Positions 1 through 64,000 of a stretch of 64,000 bases of DNA are shown one piece after another. Origin of the DNA: Neophaeotheca triangularis (Eukaryota); the NCBI GenBank assembly GCA_054600435.1, contig BAAIJX010000021.1:310001-374000 (forward strand), given 5' to 3'. Within the stretch, counting starts at the first letter, position 1, and every line of letters begins with the position of its first letter. The notes under the pieces were generated by a model. The model ran no database searches, was not told the DNA's origin, and saw only the letters and a list, made by a program, of their open reading frames with translations. The position numbers were made by a program, and so were the translations under genes.

Positions 1-46
1 CGTCTAGTCTAGAATCTACTTCCAAATATGCATCCACTAACACTCA

Positions 47-120
47 TCCAGGTTAGCTCAGTTGGTTAGAGCGTGGTGCTAATAACGCCAAGGTCGCGAG
101 TTCGACCCTCGTACTGACCA
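47..120 (+). tRNA. tRNA-Ile (anticodon AAT), 5' acceptor strand incomplete
   Basis: D arm TAGCTCAGTTGGTTAGAGC (54-72); anticodon stem TGGTG/CGCCA with AAT at 81-83; T arm GCGAG-TTCGACC-CTCGT (96-112); 3' acceptor ACTGACC plus discriminator A120; T-rich Pol III terminator follows. Positions 47-50 (TCCA) do not pair with the 3' strand. Confidence 0.9.
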
Positions 121-129
121 TTTCTTTTT
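121..129 (+). terminator. Pol III oligo-T terminator of the tRNA
   Basis: TTTCTTTTT immediately after the discriminator base. Confidence 0.7.
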
Positions 130-907
130 GCTCTCTTTCAACTGCCCTGCTGCCCTCTTTGGCTGCCATTGAGATCAGTCTCGTTACAAGGAGAGTCTCG
201 ATCTCTATCGCTCCTTGAGTGTGATTCTGGTACTTGATCAGGCCAGGGCGCGCGTCAAGTTTTTTTGCGAAATGCTTATAAACACACGAAAATCCAAGAA
301 TTTTCAGTGTACAACAGAACATTTTGAGTGAAGGAAGGGAGGAGGTTCCAGACTTGGGTGATGCCTAAGGTAACGTACATCTGGTATTGCCGGTATTTGT
401 CGGGGGCTACGATGCCCGTGGCAGTCCCAACATCCTCCAAGCCAAGCGGTCAGACTAGCCTAGTCAACAATTCTCGTATTCCCTCCTTCGCTTGACTGTG
501 GACGAGATATTGTTCTTCTGTTCATGAGATATTATGGCTGGATATATGTAAGTTCGATGGCACTACTTTCCAGTGTTCTCTGGGAATGTCGACCGGCGAC
601 GGGATTTGGTTGCCGAGACAGCGATGTATGAGCTGTCTGGGTAGCTTAGGGGTTTCCTGACATGGCAGCGCGTTTTCTCATTGCGAAGCGGGACCAGCTC
701 ACTTGAAATACAGACTCGAGCCAAGGCAGCTGATTGTCCTATCTTTCATTATCACTTGAGCCGTGTACCGCCCGATACTAAGATATACCCTTTTTTCGTC
801 GATTGCCGACAGCAACCACCATTGAACCAATTTAATCACCCCACTCGCCCGCCCCTCTCCAGCACATACACCTCCAAACCCTAGCACCACCCCAAGGCCC
901 CCAACCC

Positions 908-1549
908 TCACCCCAAACACTTCAGAATCTCCGGCTGATCGATCAAAACGAGATACCTCACGAGCCGCTCGCCAAACGCCTGCCTCAGCCGCTCCCAAGG
1001 CTCATCGGCCCTCTCAACCACCCTCCTCAAGATCTGCACGCAACACTCCATAACCCTGCCCTCGGCAGCCGCAAACGTAATCCCAACCCCTTCTCTCCCT
1101 CTTCCCCCATGAGCATGCATAAACCGCAACCACGACCCCAACTTGCACCAATCCGGGTGTAGACCTAGATGGCATCTCCATCAGCTACAACAGACAAAAG
1201 CGTGAGCCATCCTCTTTTTTTTTTTTTTTTTATCCAAGACTGTGTGAAAGGGAAACGAACCCGTTAGAGCCACTTCGACTGCACCGGGCACAAGCCAGCG
1301 CTTGAAGGTTCGTGCAAAGAGGAGCAAGCGGCTGGCGTCGCAGTTTAGGACGTCAAAGTGGAAAGTGTTGTTGCCGAAGAAGATTTTGTAGCTGCGGTCG
1401 CGGAGTTCGGTGCAGGTTGCGCTGATAGGGGGAAGAGGGAAGACGGGGATTGTGGGGTGGATGATGAGGGGGGAGGGGGCGAGGAGGACGGCGCGCAGGA
1501 TTGTGTCTTGGAGTTCGGTGGGGAGGCGGCTGAGGGGGGAGTTTTCCAT
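908..1549 (-). CDS. Small hypothetical protein with F-box-like N-terminus (2 exons)
   Basis: Begins MENSPLSRLPTELQDTILRAVL. An intron at 1165-1260 (GTTCGT...GCTGAT...TAG, containing an A-run) joins ...ALTG to LHPDWCKLGSWLRF... in frame. Confidence 0.65.
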
Positions 1550-1888
1550 GTCGGCAGGGAGTGCGGTTTGGAGGGAGTTCTGTGTTGGCCGAGCGGTGAT
1601 GTTGTGGTTTTGTCGGGGGAAGAGACCGTGGCTAGAGTAGAGTCATGACTTATGTGATATTCGCGTCTCAGGACTGATGGGCCAGCCGGATGCTGTACAA
1701 TGGTCATCAATTTTCAGACCTGGCGTAAGCCGATTTCCTCGCTATCGGAGTCGAGATGCAAAGAAAACTGTGGGCAAAACGTTAATGCCAAAGAAAATAC
1801 CCATATCCACACTCTGCGGCAATTGAACATGCAAATTCCCACCTAGCGCCGTTGTACTCCATGCATGCCTTCATAAACGTCAGAAAAA

Positions 1889-3468
1889 TCATCGATACTG
1901 ATCCATAAACTCTTGATGAAACTTCGTAATTCTGCCAACCCAGTCGGTCCCCGGCGCCAAGAAAGTCGTCCTGAAATGCAAGGTACCCTCCTTTTGCCCA
2001 AAACCAGCGCCAGGCACAATGCAAACACCTGTGGCATCGAGAAGCCTCAAGCAATAGTACTCATCAGGCGCCTTTCCGGCTTCCTTGGCAGCCTCGACGG
2101 CCTTTTGAGGGAGATTGATGGTTGGGAAGAGGTACATGGAACCTTGCGGCGATTGGCACTCGACGCCTTCCATCTCCTTGAACGCTTCGTAGAGCGCGAT
2201 TGCTCGCTGGCGTAAGCCGTTGAAGATGCCGTCGTATTCCTTCTTATAGAGTGGGTACGAAGGGTCGCCTTCGCGTGGTGGGTTGACCATGACCTCGACC
2301 ATGCATTGGCCGATGACGGGAGCGCAGAGCATAATGGAAACGAACTTGTAGATTTGGGCGACAACCTAAGGAAGTGTTAGTAATTGTTGATCAAACTTCA
2401 AGGCACAGCAAAACTCACTTCTGGATCGAAGCCAACCATTTCGTAGTAGCCTCCTCGGTGTCCACACTCGCCTACCATACCCTTGCTGATACTGTGCAAG
2501 CTTGCCAATTCAAGACTGTCGAACTTGCCATCCTTGTTCTTGTCACTCCTCTGTAGATCTCTCAACCCCTTCTTGAAGCTGAAGAACTCGCCCTCGAAGA
2601 CATTTGTCTGGTAAACCTCATCCGCAATCATGACCAGGTTCTCCTCAGCCGCCAGCTCAAGCACGGAAGTGATTTCGTGAGGTGCTAGACTTGCGCCCGT
2701 TGGGTTGCCAGGGTTGATGACCACGACAGCGCGCACGTCGATACCCTCCTTCCGAGCCTTGGCCAATGCCTGTTTCATGCCTCCGACATCCGTCCCCCAG
2801 GCATTTGACTCGTTCAGATAATAAGGCACGCACTTTGCATTGAGCAGGCTCAAAGTCGCCGTGTACAGTGGGTACTGCGGGATAGGCACCAGAACGCCAG
2901 TGTCGGGAGTAGCGCAAATGATGTTCATCAGACTGTTGACACCGCTGCTCGCACCAGCGGAGAGGTAGATGTGCTCCGGGTCCGCAGGGTATCCATCTCT
3001 CCTCTCGATAAAATCCGCCACGCTCTTGCGAATACCTGGCGCTCCTTGCGATTGCGAGTAGGCACCCACACTCTTCACGTCCTTCAGCAGTGTCTTTGCC
3101 CTCTTCATGACATCCTTTTTGTAGCCGAGGTTCTTTTCCAGCGTCTCTTCGTTTTCGAGGAGGTCAGGGTTCTCCATGATACTCGCTACCTGCCTAAAAA
3201 AGGTGATGGGCTTCTGGTCGAGCTGCTGGGGGTTTCCGATGTTTGCGCTGATGACAGTGTCGAAGGGGAGGTCCTTGCCCTCGCCCTTGTTGAGCTGAGC
3301 ACGGTATTGCTCACTCTTTACGGCGAGCTCGCCGCGCACGGCGTATTTGGCCACCCTCACATTTTGATTAATGTTGTCGATATTCAGCGCCTTTTGCCCG
3401 GGCTTTTGGGAGTAATTCTGCTTCTGGAGGAAGAATGGAAAGGGGAGGTTTCCCAGAGGACCGAGCAT
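1889..3468 (-). CDS. ALT1: Alanine aminotransferase (PLP class I/II), 2 exons
   Basis: Motifs YAVRGE, ANIGNPQ, INPGNPTG, ADEVYQ, SISKGMVGECGHRGGY, GFGQKEGTLHFRTTFL; intron 2366-2418. Confidence 0.95.
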
Positions 3469-4382
3469 GGTGGGCGATGACGATGCAACAAGCTTGGTGA
3501 TGGGGGTGCTCCGGTGCAGCAGTGGGCTATTGAGGGAAGACGATGGTAAGTAGGGTAAAGACAAGGTCAAAATGCTCCCATTTTCTTTGCGAAAGAGCGC
3601 GCGGATTGACGCGTGCATTTGATCTCGCCGTTTCACCGTGAACCGTGACTAATAGGTAATCTGGAAGTTATTAGCGTAAGGTAACCGTTGACGTAGGGTC
3701 AGAATATAGCGAAGCGGGCTTGCAAATCGTGGACCTCGGGAGACTCCACCTATGTCTCTACCTACCTATAACCTTTTGTAGATACCGACGACTGTCATCT
3801 GTTACCTGCATCGTCACCAGGTAGATAAGATACCTTACCTTATCACGTTATTGTAAGTCAACTTAACTTACTGGACCTCATCTCGTCCTCAACCGGCGTC
3901 AACGCTTTTTTGGCCACAGCTATCGGCATGAGCGTGATAGCGCTGTATGCACCCAAGAAACCTCCAAGACCTCAATAGCATACGAGCCCGAATACCTTAA
4001 GTTGCATTGGCGGCTTATTATCAGCTATGCTACATATCCGCACCTCCGTCTCTACATTGGCACGACAGACTGACCTGCCTCATCAATCAAAGTCCGGACG
4101 ATCGATGCTGGGCGACTCCATATCGCCATGGCTCTCTCAGAAAGCTATTCCTTCCCCGCTCTTTAGCCAGGTAAAAAGGACATGGTTGCGAGCTTGCGAT
4201 GCAGCAGCCAAGGTACTTCGCCCAGTTTCCATGTGCAGTCATTATTGATGAGGCCATGGGCCTCCATGAGGGTAGGTGGAGATTCTCGATCAATCGTTAC
4301 TACTATTTAATGACGAGCTGGCCCCTTCTTGAGCAAGCAATGCCGCCACCCATCACCAAACCCTCATCCCCCTCAATACAAT

Positions 4383-6075
4383 ATGCACTGGACTACCTAC
4401 TCGACGTTGGCGATAGCCTCCCACGGCTTAGGGGTTCATGGCCAGCTGGCGTATGGTTCCAATCACGTGGACGTTATCCGCGATTCCGACCTTGTCGCTC
4501 GAGCATTCCCTGATGTACAGGACATCGAACTTCTGTCGCCGGCCTTCACTGAACCCGAATCCGTACTGCCTGGTTTTAGCAATGGCACAGCGCCACCAAC
4601 TTCCCTCAAGGTGCTCGGTAAGTTCTTCCGTTGTCGAGAATGAGGCAACTGACCGCGATTCTTCTTTCACGAGTCTAATCCGTGCCATAGACAATTTCAT
4701 ACGCGCATTGGCTGAGCGCAACGATTGGATGACTTACATCACAGGGGACTTTCTCTCTGAAGAAGGACGGGCTATGCCATATCTCTACCTGAGCACCAGC
4801 AACTCCGCCAATCCGCCCAAATGCGAAAAGATGAGGGTGTACATGCAGGCCGCTATACATGGCAACGAGCCTGCTGCAGAACAAGGACTCCTAGCGCTTC
4901 TTGGAAAAATGAGCGCCGACCCAACATGGACGAAGTCGCTACTTCAGAGGATGGACATCAAGATTCTGCCGTTGGTTAATCCCGACGGTGTCGAATACTT
5001 CCAGCGCCAATTTGCCAACAACTACGATGGAAACCGGGAGCACATCAAGCTATTCCGACAGCAAGCACGTGATGTCAAGCGGGTATTCAGCGAGTTTGAT
5101 CCGCATGTTTCCCTGGACTTCCACGAGTACACCGCGTCGACAGTGTTTGGTGGAGACTACCGGCACGGCGCCGACTCTCTCGACTCGCCCGGTGGAAATC
5201 TTAACATTGCGCCTGAGATCAGAGCTTTGTCCCTAGACATGTTTATACCTCGCATAACTGAAAGCTTAGAGCCTTATGGCATTCGCTCGGAGCCCTACGT
5301 CACTGGAGCTGGCAACGACACTTCCGGCTCGAGGATCCTATTGCAGGAGGCAGTCACGGAACCAAGACACGCCTTCAATGCACTCGGGCTGCCGCAAACT
5401 GTTTCTATCCTGTTCGAGATGCGAGGGATCCGCTTGGCGAACCAACACTTCCAACGCCGTGTAGCTACCGCCTTGATCAAAGCTTCAGCGGTGTTGGAGT
5501 TGATCAGGGATGACTACGTGCACATCCACGGCACGATCGAGTCCGCCCGCGAAAACTTCATTAACAGTACCGAAGACATCATCGTGACTGAATATTACGG
5601 ACCCGTGACCGAACGAACTTTCACTATGGTCGACCAGCGCAACGGATCTGTGGTACAAGTCCCCGTCGACTTCGAGAACACTACACCCTCTATCGCCAAC
5701 CTTACGCGTCCGAGGCCTGAAGCGTACTTGATTCCTCGCCCCTACTATGATGTTGTGGAGAAGCTGGAAATTCTGGGTCTTCATGTCGAGAAGCTCGACT
5801 ACGAGTACGAGGGCACGGTAGAGGCCATGAACATCACCTCCAACACCGTCGCCGATGAGGTATACGAGGGCACCGTATTCAACACCGTGACCACCGAGTC
5901 CTACGACACGGACGTGCGCCTACCGAGTGGCAGCTGGCTTGTCAGCACGAGGCAGAAGAATGCAGCTTTCGCTTTCATCGCCTTGGAGCCGGAGAACATT
6001 GACTCGTACGTTAGTTGGAATATCGTTCAGGTGGGTGCCGGGGACCAGTACCCTATCTTCAGGGTCATGAAGTAG
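4383..6075 (+). CDS. Secreted zinc carboxypeptidase, peptidase family M14
   Basis: Signal-like start MHWTTYSTLAIASHGLGVHG; intron 4618-4690; Zn motifs IHGNE, NPDG, DFHEY and FEMRG. Confidence 0.88.
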
Positions 6076-6410
6076 GTACGGGGCCAGCCACTAGCTACTG
6101 GGGAAAGAAAGATACATTAGGGTCAGGGGTGGGGTTCGAAGTGACGGCTAGGCAGCAGAGCGTACCTACCAGTAGCTATACCCATCTACGACTTCTACAC
6201 TGCTTTACAACTGCTTCAGTCTGGGTAGCATCGTTACTGGACGTGGATCACGCTCGGCTTTTGCAGGGGAAGAATCATGAGGGCACACAAGAAGCGAGAA
6301 GTTGCAAAATCCCTATGTAAAACGTAGGCTATTACGAGGACATATACTGCTGGAATAGCAAGCAAGTGATGCAGCTACGGCCACTGGCCACGGCGAGAAA
6401 GACAACCACT

Positions 6411-7340
6411 TTAGCTAAACATCAAGCCACATTCCCACTCGTGCTCTTGCTCCGAGAGATGCAGACTGCCGAAGTCTTCCTCAAGATCCGCACCGTGCTG
6501 TACGCCCTCGTCACGGCGATGTCTCTCCCTTCCGATACCACTGCCGCAGGCGGGACACCTTGCACGCTCCACGGGCACACCGCACTCCCCGACTGTGAAA
6601 GTATGGCCGTTCTCACGCCAGTACCAATGACCCGTGCCACTACACTCTGCTGCCGTTGCAGTGACAACCTTACTCCATTGCCTTGCGAATCTCGAGAGCC
6701 GAATGGTAACGCTGAGCGCTCTGGAATTTTCGCACGCGTCTCCGTCACTGATCGATGTCCCCTTGCGGATGGCTATCGCCCTACCAAAAGGCGCGATAGT
6801 TGCGTCCCTTGATCAGATGATCAAGTTCTTCAAGTTCGCGGCCTGACCAAGCAGTGAAATTGTTGTTGATGCTGACGTCCGGCAAAGCCCTTCGTACAAT
6901 CTTCCCGTACCTCGAGACACCGTGCAGCGGGCCGCGAAAGGTGAGACGATTGGGGAACGGCTCAGAAGTGGTCTTGAGCGCAAGCAGCTTTCAAGGCTGA
7001 GCATCAACGTCGTAGTGCTTCCGCATGTCCACAAGGGCGTCTATGCTGCTGACTGTGAAGACGTGTTCGCTGTCGTGACGATGAAGGGTTCTTCATCGAG
7101 ATAAACTTGCCTGTAATTCTCGAACATTACCAGGTCGGCTTGCATCTCCTTGACATGGTCTGCTGCGCATTTCTGGCAGAACTTCTGGTAGAACTGGGCG
7201 CCTGGACATTTCTCGCCGTCCAGCGAAGGCGAAACCGTAAGACCAAGCAGCAACTTTATGTGTTGGTGAGGGTGAGGTGAGGCAAAAGTACCGGAATCCT
7301 TGCCGAAACATCCAGAGCGCGCCCACCTTTTCCGAACACT
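6411..7340 (-). pseudogene. Degenerate C-terminal fragment of a ZNFX1/NFX1-type zinc-finger protein with an RZ-type finger
   Basis: Across frames it reads PSLDGEKCP..FCQKCAADHVKEMQADLVMFENY.QV.LDEEPFIV / EHVFTVSSIDALVDMRKHYDVD..*KLLALK..RGPLHGVSRYGKIVRRAL / GTGHWYWRENGHTFTVGECGVPVERARCPACGSGIG. It carries a frameshift near 7070, a TGA at 6991-6993 and further stops. Confidence 0.75.
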
Positions 7341-7594
7341 CCGTTATTGCTTCACCTCAGGTCACATAACAACTAGCCACAGGTGACTGGCGCAAGCTGC
7401 CTCGGACTATCAAAGGGGATGAATGATTGAATAATCTAGACGTTTGCATGGGTAAATACTACGCAGCGTAAAAGGCCAATAGAAGCCCTGTATCCGGGCG
7501 GTACACGGAGATTGGCGTGTATTTTGAAGCCACAGGGTCGCACCAGCTTTGCCACTCCCTGGCGCAACACTTGAGGTACCAAGCTCTCGGCACA

Positions 7595-8692
7595 TTACTT
7601 CGATCTGCCACCACCGATGTCTTGGCCCAGCTAGTGTAGAGCGTCAGCAAGTGTCCATTGATAGTCAAAAAGAGCCGCTGCGAAGTGGTCAAACTCACCC
7701 TATACCCTCCAATCTTCTCCCAATCAACCCTTTGCCTAGTAACGGGTAGCTGTCTCCTCAAGCCCTTGAAGCTCCCCTCAGCCAACGAAGTGAAAGCCTT
7801 GTTCAGCTCCTCCTGAAACTTGTTCTCCGCTCTTGCTATCTCCCGGACCACTGCATCCGCACCGGTCGTACTGCCGACCTCGACCTTCTTGCTTGTGCTC
7901 ATCCTCACGTTACCGTCCTCGTAGTAGTGAACGTCCACGCTGATTGTGCCGGAAAGGGCGCCGGACGAGGGTGAGAGGATGTAGGTGGAACGCCAACGCC
8001 CGTTCCAGAAGTTCGAGGGTGAGTACTTGTTGGCGACAAGCAGGATGGCGATGGACGAGTCGGAGGAGAAGGGCGTGACGCTAACGGTAGACGTGGGAAA
8101 GTGTTCAGCTGATGCTGTCGAGAAGGCCTTGTTGAGAGATCGGATCGTGTCGGCGTGTTGCGATTCTAGGGGGTGAGATTGAGCTCCGGAGGCTTGCTAT
8201 GTAGCAAGCGGTCAGTCGTTCTGATTAAGGTATGGGTAAAATTGGTACAATCTACCTGCGAAGCGTGATCTACGTGGAACGACGTTTGGCTGGCTGTATC
8301 GAAGTACCTGCCATCGTCCAACGAGTTGTACTCGCTGAGAAGGACCTAGCACGGATCAGCAGCTGTGAAGAGCTCAGTGTGTCACCCTTGCTTACTGCTT
8401 CACTACTACCTGGTAGCTTGACCGTGGTATATTGCTCTTCATTGTACTTCTTGAAAGCCGGCTCCAACGTTCCGACTAAGCTTGAATCAAGCGCCTTGAT
8501 GTCTGTATTCGATCCTCAGCCTTTGCTCGGTCTGGCTCTATGTTTGGAATATATGATGACATACCGGCGACGACGCTCGACAGCTAGCAAAGTCAGTATC
8601 GGTTTCGATGGTTCACGGTAGGCTGTGCCTACCAACCTCTCCCGGTGGGGCAGTCTCCACGAACGAAGCCACTGTAGCCTGCTTTGAGCCCA
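7595..8692 (-). CDS. CAP1: F-actin capping protein alpha subunit (multi-exon)
   Basis: MGSKQATVASFVETAPPGE, KYSPSNFWNGRWRS, VDVHYYEDGNVR, FKGLRRQLPVTRQ, ending LGQDIGGGRSK*; about 4 introns including a ~19-nt exon. Confidence 0.95.
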
Positions 8693-9140
8693 TAATCGCG
8701 GCTTATGGTATTACTGGTAGAAGCTGTGCAAGTTTTACGAGACTTAAATATCTTCTCTGGCAGAGTTCGACGATCGAATGTGGTGCGCGTCAAGGCAGTA
8801 CGAGAGAGGTGAGGTCGACCACAGTCGACGTTGGTCTGTGGGGCGGATTGGCTGGAGAACACGCTACACCTTTTTCGGACTGTTTAATACCCTGTTACGA
8901 CCGTATAAGGTACCTACGTGCAAGGCTGCCAATAAATTATTTACTATACCAGAAACGATGTTTAATGGAAATAGGCAGTGTTTTTAAGATTCATAATACA
9001 TAATAGTGTGACATTAAATTCGGCCGTGTCCCGCTGATGATTCGCCAGACCCAATAACGCCACGCTAAGCTGTGCAACATCATGGAAGGCCTCCGCTCAC
9101 GGTGCTCCTCCCACCGGTTGGAGAAGAGCGTCGAGCAAAT

Positions 9141-11216
9141 CTACTCAATGCTCATCTTCATCAACCCATCATTCGTATCCACCATGCCCTGCATTCCCAA
9201 TTTCTTGCCTCCAGGCACAGTCGAGCCGCTCGCCATGCTGATATTGCTCCCGTTGCTTCCACTCCTGACCGGCTGCAAGTCTGGTGTATTTTGCATACTC
9301 AATCTCATGGCATCACCAGAGAGCGCTTGTCCATCACGCTTCCTCTCAGGCGGTGCGCCCCAACCATTAATCGAGTCGCGCTGGGAAGGACTGTGAGTGA
9401 GAACAGGCGAGTTCTGTGAAGACATGCCTGGTGAAACCGCACGACGCTTGATCGAAGCGATGTCAGAATCGTCCTCGCGCCTACGCTTGAAGTTCTTGAG
9501 ATGAACATCGTCGCTTGTAGCGGCCGGAAAGTTTGGGGCTGCCGCGTTGGTATTGATGCTTTCAGCGTCGCTCGCGTTGGAGGCAGCTCGGAATCGACGG
9601 TTGACTGGAAATGAGCTTCTGTTTTCGCTTGGCAGTGGAGAGTCCATGTTAACGTCCGACATGGCACTGCTGCTGTGACCCGGGAAGGAGGGCGGCGGCG
9701 GGGTGCGCATTGATGATGGATCGAAACGGTTCCAGTAGTTCATACCACCGCTATTGCGCGAAGCTTGAGCAGAGAAGTTTAGCATACCCAGGCCCTTGTT
9801 CGGGTTGTCGAGCGTAGGCTCGTTGTCGAGTTCCTGGTCAAAATTCTCTTGCGCGGATTCCGGTACCGCTGGCAGGAGATTAGGTGAAGATGCCTCGGTA
9901 GCAGTCTGGGGCCTTTCCAGGTCAAACTCAGACACACTGTTATCCCTTTCCCTCACTTGGCGAATGGTTTCCGCTTCGCGCCTCACGTCTGCATCTTGTG
10001 GGGTTGCCTCTTCAGCCAGAGCGGCCCTGATCCTTGCGAAGCCCTTGGTCTTAGGGAGGAGATTTCCTCTTCGGGTGACGACGCGCCTCACTACACCAGG
10101 CGTAGACGGCGCTGTGGCCTCATCACCACTGTCATTGCCGCTCGACAAGTGAAGCCCATCGGTGCCCATGGCTAAGCTTTCTCTTCGGTTTTGTGAAGCT
10201 TTCGACCAACTGAAGGGCCCAGAGTTGGTTGAAGATTCGATACTTCGAAGTGGAGGAGGTGAAGTATTGCGTGGGGAGGCATGTGAACTGTACCCGCTAT
10301 TGCTGGCACTGCTTGAACCTTTCCTGTTGCGCTTCCCGCCCTTGCGCAGCCGCGACCTTCGAATGTTTTTCATCAGGCTTGCAGCTGCAGGAGAAAAATT
10401 GCTTCCCGTTCCCCATCCAGTGTTGCCAGCTGCTATTGGCGAGGCCGTCGTCTGTGTAGTGAAGGGCGTGGCCGCAGTATTGGGGTTTTGTAGCTTATGA
10501 ACTTGGGGCGTAGTGAATACGGCGTCGTCTACGTCATAGCCACCCATGCTAGCATCTTCATCGCTGTCGCTGCTCTCGCTCTCGCTTCCCAGGATATTCA
10601 AACTGCCTACTGAACTGCTCACTGCGCTCTTTTCGTTTGCGAGCGGCGCGCCAGTGTTGCTCGGCCCTAAGTTCGGGGAATCGAGCATCATGCTACTGAT
10701 AGAGCCTTTCCGAGGAGGTATCATCATTCCCTTTTGCGTGAGAGTCGGCGATGAATCTGGGCTTCTTCTTCCCGCCAACGTAGAGTGGTGTAGGTTCGTA
10801 GAAGCTCTTGAGAAGTCCAAACCGCGCGAATGGCGGGGCAGACTGGTCGCCGGAGAATGCTGCTGAGATTCTCTTTGTAACGCGTTCTGTGCCAAAACTT
10901 CGCTTTGAGAGTAGATGTTGTGCTTGTCTAGCTCAGGCGACAAGGGCACTGCTGGTGCTGGCATCGACGAATTGTCTCGGCTCGGCAAATGCAGGGACAG
11001 ACCTCGCGAGAACAGCTCAGGACGTCGCAGAGCCTTCGGTGTTATCGGGAGAGAGTTGTCATCTTTACTCCCCGGGCGACGTTCTTGGAAGGTAGGCGAA
11101 GGGGCCAAGGTGGAGAGAGCGTTGGGAGGGTCAGAGAAGGAGCGGCTCTTTGGAGTTTGCGACGATGTCATTGTATCCTTGGGCGATATGCCGCCTTTCG
11201 GGGAGGCCTGCATCAT
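9141..11216 (-). CDS. Conserved hypothetical Ser/Pro-rich, largely disordered protein (691 aa)
   Basis: Long intronless ORF with conserved-looking islands (RRGNLLPKTKGFARIRAAL, KRRAVSPGMS, DTNDGLMKMSIE). Confidence 0.85.
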   Translation of the reverse strand: MMQASPKGGISPKDTMTSSQTPKSRSFSDPPNALSTLAPSPTFQERRPGSKDDNSLPITPKALRRPELFSRGLSLHLPSRDNSSMPAPAVPLSPELDKHNIYSQSEVLAQNALQRESQQHSPATSLPRHSRGLDFSRASTNLHHSTLAGRRSPDSSPTLTQKGMMIPPRKGSISSMMLDSPNLGPSNTGAPLANEKSAVSSSVGSLNILGSESESSDSDEDASMGGYDVDDAVFTTPQVHKLQNPNTAATPFTTQTTASPIAAGNTGWGTGSNFSPAAASLMKNIRRSRLRKGGKRNRKGSSSASNSGYSSHASPRNTSPPPLRSIESSTNSGPFSWSKASQNRRESLAMGTDGLHLSSGNDSGDEATAPSTPGVVRRVVTRRGNLLPKTKGFARIRAALAEEATPQDADVRREAETIRQVRERDNSVSEFDLERPQTATEASSPNLLPAVPESAQENFDQELDNEPTLDNPNKGLGMLNFSAQASRNSGGMNYWNRFDPSSMRTPPPPSFPGHSSSAMSDVNMDSPLPSENRSSFPVNRRFRAASNASDAESINTNAAAPNFPAATSDDVHLKNFKRRREDDSDIASIKRRAVSPGMSSQNSPVLTHSPSQRDSINGWGAPPERKRDGQALSGDAMRLSMQNTPDLQPVRSGSNGSNISMASGSTVPGGKKLGMQGMVDTNDGLMKMSIE

Positions 11217-11939
11217 TTCTGCGAGCAGTAACCAGCCTGATGGTGCTGTATAGGCACGCTTATTGGAGATATCTCGTTACTCGATGCGGGTGGTCTGCTG
11301 GATGGAGTGATCGCTTCCGCACTGGGCAGCGACGGCTTTTCGGATGGACTTCATGCTCTTGAGCATGTGCGAGCTCGACTTCGGATTAGTCTACATCAAA
11401 CAAGGACATCAGCTCGGCTTCCATTTCGCAGTAAGGTATAGCAAAAATAATGCTCATTGCTACAAGTCATCGCGAGCATGCCGACTCGCCTGAGGTCTCG
11501 CCAAGCTTTCGTGTCTGAACCCCACCTTGAAGTGATTGGCTGTTCCGCCGAACTGGGCCATCAGAGCTTCACCTTGAAGACCCTTTACAACTATATGTAG
11601 GTAACGAGTACCTTAGGTAAGGATTTGGTACCTCCCACTGGTGCAAAGCAGCAGGCGAAGGCCATATGGGTGAGAAACAACGGTCGGGTGTGATTGGTAC
11701 TGAGTCATGTCTTCCATTCGCTGAAGTTGAACAAGACCTGATGTCTGAGCAGGAGCATCGATGTGCTAAGGTATAGCCTAGGTTGGAGCTATGGTGCTGT
11801 TGCACAATCTGGTCTAAAAGGAGCGAAACATCGAGTCCGCAGCAAGGTGTCTTTGCCCGATTGAAATTGAAAGGTTCTTGTGGACAGCAACCGCCCAGCC
11901 CTGCTCTACCACAAAGCAAGCGCGCAGAACTCGACAGCC

Positions 11940-13800
11940 TCAAGTACGATATATACCAGCCACGTAATCGACATCTTCCCAATCGCACTCCCAAACACTA
12001 AGGATGTGAAGGCGCCATTGAGAGTTTTCGCGCGTTACTTTTGCCATGACCCGGCACATTATACCCTCTAGTCGTCCACTCAGAAACGGCTTCGAGTCCA
12101 GATCCCACAGCCTGCTCTGATCCCCTAACTCGAATGCGCCCTCGAGATGAGGCGGTTTGTCGTGATAGAGATCGTGGAAAACAAAATGTTGCCTGCGGAC
12201 CGGCTTGTCTTCCCGGTGAGAGGACACAGCCCTGGCGTAGAGCTCGATGATCATGGGCCTGCCTGCTCGGAAAGCTTGAGAGCCTGCATTGAGAGCCTCG
12301 CCTATGCGAAAACAGGTGCGCAGGACCTCTTTGTTCGATGCACCAAAGATAGGCGAGCGGTCCAGGATCGACGGAGGGAAGGAGCTCCGGACTATACGCT
12401 TGCGAGCGGTTGCTTTCGCCAAATGAAGCTGTTCTGTATATCGTTAATTAGTGACCTATAAACCGGGATGGTGATGTCAATCTTACCGAGAAGTTGAATG
12501 TCTTGCTCTGATAGGAACGCCCCGCCATAGTGGTCGTCTTGGTCGACTTCACGCTGATTTTGGTTCCTGTCTCGAAACGGTGGCGTGTCCTCACTTGAAC
12601 CCTCGGGGGACACATGCTCGACTGCGACCACACTTTCGACATCCGAGTCACAGAGATTCATGAAATCCTCGTCAGGACCCTGGAGATCATCATTGAGTCG
12701 TCGCGCATCAGACACGGCAAGCCATTCCTTCGCACAAGAATCCCATGCCTCTACAGCATCAGAGTTTGCCGGAGTTGGAAGAAGAGTCTCTTGTTGGCCG
12801 ATAGTATGCGGAGATAGAGTTACTGCTTTCGCATTGCTCTCGGCGACTTCTAACAATCGCAGAGTTTCGTCTTCGTCGCAGTCGAGAGGAAGCCCATCGT
12901 CGTAGCCGTCAATTGCATATCGATCATAAGGAGCACTCTCATCCAAGGTAGGTAAGTGGCTAGATGGCGTTTCCGAGTGACTTTTGTTCTCGTCCTGCAC
13001 ACCCGGAGTGGTAGGACATTGGCTGAGCAAAGGCCTCGTGAATTTTGCACAGTTCGAGGTCCGGATGGAAGCTTGCCTTTGGTATACAACGTAGCCATGA
13101 CCGCTGGCTTTTACCGCCGACATTGAAGTTTTTGGGCCTACATATTGTAACTCGTCAACTGATGTCGTGGGTGCATACACTGGACGCACAGCCGCTCCCA
13201 AGTGTTGAGGCTCGTTGCCATTTCGCTCTTCAGGTTGATCACAGGCGCCGGGATGAGGCGTTTCTTGCTGAAACTCCTTTGTTGAAGTACATGGAGCGAC
13301 GCGTAAACCTGGCTTGCTGCTTGGCATAACATGCGCTAGCCCATTGGACTTTTGACGCTTAGGCCTCGAGACTGCGGTAGTGGTTGCTGCCCTCTTCGCT
13401 CCTTTCCGGACCCTTCTCGCTCCCGGTACCTGAAGAGAGGAGGCGACAGTTTTCTTGTCTCCTTTCCCGGTGTTGGCAGCGGTGCGGCCCAGGTATTCCG
13501 TCACTGCCTTGTTCAGTTGTGTCTGAGCAGGTCTCGCCGTCTCGCCGATGCTCGAAACTTTGCAGACATCAACCTCATGGTGTTGCCCACTGTTGATCGG
13601 GGTGAAGCCGCTACCCGCTTGGACATCACTCGTTTGAGTAACCCTTCGCTAGGTCAGCATTGGTATGCCTGCGGCAGAGTGATTGTTGAAAAGCGAGATC
13701 GATGATGAGCCAATTATCATGAAGCTCACATCTCAGCATTCTCCGTGGCCATCTGAAGCCTCACTGCCTCCTCATCCCATCCCCTCCATGCCGCCATATC
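11940..13800 (-). CDS. Hypothetical protein: disordered N-terminus plus ~140-aa folded C-terminal domain (possible OB fold); 5' end uncertain
   Basis: ORF 12392-13504 is joined by an intron at ~12436-12487 to ORF 11940-12422 (LRTCFRIGEAL...ELYAR...QHFVFHDL...ILSVWECDWEDV). A further intron probably lies near 13670-13730. Confidence 0.75.
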
Positions 13801-14432
13801 GATGGCAGCGAACCGAGTCCGAGTAGAGGTCTGGTCAACGAGATTCAGGAAGTCATTGTGTGCCGGGAACAGCGTGGGATGTGCAAACAACTAGACTGCA
13901 AGTTCAGAGAAGAAACCTGACAGTCATCGAAAGAAGATAGTTAGGTAAGGTATTCACGAGGTTGATGCCTAAATAATAGGGCAGAGGGAAGTAGACTCGA
14001 GTCCTAGAATATCGATGTGAGAGGAAGGCACGTGCACGGAGACACCTCGGTCGTGCTTCAAGTTGCCTGGGAGCCTGGAAACAACAACGACGTCAACCGG
14101 GCTTGAGTTTGAAACTAGCCCAATCGACTGATGAGTCCACAACTGTCACTTCATCCGGGCAACAACTTGATACTGGTCACATGAACACCAATCCTCATTG
14201 AGAGAATCACAAGGAGTAAGGCAACACACCAGCTCTCCCGGCCTATAGAACTTTCTCGTGGCTGGAAGGCTGACGTTCCGGAAGTCCTCTGTTTGCTCTG
14301 CCATCGACAGCCATATCACTGGGAGCATTCCCCCCTGCGTTTTCGGCCACGCAATCTTTAAATTTCCATATTATCTCCCTCCTCCATTTGTCGGTATCCT
14401 AAGCGGGTGCTGCCGTCCAAGCCTTTGCAGCT

Positions 14433-15756
14433 ATGTTCTCAAGCTCTGTAAGGTCTGCCAACTGTCTCATATGTTCTGATAGCGCTGATATGGAACAATA
14501 GAAACCCTACTCGGCAGTGACGGTGCAAATCGATCGTTTGACCAGCGAAAATTATGAGGAGGACGACTTGAGCGGCATCGTTGACCTGATCGAAGTCATC
14601 CGTATCCAAGGGCCCGGACCAACGGAGGCGGCAAGGGCACTTCGCAAGAAGCTGTAAGTCTTATGATAGCGCTTCTGAAATGACGGAGTCAAGCTTACCA
14701 TTATGGCGTAGTAAGTACGGGAACACGCACCGTCAAGTGCGCGCACTTACCATCCTCAATGGCCTTATTGAAAACGCCGGCACGAGGTTTCAACGTGCCT
14801 TTGCTGATGAACCCCTTCTGGAGCGTCTACGTATGATGGCACGGGACGAAGCTGTGGACCCCAAAGTTCGCCAGAAATGTCAAGTACTCTTCGTCTACTG
14901 GGCGAACCAGTACAGCAAGACTGCCGGCCTCGAACGCATCGCTACTCTGTACAAGGAACTTCCAAAGAGTCAAAGGCCTGCGCAAGCGCGGAACAAAGTA
15001 CTGCAGGACACTGCGAACATGGACTCCGACAACGAAGGCCCATCGAGCCCGGCCAGGTCTCGTGCAAACTCAAGGGCTTCACCGGTACCAAGCTCGTCTC
15101 TCGCTCTCGCAGGCAACCGGCCGGACACATTTACGCACACTTCTTCTTCAATGTCATCCTCAAAGCTCTCTAAATCCAGCAAGAAGAGTAAAACCAGGGT
15201 ATTCAACCTAGAGAAGGAGAAAGACAACATCACCAAATGCCTTGCCAATTCCTCAATGGCCTCTACTAATCTCCTCAACGGACTCCAACTCATCAACCGC
15301 GAAAAGGAGCAAGTCTCGCAAAACCAAGAAATTGTTCGACGCCTCGAAACCTGCAAAGCTCTCCGAAGACAAATCTTGACTTACATCCAACTCGTCGAGT
15401 CAGACGACTGGATCGGCAGTTTAGTCAATGCCAACGACGAGCTCGTCAAAGCGCTGACAGCATATGAGATCATGGACAAGAGCCTCGATGATGACAGCGA
15501 CAGTGACGCCTGGGAGCATCTCGACACCGATGAGCCTGGCTTGGCTACGACGAGACTCGCGCACCAACAGGCCATGTCGCAGATGAAAACAGACGATGCT
15601 CCCCCGCCTAAACCGGCTCGGCCGAACAACATGTCCATGCCACCGCCACTACCAGAGCCTGCTCAGGCGGAAGACGACGATGATCCTTTTGGCGACTCGA
15701 ACGCTGCGCCTACGCCAGGTATGGAGAGGTCGGGGATGACTTGGAAGGAAGTTTAA
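14433..15756 (+). CDS. LSB5: VHS-GAT domain endocytic adaptor (Lsb5-like)
   Basis: MFSSS|KPYSAVTVQIDRL...GPTEAARALRKKL|KYGNTHRQVRALTIL; GAT region WIGSLVNANDELVKAL; DPFGD motif; introns 14448-14500 and 14654-14711. Confidence 0.88.
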
Positions 15757-16405
15757 GATTTATCCTGATGATGTGAACGATGCAATGATCATGCAACCTT
15801 GAATGGAAGGAACCTGAAGGGTCTGAGGACGGGCTTTGGCGACATTGCGGAAGGGTGGGAATTGATGTAGTATTCGATAAATATCTCACTCGGCGTGTTC
15901 CTCCTTGCTAACATGCCACATCGCACGCTCATCTCTTCAAACTTGAGAAATATCCTTAATTTGCACATCGAGTTCCGAGCACGTGACTCTTTTTCATTGA
16001 TGTCCACTCCCTACATGAGGTCCTATCTGCCACCATCCGCCCCCCGCTGTGGCGCTGGGCAAACACTCCGGGCCTGGAAATGCACCAAGACAGTGGCTGA
16101 ATGACGCAAGCTGTGCAAGCCACGAGGCCGAGGACCGCGCAGCCAAGAATAGCACCTCCAGATCAAGATCCCGGCGCAAGTCACGACTTACTTCACGATT
16201 CCTCTTATTAACCGTAATCGCGCATCCTCTACCTTACCCACAGCATCACACAGCCATCAGTGAAGGTCCTAGAAATCGAATTCAGTACGCCGACCCAATT
16301 CTTAACCCGGCAGCCAAAAATCCCTCGAGCCACGCCACTAACACCACCCAAGAACTTCAGCCAGCAGCAACCAAGCCACGCCACAGCACCATCATAGCAT
16401 CAATC

Positions 16406-16561
16406 ATGCCTCCAACTACCACCGGCACAAGCGGCGCAACCTCCTCTTCTTCCAGCGCGAGCTCGCTTTCCAAAGGCCCCATCTCGAAACCCCCGGTCAA
16501 AATGCCTTGTTGGTGTGGGGATGACTGTTCTTGTTGTATCATTCCTTGTACTGTGATGTGA
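16406..16561 (+). CDS. 51-aa Ser/Thr- and Cys-rich peptide with C-terminal CaaX box (CTVM)
   Basis: Good start context (CAATCATGCC) after a CA-rich leader; MPPTTTGTSGATSSSSSASSLSKGPISKPPVKMPCWCGDDCSCCIIPCTVM*; lies in otherwise empty space between LSB5 and RPN7. Confidence 0.65.
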   Translation: MPPTTTGTSGATSSSSSASSLSKGPISKPPVKMPCWCGDDCSCCIIPCTVM

Positions 16562-16668
16562 GCCGGAGACAGATAGGAGGACGGGCTGGGTCGGGGGAAG
16601 TGGTTTTCCGGGGAGGATGGGGGGGTGATGAGATCGGTCGAGGCAATGGGGCATGGTTGAAGGGAGGC

Positions 16669-16715
16669 CATGGGGAAGGGAGGGCATGGGGAAGGGAGGG
16701 CATGGGGAAGGGAGG
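16669..16715 (+). repeat. 16-nt tandem repeat (CATGGGGAAGGGAGGG) x3
   Basis: Read directly; G-tract rich. Confidence 0.9.
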
Positions 16716-17127
16716 ATGGGGATGCTTGCAAGGGTCAAGGGCCACGAATGGGTTTTGATGGATTCCTTAAGATTGGGATGCGTAGAGAATTGCTCATGGA
16801 TACTGGAGGAAGCTCACACGGACATGGCAGATTGCTTTTGGGTATCAGGGATTTAACTGGGCGTTCTGACGGCGTCTCGAGCACTCTGCGATACCTACTT
16901 AGTCATTTAACGCGATATGCCCGCCTTCAGTCAAGGCTCCCCTGTACAGGTTCCTCGCAATGGAATGTTGACTCTGAGATCGAGATTATGTCACTTCTAT
17001 CGCGCGTTACAAGACTTAATCGCTAATTATACAGCGCTGGGCCTGCTATTGTAGCAACGAGCTGCAAGCCGTACTGAACCTTGTAAGAGCAGCCATCCCC
17101 CCTTCCCGCCTCTTGCGAAGTATCGCA

Positions 17128-18737
17128 CTAGCTCCTCTCACTCCCCCTCAAGCGAACCACTTGACCGTACTTTTGCAGCTTGGTGATGAGCTGATCGCCT
17201 TGCTTGATCACATCATTGTACCTAGTTGACTTTGTTAGCATCACGCTCTCTTACTATGCGAGAAAGAGGAATAGACTTACTGCCTGTTCTTGTCATCACT
17301 CCTCAGCGTCTCGACTACTCCTTGCACCCTGTCAATGACGCATGGCAGCCTTTGACTCGCAATGAATGGCGCCAAATCCTTGTCCAGCCAGTCCACGCTG
17401 ACACCAAAACTCTTCGCCATGCTGTCCAAGCTCACAACCTTGTATGATTGCAGCAGCTGAGCGTATGCCCGCAACCGCATCTCCCGAACATACCAGCTCT
17501 TGTGCTCGTAAAGGTAGCGGTCGGTTGAGAGGAAGTTTTGCTCGACCGTAGCAAGCGCCTTAAAGAAGGAGCTGTAGTTGCCAGAGTATAAGGCTTGGAT
17601 CATGCTAGCGAGGGGCTTGAAGTCGACTTGAGGTTCGGCTTGTGCCTGGGCATCAGCGGAAGCCGAACCGGAGGCAAGTGTCGTAAGATTGACGGCGGTA
17701 GGCTTGGGCGTTGTTGTGGCGGGTTTCGCCTTGCCGTCTTCTTCAATGATCATCTCGTCCTGAGCCCCCGCGCCCGCCGATGCCGTACCGCCAAGTGCAG
17801 ATAGTCGGTCCTCTTCATCGCCTGAGCCAAAGATGGCGCGAATCTCTGGCGCATCTACTACCCTCGACTTGAAGTCGCGACGTGGGAGGGCGACGGCACC
17901 AACGAGCGTGGCATAAACGACGAGGCTGGAGTACGGACAGAGCTCGGTTGATGTGAAGGTGGAAAGAGAGTCGAGGAGCAGCGGGGCGGCGGTGCTATGG
18001 CTGCGGATGGTAAGGAGGTGGAGACCGTTGTAAGCCTTTAGCCTGTTGCGCCTGTCCCAATCACCGCCACTTTCCACCAGCTGCTGTGCACGCTCAACGT
18101 TCTTCTTGACTAGCATCTTGTCGTCGAAGAACATGCCTATCCGGATGATGGCCAAAACGATGTCGATCTTGGTGCCGAGTATGCTCGTCTTCTCAAATAG
18201 CTTCTCAAACTCGTCCAACGCCTTATCCTTGTCGCCGACTCTCGCGTAAAACTCAGCCCTCTTACCTTGCGCAGTCTGGATTTCTGTGTCGCCTGCCTTC
18301 TCGATGGCGTCGTCCTCTTCCTTCTGTATGGCCTCCAATTCCTTTTCGTTCTCCGCCTTCAACTCCTCGTATAGCTTCTCATCCCATCCAAAGTCCACGC
18401 TCGTGTCGACGTTACCGCCCAGAACACCAACTATGCTCGGAGCGTTGATGCTGCTCGTTCTTCTCAGCATCTGCATAGGCGATGGCGAAGTTGGATTTGT
18501 GTTTGTCCGGCTGATGGTTGGCGACATGGACCCAGACTCGCCTGGAGCGTTGAGCTTCCCTGTTTGAGGGTGTGCAAGGTAGGCGTAGAAGGGGGCCATC
18601 TTATCTTGTCGTATGGCATCCTGGAGGACTTGGAGGTTGACTTGTTTCGTAGAGGTTTCCGTCGATGGCGAGGCGATGGTGAAGACGGACTGGGCAAGGT
18701 GGAGCTTTGGGAAGGAGAGGTACTGAGGGTCTCCCAT
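17128..18737 (-). CDS. RPN7: 26S proteasome lid subunit Rpn7 (PCI domain)
   Basis: GGDWDRRNRLKAY, LLDSLSTFTS, YVREMRLRAYAQLLQSY, CVIDRVQGVVET; intron 17222-17280; last exon YNDVIKQGDQLITKLQKY. Confidence 0.96.
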
Positions 18738-19130
18738 TTTGGGTCGTACGTGTAGGGGTAGTTGAGGTTTGAGGGATGATTCGGGATGAGGGAATGTGGA
18801 TGGAAGGGAGAGGGTAAAGTAGCTTGTGGTGTTGATGCGTGCACCCTCAAGTGAGCTGCTGCTGCGTTTCTGGTGATGTGCCTGTGCCTGCAGCTCCCAG
18901 AGCCAAAAGGGAAGGTGTGGCTACTCCCGCCGCTACTCCACACCGAGCTTCGGACCCTGCAGCTCTCTCCATCGTTTGCATCTCTACCATGGACTGCATG
19001 TGCTCTTTCACTACTACCACTACTTCTCCAACCCCTACCACTTCCAGCCTTACACACTCCGTCCCTCTCTCTCTCTGAACTCACACAATAGCACCTCCAA
19101 TAACGACTTTCCTACGGATTGGTCACAACC

Positions 19131-20828
19131 ATGGCCCCTTCACCTCAAGATACCACTTCACAGCAGCCTCCAGAGCCGCACAAGAAGGGCTCTATCAAGC
19201 GCAAGAGAGAGACACCAGCTTCCCGTGCCGCCAGTAAAGCGAATAAAACCTCAAAGACCAGCACACCCAATGCCTACTCTCGTCGATCCCCTCCACGTGA
19301 AACCGAGCCGAAACCGATCAGCGACGATGAAGGTGAAAAGACTCCCCCTCGCAAACTGAAGCGTCCAGGCGGGGGCGCGCGTGTTCCGGAAGCAGCTCGT
19401 CAGGCGGCCGAACGAGACCGCAGAGAGCGTGAAGAGCAAGAGCGTCGCGCCATCTCCATGAGATCTGGAGCGAACGCCGACCTTGTCGTTCAGCACTACA
19501 ATTCCGTCCCCGAGCGTGGCCGCGATTGGCGTAGTACGCAATCTAGAATCAAGGGTCTCCGCAGTCTGAATAACTGGATCAAGAGTACACTGATACAGAA
19601 GTTCTCTCTTTCCGAGCAACAGGGCAACAAATTCACAGTACTGGACATGGCATGCGGAAAGGGTGGTGATTTAGGCAAGTGGGACAAAGCTCCTCGCAGG
19701 CCGAACTTGTACGTTGGGTGCGACATCGCCGATCAATCTATTGAGCAGGCTAGAGCTCGCGACGAAGACAACCGCAGGAGACGGAGAGGTCCTGCTCAGA
19801 TGGAGTCCCACTTTTACGTCCGCGACACCTTCAACACTTCGCTGGGCGAATTGCCGATCGTTAGGCAGGTTGGTTTCGACGATTCTGCAGGTCCTGGGAA
19901 CGGTGCGATCCAGGGACGTATGATGCCGGGAGGTTTCGATGTGGTCAGTATGATGTTTGCGCTGCACTACAGCTTTGAGAACGAGGAGTCGGCAAAGGGC
20001 ATGCTCAAAAACGTGGCGGCCTGCTTGAAGAAGGGAGGAAGATTCATCGGCTGCATGCCAAATGCCGACCTCATCAGCGCTCAGGTGAAGAAGCTTCTCA
20101 ATCAAGAGGTTGCCGGCAAGACAGCGAACGGGAAAGAGATACCTGGTGAAGGAGCAAAGTCGCCAGAGGATGACAAACATTCGGAGGAAGGAGAAGTGGA
20201 TGATTGGGATCCGGAGAAGTCGGCCGACACTAACGGTGCAGCTGCAGAGGGAGATGACGATGACGATTGGGACCCAGAGAAGCCAAGCGAGCCACAAGAG
20301 AATGCGCAGGACGACGATGACGACAATTGGGACCCAGAGAAGCCCACAGAGCCGAGCAAAGATGACACCGAGCAAACCGACAATATCAAAGAGAGTGCTG
20401 CGCAATCCACCAAAGCCGACGAGCAAAACCTCGAGCCACTAAAATGGGGCAACGAGCTCTACAGCGTCACTTTCCCTCGCCAACAGCCCCTGGTCAACAA
20501 GAACATCCCACGCAACGGTGTCTTCCGCCCTCCCTTCGGCTGGAAATATACGTTCCACCTTGAAGAAGCCGTCGACGCTCCCGAGTACGTGGTGCCGTTT
20601 GAGACTCTGCGCGCCTTGGCCGAAGACTACGGTCTCGAGCTCATGTACCGCAAGAATTTCGGCGAGGTGTACGCGGACGAGGTTGAGGATCGAGAGTTGG
20701 GTATGCTGGCTGAGAGAATGGGCGTTAGGAGCCGTGATAGGAGCATGCCGCGTGGGGGGCTGTTGGTGAGTGAGGAGGAGATGGAGATTGCCAATTTCTA
20801 TTGTGCTTTTGTCTTTTACAAGGTCTAG
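19131..20828 (+). CDS. ABD1: mRNA cap guanine-N7 methyltransferase
   Basis: LRSLNNWIKS, VLDMACGKGGDLGKW, FDVVSMMFALHYSFE, PEYVVPF, FYCAFVFYKV. Confidence 0.95.
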   Translation: MAPSPQDTTSQQPPEPHKKGSIKRKRETPASRAASKANKTSKTSTPNAYSRRSPPRETEPKPISDDEGEKTPPRKLKRPGGGARVPEAARQAAERDRREREEQERRAISMRSGANADLVVQHYNSVPERGRDWRSTQSRIKGLRSLNNWIKSTLIQKFSLSEQQGNKFTVLDMACGKGGDLGKWDKAPRRPNLYVGCDIADQSIEQARARDEDNRRRRRGPAQMESHFYVRDTFNTSLGELPIVRQVGFDDSAGPGNGAIQGRMMPGGFDVVSMMFALHYSFENEESAKGMLKNVAACLKKGGRFIGCMPNADLISAQVKKLLNQEVAGKTANGKEIPGEGAKSPEDDKHSEEGEVDDWDPEKSADTNGAAAEGDDDDDWDPEKPSEPQENAQDDDDDNWDPEKPTEPSKDDTEQTDNIKESAAQSTKADEQNLEPLKWGNELYSVTFPRQQPLVNKNIPRNGVFRPPFGWKYTFHLEEAVDAPEYVVPFETLRALAEDYGLELMYRKNFGEVYADEVEDRELGMLAERMGVRSRDRSMPRGGLLVSEEEMEIANFYCAFVFYKV

Positions 20829-21624
20829 GTGGCTATGCTACGGAGCCTTAAGAGGCAAGAGTAAGCTTACGAGCAGCGTGCTCCAGCACTGCTTGAGTTG
20901 AACCATTAAAGGTGTGGTGAAACAGAGGTAGGCAGGAGGTTTCACGACTTGCAATAGGAAGCTGCTTATTACCTTGAGAGGGTCATGAGTAGACGCTTCT
21001 AATAAGAGATAGTCTACTTTACAATTACAAGAGCCTTGATGTCTCTCATACTCTTGTCAAGGCCACAGCCTTAAGGGTGCACCACACATTGATCGCAATG
21101 TCGAGGTATGCCTGACTAGCCAGTGTCTTACTCCACCTCCTAGCGGGAACAACACTTAGCTGCCTCTCAAGCAAATCGGTCCCAGTAGCTGCTTTGGTTC
21201 GAACGACATCCTGCACCCATCCGTGTGAGCGTCCCTTTTGGAGATGAAGGATACCCGTCCAAGACGCCCCCTACCCATCCAACATCCTCCAGCACATCGC
21301 CTGCTCCCGAAACTCACTAGCAAGATCAGGTACCATACTGGTTCCTCGCAGCAGAGGCAAAGCGTCTGTTCTTCGTAATCCGCCGAGAACATTCCCAGCA
21401 CGAAAATGCCAAACCTTCGCGGGAGACGCTTGCCAAATCCCAACCAACACGGTGTGTTCCCGTCTTCTCCCAGTGGTGAACCAACGATCCGAGGTCATCT
21501 CACCACTGATTACCTTGCAGTAAAGACACGATATTCCCCCTCCAACCGGTGCTGGGCGTCGCGATTTGCAATCACCCTTGTAGACCCGATGCAAGCGCAA
21601 TAAAAGAGCAAAACCCCATAATGC

Positions 21625-23752
21625 TCAAGTCATCTGCATACCCTCACTCACGGCCGCGGTGGTAGGGTTAGCAAACCCCATTTCGAAATCGCCCGAAAAG
21701 CTCTGCCAGAAGCCCTCGTCCAGATAGCTGAAGAAATCCGCGTTGAGGCCGTCGTCTATGGCGCCGGTGAAGTTTGATGGGAAAGCGGCGGTGCCGGCGG
21801 TTTCGAGACTTGCGTGCTGGAGAGCTTGTGGGTGATGTTGCGATTGCTGCATGGCAGGGGCGACGGCCGGGTTGGTGTTGTTGTTGTTGAGAACCTGCTG
21901 TTCGCTGGGAGCGTCGAGTTGTTTGCTACTAGAGGGGAATTTGGCTTCATAGATACTCCGCATCCAGCGAATACGATGGGCCCACTTTGCGAAAGAATCA
22001 TTTCTGACGATTTCGGCGTCCGGGGCTGTATTCCCGGCGGCTTCGAATTTTGCGACGGCTTGCTCGACGCTGGTTAAGAAGTTTGTGGAGATGGCGAGGG
22101 TTTCTGCCGCGCGTGGGCCGAGGAAATCAAGGTCGAGGGAGGCAAGCTTAGTCATGGTGATGAAGGAGTGGGCGAATTGGGCGAAGATTGAGAAAGGGTA
22201 GGTGAGCGTGCGGTGGGTGGGGAGGGCGAAAAAGGCGGTGTTGAAAGCTGTGATGGCGTTGCTGCTGGCGTGGAGCGCTTCAAGGTGGGTATGGTGGTTT
22301 GCGAGGGCGGGACCAGGAGGATCGGGGGAGAGGGCTAGTTCGTGGATTAGGATTTCGGCGCTTAGGACTTGCAGTTGGAGTTGATGTTCTTGGGGGCTTT
22401 TGTAGGGGATACTGGGCCTCAGGGCGGCGAGCTCTTGCTTGAGGAGTTGAATGTGGAGATGCATTGGCGCGTGAGTTGCTTCCATGCTTTCCACCCTTTC
22501 CGCCAAGTGTTGGATACGGACTAGCTGTACTAGTAGAAGATCGCTTTCGTACTCATGCGCTTCCTCCAGAGTCTGGAGGGCGCTTTCAAGGAACTTGGTG
22601 TACTTGAGTGGTTCTGCCGTGCGCTCGAAGGTGACCGAAAACGTTGAGGACTGATAAAAGACACCTGCAACAGCCCGGTGCTCGTTGAGAGTCTGTTTCC
22701 GTGCGGCTATGTTGTCTGTGGTGGCTCTGGAAGATTCCAAGGCACTCTTGTCCGTGCCAGCCTCGGTTCGTAGATCACATTGGGCTTGTTCGTGCTTTAA
22801 ACATGACCCAGGTTCTCTATTGAGCCCGAGAGCACTCACTAGGGACGTTGCCAGGCCTGTAAGATTCGCCAGCTGCATCTTGGAAAAAGCATGCGAGTGA
22901 AAGAACGCGATGGCCACGACTAGGCCCTGGATGATGTCGATGGTCTTTTCTGAGTTGATCAGTACTCGCTCGCTGACGTCTCGCATGAAGGACAGCAGCA
23001 TATCTGCTTGCTTTGCCCAGTCGTGATAATAAGCAAAGACAACTATCGCATGAAGTAGGAAAGGCCGCTTTTGTCTCATGTCAAAGGCGGTTTCTTCGGA
23101 TCCTATCAGGACGAACGGACAACCAGGGGCCATGTATCGACGATAACGATCGAGTAGCATCTCCGCCTCATCGAACGATGCATCCAAATGTCGATCGAAC
23201 GGCGCTGCTTCTACGTGGCAGCTCGGAGATGCAAGCCCACTGTATGAAGCCGTAGATGCGCTGTTGGAAGCTGGTACGGATTCATGATCGCGGCGTTGAA
23301 TGACTTCTCGGGATTGTATACTGTTCTGGTCGCTAGCAGTGACTGATACTGGTGGCGAGAGTTGACCATTGGCATCGCTGAATTGTTTTCTCCCTTGCGT
23401 CGCCGAGAGGGCGTTTACCAATGTCTCGAGCTTGTTCTCGAGCTGTTCGAGCTGTGCGGTCCGCCTGGTACATTGTCAGGAAGGGATATATAAAGCCAAA
23501 TGGTCCGATACTCACGAGGCCTTGGTAGTCCTGCGGCGTCGTTGGACCGGTGGTCTCATATGGCACTCCTTGTCGAGCCGGAAGCATCTATCGTTGTCAG
23601 ACAGACTCGCAATCGTCCTCGATACACTACATTCCGTCCTACCTCTCACACGGTCGGCCCTGTAACGTGACAACGCACTTGGCTTTGGCCCTGGCGCAAA
23701 TCACACAAGATTTCACGGTAGACCGGAGCGGGGGGACGTCGTTGGACTGCAT
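21625..23752 (-). CDS. Zn(II)2Cys6 transcription factor (3 exons)
   Basis: Spliced N-terminus SCVICARAKAKCVVTLQGRPCER|CFRLDKEC, followed by a fungal TF middle-homology-type region and an acidic C-terminal tail. Confidence 0.9.
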
Positions 23753-24170
23753 AATAATTGACTCGGGTTCCACTTGTGACTATTGCCAGCTCGTGTTGGC
23801 GCAAAAGTAAGAAGCATAAGTAAGGTAAAGTCGTCGGGCGGCATCATGGACGGTAGCGATGATAGGGAGTACTGGGCTGTACCTATATCAACGGGGGTAT
23901 CGGAGAGCTGTTGACTCCGTCCCCGCTCACTTGGTAAAGGTAATCTCGGATGCAGCAGTGCTTGGCGAAGGATGCGAATGCGAGCACCAATGGAGAGCTT
24001 GGAAACACAGCTGCCTGATAAGCCACTCGAGCGGCCGACTGTAATTGAAAACTCCGGTTCCGTTCCAGTTGAGGAGCAGCAAACGGATGATAATAAGAAT
24101 GGGTACATACGACAATGACGAGCCGTGAAAAGGTTAGGTATTTCGAGAAACGCTCCAAACCATTCATCAC

Positions 24171-25014
24171 CTATGCCGTCTTCGCCCAAGCAGCGTACAG
24201 CCCGATCAAACTGCTTACTGTTCCAGCCAAACCCACGATGCCGTCGTCGAGGTTGACGATTCCCAAGTTGCTGCTGGGCACAGTCAAGTCGCACATGTCC
24301 GAAAGGAGCTGCAGCTGGACCGTCGCTCGTTCCCTGCGTGTGAATAGATGGTCAGCAATTGCACCATTCGTTGTAGCGGTCCAAGAATAACACATCACGT
24401 ACTTCTCCAACTTCTTGACCTCGACCGCCTTCTCGGCGTCGGCACTGTCCCTCTGCTCCTTCGCCCTCTGCTGCAGACCGTACAGCGTGTACACGCCCGC
24501 AATGACATTGCACATCAACCCCGCAAACCACGCCCGGTAACCCTCCCTCTGCATCCACGCAGCGCTGTCGAACTTCTTGATGCCCACGACATCCGGGTAG
24601 GACAAGGTATCCAAAGACATGTAGAAGGCGTAACCCAGCTGGCGGCCGATGGAAAGGTACCTCAGCACGGGGTCAAGGCCCTTGGTATCGGCGGCTACGG
24701 CGGCAGCCTTGAAGTGCTCAACGAACTTGCCGATGCGCATCGCTTTGCGGACATTGCCAAAGTTCTTCTTGACGTTGTTGAAGACATCGACGGTGGCTTG
24801 AGGGGAGTTGGTGCGGTAGGTGTACCACGCGAGGAAGCGCGAGAAGTATTGGATGGTTCGGAGGGTCTTGTCACGACCGACTATCGCGAAACTGTGTCAG
24901 TCTATGCGTGGCTCGTAGTCGAACGTGGAGCGGTCTTTCCATACTTGTCGTAGCGACAAATCTGTTGTAGTGAGCCACCGCTGGGTGGTAAACAAGCGCG
25001 TCTGCAACGGCCAT
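24171..25014 (-). CDS. PEX11: Peroxisomal biogenesis factor 11
   Basis: MAVADALVYHPAVAHYNRFVATT|..GRDKTLRTIQYFSRFLAWY...RKAMRIGKFVEH...DDGIVGLAGTVSSLIG; 2 introns. Confidence 0.95.
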
Positions 25015-26518
25015 CTTGACTTGCTGCCAGTCGAGTTTCGAGGCCCAGCCGAATAGCAGCGCAAATCTTCGGGATCTCACGGTGAGAGATTGATTAGACG
25101 GAGAGAGTGGTGTTGAATGGAGGGTTCATGTAGAGCCTGGACAAAAGAACAAACACTATTTCATGAGCTCAAGGAGACTCTCCCTCACAGTTCACTGCCC
25201 TCACTACTTCTGCGGGCATGTGATGACCTCGGTTGCGAATACCCAAGCAAGTTTCAATTGCCGATGCAATACTGTAATGTCATTAGACCACTTACATTCT
25301 CGGCATACCTTACCAGGGAGGTGTTTGTCTCTCCGCACGTGCTCGACGGCTTTCTGCCCGTCAGATATCTCAAGGCGGTGAGAGATTGGGTGAAGTCCGG
25401 TGTTGACGGCCATGTGATCAACCGATTGAGTACATCCAAGACTAAGATATTCGGCGCAGTCGAATGTTGGCAGTGACCGCAATTCACACTATCCGACACG
25501 AAAGCGCTTCTCTCAGATACCCATCCTCGAAGAAAGGCCTTCCAACGAAAAAGGTGATGTCGGCACGGGAGTGCAAGGGCCATCTGAATCTGCCAAGCCC
25601 GCAGCATCCCCAAAGACGACTTCAACTTCGAACACTGGGCAGCGACAGCAGCTTTCATAGAGGACTAACGCCCCAAACATGGCGAAGAAGGGTACGCCCA
25701 ACCCGTTTAAACCGACCCTTCCTCTATCCAAACTGCTAACGACCCTCTGCAGCCAAATCACGCACCATCGCGGTGCGCCTCATGTCCATGGCGCTGACCG
25801 GCTACTACAAAACCTTTGTTCGACCTCGCCAACACCGTCCACTTAGCATGCTTAAGTATGATCCAGTTGGTGAGTAGTATAGTATAACAGCGACTGTGGA
25901 CCTGGTGCGGCGTGCTGATGGAGTGGAATGCAGTAAAGAAGAAGGTCCTGTTCCTCGAGGCGAAGCGCGGGAAATGAGGTGGCCACCGATTAGCTCCCTT
26001 TCCGCACGGATTCGACCACTACGACTGTAGCTTTCCGATCCGCGCGCCGGACGATATCTCATGCCAGATCTTCCGGTCCTGAGGAGCGGGGAGGGTGCAG
26101 TTCCTGGGGAAGGAATGGCTCTGCAATGAAAGCAGGGTGTTAGCTAGAAGAGATGGGCCGCAGCTGGGCATTACTTTGATACCCGAACCACATAGAAGCC
26201 TAGGGGCGGCAAGCGCACTTCATGTACGATGAGATATGATGGAGGCAATGCCAGGTACAAGACCATAGAGTCTGGCTACTGCTGTACTATAGCTGTACAA
26301 AATTGCGTTACTCGAAGCAAAGTCGAAGCCACTCGGCACACACGTTCATCTTCTCGCGCAACAGCTATCAGCAAATCCTACCAATCCACACTGATTTGCG
26401 TCCATCTCATAGCCGCCATCGATAGCAAACAGCAAAAGCATACCGAACCTTGGTATGACCCCTTTTGCAGCGACCGGTCTAGCAGCAAAACGAGCCCTCC
26501 CAACGCAACTTCGCCGAT

Positions 26519-29500
26519 CTAACGGCGCTCTTGCGAGAAGCGAGCATTCATCTCATCACCTGTGGCTTGTCAGTGTGCACGTCTCAAGTCGACAGCGATC
26601 TACGCAAACTCACCCTTCGACTGGTTCTTCGAGCGTCTTTTGCCACTCATGGTACCACTCTGCCCGGATAAGTTGAGCATACGCGACTGGGAGGCCGCTT
26701 TTCTGGGTGTGTGGAAATTGCTGCCAGTGCGCTTCAAGGTTGCAGGCACCGGAGGCAGATCCTTGATAGACTGCCGCTGTCTCGTGTGCTGCGACGGGGG
26801 CGACGTAGCTGCCACTGGCGTTTTGCTCGTACGCTGAATCTTCCTTCCCGGTCCTTCAGCGTCAGCACTGACGCGTGCGGGCGTGCTCGACTTGCGTTTG
26901 ACCGGAACAGTCGACTGCGTGGACTTTTGTAGGAGGCGTGGATCGATGGTTCCCGGTGCGCTGGGAGTATGGGACACCTGGGGAGCATTCCGAGCACTGC
27001 CCTGAGAGTGGTATGTGGTCGTGCGTTGGACGACATTCGTTTGAGACGCCACGAAAGCTGGCGAGCTGCTTTGATCTTGTTGGTCGACTGACAGTTGACG
27101 GTGCTCTCGAGTATCATCGTCTTCGTCGAAGGTATGTTCCGTGGCCAGAACACGATGGCTATGCACTGCGGGTGTCCCAACAGAAGCCTGCGACCGCCGT
27201 TTAGAGGCGCTATTCGGTTGGACTGTAGGCTTGTTACGAATGAGCTCGTCACGCTGACTCTGGTTGTTCAAGGCCAGCCCATCCCTGGATAAGCGATCAG
27301 GAACCTGACTGTCTTCATAGATATCCAGTTCGGTCTGTCTGTGAGGCGGAAGCGAGCCTCTTGCTTTGGAATCTCGATCCAGCTCGGAAAGCTTCCCACG
27401 TAGCGTTGGGGACACATGGGTCTCTCGGAGTGCTTGCTGGGTCTCTTCGACCACCGGACCAGGCTGGTGTTGGTACTCAGTGTGGTTGTGAGGAGGCAGC
27501 GAGTCAAACATGATCTGAGAACTTCCAGGCAGATTGTCAAGCAGCATCTCCGTGCCATCAGATGGCTGTCGGGCGATTTGTGTGAACATTCCAATTCGTC
27601 CGTCTGCCAGTCGGGCCCCTTCAGTGGATTCGGTTCCCTCAACAATAGGCCCTCGAGACGCTTGTTGACGATCTACCTTCTTGCGCTGCCTCCTCGGCTG
27701 GCTGGCATTGGACGTTGCCTCCGAGTGAAGACTTCGCTGCGAAACCACCTCTTGGCTTGCCATGACTCCGCTGTCGGCCTTACTTTGCGTCAGTGACATT
27801 GACAGCTCGGGCAACTGGACCTCTTGGGAGCGATCCTGACGTCCAGCCTCTCCGACTGCTTCGGTTTGTTCCTCCCGCATACGCTCGACACTGATCATGG
27901 CCTGGTCGCGCCCGGTTTCTGCCTTTTGTAAGCTGTCCTTCAAATTCTTCAGCTCCCTCTCGAATCGATTCTGTTCAGTATCGCGAAGGCTCTCGGCTTT
28001 TTCAAGTCGCACCTCTACTTCCCTGATAGCATCGTCCTTCGCGGTCTGCAGCTTGGTGGTTTTGGCTGTAAGCTGCTTGATCTGTTCACTGAGCCGAGAG
28101 TGCTCCGCCTGTACGTCTTGATAGATGCTTTCACTGACGTGGTCGATGTTGGCTTTGTGCTGCGCTTTCATACGATCAATACCACTTGTCATGGCTGATT
28201 CACTCTCGCGAAGCTGCTGCAAGTCGTTCTTGCACTGCTTCTCAGACGCTTGAACCTCGCTCAGATGCCGATGCACCTCACTCAGCTTCTGCAAAGCAGA
28301 CGTCTTCTGCGTATTTGACTCTGCCAACTGGCTCTTTTGAGTGGTGAGCTCCGCTGCCAAACTGTCGTTTGCGGCTTGCAAAGAGGCCGCATCAGCATGC
28401 GACTTCTGCAGGTTCTCGAGATTTTGAGACAGATTGCGTACACGGTCCTCAAGAGCCTGTGCAGATGACTTGGTACCTTCGAGATCCTTGATGGCTCGCT
28501 CCTTCTGCTGCTTGATCTTGTTGTCATGTTCGGCCTTCAAACCCGCCTGCGTTTTTTTGGAGACAGCTGACATCTCGCGTTCCTTGTTGGCAACCGCCTG
28601 AACAATTTCGCCTCGAAGCTCCTGTTTCTCATGGTCAAAGTTGGCCGAGGCGTCTTCGAGGACTTTGATGCGATCCTGTAGAGGACGGACGCTGTCCTGC
28701 AGTTCTTTGATGGTAGCGTTGGCTTCCGTCAATTCTTTTCCTTTGATCGTGAGTTCAGTCTGACGGGCTTCGAGCAATGCTTCCTTGTCTAGAAGGGTCC
28801 CGTGAGGTTCGTTAACTGGTCGAGATGAGTCCGGCAGGGATCGAGGCGCCACAGTGGCCTCGAGACTCTGTATCTTCTCTTTCAGCTGGCCAATCTCGTT
28901 CTGCAGACTGGCCGATTTTGCCTGCTCCGCGATAATCACTGCACCCCTCGCTTCAATCTCATCGCGCAGTTTCGAGACCTGCTCTTTGTCGGTTGCCAAG
29001 CCTTCCTGCTGTGTTGTGAAAAATTTCAGTGAGGCGTCGATGGAACCGAGAATTCTGGTACAGCCGGCCTTAAGGCCTTCAATGGCATGGTTCGTAGCCT
29101 GGCCGGCGTCTTTGCTGATACTTTACCGGTGTCAGTTTTTGCTCTGCTTTTGGCATTGTCTGCACACTTACCTGGCGTCGAGTCTCTCGACGGAAACCCT
29201 CACATCAACGAGCTCTTGAGGGACGCCTTTGGTCGCTTGAACGGCCTGCTCCAGTTCGCGACGAAGGTTACCCACAGCCAGCGTTTGGTCCTCGCGAAAC
29301 TGCTTAACGTTGTTGTCAATTTGCTCGAAGCGCTTGGTCGCGTCCGCGAGGGATTGACGGTTGTCAGCAAAGAAGGACCTTGCTTCGTCGTTGATGCCGC
29401 CCACAGAGAGCCACTGCTCCATCTGCTGCTCAAGCGTTGCGCATCGGCCACGCTCTTCTGACAGAAGAACGTTCTTCACGTGAATCTCGGACGTAAGGGA

Positions 29501-31167
29501 CTTGTTCTCCTTCTTCAACTCCTCCAAGCTTGCCTCAAAACCCTGACGCAGGGTAGCCAATTGCCCCTTCAAGGTCGTGTACCGGCTTCCGAGCTCGGTA
29601 CACATCCGGGTAGCGGCTTCAACTTTGGCAGCGGCCTCAGCTGTTGGCAACTCTTTCATTCCGTCGTCGGCCGCTTTCGCGTGGGCCTTTAGCTGCGTCA
29701 TGTCGCGCCCAAGGCCGTTGAGAAACTTGCGACACTTTTCGGCCTTAGCCTTGCATTTGTCTTTGAGCTCACGAGTTTTGGTTTCGAGTCTACGTTCAGA
29801 CTCGCCAAGGTCAAGTTCCGCTTTCTCCTTTCCTTTGATAGCTTCTTCCAGCTGCGATCGCCAAATCAGGTGGTCTTGAAAATGTTTTGCATGCAATTCC
29901 CGCTCCGCCTCTTTCACCATGAAATTCATGAAGTTCTGCCAGTTGTAGACAGTGGAGTTTTCCCCAACAGGCTCACTGCAGCGCGTGAACTCAGCGGACT
30001 GCACGTCCATCCCCCCTTCCACAGGGTTTGTGCGGTCGTGATCTTGCTCCCAAGTGGAGGGCGTAGGCTGGAAGGCGAATGCGCGTTCCGCCGAGGCACA
30101 TTGTTCAGGGTGACAAACGGTCTCTGGTGCCAGATCTTCTGCAGTCGCTTGCTCTGGCTGTTGCTCGAGATCGATGCATACTTCGTTGCCATGGTCGGCG
30201 GGAGAGTCTATCATGTGGACATCGCTCGAAGTACCATTCGCACCGTCATGCGAAGCTGTCGTACTGTCGAAGACGATGTCGTTCATTTGTTCCTGGTCGA
30301 AGTTCCCGGAGAGATTGTCTGTCGGCTGTCTTAGCCCGTAGGACCTGTGTGAATGCTCGTTGTGCAGAGCCTTTCCATTGTCGCTCTCGTTGCCGTCGTT
30401 CGAAACTGCTTGGATAGCTGGCGTTTCGGAACCTATCTCAATGTTGTTCGGGTGATGCGCAGCTGATACATAATCGGATACATCTTCCGCTGATAGATTG
30501 TCAGTGATGAGCTCTCTAAGGGCGGGAATCAGGTAGACAAACCTTGATCGATGGCTGAAGCTTGCTTGAGGTGCTTCTTAACTGGATGAGCAGACCGTGC
30601 AGATGAAGTCTTCTGCCGTTTGCTCAAGATATAGTCGAGCTTCGGCGGTGTGAAGCGACGGTATTGCAGTCCCGCGAACCCCTCCGTGGCTCCCTTGATA
30701 GGCGCATTTGGGGTGGACGGAGGTTCTGTGACCGCTAATTCTTCAGTCTGCCCGCCGCAAAGCTCTTTACTAACCACAACCTCTTCTTCGGCTTGCTGAA
30801 CAGGCGCGTTCCGAGTGAACAGAGGCTCTGTAAACGCTGCACCTTCGGTTTTCTCACGATGACGCTGGGTACGCAGCATAACCTCTTTGTTGATATTCGC
30901 CATCTCCGCGTCCTCTTGAGCTTGGGCCGCTCTCGACAGATCACTGTGATCGGTGCCTGCCGTTGTAGGACGGTCATCGTCAGTCTCGTGTTGGCGGAAA
31001 CGGGGATCGTTCTCGGTCTCTCCGGTCTTGATCGGGACTGTGCTCGTGAAGGTAGCCTCGCGATAGTCGTCTTCAGTATCCTCGAATTGCTGGGCATAGT
31101 CCTTGCCCACATCACAATCGCTTTCCGTCGACTCTGGGCTCCCCAGCTGATCACTTGAATGCTCCAT
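26519..31167 (-). CDS. Large (~1500 aa) coiled-coil protein with disordered termini (4 exons)
   Basis: ORFs 30529-31167, 29168-30286 and 26600-28999 join in frame via introns at ~30491-30542, ~29120-29171 and ~26560-26613. It has a long heptad-rich middle and ends GDEMNARFSQERR*. Confidence 0.85.
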
Positions 31168-32491
31168 GCCTGGCGCTAAGCTCGACGGTGAGCCCTGGAG
31201 CGCTCTCAGTGGCGAACAGCGTGCGGCAGGGGGGGTGTGATCCGCAAGACAATGACAATCCGGAAGCGTGTCGAGTGAAGGTTGACTGTAGAAGTAATGG
31301 CGATGGAAAGGTGTGTAGGCGCGCGAGAAGCTCTGGGAGTGAGGTCCAGACTAAGTTTTGTCGCTCACTCATGGCAAGCACCTACCGTTGCTCTTTCCTT
31401 CTCTAAATACAGCCACGCGCCATGCTGATGAACTACCTAGGTAAGGTACCTAGGTAGAAGCCGACGTCGCCGGATACCTTGAGGTTACCCACGTCCGTAG
31501 CAAATGGGCATCCGTATGGGTAGTAATCTTTCGAGCACGTAACATCCGTGCGTTTGGCGTAGGGGCAGCCTCACTTACACTCTTGTTTGTCACCTGACAA
31601 AGCCATCACGGGGGTCTTTCTCCGACTAATAGCAGAACACCTCAGGTCCTTCTTTTGAGAATATTTTGATAGCCGCAGGATACCACTCGACATCCATTAC
31701 CACAAAGGACCGCGTTCAGGTAGCGACCGATCACAGCGGACATAGGTGGCGTGTCGGTGATCAGATCAGCCCAACGCTCAACTTCTCGATGTCAATTAGA
31801 TACAGAATTGATATCGAGCTGTCCCTCTCTTTAACTGCCCTCGCACCGTAAGAAGGCATTCTCGCGGACAGCGACGAAAGAAGGCTTCTGATGGCACACG
31901 CTGCGAAGGATGGCTCGATGAAGTTGGACGACATACAAGTTCTCGGGCGACAGCCTCGTGAGCTGTGCAGTCTCTGGCACCGGGAGCTATGTCTAGTAGT
32001 GTGAACGTCTTTCATTATCAACGGAAGAGGTTGCACCCAACTTCAGGCCGGCCGGCCTGACGAAAGGTCGCGATGCATCTTGGCGAAAACGCGACGCTCG
32101 GACATTTGAAGGTTGCCCAATGGAAGCGCCCATCCCGTCTCGTCACCTTCTTGCTAGCCGCCGACGTACCTGGACATCTCTGTCTTCTATTCGTAGAATC
32201 TCTTTATTGGATTGATCATGTTTCTATCGTAGTCCATGTCTGCACATCACATTGAGTGGACGAGGTGGCGTCCCTGAGCACAACAGGCCCGGCGCTTCCA
32301 CACCCCAAAGGTTAGCAATGGTAGAGGGACCTTAGATGTTCATCTCAGAGCCTACTTTCTGTGCTCGCTCTCTTCGTAGAAGGTAGGATTCCGATTACTA
32401 TCACTTTGTTCTCTCACGATCACTTAGGAGCAACTCCGAGCGCTGGCAGCTCCGTTGTATCTTCCTCCGAAAACAATCAATCACCGCAAAT

Positions 32492-33309
32492 ATGAGAGGA
32501 CAGTACTTGTCTGTACTGCCCCTCTTCCTGGCTCGCGCGCAATGGTCGTTTGCCCAAGAAACCACGGTCTACATCACAGTCTACCCTTCCTCCGAACCAT
32601 CAGCCGCCCCGACACAAGCAACCCGTTCGGTGTCACACGCGGAATCATCCACCGACTCCAGGCCGTCCGTAGCCAGCGCGACTGGGCTTTCATGGTCCTC
32701 ATCGCCAAAGGCCCAAGCAATTTCTACCACTGCCTCAGTCCCTATGACCGGAACTGAGGAGATTCCTACCGAGTACACTTCGTCTGGGGCCGACAGAATT
32801 GACGTGGACGCCGGTGCTTCTGGCGGAGACAGCTCATCATACGACTTGAGCACTGGAGGGATGATAGCGATCATCATAGTAGTCGTTGCCGTGGCAGTAT
32901 TTGGCAGTATGTGTCTCTCAACATCCACCTTTTGCCAGACCATTCAAGCTAATGTTCGAACTCAGTCGCAAGCACAGTCCTCTTTTTCTTGGCCAAAAGG
33001 CGACAATGGAACGTCAGGGCCTCCGTCGCTCGTTTCAGCCGTCGCATCACAGGCCGCACGCCTACCACTTCCAAGTTCCCGAACGATGCTCGCTCCCGGC
33101 GTACTGGAATCATGCTCGAGAGCCCGCGGCGACCGCAGACCAGACGCGGCGAGACTGGGGGCGTGAAAGCGGTTTATCCCCCCGGGCACAAGCAGCCTGT
33201 TGCTGTGAACGTCAACGATGTCGAGAAGGGGCAGGGACGGAACCCAAGCGACTCAGGCTCGGAAGCTACCACATGGAAACAGAGGCTTATGGGCAACAGT
33301 TGGAAGTAG
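32492..33309 (+). CDS. Single-pass membrane protein, Ser/Thr-rich ectodomain (Mid2-like architecture)
   Basis: Signal peptide, S/T-rich region, TM helix MIAIIIVVVAVAVFG|IASTVLFFLAKRRQW; intron ~32908-32965. Confidence 0.82.
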
Positions 33310-34890
33310 AGGTGTTTGAGTGATTGAGAAATGATGGCGTTCTGGGTCGTTGATGAGTGAATGTTTTCGATTACCTACCTAGGTAGGGGCGACCCGACTT
33401 GCATTGGCTGTACGGTACAACATTGCAGCTGCGTGTTGTTCAATTTGGCGGTTCAAATTGTTCCATAAACCCTACCAAACTGCGCGTTTCCGCAATCGCG
33501 ACTGGGTGACCTGCCTGGAATTCTACTTGCATATAAGGTAGTGACCTTTAATCTAGTAGTACTGGCGAATTCATTTTAATCATTCTACCCTAACCCTACC
33601 TGGGTACCTAAATGGGCCCCTACGGCAGAGTTTGTTGGGCTAATTGTCATCGGATAACCCCTCTGCTGGAGTAAAGTGACCCACGAGAGGATGGTCTTTC
33701 TAATAAACAGTAAAGGTGACGCTGCATACTGGGATCGATTTTGAGTTTGAGTTCGTCCAGCAGCAGCTCTGCCTTGTGAAGAACCATTGCACCTGCATGG
33801 CCTCAACATGATTCTTCACGTGCAAAGTGGATCATGACATGAAAAAAGTGCTATATCAGCATCTGTTCCAGCAATATTGGCGATGCAACAACAGCAACAA
33901 GCAAGTACAGTATCCAGGCATCCAGGAAGGTATATCTGTTTTCCGACCTGCCAAAGCTGCGGGTAGCGTTATATATCCCCAGAACTGCCCCTCCAAACCT
34001 CCATGTTTGCGGGCGAAACGGCCTCGGACCTTGTTTTTCCGTCAAACACTCACAACACTCCAGACACTCCTACATCACCCGGATGCTGTAAGTTAAGCCA
34101 ACACGAGCACTGCTGCGAGCACCCTTTGAGCCTAACGTTCCCGCCAGAGCAGGGCAAAGCTCCCAGCTCGAGATCGGATGCTTTCGTTTCCCCCTCCTAT
34201 GACTGGGCAGCCAAACACCAAACCCCGCAAAGCTACAGAGGTACATTCACGGTCAGATGGGCTACGCATTGGCTATCACGAAAGAGTACAAGACATCGGT
34301 AGCTCTCGAGATGGAGCGTGACCTTGTGCCAGCTCTTTCCGGGTTCTCTCTCGATAATCCGGTTGCGCATCCCTCGACCTTCGTCCTGTTCCTGTTGTTT
34401 CAACCTGCAAAGCCTTCGTCACCGTGAGATTGGTAGCTTTGCGATCAACAAGAGCTTCCGTTTCAACCTCGACTGCTTGCTGCGAGCTCTTTACTAGGAT
34501 ATCGTCTGGTATTTGCCGAGCCCGCTCTCGCTGACTTGATCCTGGTACGTGACCGACCTCACCATTGTTGAGAGTGCGACAGGACGAGTTGAACACTTCT
34601 CGTCACCACAAGAGCCACCACGAGCCTGATATGGGCGGACTGCGCCAGGTTTCCTTGATCTTATCGATCGTTGTAACTGTTCCCTGCAAAGCGAGCTGTG
34701 ATCGTAGCCAGCGAGCACGCACCCACCGTAAATAGTCATCGATACGACGTGGGACTTTCTTGCTGACCGAGTACAAACTGACAGTGCCACTTTGAACCAC
34801 TACCCTGCCAACTTTTCGAGTAGCTGAAGCTGGCTCAACCTACCACTAAACCGCCTCTAAGCTCGAACAACTTCCCACGCTATCGACAAG

Positions 34891-36028
34891 ATGAGCTCCG
34901 CAGTTGAAGCCGTGAGGCAAAAGGGGGAGGCCGCTGTCACTGCTGCGAAGGATGCCGCTGCTGATGCTCCTGCGGCTATACAGAAGGCTGCAGAAAATCC
35001 CAAGAAAGCGAAGTCGGATTTCTTGCATACTCCAATTGTGCGAGCGGCATTACCGTTCTTCAACGGGGGTGTGGCTGGTGAGCAATCCCCGGTGACATTC
35101 AAGACGAGTGGTGGCGCTGACTGAACATGCAGGTATGGTGGCTACCACCGTGATCCAGCCTGTCGACATGATTAAGGTTCGCTTGCAATTGGCCGGCGAG
35201 GGCGTCAAGACTGGTCCAAGACCTACCCCATTCAGTGTCGCTGGGGATGTCATTAAAGCTGGCAGAGTCATGGATCTTTATACCGGGCTTTCGGCCGGTC
35301 TGTTAAGACAAGCAGTCTATACGACCGCTCGCCTCGGGTTTTTCGACACCTTCATGAAATCACTGCAGGTACGGGCCGATGCCAATGGCACGAAGCTTGG
35401 TTTCAAAGAGCGAGCAGGAGCTGGTCTTACAGCCGGAGGTCTGGCCGCTATGGTCGGAAACCCAGCAGATTTGGCTCTGATCAGGATGCAAAGCGATGGC
35501 CTGAAACCTGCCGCAGAGAGGTCCCACTACAAGAGTGTGGTTGATGCCCTCACACGGATAGCAAAGCAAGAGGGCGTGGGCGCTCTCTGGTCTGGCGCGT
35601 TCCCAACAGTCGTAAGAGCAATGGCGCTCAACTTCGGGCAACTGGCATTCTTCTCGGAGGCCAAGTCGCAGCTAAAGGATACCTCGTTGGGTCCTCGGAC
35701 ACAGACACTCACAGCATCGGCCATCGCTGGCTTCTTCGCTTCCTTCTTCAGCTTGCCTTTTGACTTCGTCAAGACCAGGCTCCAGAAGCAGTCCAGGAAG
35801 CCGGACGGAACGCTGCCGTACAAGGGTATGGCCGACTGCTTCCGAAAGGTTGCGAAAGATGAGGGATTGCTGAGGTTTTACCGTGGCTTCTCGACATACT
35901 ATGTGCGCATTGCGCCGCATGCGTAAGTCCCGTTGCGCTCATGTAGGCAAGTAGCTTGCCAGTGCTAACCTTCGCGTAGAATGGTCACGTTGATTGTCGC
36001 CGATTACCTTGGGTTCATCACGAAGTAG
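34891..36028 (+). CDS. Mitochondrial carrier, 2-oxoglutarate/malate (dicarboxylate) type
   Basis: Three PX[DE]XX[KR]XR signatures (PVDMIKVR, PADLALIR, PFDFVKTR), plus LLRQAVYTTARLG and RIAPHA; 2 introns. Confidence 0.92.
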
Positions 36029-36365
36029 GCTCGCAATGGGAGGAGTTTCTTTTTTTGGACAGGGTGCACAGTAAGACATGCTGGAGGCGTAACGGCGTTG
36101 ACGAGAGATCTGGATACCTGAAGGTGATGATTACGGCAGAATAGTAGGAGGTAGTATATACCTTAGGTTTTTAGTAGTATTCCAGTCTGTTTTGTCGGTT
36201 CCACAAGTGCAACCTCTAGGTTCGGCCTTGGCGTCCCTTATCTCCGAGAGCTGGAGCGTGTGCACGCGTCTTTCACAACGCGTCTTCCTATCTCAATCTT
36301 CTAGCACCGGTCTGACAACGTCAAAAGCACCTTGCTCAAACGCCTTCTACGTTAGCCTAAGCGAG

Positions 36366-37802
36366 ATGTCTACTGGAAGAGTGCGGGCAACACCGCAAGC
36401 CACGCCTGGACCCTCCACGCAATCGCGCGTGAGTAGTAGCAATCTACCAGAATACCAACGCCCTGCCTTTCCTCTGACGCCAGACGCACAACGAGCTTTG
36501 GCGAGCCTTGCAAGCAACAACAAGAGGCTGAAGGATCTGCAAGATAAACTGGAAGAGGCTGCCGCTGGTCTCAGCACCTCCGCTGGTGAAATCAACGACA
36601 GACTGACGAACAAGGAGGCTTCCTTTCAAAAGAGCCAGGCTCGGGCTAGGCGCAATACGCAAAATGGAGATGAGCCTGTGGACAATGCACAAGCCGAGCA
36701 GAGTCTAAACGCAATGAGGGAGAAGGTCAACAATATGACGCGCCGCATGGATCTCGGCATGCGCAAAACGATTGACGGCAAACACGACCTAGAGGCTATA
36801 CAGAAGAACTTGCTGAGCATTGCCACGGATGCTAGGGCCAACGCCAGTACTCAAGTAAGCACACAGCACCGGCGTGGGACGCAACGGGGGACGGCCGGTG
36901 AAGAGGGTGACGATGAAGGCGAGATTCAAGACTTCACTCCGACGGACCCATCTGGTGGCACCCAGGCTCAACCTAGCCCCCTTGATTTTTTCAAAAAGAA
37001 GACAGATGATTCCAAGACGCTGTATCAATCTTACGATTTGAGTCGGCGCTATGCGGCCAACAACGATTACCGTAACTTCAAACGTGTCGTCCACGATGCT
37101 CAACACCCCGAAGACGATGTTCCGGTGCCTCACGAGCGAACTTGGTTTCCTGAGGAAGCCGCTCCAGCACCTGGCGTCACAACTCGCGGCCAAGCTGGGG
37201 AGGATGATTCTGACGATGATGTCGCCGTCAGCCGGGCGACCGTCAGCACCAAGTGCCCCCTCACCTTGCAGGAGTTCAACCAACCGTACACTAGCAAAAA
37301 GTGTCCGCATAGCTTTGAGAAAGCCGCAATATTGCAGATGATTTCGCAGTCTCTTCATAAGGTGGGGGAAAGGCAGGGGCCAAGGGGGCAGATGGTGGGC
37401 GGGACCGAGAGATTTGTGCAATGTCCGGTTCCTGGCTGCAGCTCCGAGCTCACCAAGGACGATTTGCAAACGGATGATGTGCTAGTTCGCAAGATTCAGC
37501 GTATTCAGTATTCGAGGAAGCTCGCGGAAGAGGACGACGATGAAGATGACGGCGACGATACAAGGAGAGGCAATACGCAAAGACGGGCTACGATTCTTGA
37601 CGACGAGGATGATGATGACGATGCTGTAGATGTGGACGATATGGTGGACGGAGAGCAATCCAGAAGGCCAAGGGTGAAGCCTGAGCCCAGGAGCACGGCT
37701 GGGGCCTCGCAGCCACCGCAAGTCGCTGGGCGTTCAACGACGAGCTCAGGGGTGCAAGAGATTAGTGATGGGGAACATGAGGATGAGACTATGATAGATT
37801 AG
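36366..37802 (+). CDS. MMS21: Smc5/6 SUMO E3 ligase Nse2/Mms21 (SP-RING)
   Basis: N-terminal helical region, then KCPLTLQEFNQPYTSKKCPHSFEKAAI...CPVPGC. Confidence 0.85.
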   Translation: MSTGRVRATPQATPGPSTQSRVSSSNLPEYQRPAFPLTPDAQRALASLASNNKRLKDLQDKLEEAAAGLSTSAGEINDRLTNKEASFQKSQARARRNTQNGDEPVDNAQAEQSLNAMREKVNNMTRRMDLGMRKTIDGKHDLEAIQKNLLSIATDARANASTQVSTQHRRGTQRGTAGEEGDDEGEIQDFTPTDPSGGTQAQPSPLDFFKKKTDDSKTLYQSYDLSRRYAANNDYRNFKRVVHDAQHPEDDVPVPHERTWFPEEAAPAPGVTTRGQAGEDDSDDDVAVSRATVSTKCPLTLQEFNQPYTSKKCPHSFEKAAILQMISQSLHKVGERQGPRGQMVGGTERFVQCPVPGCSSELTKDDLQTDDVLVRKIQRIQYSRKLAEEDDDEDDGDDTRRGNTQRRATILDDEDDDDDAVDVDDMVDGEQSRRPRVKPEPRSTAGASQPPQVAGRSTTSSGVQEISDGEHEDETMID

Positions 37803-38384
37803 AAAATAGGCAAGCGATGGAGGTCCAGCTTAGTAGCTCGATACCCAAGCCACCAAACGTTCTGAACAATCGGCCACTGCCTCACCTGGAACCGCTTCTG
37901 CACTGTCGATAATTTTGTTTCACCGTTATCCATAATTAAGATGTGAATTTATGAACCTTCAAAGTGTCAAGAGCAATTCGACACGTGAAAGGGAGAGGGG
38001 GGGGGGAAGCACGTGGGAGCGCGACCATTGAAGTGGATCCACTGAATTAGTAGCTTAAAGTAGCAGGTGGTGGTCCAAGCTTGAACCTTTGAGTCCGTCC
38101 AGCTTTCCTCGAGAAGCTTCCATTCTACCACTACTTACCTACCTACACTCTCCACTGCGACCATCAAGGCCATTTCCAACTACCGATAGCTCCCTCACTA
38201 CGTCTACGGGTGACAGAGTATCATATACTGCCGACTAGCCAGACAACAATCGGAACACCGCATGGCAATATAGAACCAAGCATCCTCGTACATACATCTG
38301 GTCACTCGTCCGTCTTCTGGAATTAAACGATCTGGTCACTCTGCTTCGAACTCACGTTCGATACCTTATTCACTTTACGTCAAA

Positions 38385-41300
38385 ATGGCATCTGATACCA
38401 TGGCAAACGGTAGCACTGCTACCGAAGGCATGACCAACGCCGAGCGTCTGATGCAACAGCATGCCAGCGAGGAGTCGCACAAGGCCACTGTCGAAGATGC
38501 CCCTGATGAAGATCTCCCAGCTCCTGCCGCGCCCTCTGCACCTGCCCCGGTCAGCACTGAAGCCCCCACGACAGCCGAGCCTACCATGTCCGAAAGGGCT
38601 GCCGGCAAGCAGCCAGCTCGCGAGCAAAGCCAAGCTCCTAAGAAGCCTGCGCTTGATACCCAATCTGAAGAACTGTTCCCATCTCTCGGTGCTCCCAAGA
38701 GCCAACCTGCAGCCGCCCCGACTATGTGGTCCAAGAAGCCGGCGGCTGTGGGCAAGGCGGCAGGCGGCATGTCAAACGGCGTCGCAAACGGAGCCAACGC
38801 GCCCTCCAACGCGTCCCGCACCTCGACTACCGCATCCGGAATGATGACTCCTACATCAAGCGTTCCCACGCAGAAGGTCCCCGGTCAAATGTCTCTACCT
38901 GGTCGCTACAGCGAATCGATCAACCTACACCCCTCGATGCTCACGCCGAGGAACCAGCTCAAAAAGCCTGTTGCGGACATTCTGAGGGACATCAACAAGA
39001 GGTCGAAGGCTCATGTCGAAGAGAAGGCTGGTCCCAACGGTACAGTCAGGTTTGAGGGTACCGGCCCGGTCGATGCGGTCCGCATTGCGCTCAAGGAAGC
39101 CGCCGGCCAACTCTGCGCAAAGGTAGGTGACTTCAGACCCTGTGTCGCCCTGAATACCCTATTAATCTTGAGTAGCAAAACCTCGCCATTCCTGTTCCAG
39201 CATCTATCCGTGGCAGAATAGTTGGCAAACAAGGCGCTACTATCCAGGCCATCTCCAAAAAGACTGGTGCCAAGATCGATGTTTCAAAGCAAGAGGCGGC
39301 TGAGATACTTGCGGATGATGACATGGACAGCACTGTCGATGTTACCATTTCTGGCGACCCCTTTGCCGTTCAAATGGCGAGGCAAGACATCGAGCGCATC
39401 GTCAATGAGCACACTTCTTCGGTCAACACACGTCTCAAGCACATCCCCGCCGAGTACTACCCCTTCCTCGCAGGCCCGAACAATTCCCGTATTGAGGCCA
39501 TGCAGCAAGGTCGCGATCTCCGCATGCAGATTCCGCAGTACCACACATGGAACCAGCAGGCCCCGCCGCAAGCACCTGCCAACAGAAAGCCTGTGGCTTT
39601 CTCGCCTCAAGCACACCTTCCCATCCAAATGGGTGGTGACCGTCAAGCTGTGGCGGATGCGCGCGCTGAGCTTGACCGCCAGGTGCAAGAACTTCAAAGG
39701 CAGCTGACTCTTGAGCAATTGGCGATCGAGCGTGGCCGACACCAGTTCATCGTAGGTGACATGGGTACCTCTCTGAACGACTTCCTGGAGGAGACTGGCT
39801 GCGCCATTATCATGCCTCCCGATGGAGACGACTCGGAGATGCTTACCATTGTTGGTCCACCCGAAAGGATCGACGATGGCATGAACAAGATCATGGACTT
39901 GGCGTCCAGCATGGCATCGGCCAGCGCTGATGTTGCAAAGGCTCACGCCAATGCCCCCCGTGGAGCCCAGACCCATGCTCGTGATCTGACACGCTACTTG
40001 CAGCAACGTCAGGCCATCCAGCAACTCGAACAGCAACACAACGCCCGCATTGTCCCAGACAGCTCCGGTAACTGGCAGATCTACTCGCGTGACGGGAAGA
40101 ACGCCATGAAGGCACGTTCGGACGTCATGAACTTGATCAGTGGTCACCCGCCATCCCGCTTTGAGCCCATGAACATCGATCCATTCTACCATGAACACTT
40201 GCGACAGCACGCTGCCGCACACGTTCGCGACCAGTATGGTGTCCGTGTCGTGGTGCCTGACGAATACGACGACTCTCCTGTCTTGCTCGTGTTCGAGGAT
40301 CGCTCTCCTTCGCCAGACTACCAATTGCCAAAGCAGCGTCCCTCCCAGCAAGATTCGCAGAACTTCGAAAAGGCACTGCAAGAAGCGCAAAGGCATATCA
40401 TGGGTTTGATGAGCGGACAACAGGAGATTGTCTCTCGCGACGTAGACGCGCCGATCAAGTTCCACGACAAGATTCGCAGGCACACGGACCGTCAACAGCA
40501 GTCTCTTCCTCAAGGCCAGATCCCAGTGCAAGTCATGTACGGTGGACCCAGACAGCAAGCAGTGAGAAGGCAGCAGCAACCCAAGGTCAACCTCCGCGGA
40601 CCGCAAAACTCAGTAGACGAGCTCATGCAGAGTTTGCTCGCTTTTATCGAACAAGAGGAGAAGGACGAAGTGGAGCGTGGCTTCACCCTCACCTTTGACT
40701 TCCCCCAGAAGTTTGCCAATATTTTGATCGGCCGCAAGGGAGAGAACATCAACAAGCTGCGCGAGGAATTCGATGTTGACATCCAGCTCAACGACGGCAA
40801 GTGCGAAATCAAGGGACCCGAGGCCAAGGCGAACGCTTGCAAGAAGCACATTCTTGAAGTTGGCAAGAAGCTTGAGGATGAGCTTACTCACGTTCTGAAC
40901 ATTCCTCAGACCTACCACAGGGATCTCATCGGTCCACAGGGCAAGCAGGTCAACAGGCTGCAGGAGCGCTACAACGTTCGCGTTAACTTCCCGCGTACCG
41001 CCAACTCCGAGGAAGAGGTAGTTGGCGAAGAGTCTGCTCCCCGCCGTCCGAACCAAGCGCCCAACGAGGTTGTCATCAGGGGTCCAAGCCGTGGTGCCAA
41101 CGATTGCCGTGAAGAGCTGCTCAACCTTTTCCAGTGGGTCAAGGACAACTCTCACAGCGCAACTGTGTCTGTCGCGCAGAGCCAGCTGCCTTCGTTGATC
41201 GGAACTGGAGGCCGTGAAATGGAGAATATGCGTCTGGAGACGGGTGCTCAGATCGATGTCCCTGGAGCCAGGGATGCACCCAGCCAGGACGGACGTGCTG

Positions 41301-42470
41301 AGATCAAGCTCAAGGGCAGCAAGAAGGCTGTTGACGATGCGAAGAAGCTCCTCGAGCAGCGCGCTAGGATCTTTGACGATACCGTCACCCGGACAATGGA
41401 GGTCGACCGCAAGTTCCACCGCAACATCATCGGCCCCGGTGGTAAGTTAATCGTTCATCTCTTCGCCACCAGGCCATCGCTAACTCCCTACAGGTTCGAA
41501 GATGCGCGAAATCATCACCTCAGCCGGCGGCCCCGAGAACCCTCGTGACCAGCAGCGAACACTCCGCATCCCCAAGGGTGAGCAGGACCAGACTATCCGC
41601 GTTGAAGGCCAAAAGGCTGTTGTCGACAAGATCTGTGCTGCGATTCAAGCTCTCGTCGACGAGCACGCTGCCAAGGTGACAGACGTTGCTGAAGTCAAGG
41701 CGGACAAGCACCGCAACCTGATTGGCCGTGGTGGCGAAACGAAGCGCAACCTGGAGTCTCAATTCAACGTTGCCATCGACATTCCTCGCCAGACTGAGAC
41801 TGGACCAGAGCGTGAACGCGTCAAGATTATTGGCAAAGCTGAAGATGTCGAGAACTGTAAGGCGCACATTCTGGAACTCACCAAGGACCTTGAAGGCGAG
41901 ACGGTACAAGTGCCCAAGCGCTTCCACCATGTCGTCTCGGACAATGGCCAGTTTTTCAAGAACCTGCGCCGCGACCACAAGGTGACCGTCGACCATGCTG
42001 GTCAGCGACCACCGCCACGCTCGACCCCACCTACCCCTAGCCGTAATGCAGGCGGAAGCAACGGCGCCATGCCGCTGATTACCGACGATCCCTCGGCGAA
42101 TGAGAACACGCACAGCTTCGAATCCCACGACATCCACGCCTCAGCCGAAGATGGAGAAATCCCTTGGGTGCTTGCGGGTCCCTCGCAAGAAGCCCTCGCG
42201 GCCGCCAAGTCGAAGCTTGAGCGCGCTCTCGCCGAAGCCAGCAAGCAAGACACTGTCGGTTTCTTGATCCTACCCGACCCGAGATCTTACAGATTCGTCA
42301 TCGGCCCCGGAGGCAGCGAGATCAACCGTATCAGGAAGATGTCTGGAACCAAGATCCAGGTTCCGAGGGCTGAGAGTCAGGGAGAGGCGATCGAGATCAT
42401 CGGATCCAAGGAGGGTGTAGAGAAAGCTAGGGATGCGATTCTGGAGACTGTTGATAGAAACAGCCAGTAA
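38385..42470 (+). CDS. SCP160: Vigilin-like multi-KH RNA-binding protein
   Basis: Many KH GxxG loops (IVGKQG, LIGRKG, LIGPQG, LIGTGG, IIGPGG, LIGRGG, VIGPGG); N-terminal EELFPSLG motif; introns ~39123-39175 and ~41442-41493. Confidence 0.92.
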
Positions 42471-42967
42471 GGGGACTTGACCAAGGGTAGGGAGAGTTTG
42501 TGTGCAAAGGCAGCAGATGGCATGCAAGGTGATGGAGAGTGTAATTTTTGCTTAAATTTTTCGAGCGTTCAGCCCTGGGCTGTACGGTAGTGAGCATAAG
42601 AAAGTGATAAAAGCGTTTCTCACATTTACGTTGACCATTCCAGCTAGCCGATCTACACGTAAGGTAAGGTATCGAGGGTAGCTACTTCAGCAATGACAAG
42701 TAGAGAGAGGGTTAATCAAAGTGTACCTAGGTACCCGTACGCACTGTACGGGCGTACCTGACCCCAGAATTCGGCATGGCGAGGCGAAGGCGAATGACGC
42801 GCCTCCAGCTGCTGCGGCTCTCACTCACGTGGCGTCGTCAGGCACTAGCTTCACCCCAAACCACGACAGACATTACCATCCCAGGCAACATCTTCCTTCT
42901 TTCCTGTTGCCTGTCTTTCTGGTAGAGTTCCGTCAGTCACTCACTCCCTCATCCATCTACTCCTACC

Positions 42968-45206
42968 ATGTTCCGAACACAAGCAAACCCAATGGACAGC
43001 GTCGTCGGTGAGTCCAGTCCAGCCCACTCCACTCCAGTCCACTCCTCCCAGCCTTGCCCACTAACCCACCACGCTCTTCCCCAGCCAAGGCGACCGACGA
43101 GAATCTCACAAGCGAAAACTGGGAATACATCCTCGAAGTCTGCGACCGAGTCTCTGCATCCGCCTCGGGGCCCTCGCAAGCCATAGCCTCGCTGATCAAG
43201 CGCCTCGCCCACCGTAACGCCAACGTCCAGCTCTACACTCTTGAGCTCGCCAACGCCCTCTTCCAAAACTGCGGCCCGCCTCTGCACCGCGAACTCGCCA
43301 GCCGGAGTTTCACTGACGCGCTGCTGCGCTTGGCCGCCGACCGCAATACCCATGGCCAGGTCAAGAGCAAGGTGCTCGAGCGCATGAGCGAGTGGAGCTC
43401 GGCTATGCAGGGAACTCCGGAACTGGGGATTATGAGCGAGGCGGAGAAGAAGCTGCGGACTATGTTGCCGGGGTTGCAGAGGCCCGATAAACCTGGCAAG
43501 CAGCAGATTAGCAGCGAAGATAGACGAAAGGAGGATGAAGAGTTACAGCTGGCTTTGGCGGAGAGTTTGAAGGAAAAGGGTGGAACTGGGGAGTCTCAGG
43601 GTGCTATGGGTGGTAGCGTGAGGGATGATAGCGAGCCGCAGCCTGCACAGGCGCAAGCGGGTGCTGCGGCTGCGAGTGCCGGTGGTGCTGCGGGTAATCA
43701 GCCTGGTACGACTGCGGCTACTGTGAGTCGGGTCAGGGCGCTCTACGATTTCACGCCCTCGGAACCTGGTGAGCTGGCGTTTCGCAAGAACGATATCATC
43801 GCTGTGCTGGAGAGTGTATACAAGGACTGGTGGAAGGGGAGCTTGCGCGGTCAGACTGGTATCTTCCCGTTGAACTACGTGGAGAAGCTGCAAGATCCTA
43901 CCAAGGAAGAGATGGAGCGGGATGCTGGCATGGAGGCTGAGGTATTTGGTGAGATTCGGAATGTTGAGAAGCTGCTCGCGCTGCTTAGTGTGGGAGGTGT
44001 TGGAGAAGGGAGACGAGGAGAGCGGGAAGAGGAGGAGATTGGCGAGTTGTATCAGAGGACCTTGAGCATCAGACCGAAGCTGATAGAGTTGATTGGCAAA
44101 TATTCGCAAAAGAAAGGTATGTCACCAAAGGAGAAGGATGGTTCAAGCTTCATGTCGCTAACTGCTGTTCAGACGACTTCACACAGCTGAATGAGAAGTT
44201 CATCAAGGCGCGCCGGGACTACGAAGCACTCCTCGAGTCTTCCATGTCCGCACCTCAGCACTACAACGCCCCTCCACCGCATCAACAGTTCCCGATCCGT
44301 CAACAACAATACCCTCAGCAACACCCCCAGCAACCTCCCTATGCCGGTGGCTACCCGCCTCAGGGCCCTCCTTCAGCCGGACCATCACAAGGCTACACTC
44401 CACAGCAGCCATATGCCGCACAATCTACCCCTCACCTCGGACAAGATCCTTCAGGATTCTATTCCTCGCCAGCACCCTCAGAGCCACCCCATCAAGCCGG
44501 CTACGGCTCGCCTTATCCTCAATCGAACGGCCCGCCTCAGTCCCAAGCCAACGTCTCCGCCCCCTTCCACTTCATCCCTGGCGGTATGCCACCTGCTCCC
44601 GAGCCCAGCAGCGAGATCCCCCGCCGCCGGACACCCAAACCCTCAGCACCACCCATGCATGGCCCCAGCGACCCCTACTCCGGAGCTCCCAACGGCGGTT
44701 TCCAAGGCCAAATCCGGCCCAACAGCATCCACACCCTCAACTCCGGGAACCCGCAAGAACTCGCAACCAGCGGCTACGAAAGCCCGGTCGAGAACCGCAC
44801 CTCCTTCCCGCCATCCGCTTCGCAACAACAGCAACCCCAACAACCCTCACAGCCGCAACAACAAAACTACACCCCCTACCCTCCACAGGCACAACATCAA
44901 CACCCGTCCTCAACCGGCTACGACGGCTCAGACTCCCAAGACGGCTACCAAAGGACCAGCAGCATCTACTCCCAGCAAGTCGACCCGCAACCCGACGCTG
45001 CAGCAGGGTACCCACAAATGCCGCAGGGTGCGCCACCGCCGCCTCCACCCGGCTCTGGTTCTGGTGGCGGGGGTATGGAGCCCAGCTCGCCTCAGCAGCA
45101 GCAGCAGCAGCAGCCGCAGTATCAGTCCTATCAGCCTTATCAGCCGCAGCCACAGGGGCATGGCGGGTATGGAGTTGGTGGGGATCCGCAGGATTTCTAT
45201 CGGTAG
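42968..45206 (+). CDS. HSE1: ESCRT-0 subunit Hse1/STAM (VHS-UIM-SH3-GAT, P/Q-rich tail)
   Basis: KATDENLTSENWEYILEVCD, UIM EDEELQLALAESLKE, SH3 VRALYDF...WWKG...GIFPLNYV; introns ~43008-43084 and 44117-44172. Confidence 0.95.
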
Positions 45207-45770
45207 AGGGCAGAATGATGATTTCGAAAGCCTATAAGAATGGAAGCGGCCTTGGCGTTCGTCGACTACGAGTAGTTGGGAAGAGTGCGGCGCTGGTCAC
45301 AGAGGCATGGGAGACGTATACCTACGTAGCCAACACTTGAATCTAAGCAACCTGGCCTCCGGAGAACTTGTTTCGCTTCTCATGAACGTGCTGTTCGTCT
45401 TGTGGAGAGGTGTGTGATTCGCCGGGCCTGTTCAAGAGTCGGAATGATCGACAGCCAACATTATCAAGACCTACTATTCTCGACTTCAAGGAGCAAAGCA
45501 ACAGAAGGTACAAATAAATGTATAGTCCATGGTTCTTTCCATCAAGCGTCACCCTTTCTTCGAGTAGATCAACAACTCCCCGTTCGTTTCATCTCGTCTC
45601 ATCATCTGTATAAAAAAAGCAAAGGTATGCACACGTCGTTCTTCCTCCCCAAATCCCAGCACCGCCTCTTCCTCTCCTCCTGCCTTTTCACTTCCCATCC
45701 ACCCCTGCCCCTCCGTCTCTTTATCCTTACCCAATCCCTAGCTTTTCTCACTTCCCGCAATGCCAATCTC

Positions 45771-46676
45771 TTAGGCCAAGAACTTGAAAGCGGCAAAAGC
45801 CAACGCGCCACCGCCGATGATGGCAGCATACAAGCCAACGCCCATGCCGCCGGCCTCGCTAGCCGCGGGCTTGGAAGCAGAGGAAGTGGAAGCCGCGGCC
45901 GAGTTTTTGGCTGGGGGGTCGCCGTCCTATAAACGCACGCAAAGAAAAAGTTGTCAGCTGGAGTACCACGATGGAGGGGGGAGGGGAGGGGGGGAAATAG
46001 GTCATAGGATGCCTGAGCTGGCGTTTTTGTTCGTTGGAAAGGCGCGGGGCTAACGTACGACGCGTTTGAGGTTTCCGATGAGCATGCCCTCGAGGATTTC
46101 GCGCGCTTCGTCGCTGTGGCCGACGTCTTCGAAAGCTTCGGTTGCGTCTTGGCCGCCGACGTCGAGGAGGACTTCTTCACCGCCGCTGTGGGAGGGGAGA
46201 GTGTCTGGTTAGCTTTTCCTGTGATTGTTTGCTCGGGCTTGTATGCATGGTTTTGGTGAGTGGGTGGTCTGCTTTTGCTCTGCTCTGCTCTGCTCTGCTC
46301 TGCCCTCTCTCTCTGTCTCTCTGAAGGCTGGCCATCTGCTTCTCGCCCAAATGCTTTATAGCACAACCACTTGTCTCCCGCCTTCCTCCGCCACCCCTCC
46401 CACCACACACCCAACCGCAGTCACTCGACCAGCGCCCGCAGACCAAAGCAGGAGCAGACCGTACCAAAGAAACACCCCCACCACTCCCCAACCCAACCAA
46501 AAGAACCAGTATAGCAACAAGTAAAAGAGGGTGGGGAAGGGGAAAAAAAAAACCTACGGGTGCTCGTCCACAAAGCTGCTAGAGTTGTAAACCTTGTCGT
46601 GGATGACCATGTACAGGTCCTTCTTGCCCGTGTGCTCGGCGACGTCGGCGAAGGTGAATTCCTTGGTTTCGGACAT
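45771..46676 (-). CDS. CYB5: Cytochrome b5 (tail-anchored, 3 exons)
   Basis: [15 protein letters not shown]...[35 protein letters not shown]-terminal TM helix [21 protein letters not shown]. Confidence 0.95.
46276..46322 (+). repeat. (GCTCT)n and (CT)n microsatellite inside cytochrome b5 intron 1
   Basis: Read directly. Confidence 0.85.
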
Positions 46677-47846
46677 GGTGGTTGTGAGCTAGGTAGCTTT
46701 TGCTGGCTTTTTGGGGAGGAGTGTGAGAGGTGGTGGTGGTGGTGAGGGAGCGGTGTTCGGTCTCGTTGGCGGAAGGTGCGGTCGGTAAGATTTTCTTTTT
46801 TTGGGTGGGAGTGAGGTGCGTCTTGTGTCTTTCACCAGGTAGGTAAATAGGTTTGCGGTGAGACGAAGGATCAGGTCGTGGTGGTGGTGGTGGTTGGAGA
46901 AGCGTGGGTTGTTGGTTGAAGTTGGAGTCTCAGTCGGGGGTTTGAGGTACAGTACAGTAATCAGCGCGGCTCAGATACGTCGGAACGATAGCTCCGCCAA
47001 GAACTGACTGGGGGGAATGCGAATCTTCAAAAACGGTTGCTCGGCTCCGTCTTCGGCCAGCATCCGATAACTCGTAGTAGATAGACGTGGAGTGCTCGTC
47101 TTCTCTTAGCCTTGGATACCTGCGGGATTTCTTGCCTTGATAGGGAATTCCTTTTGGGTTAAAGCTCCTCCTACAGACAATCAGGCCGACAAAAAATCAC
47201 GTCTACACCTAGTTTATAGTCAATCACCTTATTAAAACACTTTTGACCGTCTCCTTTTGATGTTAGACCGTTTCCATACCCACAAGACTGAATACAGCTC
47301 GAAAATATAAACTATGCTGAAAAAAAAAAAAGAAGCCTCTCGCAACCTATCAAAAGGGCGGGCTGGGGGTGGGGTAAGATAAACTCCTCTGAATGTTAGA
47401 TTTCCGTTGCGTCGTTCGCCGCGAGGACAACGAAACGCGGCGGGGGCGGGAAGGCTACAATGTGCCCGGCGTTGGGTGGGTGTGAAAAGTAGAAAAAGGA
47501 AAACAACCGAAACGCCTTCGCTCTTGCGCTCTTTGCCCGCGTGTCCCTTTTCTTGTTGCTACGTTGCCGTCGTGTTCTCCGTTTGCTCCGTTTCCGTCTA
47601 TCTTTTCCTTGAGAATTGCTTGGTATAGGCCATATTTCGGGTGGCACTGGTGGAGTTGTGCTGTTCCCACACAAATGTTGGTCCGTTCTTGCAAGCAGAA
47701 GCAGAATCTCCAGATGCTGCGTGTGCCCGTGGCAGCGACCTTCGACACGCCGTGCGCGTAACGTCGACACCAGTAGTAGCGAGCGCCACCTGATGCGTGT
47801 TCTGAGCTCGAAAATTCCAATCTCAAGCCACGGGCGCGAAAGACGG

Positions 47847-50628
47847 TCAATTTCCCTTGTTCTTGCGCTCCTCTGCTCTCGCAAGCCGAGCCGCCTTGAC
47901 AAGAGGTGAAAGAGTTGCCAAGGGTTCTGCCGTCTGAATGAAAGCATGCTGCAGTGGGTGTATTAGTCTCAAGCCTTTACATCCGGGGTAAATACCGCCG
48001 CAAAAACATACCTTCAGCAAATCATGAGCACTGGCCCTCTTCTCCGGATCGACCTTGAGGGCAAAGTTCAGGAAATCCCTAAAGACCGGCGTAAGGTTGT
48101 GCTCTTCCTTGATGACCGGCGTGCCGTTTGTCGCAATCAAGTAAAGAGCTCGCAGAGGGCTTTCAGTCAAGTAAGGAGGTTCGCCTTCGATCATCTCAAT
48201 GGACATGATTCCAAGCGACCAGATGTCGATTTTGCGGCCGTACTCCTTGCGCGTGACGACTTCCGGAGCCATCCAGTACGGCGTGCCTACCATGGTCGTT
48301 CGCTTCATATGCGATTCGTTGATCTGGGCGCAGAACCCAAAATCGGCTAGTTTCGTTGGTCAGTATTGTTCTTGCACCTTTCAGCAGAATGACTGGGCCG
48401 CACTCACTAAGCTTGATGGAGCCTTCCATGCTCAAGAGGATGTTGTCACTCTTAATGTCTCGATGTATGACACCCTTGGAATGCAAAAATTGTAGCCCGT
48501 GCAGCGTCTCCCGGCACACTGCCGATATCTGGCCCTCACTCATCATGTTGAAGGTGACCACATCCGTCAAGCTGCCGCCCTCCATGTACTCCATGACCAC
48601 CCATAGATCACCCCTGACAAGAAATGAGTCCATGAAGTTGACTACATTCTTATGCTTTGAGTCCTTCATGACGAGAATCTCGTTGATGATCAGGTCCTTC
48701 TTTGGCTGCTGCTCGAGGTTCATTTGTTTGATGGCTACGCACTTGTTGGTGCCAACTTCGAAAGCCGTGTAGACGCCACCGGACGCTCCCTGGCCAATCT
48801 TGACCAGGTTGCGGTATTTCTTGGTCGGATCTTGTGGAGAGCAAATGTGCTGCAGCTTGGCAACTATCTCGCCGTTGGTGATGCTCTGTCTCGGTCTCTG
48901 CCTTGGTCTAGGGGCAGGTCCTACTCTCGGGTCTACGGCTGGTGGCTGCGGTACGTTCCTCGGGTCCTGCTGCTGAGATTGCTGCGGAGCAACGTTTTGT
49001 TGCTTCTGGGATCGCGAGCGCTCAAGTGACTGCTGTTTCAGAGCCTGTTGTGCTGCTTTCATGGCCTGTTCTTGCTGCTGCTGGTATTGCTGCGGCGAAG
49101 AGACTGGCGATTGACTCTGGTATTGCTGACTGCCAGTATTCGACCGGCTTCGGCTTTGTGCAGGCTGCGGCTGATTTGACGAAGACATGTCGTTCATCGG
49201 AGAGGGAGCGTATTTGGCATTCGAAAGACCTTCCTGCTGCGAACCCGGTATAGGCGGTGCTGGGCGCTGCGGAACGGCGCTTTGTTGATTTGCGCCTGGC
49301 GGGCGAGGCGCGGGCCTCATCGGCAGCATCTGATTGCCATTCGGTTGTGGGCTGGTAGGGACATATCCAACGCTGCCTTTCGGTACTGGTGGTGGAGCTC
49401 TCGGGTTCTCGAAGCTCTCGCCCTCATTTTTCGGGAAACGTGGGCTGGAAGGGGGACTGAGCACTTGCTGCTGATTGTACCCTTGCTGCTGATTGTATCC
49501 TTGTTGCTGGTTGTACCCTTGCTGCTGGCCGTATCCTCCAGGTGATACAGCTCCACTCGCTGCTGTAGTTTGCGGTGAGAGGCCTTGCTGCTGTTGCGCT
49601 AGTGGGCTCTCCTGTAACCGCGCATTGTCGAATTTGTGGTAAAGATTGTCATCGCTGCCCTTTTCATTGTTCTCATTCCAGAATGTCACCACGTCTATGA
49701 TAGCCTGTGGATTTCTCTGCTGTTCCTGCTCTGTTATGCCGTTGGCTTTCAGCGTTTTCTGCCATTCTTTTGGTAGGCCCTGTACAAGTTCATGTCAGTG
49801 ATTGTTCTTCCCAGCTCCAGGTCGGCGCAAGCTTCACCAACTCCCATTGAGCTTGGCCCATGCTGAGCGAAAGGTAGAACGCACCGTGAATTCACCACTC
49901 TCCGGATCGTAGCCTACGTGAGTCACATGGACTGGGTTCTCTGGCGCGGAAATGTTGGGTCTTCTAGGCGAGCCGACCAAGTTGTTCATGAAGCTCGAAA
50001 ACCCGCTCTTCTTCTTGAGCACTTTGCTGTCCTTGATCTCGTCGCTGTTACGCTGTTTCGGGCTCCGTATGCCACTCGGTTCGCCGCGCGGCGTGTTGAT
50101 ATCGTCCATCTTGCGCCCTGTAGCCGCTAAGCTTTGGCTCAAGCCTACAGTAGGATCTGCGACTGCTGGGTTGCTTCCGCTTGAGCTTGGGTTGTGCGGT
50201 ATCTGTGGACGCGATGGCGGTGCGTGGGAAGCTCCCCAGGCAGGTTCCGGGCCCGTGGAGTAAGGGACTTCGCTAAGATTATGTAGTACTGCGGCGGAGT
50301 CGAATCGCTGGCCAAGCAAATCGCTGGAAGACTTCTCCTGCAAGGAATAACGAGGTTGATGTTGGTATGACTGCTGCCGGGATTGTCTTGCGTTGAAAGA
50401 AGTGCCAACGGAATTGGCTAGTATTGTTGAATCAATGGACGTGTTTGAGGTGCTCGGCGAGGGCTGCGCGTGATGCTGAAAGCGCGATCGAATAGGCGCT
50501 GAAGGGGCGCGGCGAAGAGGCTGCTGTGATTGCCGGGTGTCGTGGGAAGAGGAGGGCAGGGAGGGGTACTGGCGAAAAGATGGTGGTGGCGCTTTCTTCT
50601 TCCTAAGCTTGTTACTGCCGTCAGGCAT
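47847..50628 (-). CDS. STE20: p21-activated kinase Ste20 (CRIB + Ser/Thr kinase)
   Basis: [18 protein letters not shown]; kinase [28 protein letters not shown]-terminal [10 protein letters not shown] (Gbeta-binding type); 3 introns. Confidence 0.95.
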
Positions 50629-51367
50629 TCTAACAACAACAGCGGCGTGGTAGACAGTAGGAGGTGTCGTTGTCGACGACCTGTCTTTGTTGTAGATCTG
50701 GAGACCTGCCTGGAAGCGAGGTGAAGCGTGCTACCTCTGGTCCTCTACCTCCTAGGTAAGGTACTGGAGGTAGGTACTTGCAAGTGTCGGCTCGAGTGGG
50801 CAATAGCCCGCTGGGGGTCTGGGCTGGGCAACCTAGTAGTGAGCTCCGGCTAAGAAACGGTAAAACACAAACCGAAGCGGGAAGCGGTAAACTAATTTAT
50901 TAATCAATAATTACAACCTTGGAAGTGCCTTGGATCACTACGAGTATTCGATTATGTGTTGCTCCTGCGGCATCTGCGGCATGCACTATGTACCGGTTTT
51001 ATAGTGGTGACGATACCATGTAATCTCGTCTCCTTCCTTGCCCGGGCATACAGAGGTAAGTTGTTGTCGACAGCAAGGTTGTGATTCTTGGCTGGCAATT
51101 AGCCCTTATCGGACATGGCTTCACAATCGTGTGCCACGCAGGTAGGTGGCGTTCGGAACAATGAATGAATCCTACCTTACCATACCTCCTAGGTTCCTAC
51201 AGTACCTTTGCCGGCTGTCTGCCTGCTTGATCATGCAATGGCGTATTAAACATGCCTGTCGCATCTGCAGGGTAAGGTAGTAATAATAAGACTTGTATTC
51301 GCGAGGCCGACAATGCTTGAGGCTTAGGTATGCTACTGTCCAGTATAGGGTAGGTAGTTGTTCAATC

Positions 51368-51426
51368 TCACATACACTCGAATACACACATACACACATA
51401 CACACATACACATAATATACACACAC
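51368..51426 (+). repeat. Imperfect (CA/CATA)n microsatellite
   Basis: Read directly. Confidence 0.85.
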
Positions 51427-51902
51427 GTCTTCGCAAGGGACATCTAATAACCACCACTATTTTCCGATCATGGACTCGTAGTCCTCCCATTGTGGATTCG
51501 CTTGTACATGGTGGACGCGCAGTCGTACGCCCCCCCCCTCCTCCCCCTAACGGTCTATACGCGAATCGCACAAACCAAAGAGTCAAAGACGCAGCAAAAG
51601 ACTCAAGAAGGTTCAAGGTTTCAAGGAACAAGGAACAAGGGATAGAAGCATCGCGCCGAACTCTGTACTTGTGTCGGGCCTGCATCCCGATTCCCGCTGC
51701 CCGTCGGAGAAAACTGCCAACACTCGATTCATGCATGGTTGATTTCAGCTGCACTAATAACATACTAAGGTACTACTGTCACTACTACTAGTTGACTGTT
51801 GTAACTTGTGGCTGCCCGACTCCGAGCCGTTGGGTTCTTCGACAAAAGACGTTGCGAGATGCAGCTTTCCAGCCGTTGTTGTGCAGATGACCTTGGAACT
51901 AC

Positions 51903-51929
51903 ATCCAATCCAATCCAATCCAATCCAAT
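51903..51929 (+). repeat. (ATCCA)5 microsatellite
   Basis: Read directly. Confidence 0.9.
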
Positions 51930-54179
51930 TATTATCATTCGCCCACGTCACTTCAGAATCTCTCCCGTTCGTCCAATCAATTGCTGGCTGCCGGTGTGTC
52001 CTGACTACTCCTAAAAGCATGCCACAAGTTCCCACAACCGCCCAGCAGCCTAGGTGAGGAGAAATTCTAGGTTCTCATGCTTGAAATGCAACGGCGTACT
52101 TAAAAAGATTAATTCCACACTTCCACAGATATCTATGAAACTTGGAGTAAATCTTGATTGATTACTACCTCTCGGCTTGCACCAGTCTTGTATGTATGCA
52201 GCCACGTCCGGATGCACATGTTAACACGTTCCCCATGCCTGTGAAACAACACGCATCACCATCGAATAATAACCAGCAATCACGTGTCTCTTCACGCCAC
52301 CGTAGGAGAGAGAGATCCACCTACCTTGACCAACGCCGCAGATGCAGCCCAACCCGCCTTCCGACTTGCACGCGCACTTAGCATCAACGTCTACCCGACT
52401 GATAGTGCAAGTCGCCTCAGCCCTTTTGAAGGCTTCATGTCGGACATGTACGTCGCACCAGAAGAGGCTGCAGAGGTGCTTTGATGGCTTTCCCTCGCTG
52501 GCTGGCTGGTCAAACGGCGCACCGTAGCAAGATGTACGTTTCTACGCGGGTTGAGGGCGGTCAAGCTCGCTGTCATCAGGGTACAACAGATGCCGGCACG
52601 CACGCGGTTTGTAATTGTGGGCTGTGGGCTATGCATGCCATCAGCCTTCAGAAGCGTCCAGTCGGTGGCTGTCCGCAGACCTGGTGTTTGGGATTGTATG
52701 AGGTTTCAAATGCTGTGGTTTGTGAAAGGCCAGGCCATTTTTTCTTCCATCGATCGCTGTAGTGTTGCGAAGGCGGTGCTTGAGGAGGGTTTGCGTCGTG
52801 ATGTACAGAGGTCTAGGCGTCGACATCGCGTTGAAAGTGCTACCCACCTCCAGGTTATAATGCGACGTCTCCAGGCGTGGGAAGGTATACGGCCTGGTCG
52901 AAAGCAATGGTCGGTACTTGACTGTAGTGGATCGTCGTTCGGCAGTTCTTCGCGGCCCGCCTCTGTCGTGTTGGCTATGGGAATAATCCGTGGATGGCTA
53001 CTGGCACCGTACCGTCTACTCTTAAATCCACACGTACCACAAGCTGTTCGGCTTGACTTGCTTGATACCAAAGTCTGGGTGACTGCCTCGGGTCTATCTG
53101 CAACGTCCCTGTGAACATTAGAAATACACGAGACGGTTGATCGCGCAAACAGCTGCGACGAGTAGCTCTCGACCTACCTCATCTGGAGCAATCACTGGCA
53201 TTCCATGCCTGCGTCTGTCTCGGCCTTTTGTACGATGTGAAAGACCCAAACACTGACCCTAAGCAGCATCCTGCCGAACATGTCCTGCTCTGAGATCTTC
53301 ACCCCGACCACTGGTCACGTCAGCCACTTCCCATGAACTCTCAACTCCTGAATCGTGACCGAAGCCAGATATCTCCACTGACTAACTTCTTCAAGCCGCG
53401 CCAACGGCTCTTGGGCAAGATAGAGGCTCGAATTGGTCGCAGCTGGCGATACCTAGGCCACCAGTGACCACCTCAAAAGACACTGATGCCGCTATCCAGC
53501 TCACCCCGCCGAAGCCGTCCGTATTTCATCCCAAAATCTTCCTCTGAGAGCGCCGCCTCGTGATGCCGGATGTTTCGAAGTGCGATGATGGGCGTTCGAC
53601 GGCAGCCACATGTCTTAAGACATCACTCCTTGGCCAAAAAGCCAATGGAATGCGAGCCCGCTCAAGCCATCGCAACACCAGGACGCGGAATGTCAATGTT
53701 AATACCAGGCGCTCGGGACAAATCTCCGCTCCCTCTGAAGGAACCTGTTCATCACCAACGTCAGATCCTTGCAGATCGTTCGAGACCAATGCTGGTCTGG
53801 ACGGGAAGGCACCTCCATACGTACGCTTTGACGCCTTTGAACGAGCTGTTGGCGTTGACCATGGCTTGTTTGGGTAAGAGAATGGGATGTGAGAGGGACG
53901 GGTGGTCGATACCGTGGTAAATGAGCAGCCCTCCTAAGCTTTTGCCTCCATTCCTCGTATATGCTCGTCGTAAACAAATCTGGAGCCCCTCGACGGTATC
54001 TCTCCCATGGCCTCAAACTCTCTTAAGTAGGCCCCTCACTGGTTCGAGACCCCTCTCCAGCCGTCGTCCCCTTCATCCATTCGCTCCTTATACCAGTCCA
54101 TCCTAGTCATTCATTCAGACATAAAAGCAGACCAAACCCCTGTAAAAACCCAAGTACTCCCACCAGTACATCTTTCACA

Positions 54180-54923
54180 ATGGCCAACCTCGCAGTAGGC
54201 CTCACCGTGTCCCTGCCACTCTACCAGTGGCCCCTGCCCGGGGCATGGGACCCCATCTACCTCTCCATCGAACGCAACCCCAACACCAACTTCGACATCA
54301 TCGTCAACCCCGAAAGCGGGCCGAGCAGTTTCCCCCCAGCCTCCGACTACATCAGCGGCGTGGCCAGACTAAACTCCTACTCCAACACCGCCCTCTACGG
54401 CTACGCCAAGTGCAACTGGGCCGAACGCCCCATCACCGAATTCCTCGACGAAGTCGCCACGTACGCGCAATGGAACGACTACGCCGCCGCCGACATCCAC
54501 CTCGCCGGCATCTTCGTCGACGAAGCCCCCTGGTCGACGGCCAGCTTACCCTACATGGCCGACCTGGGCGAGCAGATACCGCAAATCATGGGCGCGGAGC
54601 ACGGCCGCATCTGGACGAACCCGGGCACGACCGTCGACGACGCCTTCTACGACCACGCCGACATCGTGACCGCTTTCGAGCGCGAATTCGATTGGTGGCT
54701 GTCGCCCCAGCGCCAAGGCATCCCCGATCGCTTGCACAACCGCTCCGCCATTATGATCTTCCACTATCCCGGTTCGAGGGGTGGCATGGAAGCCGAGATC
54801 CAGACGATCAAGAATCGCGGCTTTTATAGCGCGTACATGGCTGGGTTTGAGAGGGAGTATCAGGAGTTTTCGGCCACTTGGCGACAGTTCGCTTATACCG
54901 TCGATCATATGAGGGATTCGTGA
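54180..54923 (+). CDS. Spherulin-4 family protein (GH135-like)
   Basis: PLY..P..GAWDP.Y, F.IIVNPESGP, GY..C.WA.R, LAGIFVDE, NPGT, VTAFE; intronless with strong C-ending codon bias. Confidence 0.82.
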   Translation: MANLAVGLTVSLPLYQWPLPGAWDPIYLSIERNPNTNFDIIVNPESGPSSFPPASDYISGVARLNSYSNTALYGYAKCNWAERPITEFLDEVATYAQWNDYAAADIHLAGIFVDEAPWSTASLPYMADLGEQIPQIMGAEHGRIWTNPGTTVDDAFYDHADIVTAFEREFDWWLSPQRQGIPDRLHNRSAIMIFHYPGSRGGMEAEIQTIKNRGFYSAYMAGFEREYQEFSATWRQFAYTVDHMRDS

Positions 54924-55370
54924 GGAGTGCGTAGGGAGTATCGGATGGGTAAACGAGCGTTGTTGGGGGGGCGGGTTTTTAGTGAGTGGTGCGGTCGTGC
55001 CGGGTTTTTTCCCTTCTTTCCTTGGAAGCTTTTTATGAGTTTGGAGAAACGCCTACTGGGGGTTGTTTGAATGCAATTGTGTGTGTACCGATCGTAGGTA
55101 GAGCAGCCATGAAAAAAACAAAAAGCTGCGCAAAAGAGGCCCGCTCCATTAGCGAGACCTCGCACGTAGTAGTGAATTGCACGCTGCCATTTCCGCTGAA
55201 ACCTCGCTTCAAAACGCTCGTGCTGACGCACAGTATGCTCCCATCTTTGCCGCTCCATAACGCCCATCCTTGTAAACAACCTGCTCCCCCTCTTCGCTAA
55301 AACGCTCACAGCAACGCCGTGACCCATCCCGAATAGACTGTATTCCCCATCTCGAGCCTGCTCCTCTCCC

Positions 55371-57017
55371 TCAGCTCTCAGAGCTTTCGCCGTTAGCAAG
55401 ATCGTCATCAATTGGAAAACCAAACATATCATACTCGGGGTATTCATCTAACTCCGAGTCGTAGGAATCCTCATCACTCTCGCCAAACTCATTACTGAAA
55501 CCATCCTCGTCAAGGCCATCCATCCCATCTTCCAAACCGGACAAACCGGAGTCATCGCCATCGAGCTCTCTCAGCATAACAGGGTCGACGACTCGCTCGC
55601 CCAAATCTTTGAGCCATTCTTTCGCAGACGTGTGGGTTTCGGAGGCTTTGAACTTGCTCGTGCGGATGGAGAGTTGGGTGATGTCTTCGATGTTTTCGCG
55701 GGCGGAAGCTTTGAAGTATACGGGGTCGCAATCGAGACGCTCGGTCGGCTCCTCTTCTCCTATGAAGCCTATCATGATGGACTGGAGTGGGGCGTTGTCG
55801 GGCAAAGTGACTGCGAAGGTTGGGAGTAAGGACGCCCAGAGCGAGGATGTGTCGTGCGGTTGCGGGCTGTAGTTGCGCAAGAGGGTGAGCTTCCAGAGGG
55901 AGAGAGCCTTCAGCTTGGGGCCGAATTTGACAAGCAGATCGAGCAGAGTCGGCATAACCACTTGAGCCATGCCAATCTCCAAGGTGGCCAAGTTGGACAG
56001 AGGGGGTGGGTGTAGAAGACGATCGGTTCGGTTCTTGGAGACGCTCTTCTTGCCAAGCCAGTGAAGCACCGGGTTGCAGAAGAATTGAACTTGGACAAAG
56101 TTGATGCGAAGTGTCTCTAAGTTCGAAGTTTGATGAAGCAATTGCTTGAGCGGTGCATCTATGGGGTCACTCTCGCTGCTAGGAAGGTGAGGAGCTCCAT
56201 GCCCAGTGTCCATTATCAACCCCAATGTGAGCATCAGAGTCTTCAGACCGGATATTACCGGCTTGACAATTTCCGCCATGAAACCGCTTTGTAGGACCTC
56301 AAGCGATTCCGGAATAAGGTGGCAGTTTCGCAAGAAGACTTCGATATTGTCCAGTCGCACGTTAGCCTTGCCAAGAGCGAACATGATCAGGGGTAAGGCG
56401 GTTGACGGTGGTAGCCTGTTATAGGATAGGACTCTAGTGTCGATGTCATTTTGTTGAGCTTGCTGTTGTGGCGTTGGCGATGATTGCCGGGGAGACGAGA
56501 GCGTCGGGTATATCGACGTCCAACCATAGCTCTTCCACAAAGCCGTCTCGCCGTCACGGAATCGGCCTCGAGCGTTGTAGTCTCGCAGACCTATGGTGCG
56601 GAGGTTTGGGAGGTTCGAGAAGGCTTCGACGAGCATATCGCTGGCACGACCCGAGTCGATCAACGCTTGCGAATACATTCTGCGGACTACAGTATTCGTA
56701 TCGTTGATATCGAGATGGACTGCAGCATTGTTGAATTTCTCAAGGCTGATGATGACTTCAGAGAGTCTTTTCGACAAGACGGCGTGCTTCGAGATGTCGA
56801 CGAGCGCTTGAAGCGATACTTCTTCGATTGCGAACTGGCGTTTAGTGAAAAACTCCCGCGCAAATGAGTCGAAGACTGCCTTTTCAATCGTTTGGCAGGT
56901 GAGTCGGAAGCATCCAAGTCTTGCGGTGGACAAATGGCTCGCCACACTGACCAGTAGCTCAGGGGGGAGTTCCAGGATTTTGGCGACGGGCGCCTCGGCG
57001 GCGGTCGTTGGTGCCAT
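55371..57017 (-). CDS. F-box domain protein
   Basis: ILELPPELLVSVASHLSTARLGCFRLTCQTIE, followed by LRR-like segments and an acidic tail. Confidence 0.82.
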   Translation of the reverse strand: MAPTTAAEAPVAKILELPPELLVSVASHLSTARLGCFRLTCQTIEKAVFDSFAREFFTKRQFAIEEVSLQALVDISKHAVLSKRLSEVIISLEKFNNAAVHLDINDTNTVVRRMYSQALIDSGRASDMLVEAFSNLPNLRTIGLRDYNARGRFRDGETALWKSYGWTSIYPTLSSPRQSSPTPQQQAQQNDIDTRVLSYNRLPPSTALPLIMFALGKANVRLDNIEVFLRNCHLIPESLEVLQSGFMAEIVKPVISGLKTLMLTLGLIMDTGHGAPHLPSSESDPIDAPLKQLLHQTSNLETLRINFVQVQFFCNPVLHWLGKKSVSKNRTDRLLHPPPLSNLATLEIGMAQVVMPTLLDLLVKFGPKLKALSLWKLTLLRNYSPQPHDTSSLWASLLPTFAVTLPDNAPLQSIMIGFIGEEEPTERLDCDPVYFKASARENIEDITQLSIRTSKFKASETHTSAKEWLKDLGERVVDPVMLRELDGDDSGLSGLEDGMDGLDEDGFSNEFGESDEDSYDSELDEYPEYDMFGFPIDDDLANGESSES

Positions 57018-57573
57018 GCTGGCTGAGAATGTGTAGATTATGCGAGATACTGTTTTGTGGTCAGTTCTGGAGGAAGCGAAGAAGTAAACGAGTATGTACC
57101 TCACACTTATGTACGCTAGTGAAGGTTAAGGTCTTCAGCTTTGCGCGATCGGTTTGACTCTGAAGCCTCGTCCAGTGAAGGCTGTTTAGGAGATTTGCAC
57201 TCAGAGTATGACGCGCAGGCGGATTGAAGACGTCGCGCCGCGATGCGCGAAGGTGAAGTGAAGGAGAAGGAGAAGGAGAGGGTACTTGTTGCAGAGGTCA
57301 AGTCAAGATATCTACAGCCTTTACATGAGATGTCTGCACGTGCCCCGGCGCACTAGCGCGTATTGCTGCCTAGGCAGCCAGCCAATCAGAAGCAGCCGTT
57401 GGTGGGGCTTGGTGCCTGCGAGTGCCTGCTCTTTTAAGTGCACTGGGTTGGTCTCAGGTAGGTACTGTATTAAGTATCAAGGCGGGTACTAACCGACTTC
57501 ACCCTTCCTTCAATACATACTGTGCCCATTCGACTTCGACTACACGCTTCGCAAGACAGCCAAGAGACGCACA

Positions 57574-59527
57574 ATGGCCGAATACTCCAAGTTGAAGGTG
57601 GCTGATTTGAAACAGCTTCTCGTCAAGCGTGGTGTTGAGGCCGACGGGACGAGAAAGCAGCAAATGATCGATGCCCTGATCTCTGATGACAACGATGCTG
57701 GTATCGACACCAATGCAGATGCGCAAGACAGCAACAGCGGTAGACCCGGAAAGAAGAGAGCTGCTTCTTCTGCCTTTGACATCCCCGACTCCAAGCAACC
57801 CAAACTCGAAAGCAACAGCGTAGCCCAGTACGTCAACTCTTCGGCCCGTGTCCCGGTCGACGAGAATTGCCATCTCGGCGGGTACCAAGTCTACATTGAC
57901 CCGTCGAACATAGTGTGGGACGCGGCACTCAATCAGACCAACGCATCCAACAACAACAACAAGTTCTACCGCATCCAAGTCCTGCACAAAGGCAACGACT
58001 TTCGGACCTGGACTCGCTGGGGCAGGGTTGCTGAGAATGGCCAATCGGCCACTCTGGGCAACGGCAAGCTTGACGATGCATTGAAGAACTTTGAAGACAA
58101 GTTCAAGTCCAAGACCGGCCTCAAATGGGCTGACAGGGGATCGGATCCAAAGTCAGGGAAGTACGTGTTCGTGGAGAAGAATTGTGAGTGAAGTCTTCCA
58201 GCCTACCTGACCCAACTGTAGGCTGATTCTCACATAAAAGATGACGATGACGATGACGAGCCTCAAGCAACTGCCGGCGCTGGTGCCCGTCCCGGATGGA
58301 AGGCTCCAAAATGCAGTCTGGAACCAGAGGTCAAGAGCCTGATGGAACTCATTTTCAACCAAAAGTACTTCGCTGCGGCCATGGTCGACCTCAACTACGA
58401 CGCAGCCAAGCTGCCACTAGGAAAACTCAGCAAAGCCACCATCACCCGGGGCTTCCAAGCTTTGAAAGATCTTTCTGCCATTCTTGACGACCCTTCCCTC
58501 GTAGCCACCAGTTACGGCATGCCGGTTGGCGACGCTATCGAGGACCTGTCAAACTTGTACTACTCGCTCATACCCCACGCGTTCGGGCGCAACCGACCTC
58601 CGGTCATCCAGTATTCCGAGCAGCTCAAGGGCGAGGTGGATCTGCTGGAGAGCCTGAGCGATCTCAAAGCCGCAGACGACATCATCAAAGCCGACAAAGG
58701 CGACGTCGAAGAGGTCCATCCACTGGACCACCGCTTCAAAGGTTTGGGCATGCGTGAGATGACGCCAGTCTCCCCGCTCAGCGACGAGTTCTCCGAGCTC
58801 AGCAATTACCTCACGAAGACTTGCGGCTCGACCCATAGCGTCAACTACCAAGTGCAGGACATCTTCCGTATCGAGCGGGAGGGTGAGGTCGATCGCTTCC
58901 AGAAGAGTGGGTTCGCTGAGATCAAGAGCGACAGGCGTCTGTTGTGGCACGGTTCTCGAGCAACCAATTACGGTGGTATACTTGGACAGGGGCTTCGCAT
59001 CGCTCCACCTGAGGCTCCCGTGTCTGGCTACATGTTTGGCAAGGTAAGCAATGGCCCACGTAGCGGCTGCTTCTTTGATGCTAACAGACCCGCAGGGCAT
59101 CTACCTCGCTGATATGAGCTCCAAGAGTGCCAACTACTGCTGCTCCTACGCCTCGGGCGGCACAGCACTGCTTCTCCTTTGCGAAGCTGAGCTCGGCGCG
59201 CCAATGCAGCAGCTGTTGCACGCAGACCCGGGCGCAGGCGAGGAAGCCAAGAAGAAGGGCTTGTACTCAACTTGGGGACAAGGTGAGGTCGGGCCACAGG
59301 GTTGGAAGGACGCAGGCGCGGTTCATCCGTCATTGGCGGGTGTGCAGATGGTAAACTCCTTCGCTACCTTTACACTCGTTTTGATCAATGCTAAACTTCC
59401 CTTACAGCCAGACACGACCAAGCCACCCTGCGACACGGAGGTAGATGCGTATCTCCAGTACAATGAGTACATCTGCTACGACGTCGCTCAGGTTCGCCTT
59501 CGCTACCTGCTGCGTGTGAAGATGTGA
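57574..59527 (+). CDS. Poly(ADP-ribose) polymerase (SAP-like, WGR, regulatory, catalytic), 4 exons
   Basis: NNNKFYRIQ, TRWGRV, LPLGKLSK, LLWHGSR, GYMFGK|GIYLAD, YNEYICYD (H-Y-E triad intact); introns 58184-58240, ~59044-59095 and ~59351-59407. Confidence 0.93.
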
Positions 59528-60119
59528 GCGGGCGTCAAGTCAATGGGGTAGATGTTTGCGTTGCTTGACGGCCACCCGGGAGACATCTGGACTGCGATTC
59601 GAAACCGAGTGGCGCATCGGACGATTGTGAATCGCTGGATGCGACGGTTGAGAGGTGCCATGAGGCTCCATTAGCGCGAGGTCTTAGCCTGCAATGAGAT
59701 AGCTGTATGCAAAGACCTGAACCCTTTTCAGAATGCAGGTGGAGGGTGATAGTAAGGATGGATCATCGTCTGCAAGACGTAAGGTAACGTACAACAAAAC
59801 AAGTTTACCACGAAATCGATAAGTATCCGCCTTGGCACGGCAGGGCATCCATTAGGTTGGTCGTAGCTTCACTCGATGGCGTGGCGCGGGATTCGATCAA
59901 CTTGGCAGTCGGGAGCGCCTGGGGCTGCCCCAATAATAATAATGTCGGGTGCCAAAACCAAATGCTTTACGACGTCAATAATGATAATAATAATACTAGT
60001 TAGTACGATCAAAGTCGCTGCTAACGTCAAATGTACTTTAGTGGCGCCGACTTTAACCTTCCGACTACTGCCTCCTACCTTTCTTCTTCACTTCTTCACT
60101 TCTAAACCTCCTTCCCGGC

Positions 60120-61625
60120 ATGATTAGGCTACCGCCTGTACTTCGACCTCGATGGACGATTAGATACCTACTTTGCTCGGCTTTGGCACTGTACTTTGCC
60201 TACTGCACCCTGTTCGGAATGCGCTACTTCAGCAGCGACTTGCCACCTTACACTGGCGAATACGATGTCGGTGTTGTCGATATCGAAGCTCCCTGCGAGC
60301 CAAGGCAGATCGGCAAAGGCGTCTTGAAGGAATCGGGAGAGCCAGCCCTACAGCTTGAGACTGTCCTCTTTTCGCTGTATTATCCTTCGGTTGAAGGAGC
60401 TCGGTCGGACCAGGCACACCACACGTGGATCCCGAAACCCGTCGGCTTGCATGGAGAAGGGTACGCCAGGTTCATTCACGCAAACAACTGGTTCACCAAT
60501 AGCGTCTTTACTTTCGGACTGTGGGCTTTGGCGGGTGGCAATGCCATCCCGGCCAAAGTCGATGTTCCTATACACGGCACCGCAAGGCCTTCTCATGAAT
60601 CTCGTGGCCTAGCAGAGCAGCCTGATGACGATTATGGCCTGCCCGCGTTTCCCGTCATCGTCTTCTCACATGGCATGGCTTCTAGCAGAACCAGCTACAC
60701 ACAGTGGTGCGGCGAGCTTGCGTCTCGTGGATTTGTCGTAGCTGCAATTGAGCACAGAGACGGGAGTGGACCGGGCTCAATCATGATGAAATCGGACGGT
60801 ACCGTCAAGAACATATACCACGTGAGCCCAGACGATGTGGATCCTGCGCCAGAGGTGTCGGCCTTCAAGCAGATGCAGCTCGACATGCGTCAGGCCGAGG
60901 TTGAAGAGACGGTGCGAGTCTTGCGATCTATCAATGCAGGAGACGGTGCGGCGATCTTTGAGTCGAGCCCTCGCAAGGAGGGCCGGGATCTACAGGACTG
61001 GACGAATCGCCTTAATATGGATCACGTTGTGGTTGCCGGCCACTCTTACGGCGCGACATTGGCGCTGCAGGCCTTGAAGGGCTCACCATCAGACGAGCGT
61101 CCCTTTAAAGGCGGGATCATTCTCGACCCAGGAAAGCAATCCGGCCCACTGAACCACGACATCGACGTGCCAGTGGCTATAGTGCACTCAGAGTCTTGGT
61201 CCAGCAAACACTCCATCTTCCAAGGCCGCGCGCACTTCGAGGTGGTCAAGGAGCTCACAGAAGGTGTTCTAGAACGCGTCAAGTACGCATGGTTCGTGAC
61301 CTCGAAAGGCACCTCGCATCCTTCGGTCACCGACGCACCTCTGATTGAGCCATTCCTACTATCATGGACGACTGGAGCCTCGATCGACGTCAAAGACGGG
61401 ATCTCGCAGTACGTCAAGATCGCGCAAGAGTTCATGCAGTACCTGGACGACGGACACAGAAGAGGCATCTTGGCCGAGGAGGTCACGCATCCGGAGTACA
61501 ATAAGCAGGAGAGGGAGGACGTGCCCAAGTCAATCTCCAAGTTCTGGCAGATTCACGTTGCGCCTACTACATTTTGCCCTTACCCGGGACTGTGTGGGGT
61601 GGAGAAGGAAGAGGACAAGAAATGA
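60120..61625 (+). CDS. Platelet-activating factor acetylhydrolase family lipase
   Basis: N-terminal TM helix; FPVIVFSHGMASSRTSY, ELASRGFVVAAIEHRDGSG, nucleophile motif GHSYG. Confidence 0.88.
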   Translation: MIRLPPVLRPRWTIRYLLCSALALYFAYCTLFGMRYFSSDLPPYTGEYDVGVVDIEAPCEPRQIGKGVLKESGEPALQLETVLFSLYYPSVEGARSDQAHHTWIPKPVGLHGEGYARFIHANNWFTNSVFTFGLWALAGGNAIPAKVDVPIHGTARPSHESRGLAEQPDDDYGLPAFPVIVFSHGMASSRTSYTQWCGELASRGFVVAAIEHRDGSGPGSIMMKSDGTVKNIYHVSPDDVDPAPEVSAFKQMQLDMRQAEVEETVRVLRSINAGDGAAIFESSPRKEGRDLQDWTNRLNMDHVVVAGHSYGATLALQALKGSPSDERPFKGGIILDPGKQSGPLNHDIDVPVAIVHSESWSSKHSIFQGRAHFEVVKELTEGVLERVKYAWFVTSKGTSHPSVTDAPLIEPFLLSWTTGASIDVKDGISQYVKIAQEFMQYLDDGHRRGILAEEVTHPEYNKQEREDVPKSISKFWQIHVAPTTFCPYPGLCGVEKEEDKK

Positions 61626-62444
61626 AGCTGAGATTGCGTGGCTTAGACACGCTGTTTGGTCATAACGATACATCACGACGGAGCTACGATGCAGACAGGC
61701 CAATTCTTCAGAAAGCCAGTATACTGTACGTAGTCCTCAATACGGGCCAGAGCCAGCTCCTTCGGTGACCCCGTGCAGGGGGGCATCAAAGCTGAACTCG
61801 ACAGGCCATATACCCAGAGCTTGGCGCAACCCATCCAAAGCGCTTACGGTTCTAGGTCGAAGAGATTCCGTATGAAGAACTTCACGAACATAGATACTAC
61901 GCTGTACAAACGAACGGCTGTACTCGAATTCCAAGAAGCCACTTCATTTCAGGAAGACTCGCTGCTTAATCCGAACCCTCTCATCGAACAACCTAATGCA
62001 CAGTTTTTTGCATTACTCCTGTGTGCGACCGCACTCTTACATTACTGTAGGCACTTGAAAGAGCTGTACTTGAGAAGAGAGAATGGCTCACTCAGCACTA
62101 CCAAGCTTACGAATTCACCGGAATCCTGCACCGGGGCAGACCAGCTATCGAGGGTGTAAGGTTAGTTTGCGGGGGACTAAAAGCTGGTGGCCTTATGTAT
62201 CTCCTATACAGAACTAGCTGCAGCTTTCACAAAACCAAGGCGGACTTAAGCAGTGGGGTTGAAGCCGGGGGCCTGAAGTGATCGGTAATCTACGCTTGGG
62301 CTTACCACGTGAATAGCCACCATACCGTTATGAAAAGTATGACCTCTCCCATCCACCCACCCCAGTCCTCACTCCGGGACTTCAACAGCATACAAGTGCT
62401 TCAGCAACGTCTTGAATTCGTAGAAAAAGGCAACACTCAATAAA

Positions 62445-63620
62445 ATGACGGGCAACGACGCTTCCTTGCCCGGGCGTCTGGGAGATCCCAGCATGAGCCC
62501 AGCAACAGACCCTCGCGCAAACCCCAAGTGGGTCGCGGCCCTTGCTCCCTACGGATTGGATGAACTCGCACCAACATCCAAGCAAGTCCCCGACGTCGGC
62601 GCGGCGTTCGAGATGAGTGCTCTGTCCGAAGTCCTCGCCGTACAAAACGCCGCTTTCGGGGGCTTGTACGAAAGCCTGCCGAACGACCTCCCCGACGAAG
62701 ACGACGAGCCCGAAATCAGCCGGGAAGAAATCAAAATCCCCGGCGTCGACGGCAACGAAATCATCCTGCACGTCTTCAGGCCCAAAGCGGCATCCGGGCC
62801 TCTGCCTTGCGTGCTCTACATCCACGGAGGCGGTAACCTTTCCCCCCCCCCGCCATCGCACTCAACCATCCAACCAGACTAACACCAAAACCCCCCAGGC
62901 ATGACCCTCCTCGACACAACCAACAAAGTCCACATGCGCTGGACCAAAAACTTCGCCGCGGCGGGCCTAATCGGCATCGCCGTCGATTTCCGCAACGCCT
63001 GGACACCGCACGGCTACAACCACTACCCCCACGGCCTCAACGACTGCTGCACCGCGGTGCGGCACCTGCACGCCCACGCCCGAGACCTCGGCATCAGCAA
63101 AATCGTCATCCAAGGCGAAAGCGGCGGCGCGAACCTCTCGCTAGCCACGGCGCTCAAGGCCAGGCGCGAAAACTGGAGCTCCCACATCGCCGGCGTCTAC
63201 GCGAGCGTGCCCTTCATCAGCGGCGGCTACAACGTCTGGGACGCCGGGCGCAAACGCGCCGAATTGCCTAGCCTGCTCGAGAATGACGGCTACGTGCTGA
63301 ATGTGCGGAACATGGCCGCGTGCGTGGAGGCGTACACGCCGCGGAGGGAGGAGCGGGAGGATGCGCTGGCGTGGCCGTATTTTGCGACTTTGGAGGATTT
63401 GAAGGGTCTGCCGCCCCATGTCGTTGCTGTGGATGAGTTGGATCCTTTAAGGGATGAGGGCGTCGCTTATTATCGGAAACTTGTCGCTGCTGGGGTGGAG
63501 GCTACCGGGCAGGTGAACTTGGGCGTTCCGCATGGTTCGAGTTTGATTTTTCGCAAAGCTATGCCTGAAGTGCATTTGAAGGCTGTTAGGGAGATTGTGG
63601 CGTTTGCGAAGAGTCTTTGA
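62445..63620 (+). CDS. Hormone-sensitive-lipase-like alpha/beta hydrolase (abhydrolase_3)
   Basis: YIHGG|GM joined by intron 62833-62898; GESGG nucleophile; LPPH..VDELDPLRDEG; H in GVPHG. Confidence 0.9.
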
Positions 63621-63901
63621 GCGGTAGATTGTGTAGTCTTATTTCCGTCTCGGGTTTTTGCCGTCTTGATTGAGTTGTTTCATTGCGATCAGTTTCTGGC
63701 CTCGTTTCGAACGATCGCGGCTGTATTCATCTCTTCTCTTAATCCTCTTAGCTCGGAGGCATGAGCGACTTGTCACCACTTCCCGGCTGATAGAAACACA
63801 AAGGCGAATGCCCATAAATCGTCACATGTGCATTAAAAAGGGGTATATAAACAGCGCTCGCTAACCGATCAAATCATCTCGTAAACATCAAAACAGTCAC
63901 A

Positions 63902-64000
63902 TCAAACGTAATGCGCCTTGTTCGCGCTCCCCTCGCTCTGCTGCACCTCGACGCTGTTCTTCTCGACAGTCTCGTCAAATACATCGACAGTAGTCTTATG
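63902..64000 (-). CDS. C-terminal end of a gene entering from the right, possibly an MFS sugar (alpha-glucoside-type) transporter
   Basis: Open frame HKTTVDVFDETVEKNSVEVQQSEGSANKAHYV*; T.VDVF resembles maltose-permease tails. Only 33 codons are visible. Confidence 0.4.
   Translation of the reverse strand, partial: HKTTVDVFDETVEKNSVEVQQSEGSANKAHYV

What the first reader, a model, noticed from the sequence alone, without database searches (positions are those of the whole stretch)
16406..16561. Tiny CaaX-terminated peptide: candidate a-factor-type pheromone or novel lipidated Cys-rich peptide
Seen: 51 aa with an MP-S/T-rich N-terminus, ending CWCGDDCSCCIIPCTVM*. Known: ascomycete a-class pheromone precursors are short, S/T/P-rich, lack signal peptides, end in CaaX (CVVM/CTVM types) and are routinely missed by annotation. 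Unusual here: five extra cysteines upstream of the CaaX, suggesting palmitoylation, disulfides or metal binding. Inference: a divergent pheromone precursor or an undescribed class of prenylated microprotein.
Basis: partly seen in the sequence, partly recalled or inferred. Interest (0 to 1): 0.7.

Follow-up and report, generated by a model that had tools for sequence, protein, structure and literature searches.

The report
Conserved cysteine-rich CaaX fungal microprotein
A real, overlooked 51-residue gene that makes a probably lipid-anchored, cysteine-rich microprotein conserved across filamentous fungi; it is related to a peptide once proposed as a mating pheromone, but looks more like something else.

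Summary
The 51-aa ORF (16406-16561, +) is real. It ends in CTVM and has five further cysteines. RNA-run contigs cover it. A DNA pattern for the tail found 112 metagenome loci, 87 of them this family. The tail is conserved at the protein level while synonymous sites are saturated, and LSB5 is often the neighbour. The host is a dothideomycete. Homologues occur in Pezizomycetes and Sordariomycetes, and in one amoeba, where the tail follows a ubiquitin-like domain after Gly-Gly. The family is homologous to the Leotiomycete 'putative a-factor' of Wilson 2023, so it is not wholly undescribed. The pheromone label is doubtful. The core is 14 of 15 identical between fungal classes, it carries a Cys cluster absent from known a-factors, and it lacks the Asn cut site. 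The Botrytis homologue is abundant in a MAT1-1 strain. Best reading (0.5): an intracellular, farnesylated and probably S-acylated, membrane-tethered thiol microprotein. An exported signal remains possible (about 0.3). No biochemistry was tested.

The parts
16406..16561 (+). Intronless ORF, 51 aa, Cys-rich CaaX microprotein (P0001); no second copy found in G000
16406..16471 (+). S/T-rich, length-variable leader (residues 1-22); family length 38-63 aa; no confident fold
16472..16507 (+). Lys/Pro-rich linker (K23-P34); K23 nearly invariant
16508..16537 (+). Acidic Cys cluster C35-x-C37-G-D-D-C41-x-C43-C44; C35, C41, C43 and C44 invariant in 53 peptides (C41, C43, C44 were fixed by the search pattern, C35 was not)
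16547..16558 (+). CaaX box CTVM, predicted farnesylation site (X = Met)
   Evidence: X = Met read as farnesylation in PMC3068285 (passage); not tested
16244..17106 (.). Union of contigs from runs X1, X3 and X8 over the gene: C/A-rich 5' leader, ORF, G-rich 3' region; may merge with the RPN7 3' end near 17088
16205..16211 (+). TATA-like element 33-39 nt before the most 5' RNA-run contig (a consensus match only)
16670..16715 (+). Three G-rich copies at 16-nt spacing in the 3' region; shorter by 16 or 32 nt in related strains
14680..15756 (+). LSB5-like VHS+GAT gene (main ORF), the conserved upstream neighbour
17277..18737 (-). RPN7 main ORF, convergent downstream neighbour, with a 59-nt last intron near 17222-17280; not a conserved neighbour

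Best explanation
A vegetatively expressed, intracellular, membrane-tethered Cys-rich microprotein of an old Pezizomycotina family, not a mating-type-specific pheromone. Shown here: the gene is conserved at the protein level, RNA-run contigs cover it, and the tail (five Cys, acidic residues, Pro, CaaX) is the constrained part while the leader varies. Inferred from the general CaaX pathway: Cys48 is farnesylated, TVM is removed and the new end is methylated, which brings the tail to the cytosolic face of membranes. Inferred more weakly: the cysteines next to the prenyl group (C43, C44, perhaps C41) are S-acylated, which fixes the peptide in the membrane and would hinder export. The remaining Cys/Asp residues would then form a membrane-side thiol site that binds metal, buffers redox, or docks a conserved partner. 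The S/T-rich leader would be a disordered, possibly phosphorylated or trimmed, tail.
For: (1) P34-C48 is 14 of 15 identical to Pyronema (Pezizomycetes) and C35-C48 is 12 of 14 identical to an amoebozoan protein. Yeast a-factors keep detectable homology only within a family-level horizon (bioRxiv 2021.09.28.462209, passages). (2) All 53 peptides have 6-8 Cys. Five non-CaaX Cys are kept in most members although their spacing changes between subtypes. None of the 60 a-factors in the S2 file has such a cluster before the CaaX (by eye). (3) Only 2 of 53 have an Asn placed to give a 5-20 aa mature peptide. (4) The B. cinerea homologue has RPKM 180 in MAT1-1 strain B05.10, where ste3 is 0 and MAT1-1-1 is 0.54; it is 46-198 in crossed tissue. 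The authors themselves doubt a mating role. (5) The family is kept in Xylariales, which lack canonical mating-type regions though they keep both receptors (PMC7407469 passage). It is also in Cephalotrichum (Microascales), an order where Huntiella has a different, repeat-type a-factor. (6) An amoeba carries the tail.
Against: No prenylation, acylation, metal binding or location was measured. Pfam (0 metallothionein or CYSTM matches among 53 members) and the PDB (0 matches) give no support for a metal-binding or CYSTM link. The leader resembles Sordariomycete a-factor leaders (MP, S/T-rich, Lys-Pro). The Asn criterion comes from yeasts, and the G. zeae a-factor lacks Asn too. The homologue had RPKM 0 in all 5 M. 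fructicola samples, which argues against a plain housekeeping role. G000 has an intact STE3 and no other a-factor candidate was found near cyanase or EBP2, so the Ste3 ligand is unaccounted for. The expression evidence is from a homologue of another subtype. The amoebal protein is a single record and could be convergence, transfer or contamination.
Confidence: 0.5

Rival explanations
1. An exported lipopeptide made by the a-factor route (farnesylation, leader trimming, ABC export) that acts independently of mating type, as an autocrine, density or hyphal-fusion signal, through Ste3 or another receptor, with the cysteines oxidised to disulfides outside the cell.
For: The a-factor-like layout of variable leader plus conserved CaaX tail. 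Strong conservation within each subtype would suit a receptor ligand. Divergent paralogue pairs occur at the locus in 5 metagenome contigs. Non-mating uses of pheromones are discussed in PMC10569646. The UBL-Gly-Gly fusion hints that the tail works as a released peptide.
Against: Five free cysteines cannot all pair. There is no conserved cleavage site (Asn in 2 of 53, a dibasic pair in 10 of 53). ste3 was unexpressed where the Botrytis homologue was abundant.
Confidence: 0.2
2. It is the missing dothideomycete a-factor: a MAT1-2-specific mating pheromone sensed by Ste3.
For: CaaX end, under 100 aa, S/T-rich leader, no evident signal peptide. It is homologous to the published putative Leotiomycete a-factor. 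G000 encodes Ste3 and no alpha-box gene was found in it (a search without a positive control). No competing candidate lies near cyanase or EBP2.
Against: Near-identity across classes, the Cys cluster, the lack of an Asn site, high expression of the homologue in a MAT1-1 strain, retention in Xylariales and the amoebal homologue.
Confidence: 0.12
3. The working product is a short peptide with a free N-terminal cysteine, released from a removable leader (the S/T leader in fungi, a ubiquitin-like domain in the amoeba; Met-Cys starts in other subtypes), acting as a short-lived redox or oxygen-sensitive switch at membranes.
For: In P0012 the tail begins exactly after Gly-Gly of a ubiquitin-fold domain. 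Most Leotiomycete members and the second dothideomycete paralogues start Met-Cys.
Against: One amoebal record only. The window's protein starts Met-Pro, and the residue before C35 is often Pro, with no conserved protease site. The link to an N-terminal-Cys degradation pathway is recalled knowledge and was not tested.
Confidence: 0.1
4. A chance ORF in a non-coding transcript or in the RPN7 3' region.
For: CaaX-stop motifs are common by chance, the exact protein is absent from the ESM Atlas, and no relative was found with the single sequence.
Against: 87 of 112 pattern loci are the family against 0 of 7 in prokaryote genomes. Synonymous saturation goes with pN 0.07 and random-level flanks, and there is a purine at -3 in 52 of 52.
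Confidence: 0.01

Closest known systems
Leotiomycete 'putative a-factor' family, B. cinerea BCIN_13g03330 (Wilson et al. 2023, PMC10569646)
   Same: Size (45-64 aa there, 38-63 here), S/T-rich leader, a Ser-Ile/Val-Lys linker, five Cys before Pro-CaaX, mostly CTVM, usually unannotated. A profile of this family finds Sordariomycete proteins that match the S10 sequences by eye. The two profiles align at 97.3% probability, E 2.4e-11.
   Different: Cys spacing is CxC-x3-CxCC here and CxxC-x4-CCC there; there is no Gly-Tyr motif and the start is Met-Pro rather than Met-Cys. The paper reports the family only in Leotiomycetes and does not discuss the extra cysteines. The paper's own sequences were compared by eye, not aligned.
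Proven a-factor / MFa-1 / Ppg2 / HPP1 pheromone precursors of yeasts and Sordariomycetes
   Same: Short, no signal peptide, CaaX end, MP-S/T-Lys-Pro-like leader in Sordariales and Fusarium.
   Different: They have one Cys per mature unit, diverge between orders, depend on mating type, and in Sordariomycetes sit beside cyanase. Here there is a conserved five-Cys cluster beside LSB5.
A. fumigatus PpgB (Krappmann et al. 2025, Curr Biol)
   Same: An a-factor-like pheromone outside Sordariomycetes, by its title and citing passages.
   Different: The text and sequence were not seen, so kinship is untested. My recollection, unverified, is of a much shorter precursor with a nonapeptide product, which would make it unlike this family.
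Metallothioneins and CYSTM proteins (resemblance recalled, from no call)
   Same: Small, Cys-rich and unstructured; a CxCGxxCxC-like motif is recalled from metallothioneins, and a C-terminal Cys string at membranes from CYSTM proteins.
   Different: No Pfam match to either among 53 members at E up to 10. It has only 6-8 Cys, a CaaX end, and no transmembrane-length hydrophobic stretch.

Membership tests
Leotiomycete putative a-factor family (BCIN_13g03330) | Under 100 aa with a terminal CaaX/CpaX, mostly CTVM | tested here: met
Leotiomycete putative a-factor family (BCIN_13g03330) | S/T-rich N-terminus | tested here: met
   (mean 45% S+T in the first half)
Leotiomycete putative a-factor family (BCIN_13g03330) | Sequence homology | tested here: met
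   Indirect, through database proteins that match the S10 file by eye: A2 profile finds P0011 at E 8.9e-4 among 5.8 billion; A2 vs A3 probability 97.3; the A3 profile scores P0001 at 18.6 bits, reached by 0 of 6000 shuffles, though the hardest set reached 17.4. A3 members were first found with A2, so the test is not fully independent.
Leotiomycete putative a-factor family (BCIN_13g03330) | Gly-Tyr motif near the C-terminus (87 of the paper's sequences, not all) | tested here: not met
   P0001 has Gly-Asp-Asp there; it is a divergent subtype, and one-to-one orthology is unresolved
a-factor mating pheromones | C-terminal CaaX on a precursor under 100 aa | tested here: met
a-factor mating pheromones | Asn processing site giving a 5-20 aa mature peptide (yeast criterion) | tested here: not met
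   No Asn in P0001; 2 of 53 family members. Some proven filamentous a-factors also lack it.
a-factor mating pheromones | Single cysteine in the mature unit | tested here: not met
   Five extra Cys within 13 residues of the CaaX Cys, against 60 listed a-factors read by eye
a-factor mating pheromones | Homology limited to close relatives | tested here: not met
   14 of 15 residues identical between Dothideomycetes and Pezizomycetes
a-factor mating pheromones | MAT1-2-specific expression | tested here: inconclusive
   No mating-type data for this gene; the Botrytis homologue is high in a MAT1-1 strain and the Monilinia one is 0 in both types
a-factor mating pheromones | Next to cyanase/EBP2 (Sordariomycete locus) | tested here: not met
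   Cyanase is on contig C1 and EBP2 on C34, the gene on C21; that synteny need not hold in Dothideomycetes
a-factor mating pheromones | Farnesylation, export by Ste6, activation of Ste3, need for mating | not testable with these tools
   Needs experiments; a complex prediction with Ste3 was not available
Metallothioneins | Match to a metallothionein family profile or solved structure | tested here: not met
Metallothioneins | Metal-thiolate binding and metal induction | not testable with these tools
   Needs experiments
CYSTM proteins | Pro/Gln-rich head plus hydrophobic Cys-rich membrane module (Pfam match) | tested here: not met

The most novel reading that the evidence does not exclude
The 'putative a-factor' of Leotiomycetes is a misnamed branch of an old family of Cys-cluster lipopeptides, present across Pezizomycotina and in at least one amoeba. 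The active unit is a roughly 14-residue prenylated peptide with an N-terminal Cys, released from interchangeable leaders (an S/T-rich leader, or a ubiquitin-like domain cut after Gly-Gly). It would act as a membrane-bound or exported metal/redox ligand or as a mating-type-independent signal, sometimes made as a pair from divergent paralogues.
Probability: 0.2. Interest if true: 0.8.

Novelty: new variant of a known kind. Interest (0 to 1): 0.56.

Why it matters
No a-factor of Dothideomycetes turned up in my searches, and the one proposed for Leotiomycetes has never been tested. This gene shows that the proposed family reaches at least four classes of filamentous ascomycetes, has subtypes and paralogue pairs, and has a ubiquitin-fused form in an amoeba. 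That makes the question directly testable. Either it is a pheromone of unusual chemistry and conservation, or the published label is wrong and filamentous fungi share an unstudied, multiply lipidated microprotein that annotation routinely misses.

Tried and rejected
Single-sequence protein search found nothing, and the Atlas gave three Ascomycota clusters at 0.81-0.87, below its lead threshold. Pfam and PDB gave no informative match. A weak M-factor match (E 0.02) on one homologue and a weak chitin-binding-like match (E 0.016) on another were below cut-off and set aside. AlphaFold2 gave mean pLDDT 51.8 and no secondary structure, so no fold search was run. No second copy was found in G000 with a protein of the other subtype or with two tail patterns; an intron inside the last codons would hide one. 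No small CaaX ORF lay within about 5 kb of cyanase or EBP2. The alpha-box search rang nowhere, controls included, so it shows nothing. Viral contigs held no match. No second ubiquitin-fused form was found. The tail tree (58 rows, 31 columns, 9 of 54 inner branches well supported) cannot settle orthology or transfer. Look-ups for the taxa of metagenome loci gave no names. P0026, a repeat protein that looks like a zinc-finger array, was dropped from the 19 profile hits as a false match. Run X2 covers only the 3' region and is not counted as covering the ORF. No TGAAAC pheromone-response element was found upstream. The small-share runs were not used to infer habitat.

Full report
1. Observation. 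Window 16406-16561 (+) encodes the stated 51-aa peptide: an S/T-rich first half, a Lys/Pro linker, cysteines at 35, 37, 41, 43 and 44, and the CaaX box CTVM. It lies 650 nt downstream of a VHS+GAT (LSB5-like) gene on the same strand and converges on RPN7, beyond which is an mRNA cap methyltransferase. The RPN7 protein clusters at 90% identity with a protein of Neophaeotheca triangularis, a dothideomycete. A CaaX followed by a stop is no evidence alone: a loose pattern matches 184 times in G000 against 123 for its control, and simulated windows carry 1.48 small CaaX ORFs each. The cysteine cluster is the unusual part: 0 of 200 simulations produced a small CaaX ORF with six Cys in its last 20 residues.

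2. It is a real gene. I laid 4 of the 8 listed runs. Contigs from X3 (16244-16478), X1 (16463-16870, polyA) and X8 (16358-17106, kind unknown) cover the ORF with no splice. X2 covers only the 3' region. The bin 15940-16093 is empty in all four, and X3 holds a spliced RPN7 contig. The one variant listed inside the ORF (16426) is synonymous. Contigs show neither strand nor level, and DNA carry-over is not excluded. A degenerate pattern fixing 7 of the last 11 codons plus the stop found 112 loci in metagenomes and 7 in 596 billion bases of prokaryote genomes. Against a profile of the family, 87 of 112 score 30 bits or more and 0 of 7 do; this is partly circular, since the profile was built from these loci, and many loci are the same species. 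A rule-based count gave 84 family matches of 115 in 113 loci and 53 distinct peptides including this one; 31 matches were set aside, a few of which are partial or single-Cys-variant members. Features the pattern did not fix came along: an MP-S/T leader, and the exact six residues CWCGDD in 31 of 57 distinct DNA tails. For the 31 other tails of this subtype, synonymous sites are saturated (pS 0.62 to over 1 by simple counting), mean pN is 0.070, and 7 have no amino-acid change in 17 codons. These figures are biased by the pattern and by choosing the subtype. Flanks of the closest homologue (L074) align at 0.48 and 0.54, against 0.50 for random sequence, and the -3 base is a purine in 52 of 52. 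An LSB5 homologue lies in 14 of 26 family loci with at least 1.5 kb upstream, 12 of them upstream on the same strand. RPN7 was found beside no other member.

3. Range and structure of the family. The profile found 15 proteins at E up to 1 among 1918 candidates. These include hypothetical proteins of Cercospora, Epicoccum and Myriangium (Dothideomycetes, class recalled), Pyronema (Pezizomycetes), Hypoxylon and Microdochium (Xylariales, for Microdochium and Annulohypoxylon), and, through a cluster, Cephalotrichum (Microascales). A scan of 1.84 billion representatives gave 19 hits at E up to 0.001. Many are mis-called longer ORFs, several break off inside the tail as if at an intron, and one is a false match. 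P34-C48 is 14 of 15 identical to Pyronema. One hit is from the amoeba Planoprotostelium fungivorum: a ubiquitin-fold domain ending Gly-Gly is followed directly by a tail 12 of 14 identical over C35-C48 and ending in a CaaX with Leu. It is a single record. Five metagenome contigs hold a second, different family member next to the first: head-to-head in L002, L049 and L074, two of these with an intron, and in tandem in L020/L021 and L054. None was found in G000. Pfam, the PDB and AlphaFold2 give no family, structure or fold.

4. What is known. Wilson et al. 2023 (PMC10569646) named BCIN_13g03330 and homologues in at least 111 Leotiomycetes a 'putative a-factor': 45-64 aa, S/T-rich, mostly CTVM. 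Their S10 file shows the same plan as here, with five Cys before Ile-Pro-CaaX. The Sordariomycete hits of my profile match those sequences by eye over most of their length. A profile of 16 such proteins aligns to the present family at 97.3% probability, E 2.4e-11, and scores P0001 above all 6000 shuffles, though the hardest control set came close (17.4 against 18.6 bits). I therefore take them as one family with subtypes that differ in Cys spacing. A tree of the tails is too weak to fix orthology. The paper does not discuss the cysteines or a wider range, and its authors say several lines of evidence speak against a mating role. In their Table S4 the Botrytis gene has RPKM 180 in the MAT1-1 strain, where ste3 is 0, and 46-198 in crossed tissue; the Monilinia gene is 0 in 5 of 5 samples. 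The Amorphotheca row is labelled MAT1-1 but lists MAT1-2 genes, so I do not use it.

5. Mechanism. Against a mating pheromone: conservation across classes far beyond the horizon reported for yeast a-factors; a Cys cluster absent from the mature parts of 60 listed a-factors (by eye); an Asn cut site in 2 of 53; abundant expression of the homologue in the wrong mating type; retention in Xylariales, which lack canonical mating-type regions but keep the receptors; and the amoebal form. For a pheromone: the leader looks like those of Sordariomycete a-factors; the Asn rule is not universal; G000 has an intact STE3; and no other candidate lies at the cyanase or EBP2 loci. I commit to an intracellular, membrane-tethered microprotein (0.5). 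The inferred steps are farnesylation of C48 (X = Met, as read for HPP1 in PMC3068285), removal of TVM and methylation, then S-acylation of the neighbouring cysteines as in other prenylated proteins (general knowledge, no call). The acidic CxC-G-D-D-C part would serve as a thiol or metal site or a docking surface. None of these steps is shown. Rivals are an exported, mating-type-independent lipopeptide signal (0.2), the true a-factor (0.12), and a leader-released N-terminal-Cys peptide (0.1). The likeness to metallothioneins and CYSTM proteins is recalled and failed the profile tests.

6. Novelty and limits. The family has been seen once, in one class, under a doubtful name. New here are the dothideomycete subtype, the spread over four classes, the paralogue pairs, LSB5 synteny and the ubiquitin fusion. 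My ten literature searches found no other description of it, but they cover only open-licence main texts. Papers seen: PMC10569646 (abstract, sections 9, 21-23, 27, 29, passages, S2 file, S10 file and S4 table whole, passages of the S3 file; its slide figures and the sequences of Table 1 could not be read); PMC3068285 (passages and section 8); bioRxiv 10.1101/2021.09.28.462209 (passages; supplements not seen); PMC13037118, PMC11787670, PMC13712828, PMC7407469 and PMC4227064 (passages). Krappmann et al. 2025 on A. fumigatus PpgB was seen only as a citation, so its relation to this family is open and could change the verdict either way. Whether Neurospora or Fusarium carry the gene beside their proven a-factors could not be checked.

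7. Verdict. Observation confirmed; pheromone interpretation partly supported as a precedent but disfavoured as function. New variant of a known but uncharacterised kind; interest 0.56.

Noticed in passing
P0012 (Planoprotostelium fungivorum PROFUN_15513): A ubiquitin-fold domain ending Gly-Gly is fused directly to the family's Cys-rich CaaX tail; single record, origin unclear.
   Followed up: partly
L002:1266-1409 (+), L049:2025-2235 (-), L074:391-594 (-), approximate: A second paralogue starting Met-Cys, with a C-I-D-[IV]-P-C-G core, lies head-to-head with the first subtype; it has an intron in L049 and L074 and was not found in the window's gap 15757-16405.
   Followed up: partly
L054:1090-1380 (-): A tandem second copy has a Lys/Pro/Ala-repeat leader and its CTVM is followed by Arg-Lys before the stop, so the CaaX is not terminal.
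   Followed up: no
L034, L044, L048, L104 (pattern match sites): Pro/Gln/Tyr-rich proteins with a hydrophobic stretch, a four-Cys run and a CaaX end; they look like CYSTM proteins with a prenylation box (label recalled).
   Followed up: no
window 16670-16715: G-rich 16-nt tandem repeat in the 3' region, polymorphic in copy number between strains.
   Followed up: partly
window 17222-17280 (-), approximate: A 59-nt last intron of RPN7 is seen spliced in run X3, extending the protein beyond the ORF's stop.
   Followed up: yes
window 16511-16549: The tail begins Trp-Cys-Gly and ends Pro-Cys, as does the Sclerotiniaceae alpha-factor repeat quoted in PMC10569646; the other subtype lacks this, so it is probably coincidence.
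   Followed up: no
L074 whole locus; window 9141-11216: In the closest homologous locus a relative of the window's unannotated 691-aa ORF (60% identical) lies downstream of the peptide gene, so the local gene set is kept but reordered.
   Followed up: no
P0044 (Cephalotrichum DNG_07419), P0008, P0022-P0035: Many database models appear to mis-call this gene, running through its CaaX end or extending it upstream, which may explain why the family is overlooked.
   Followed up: partly
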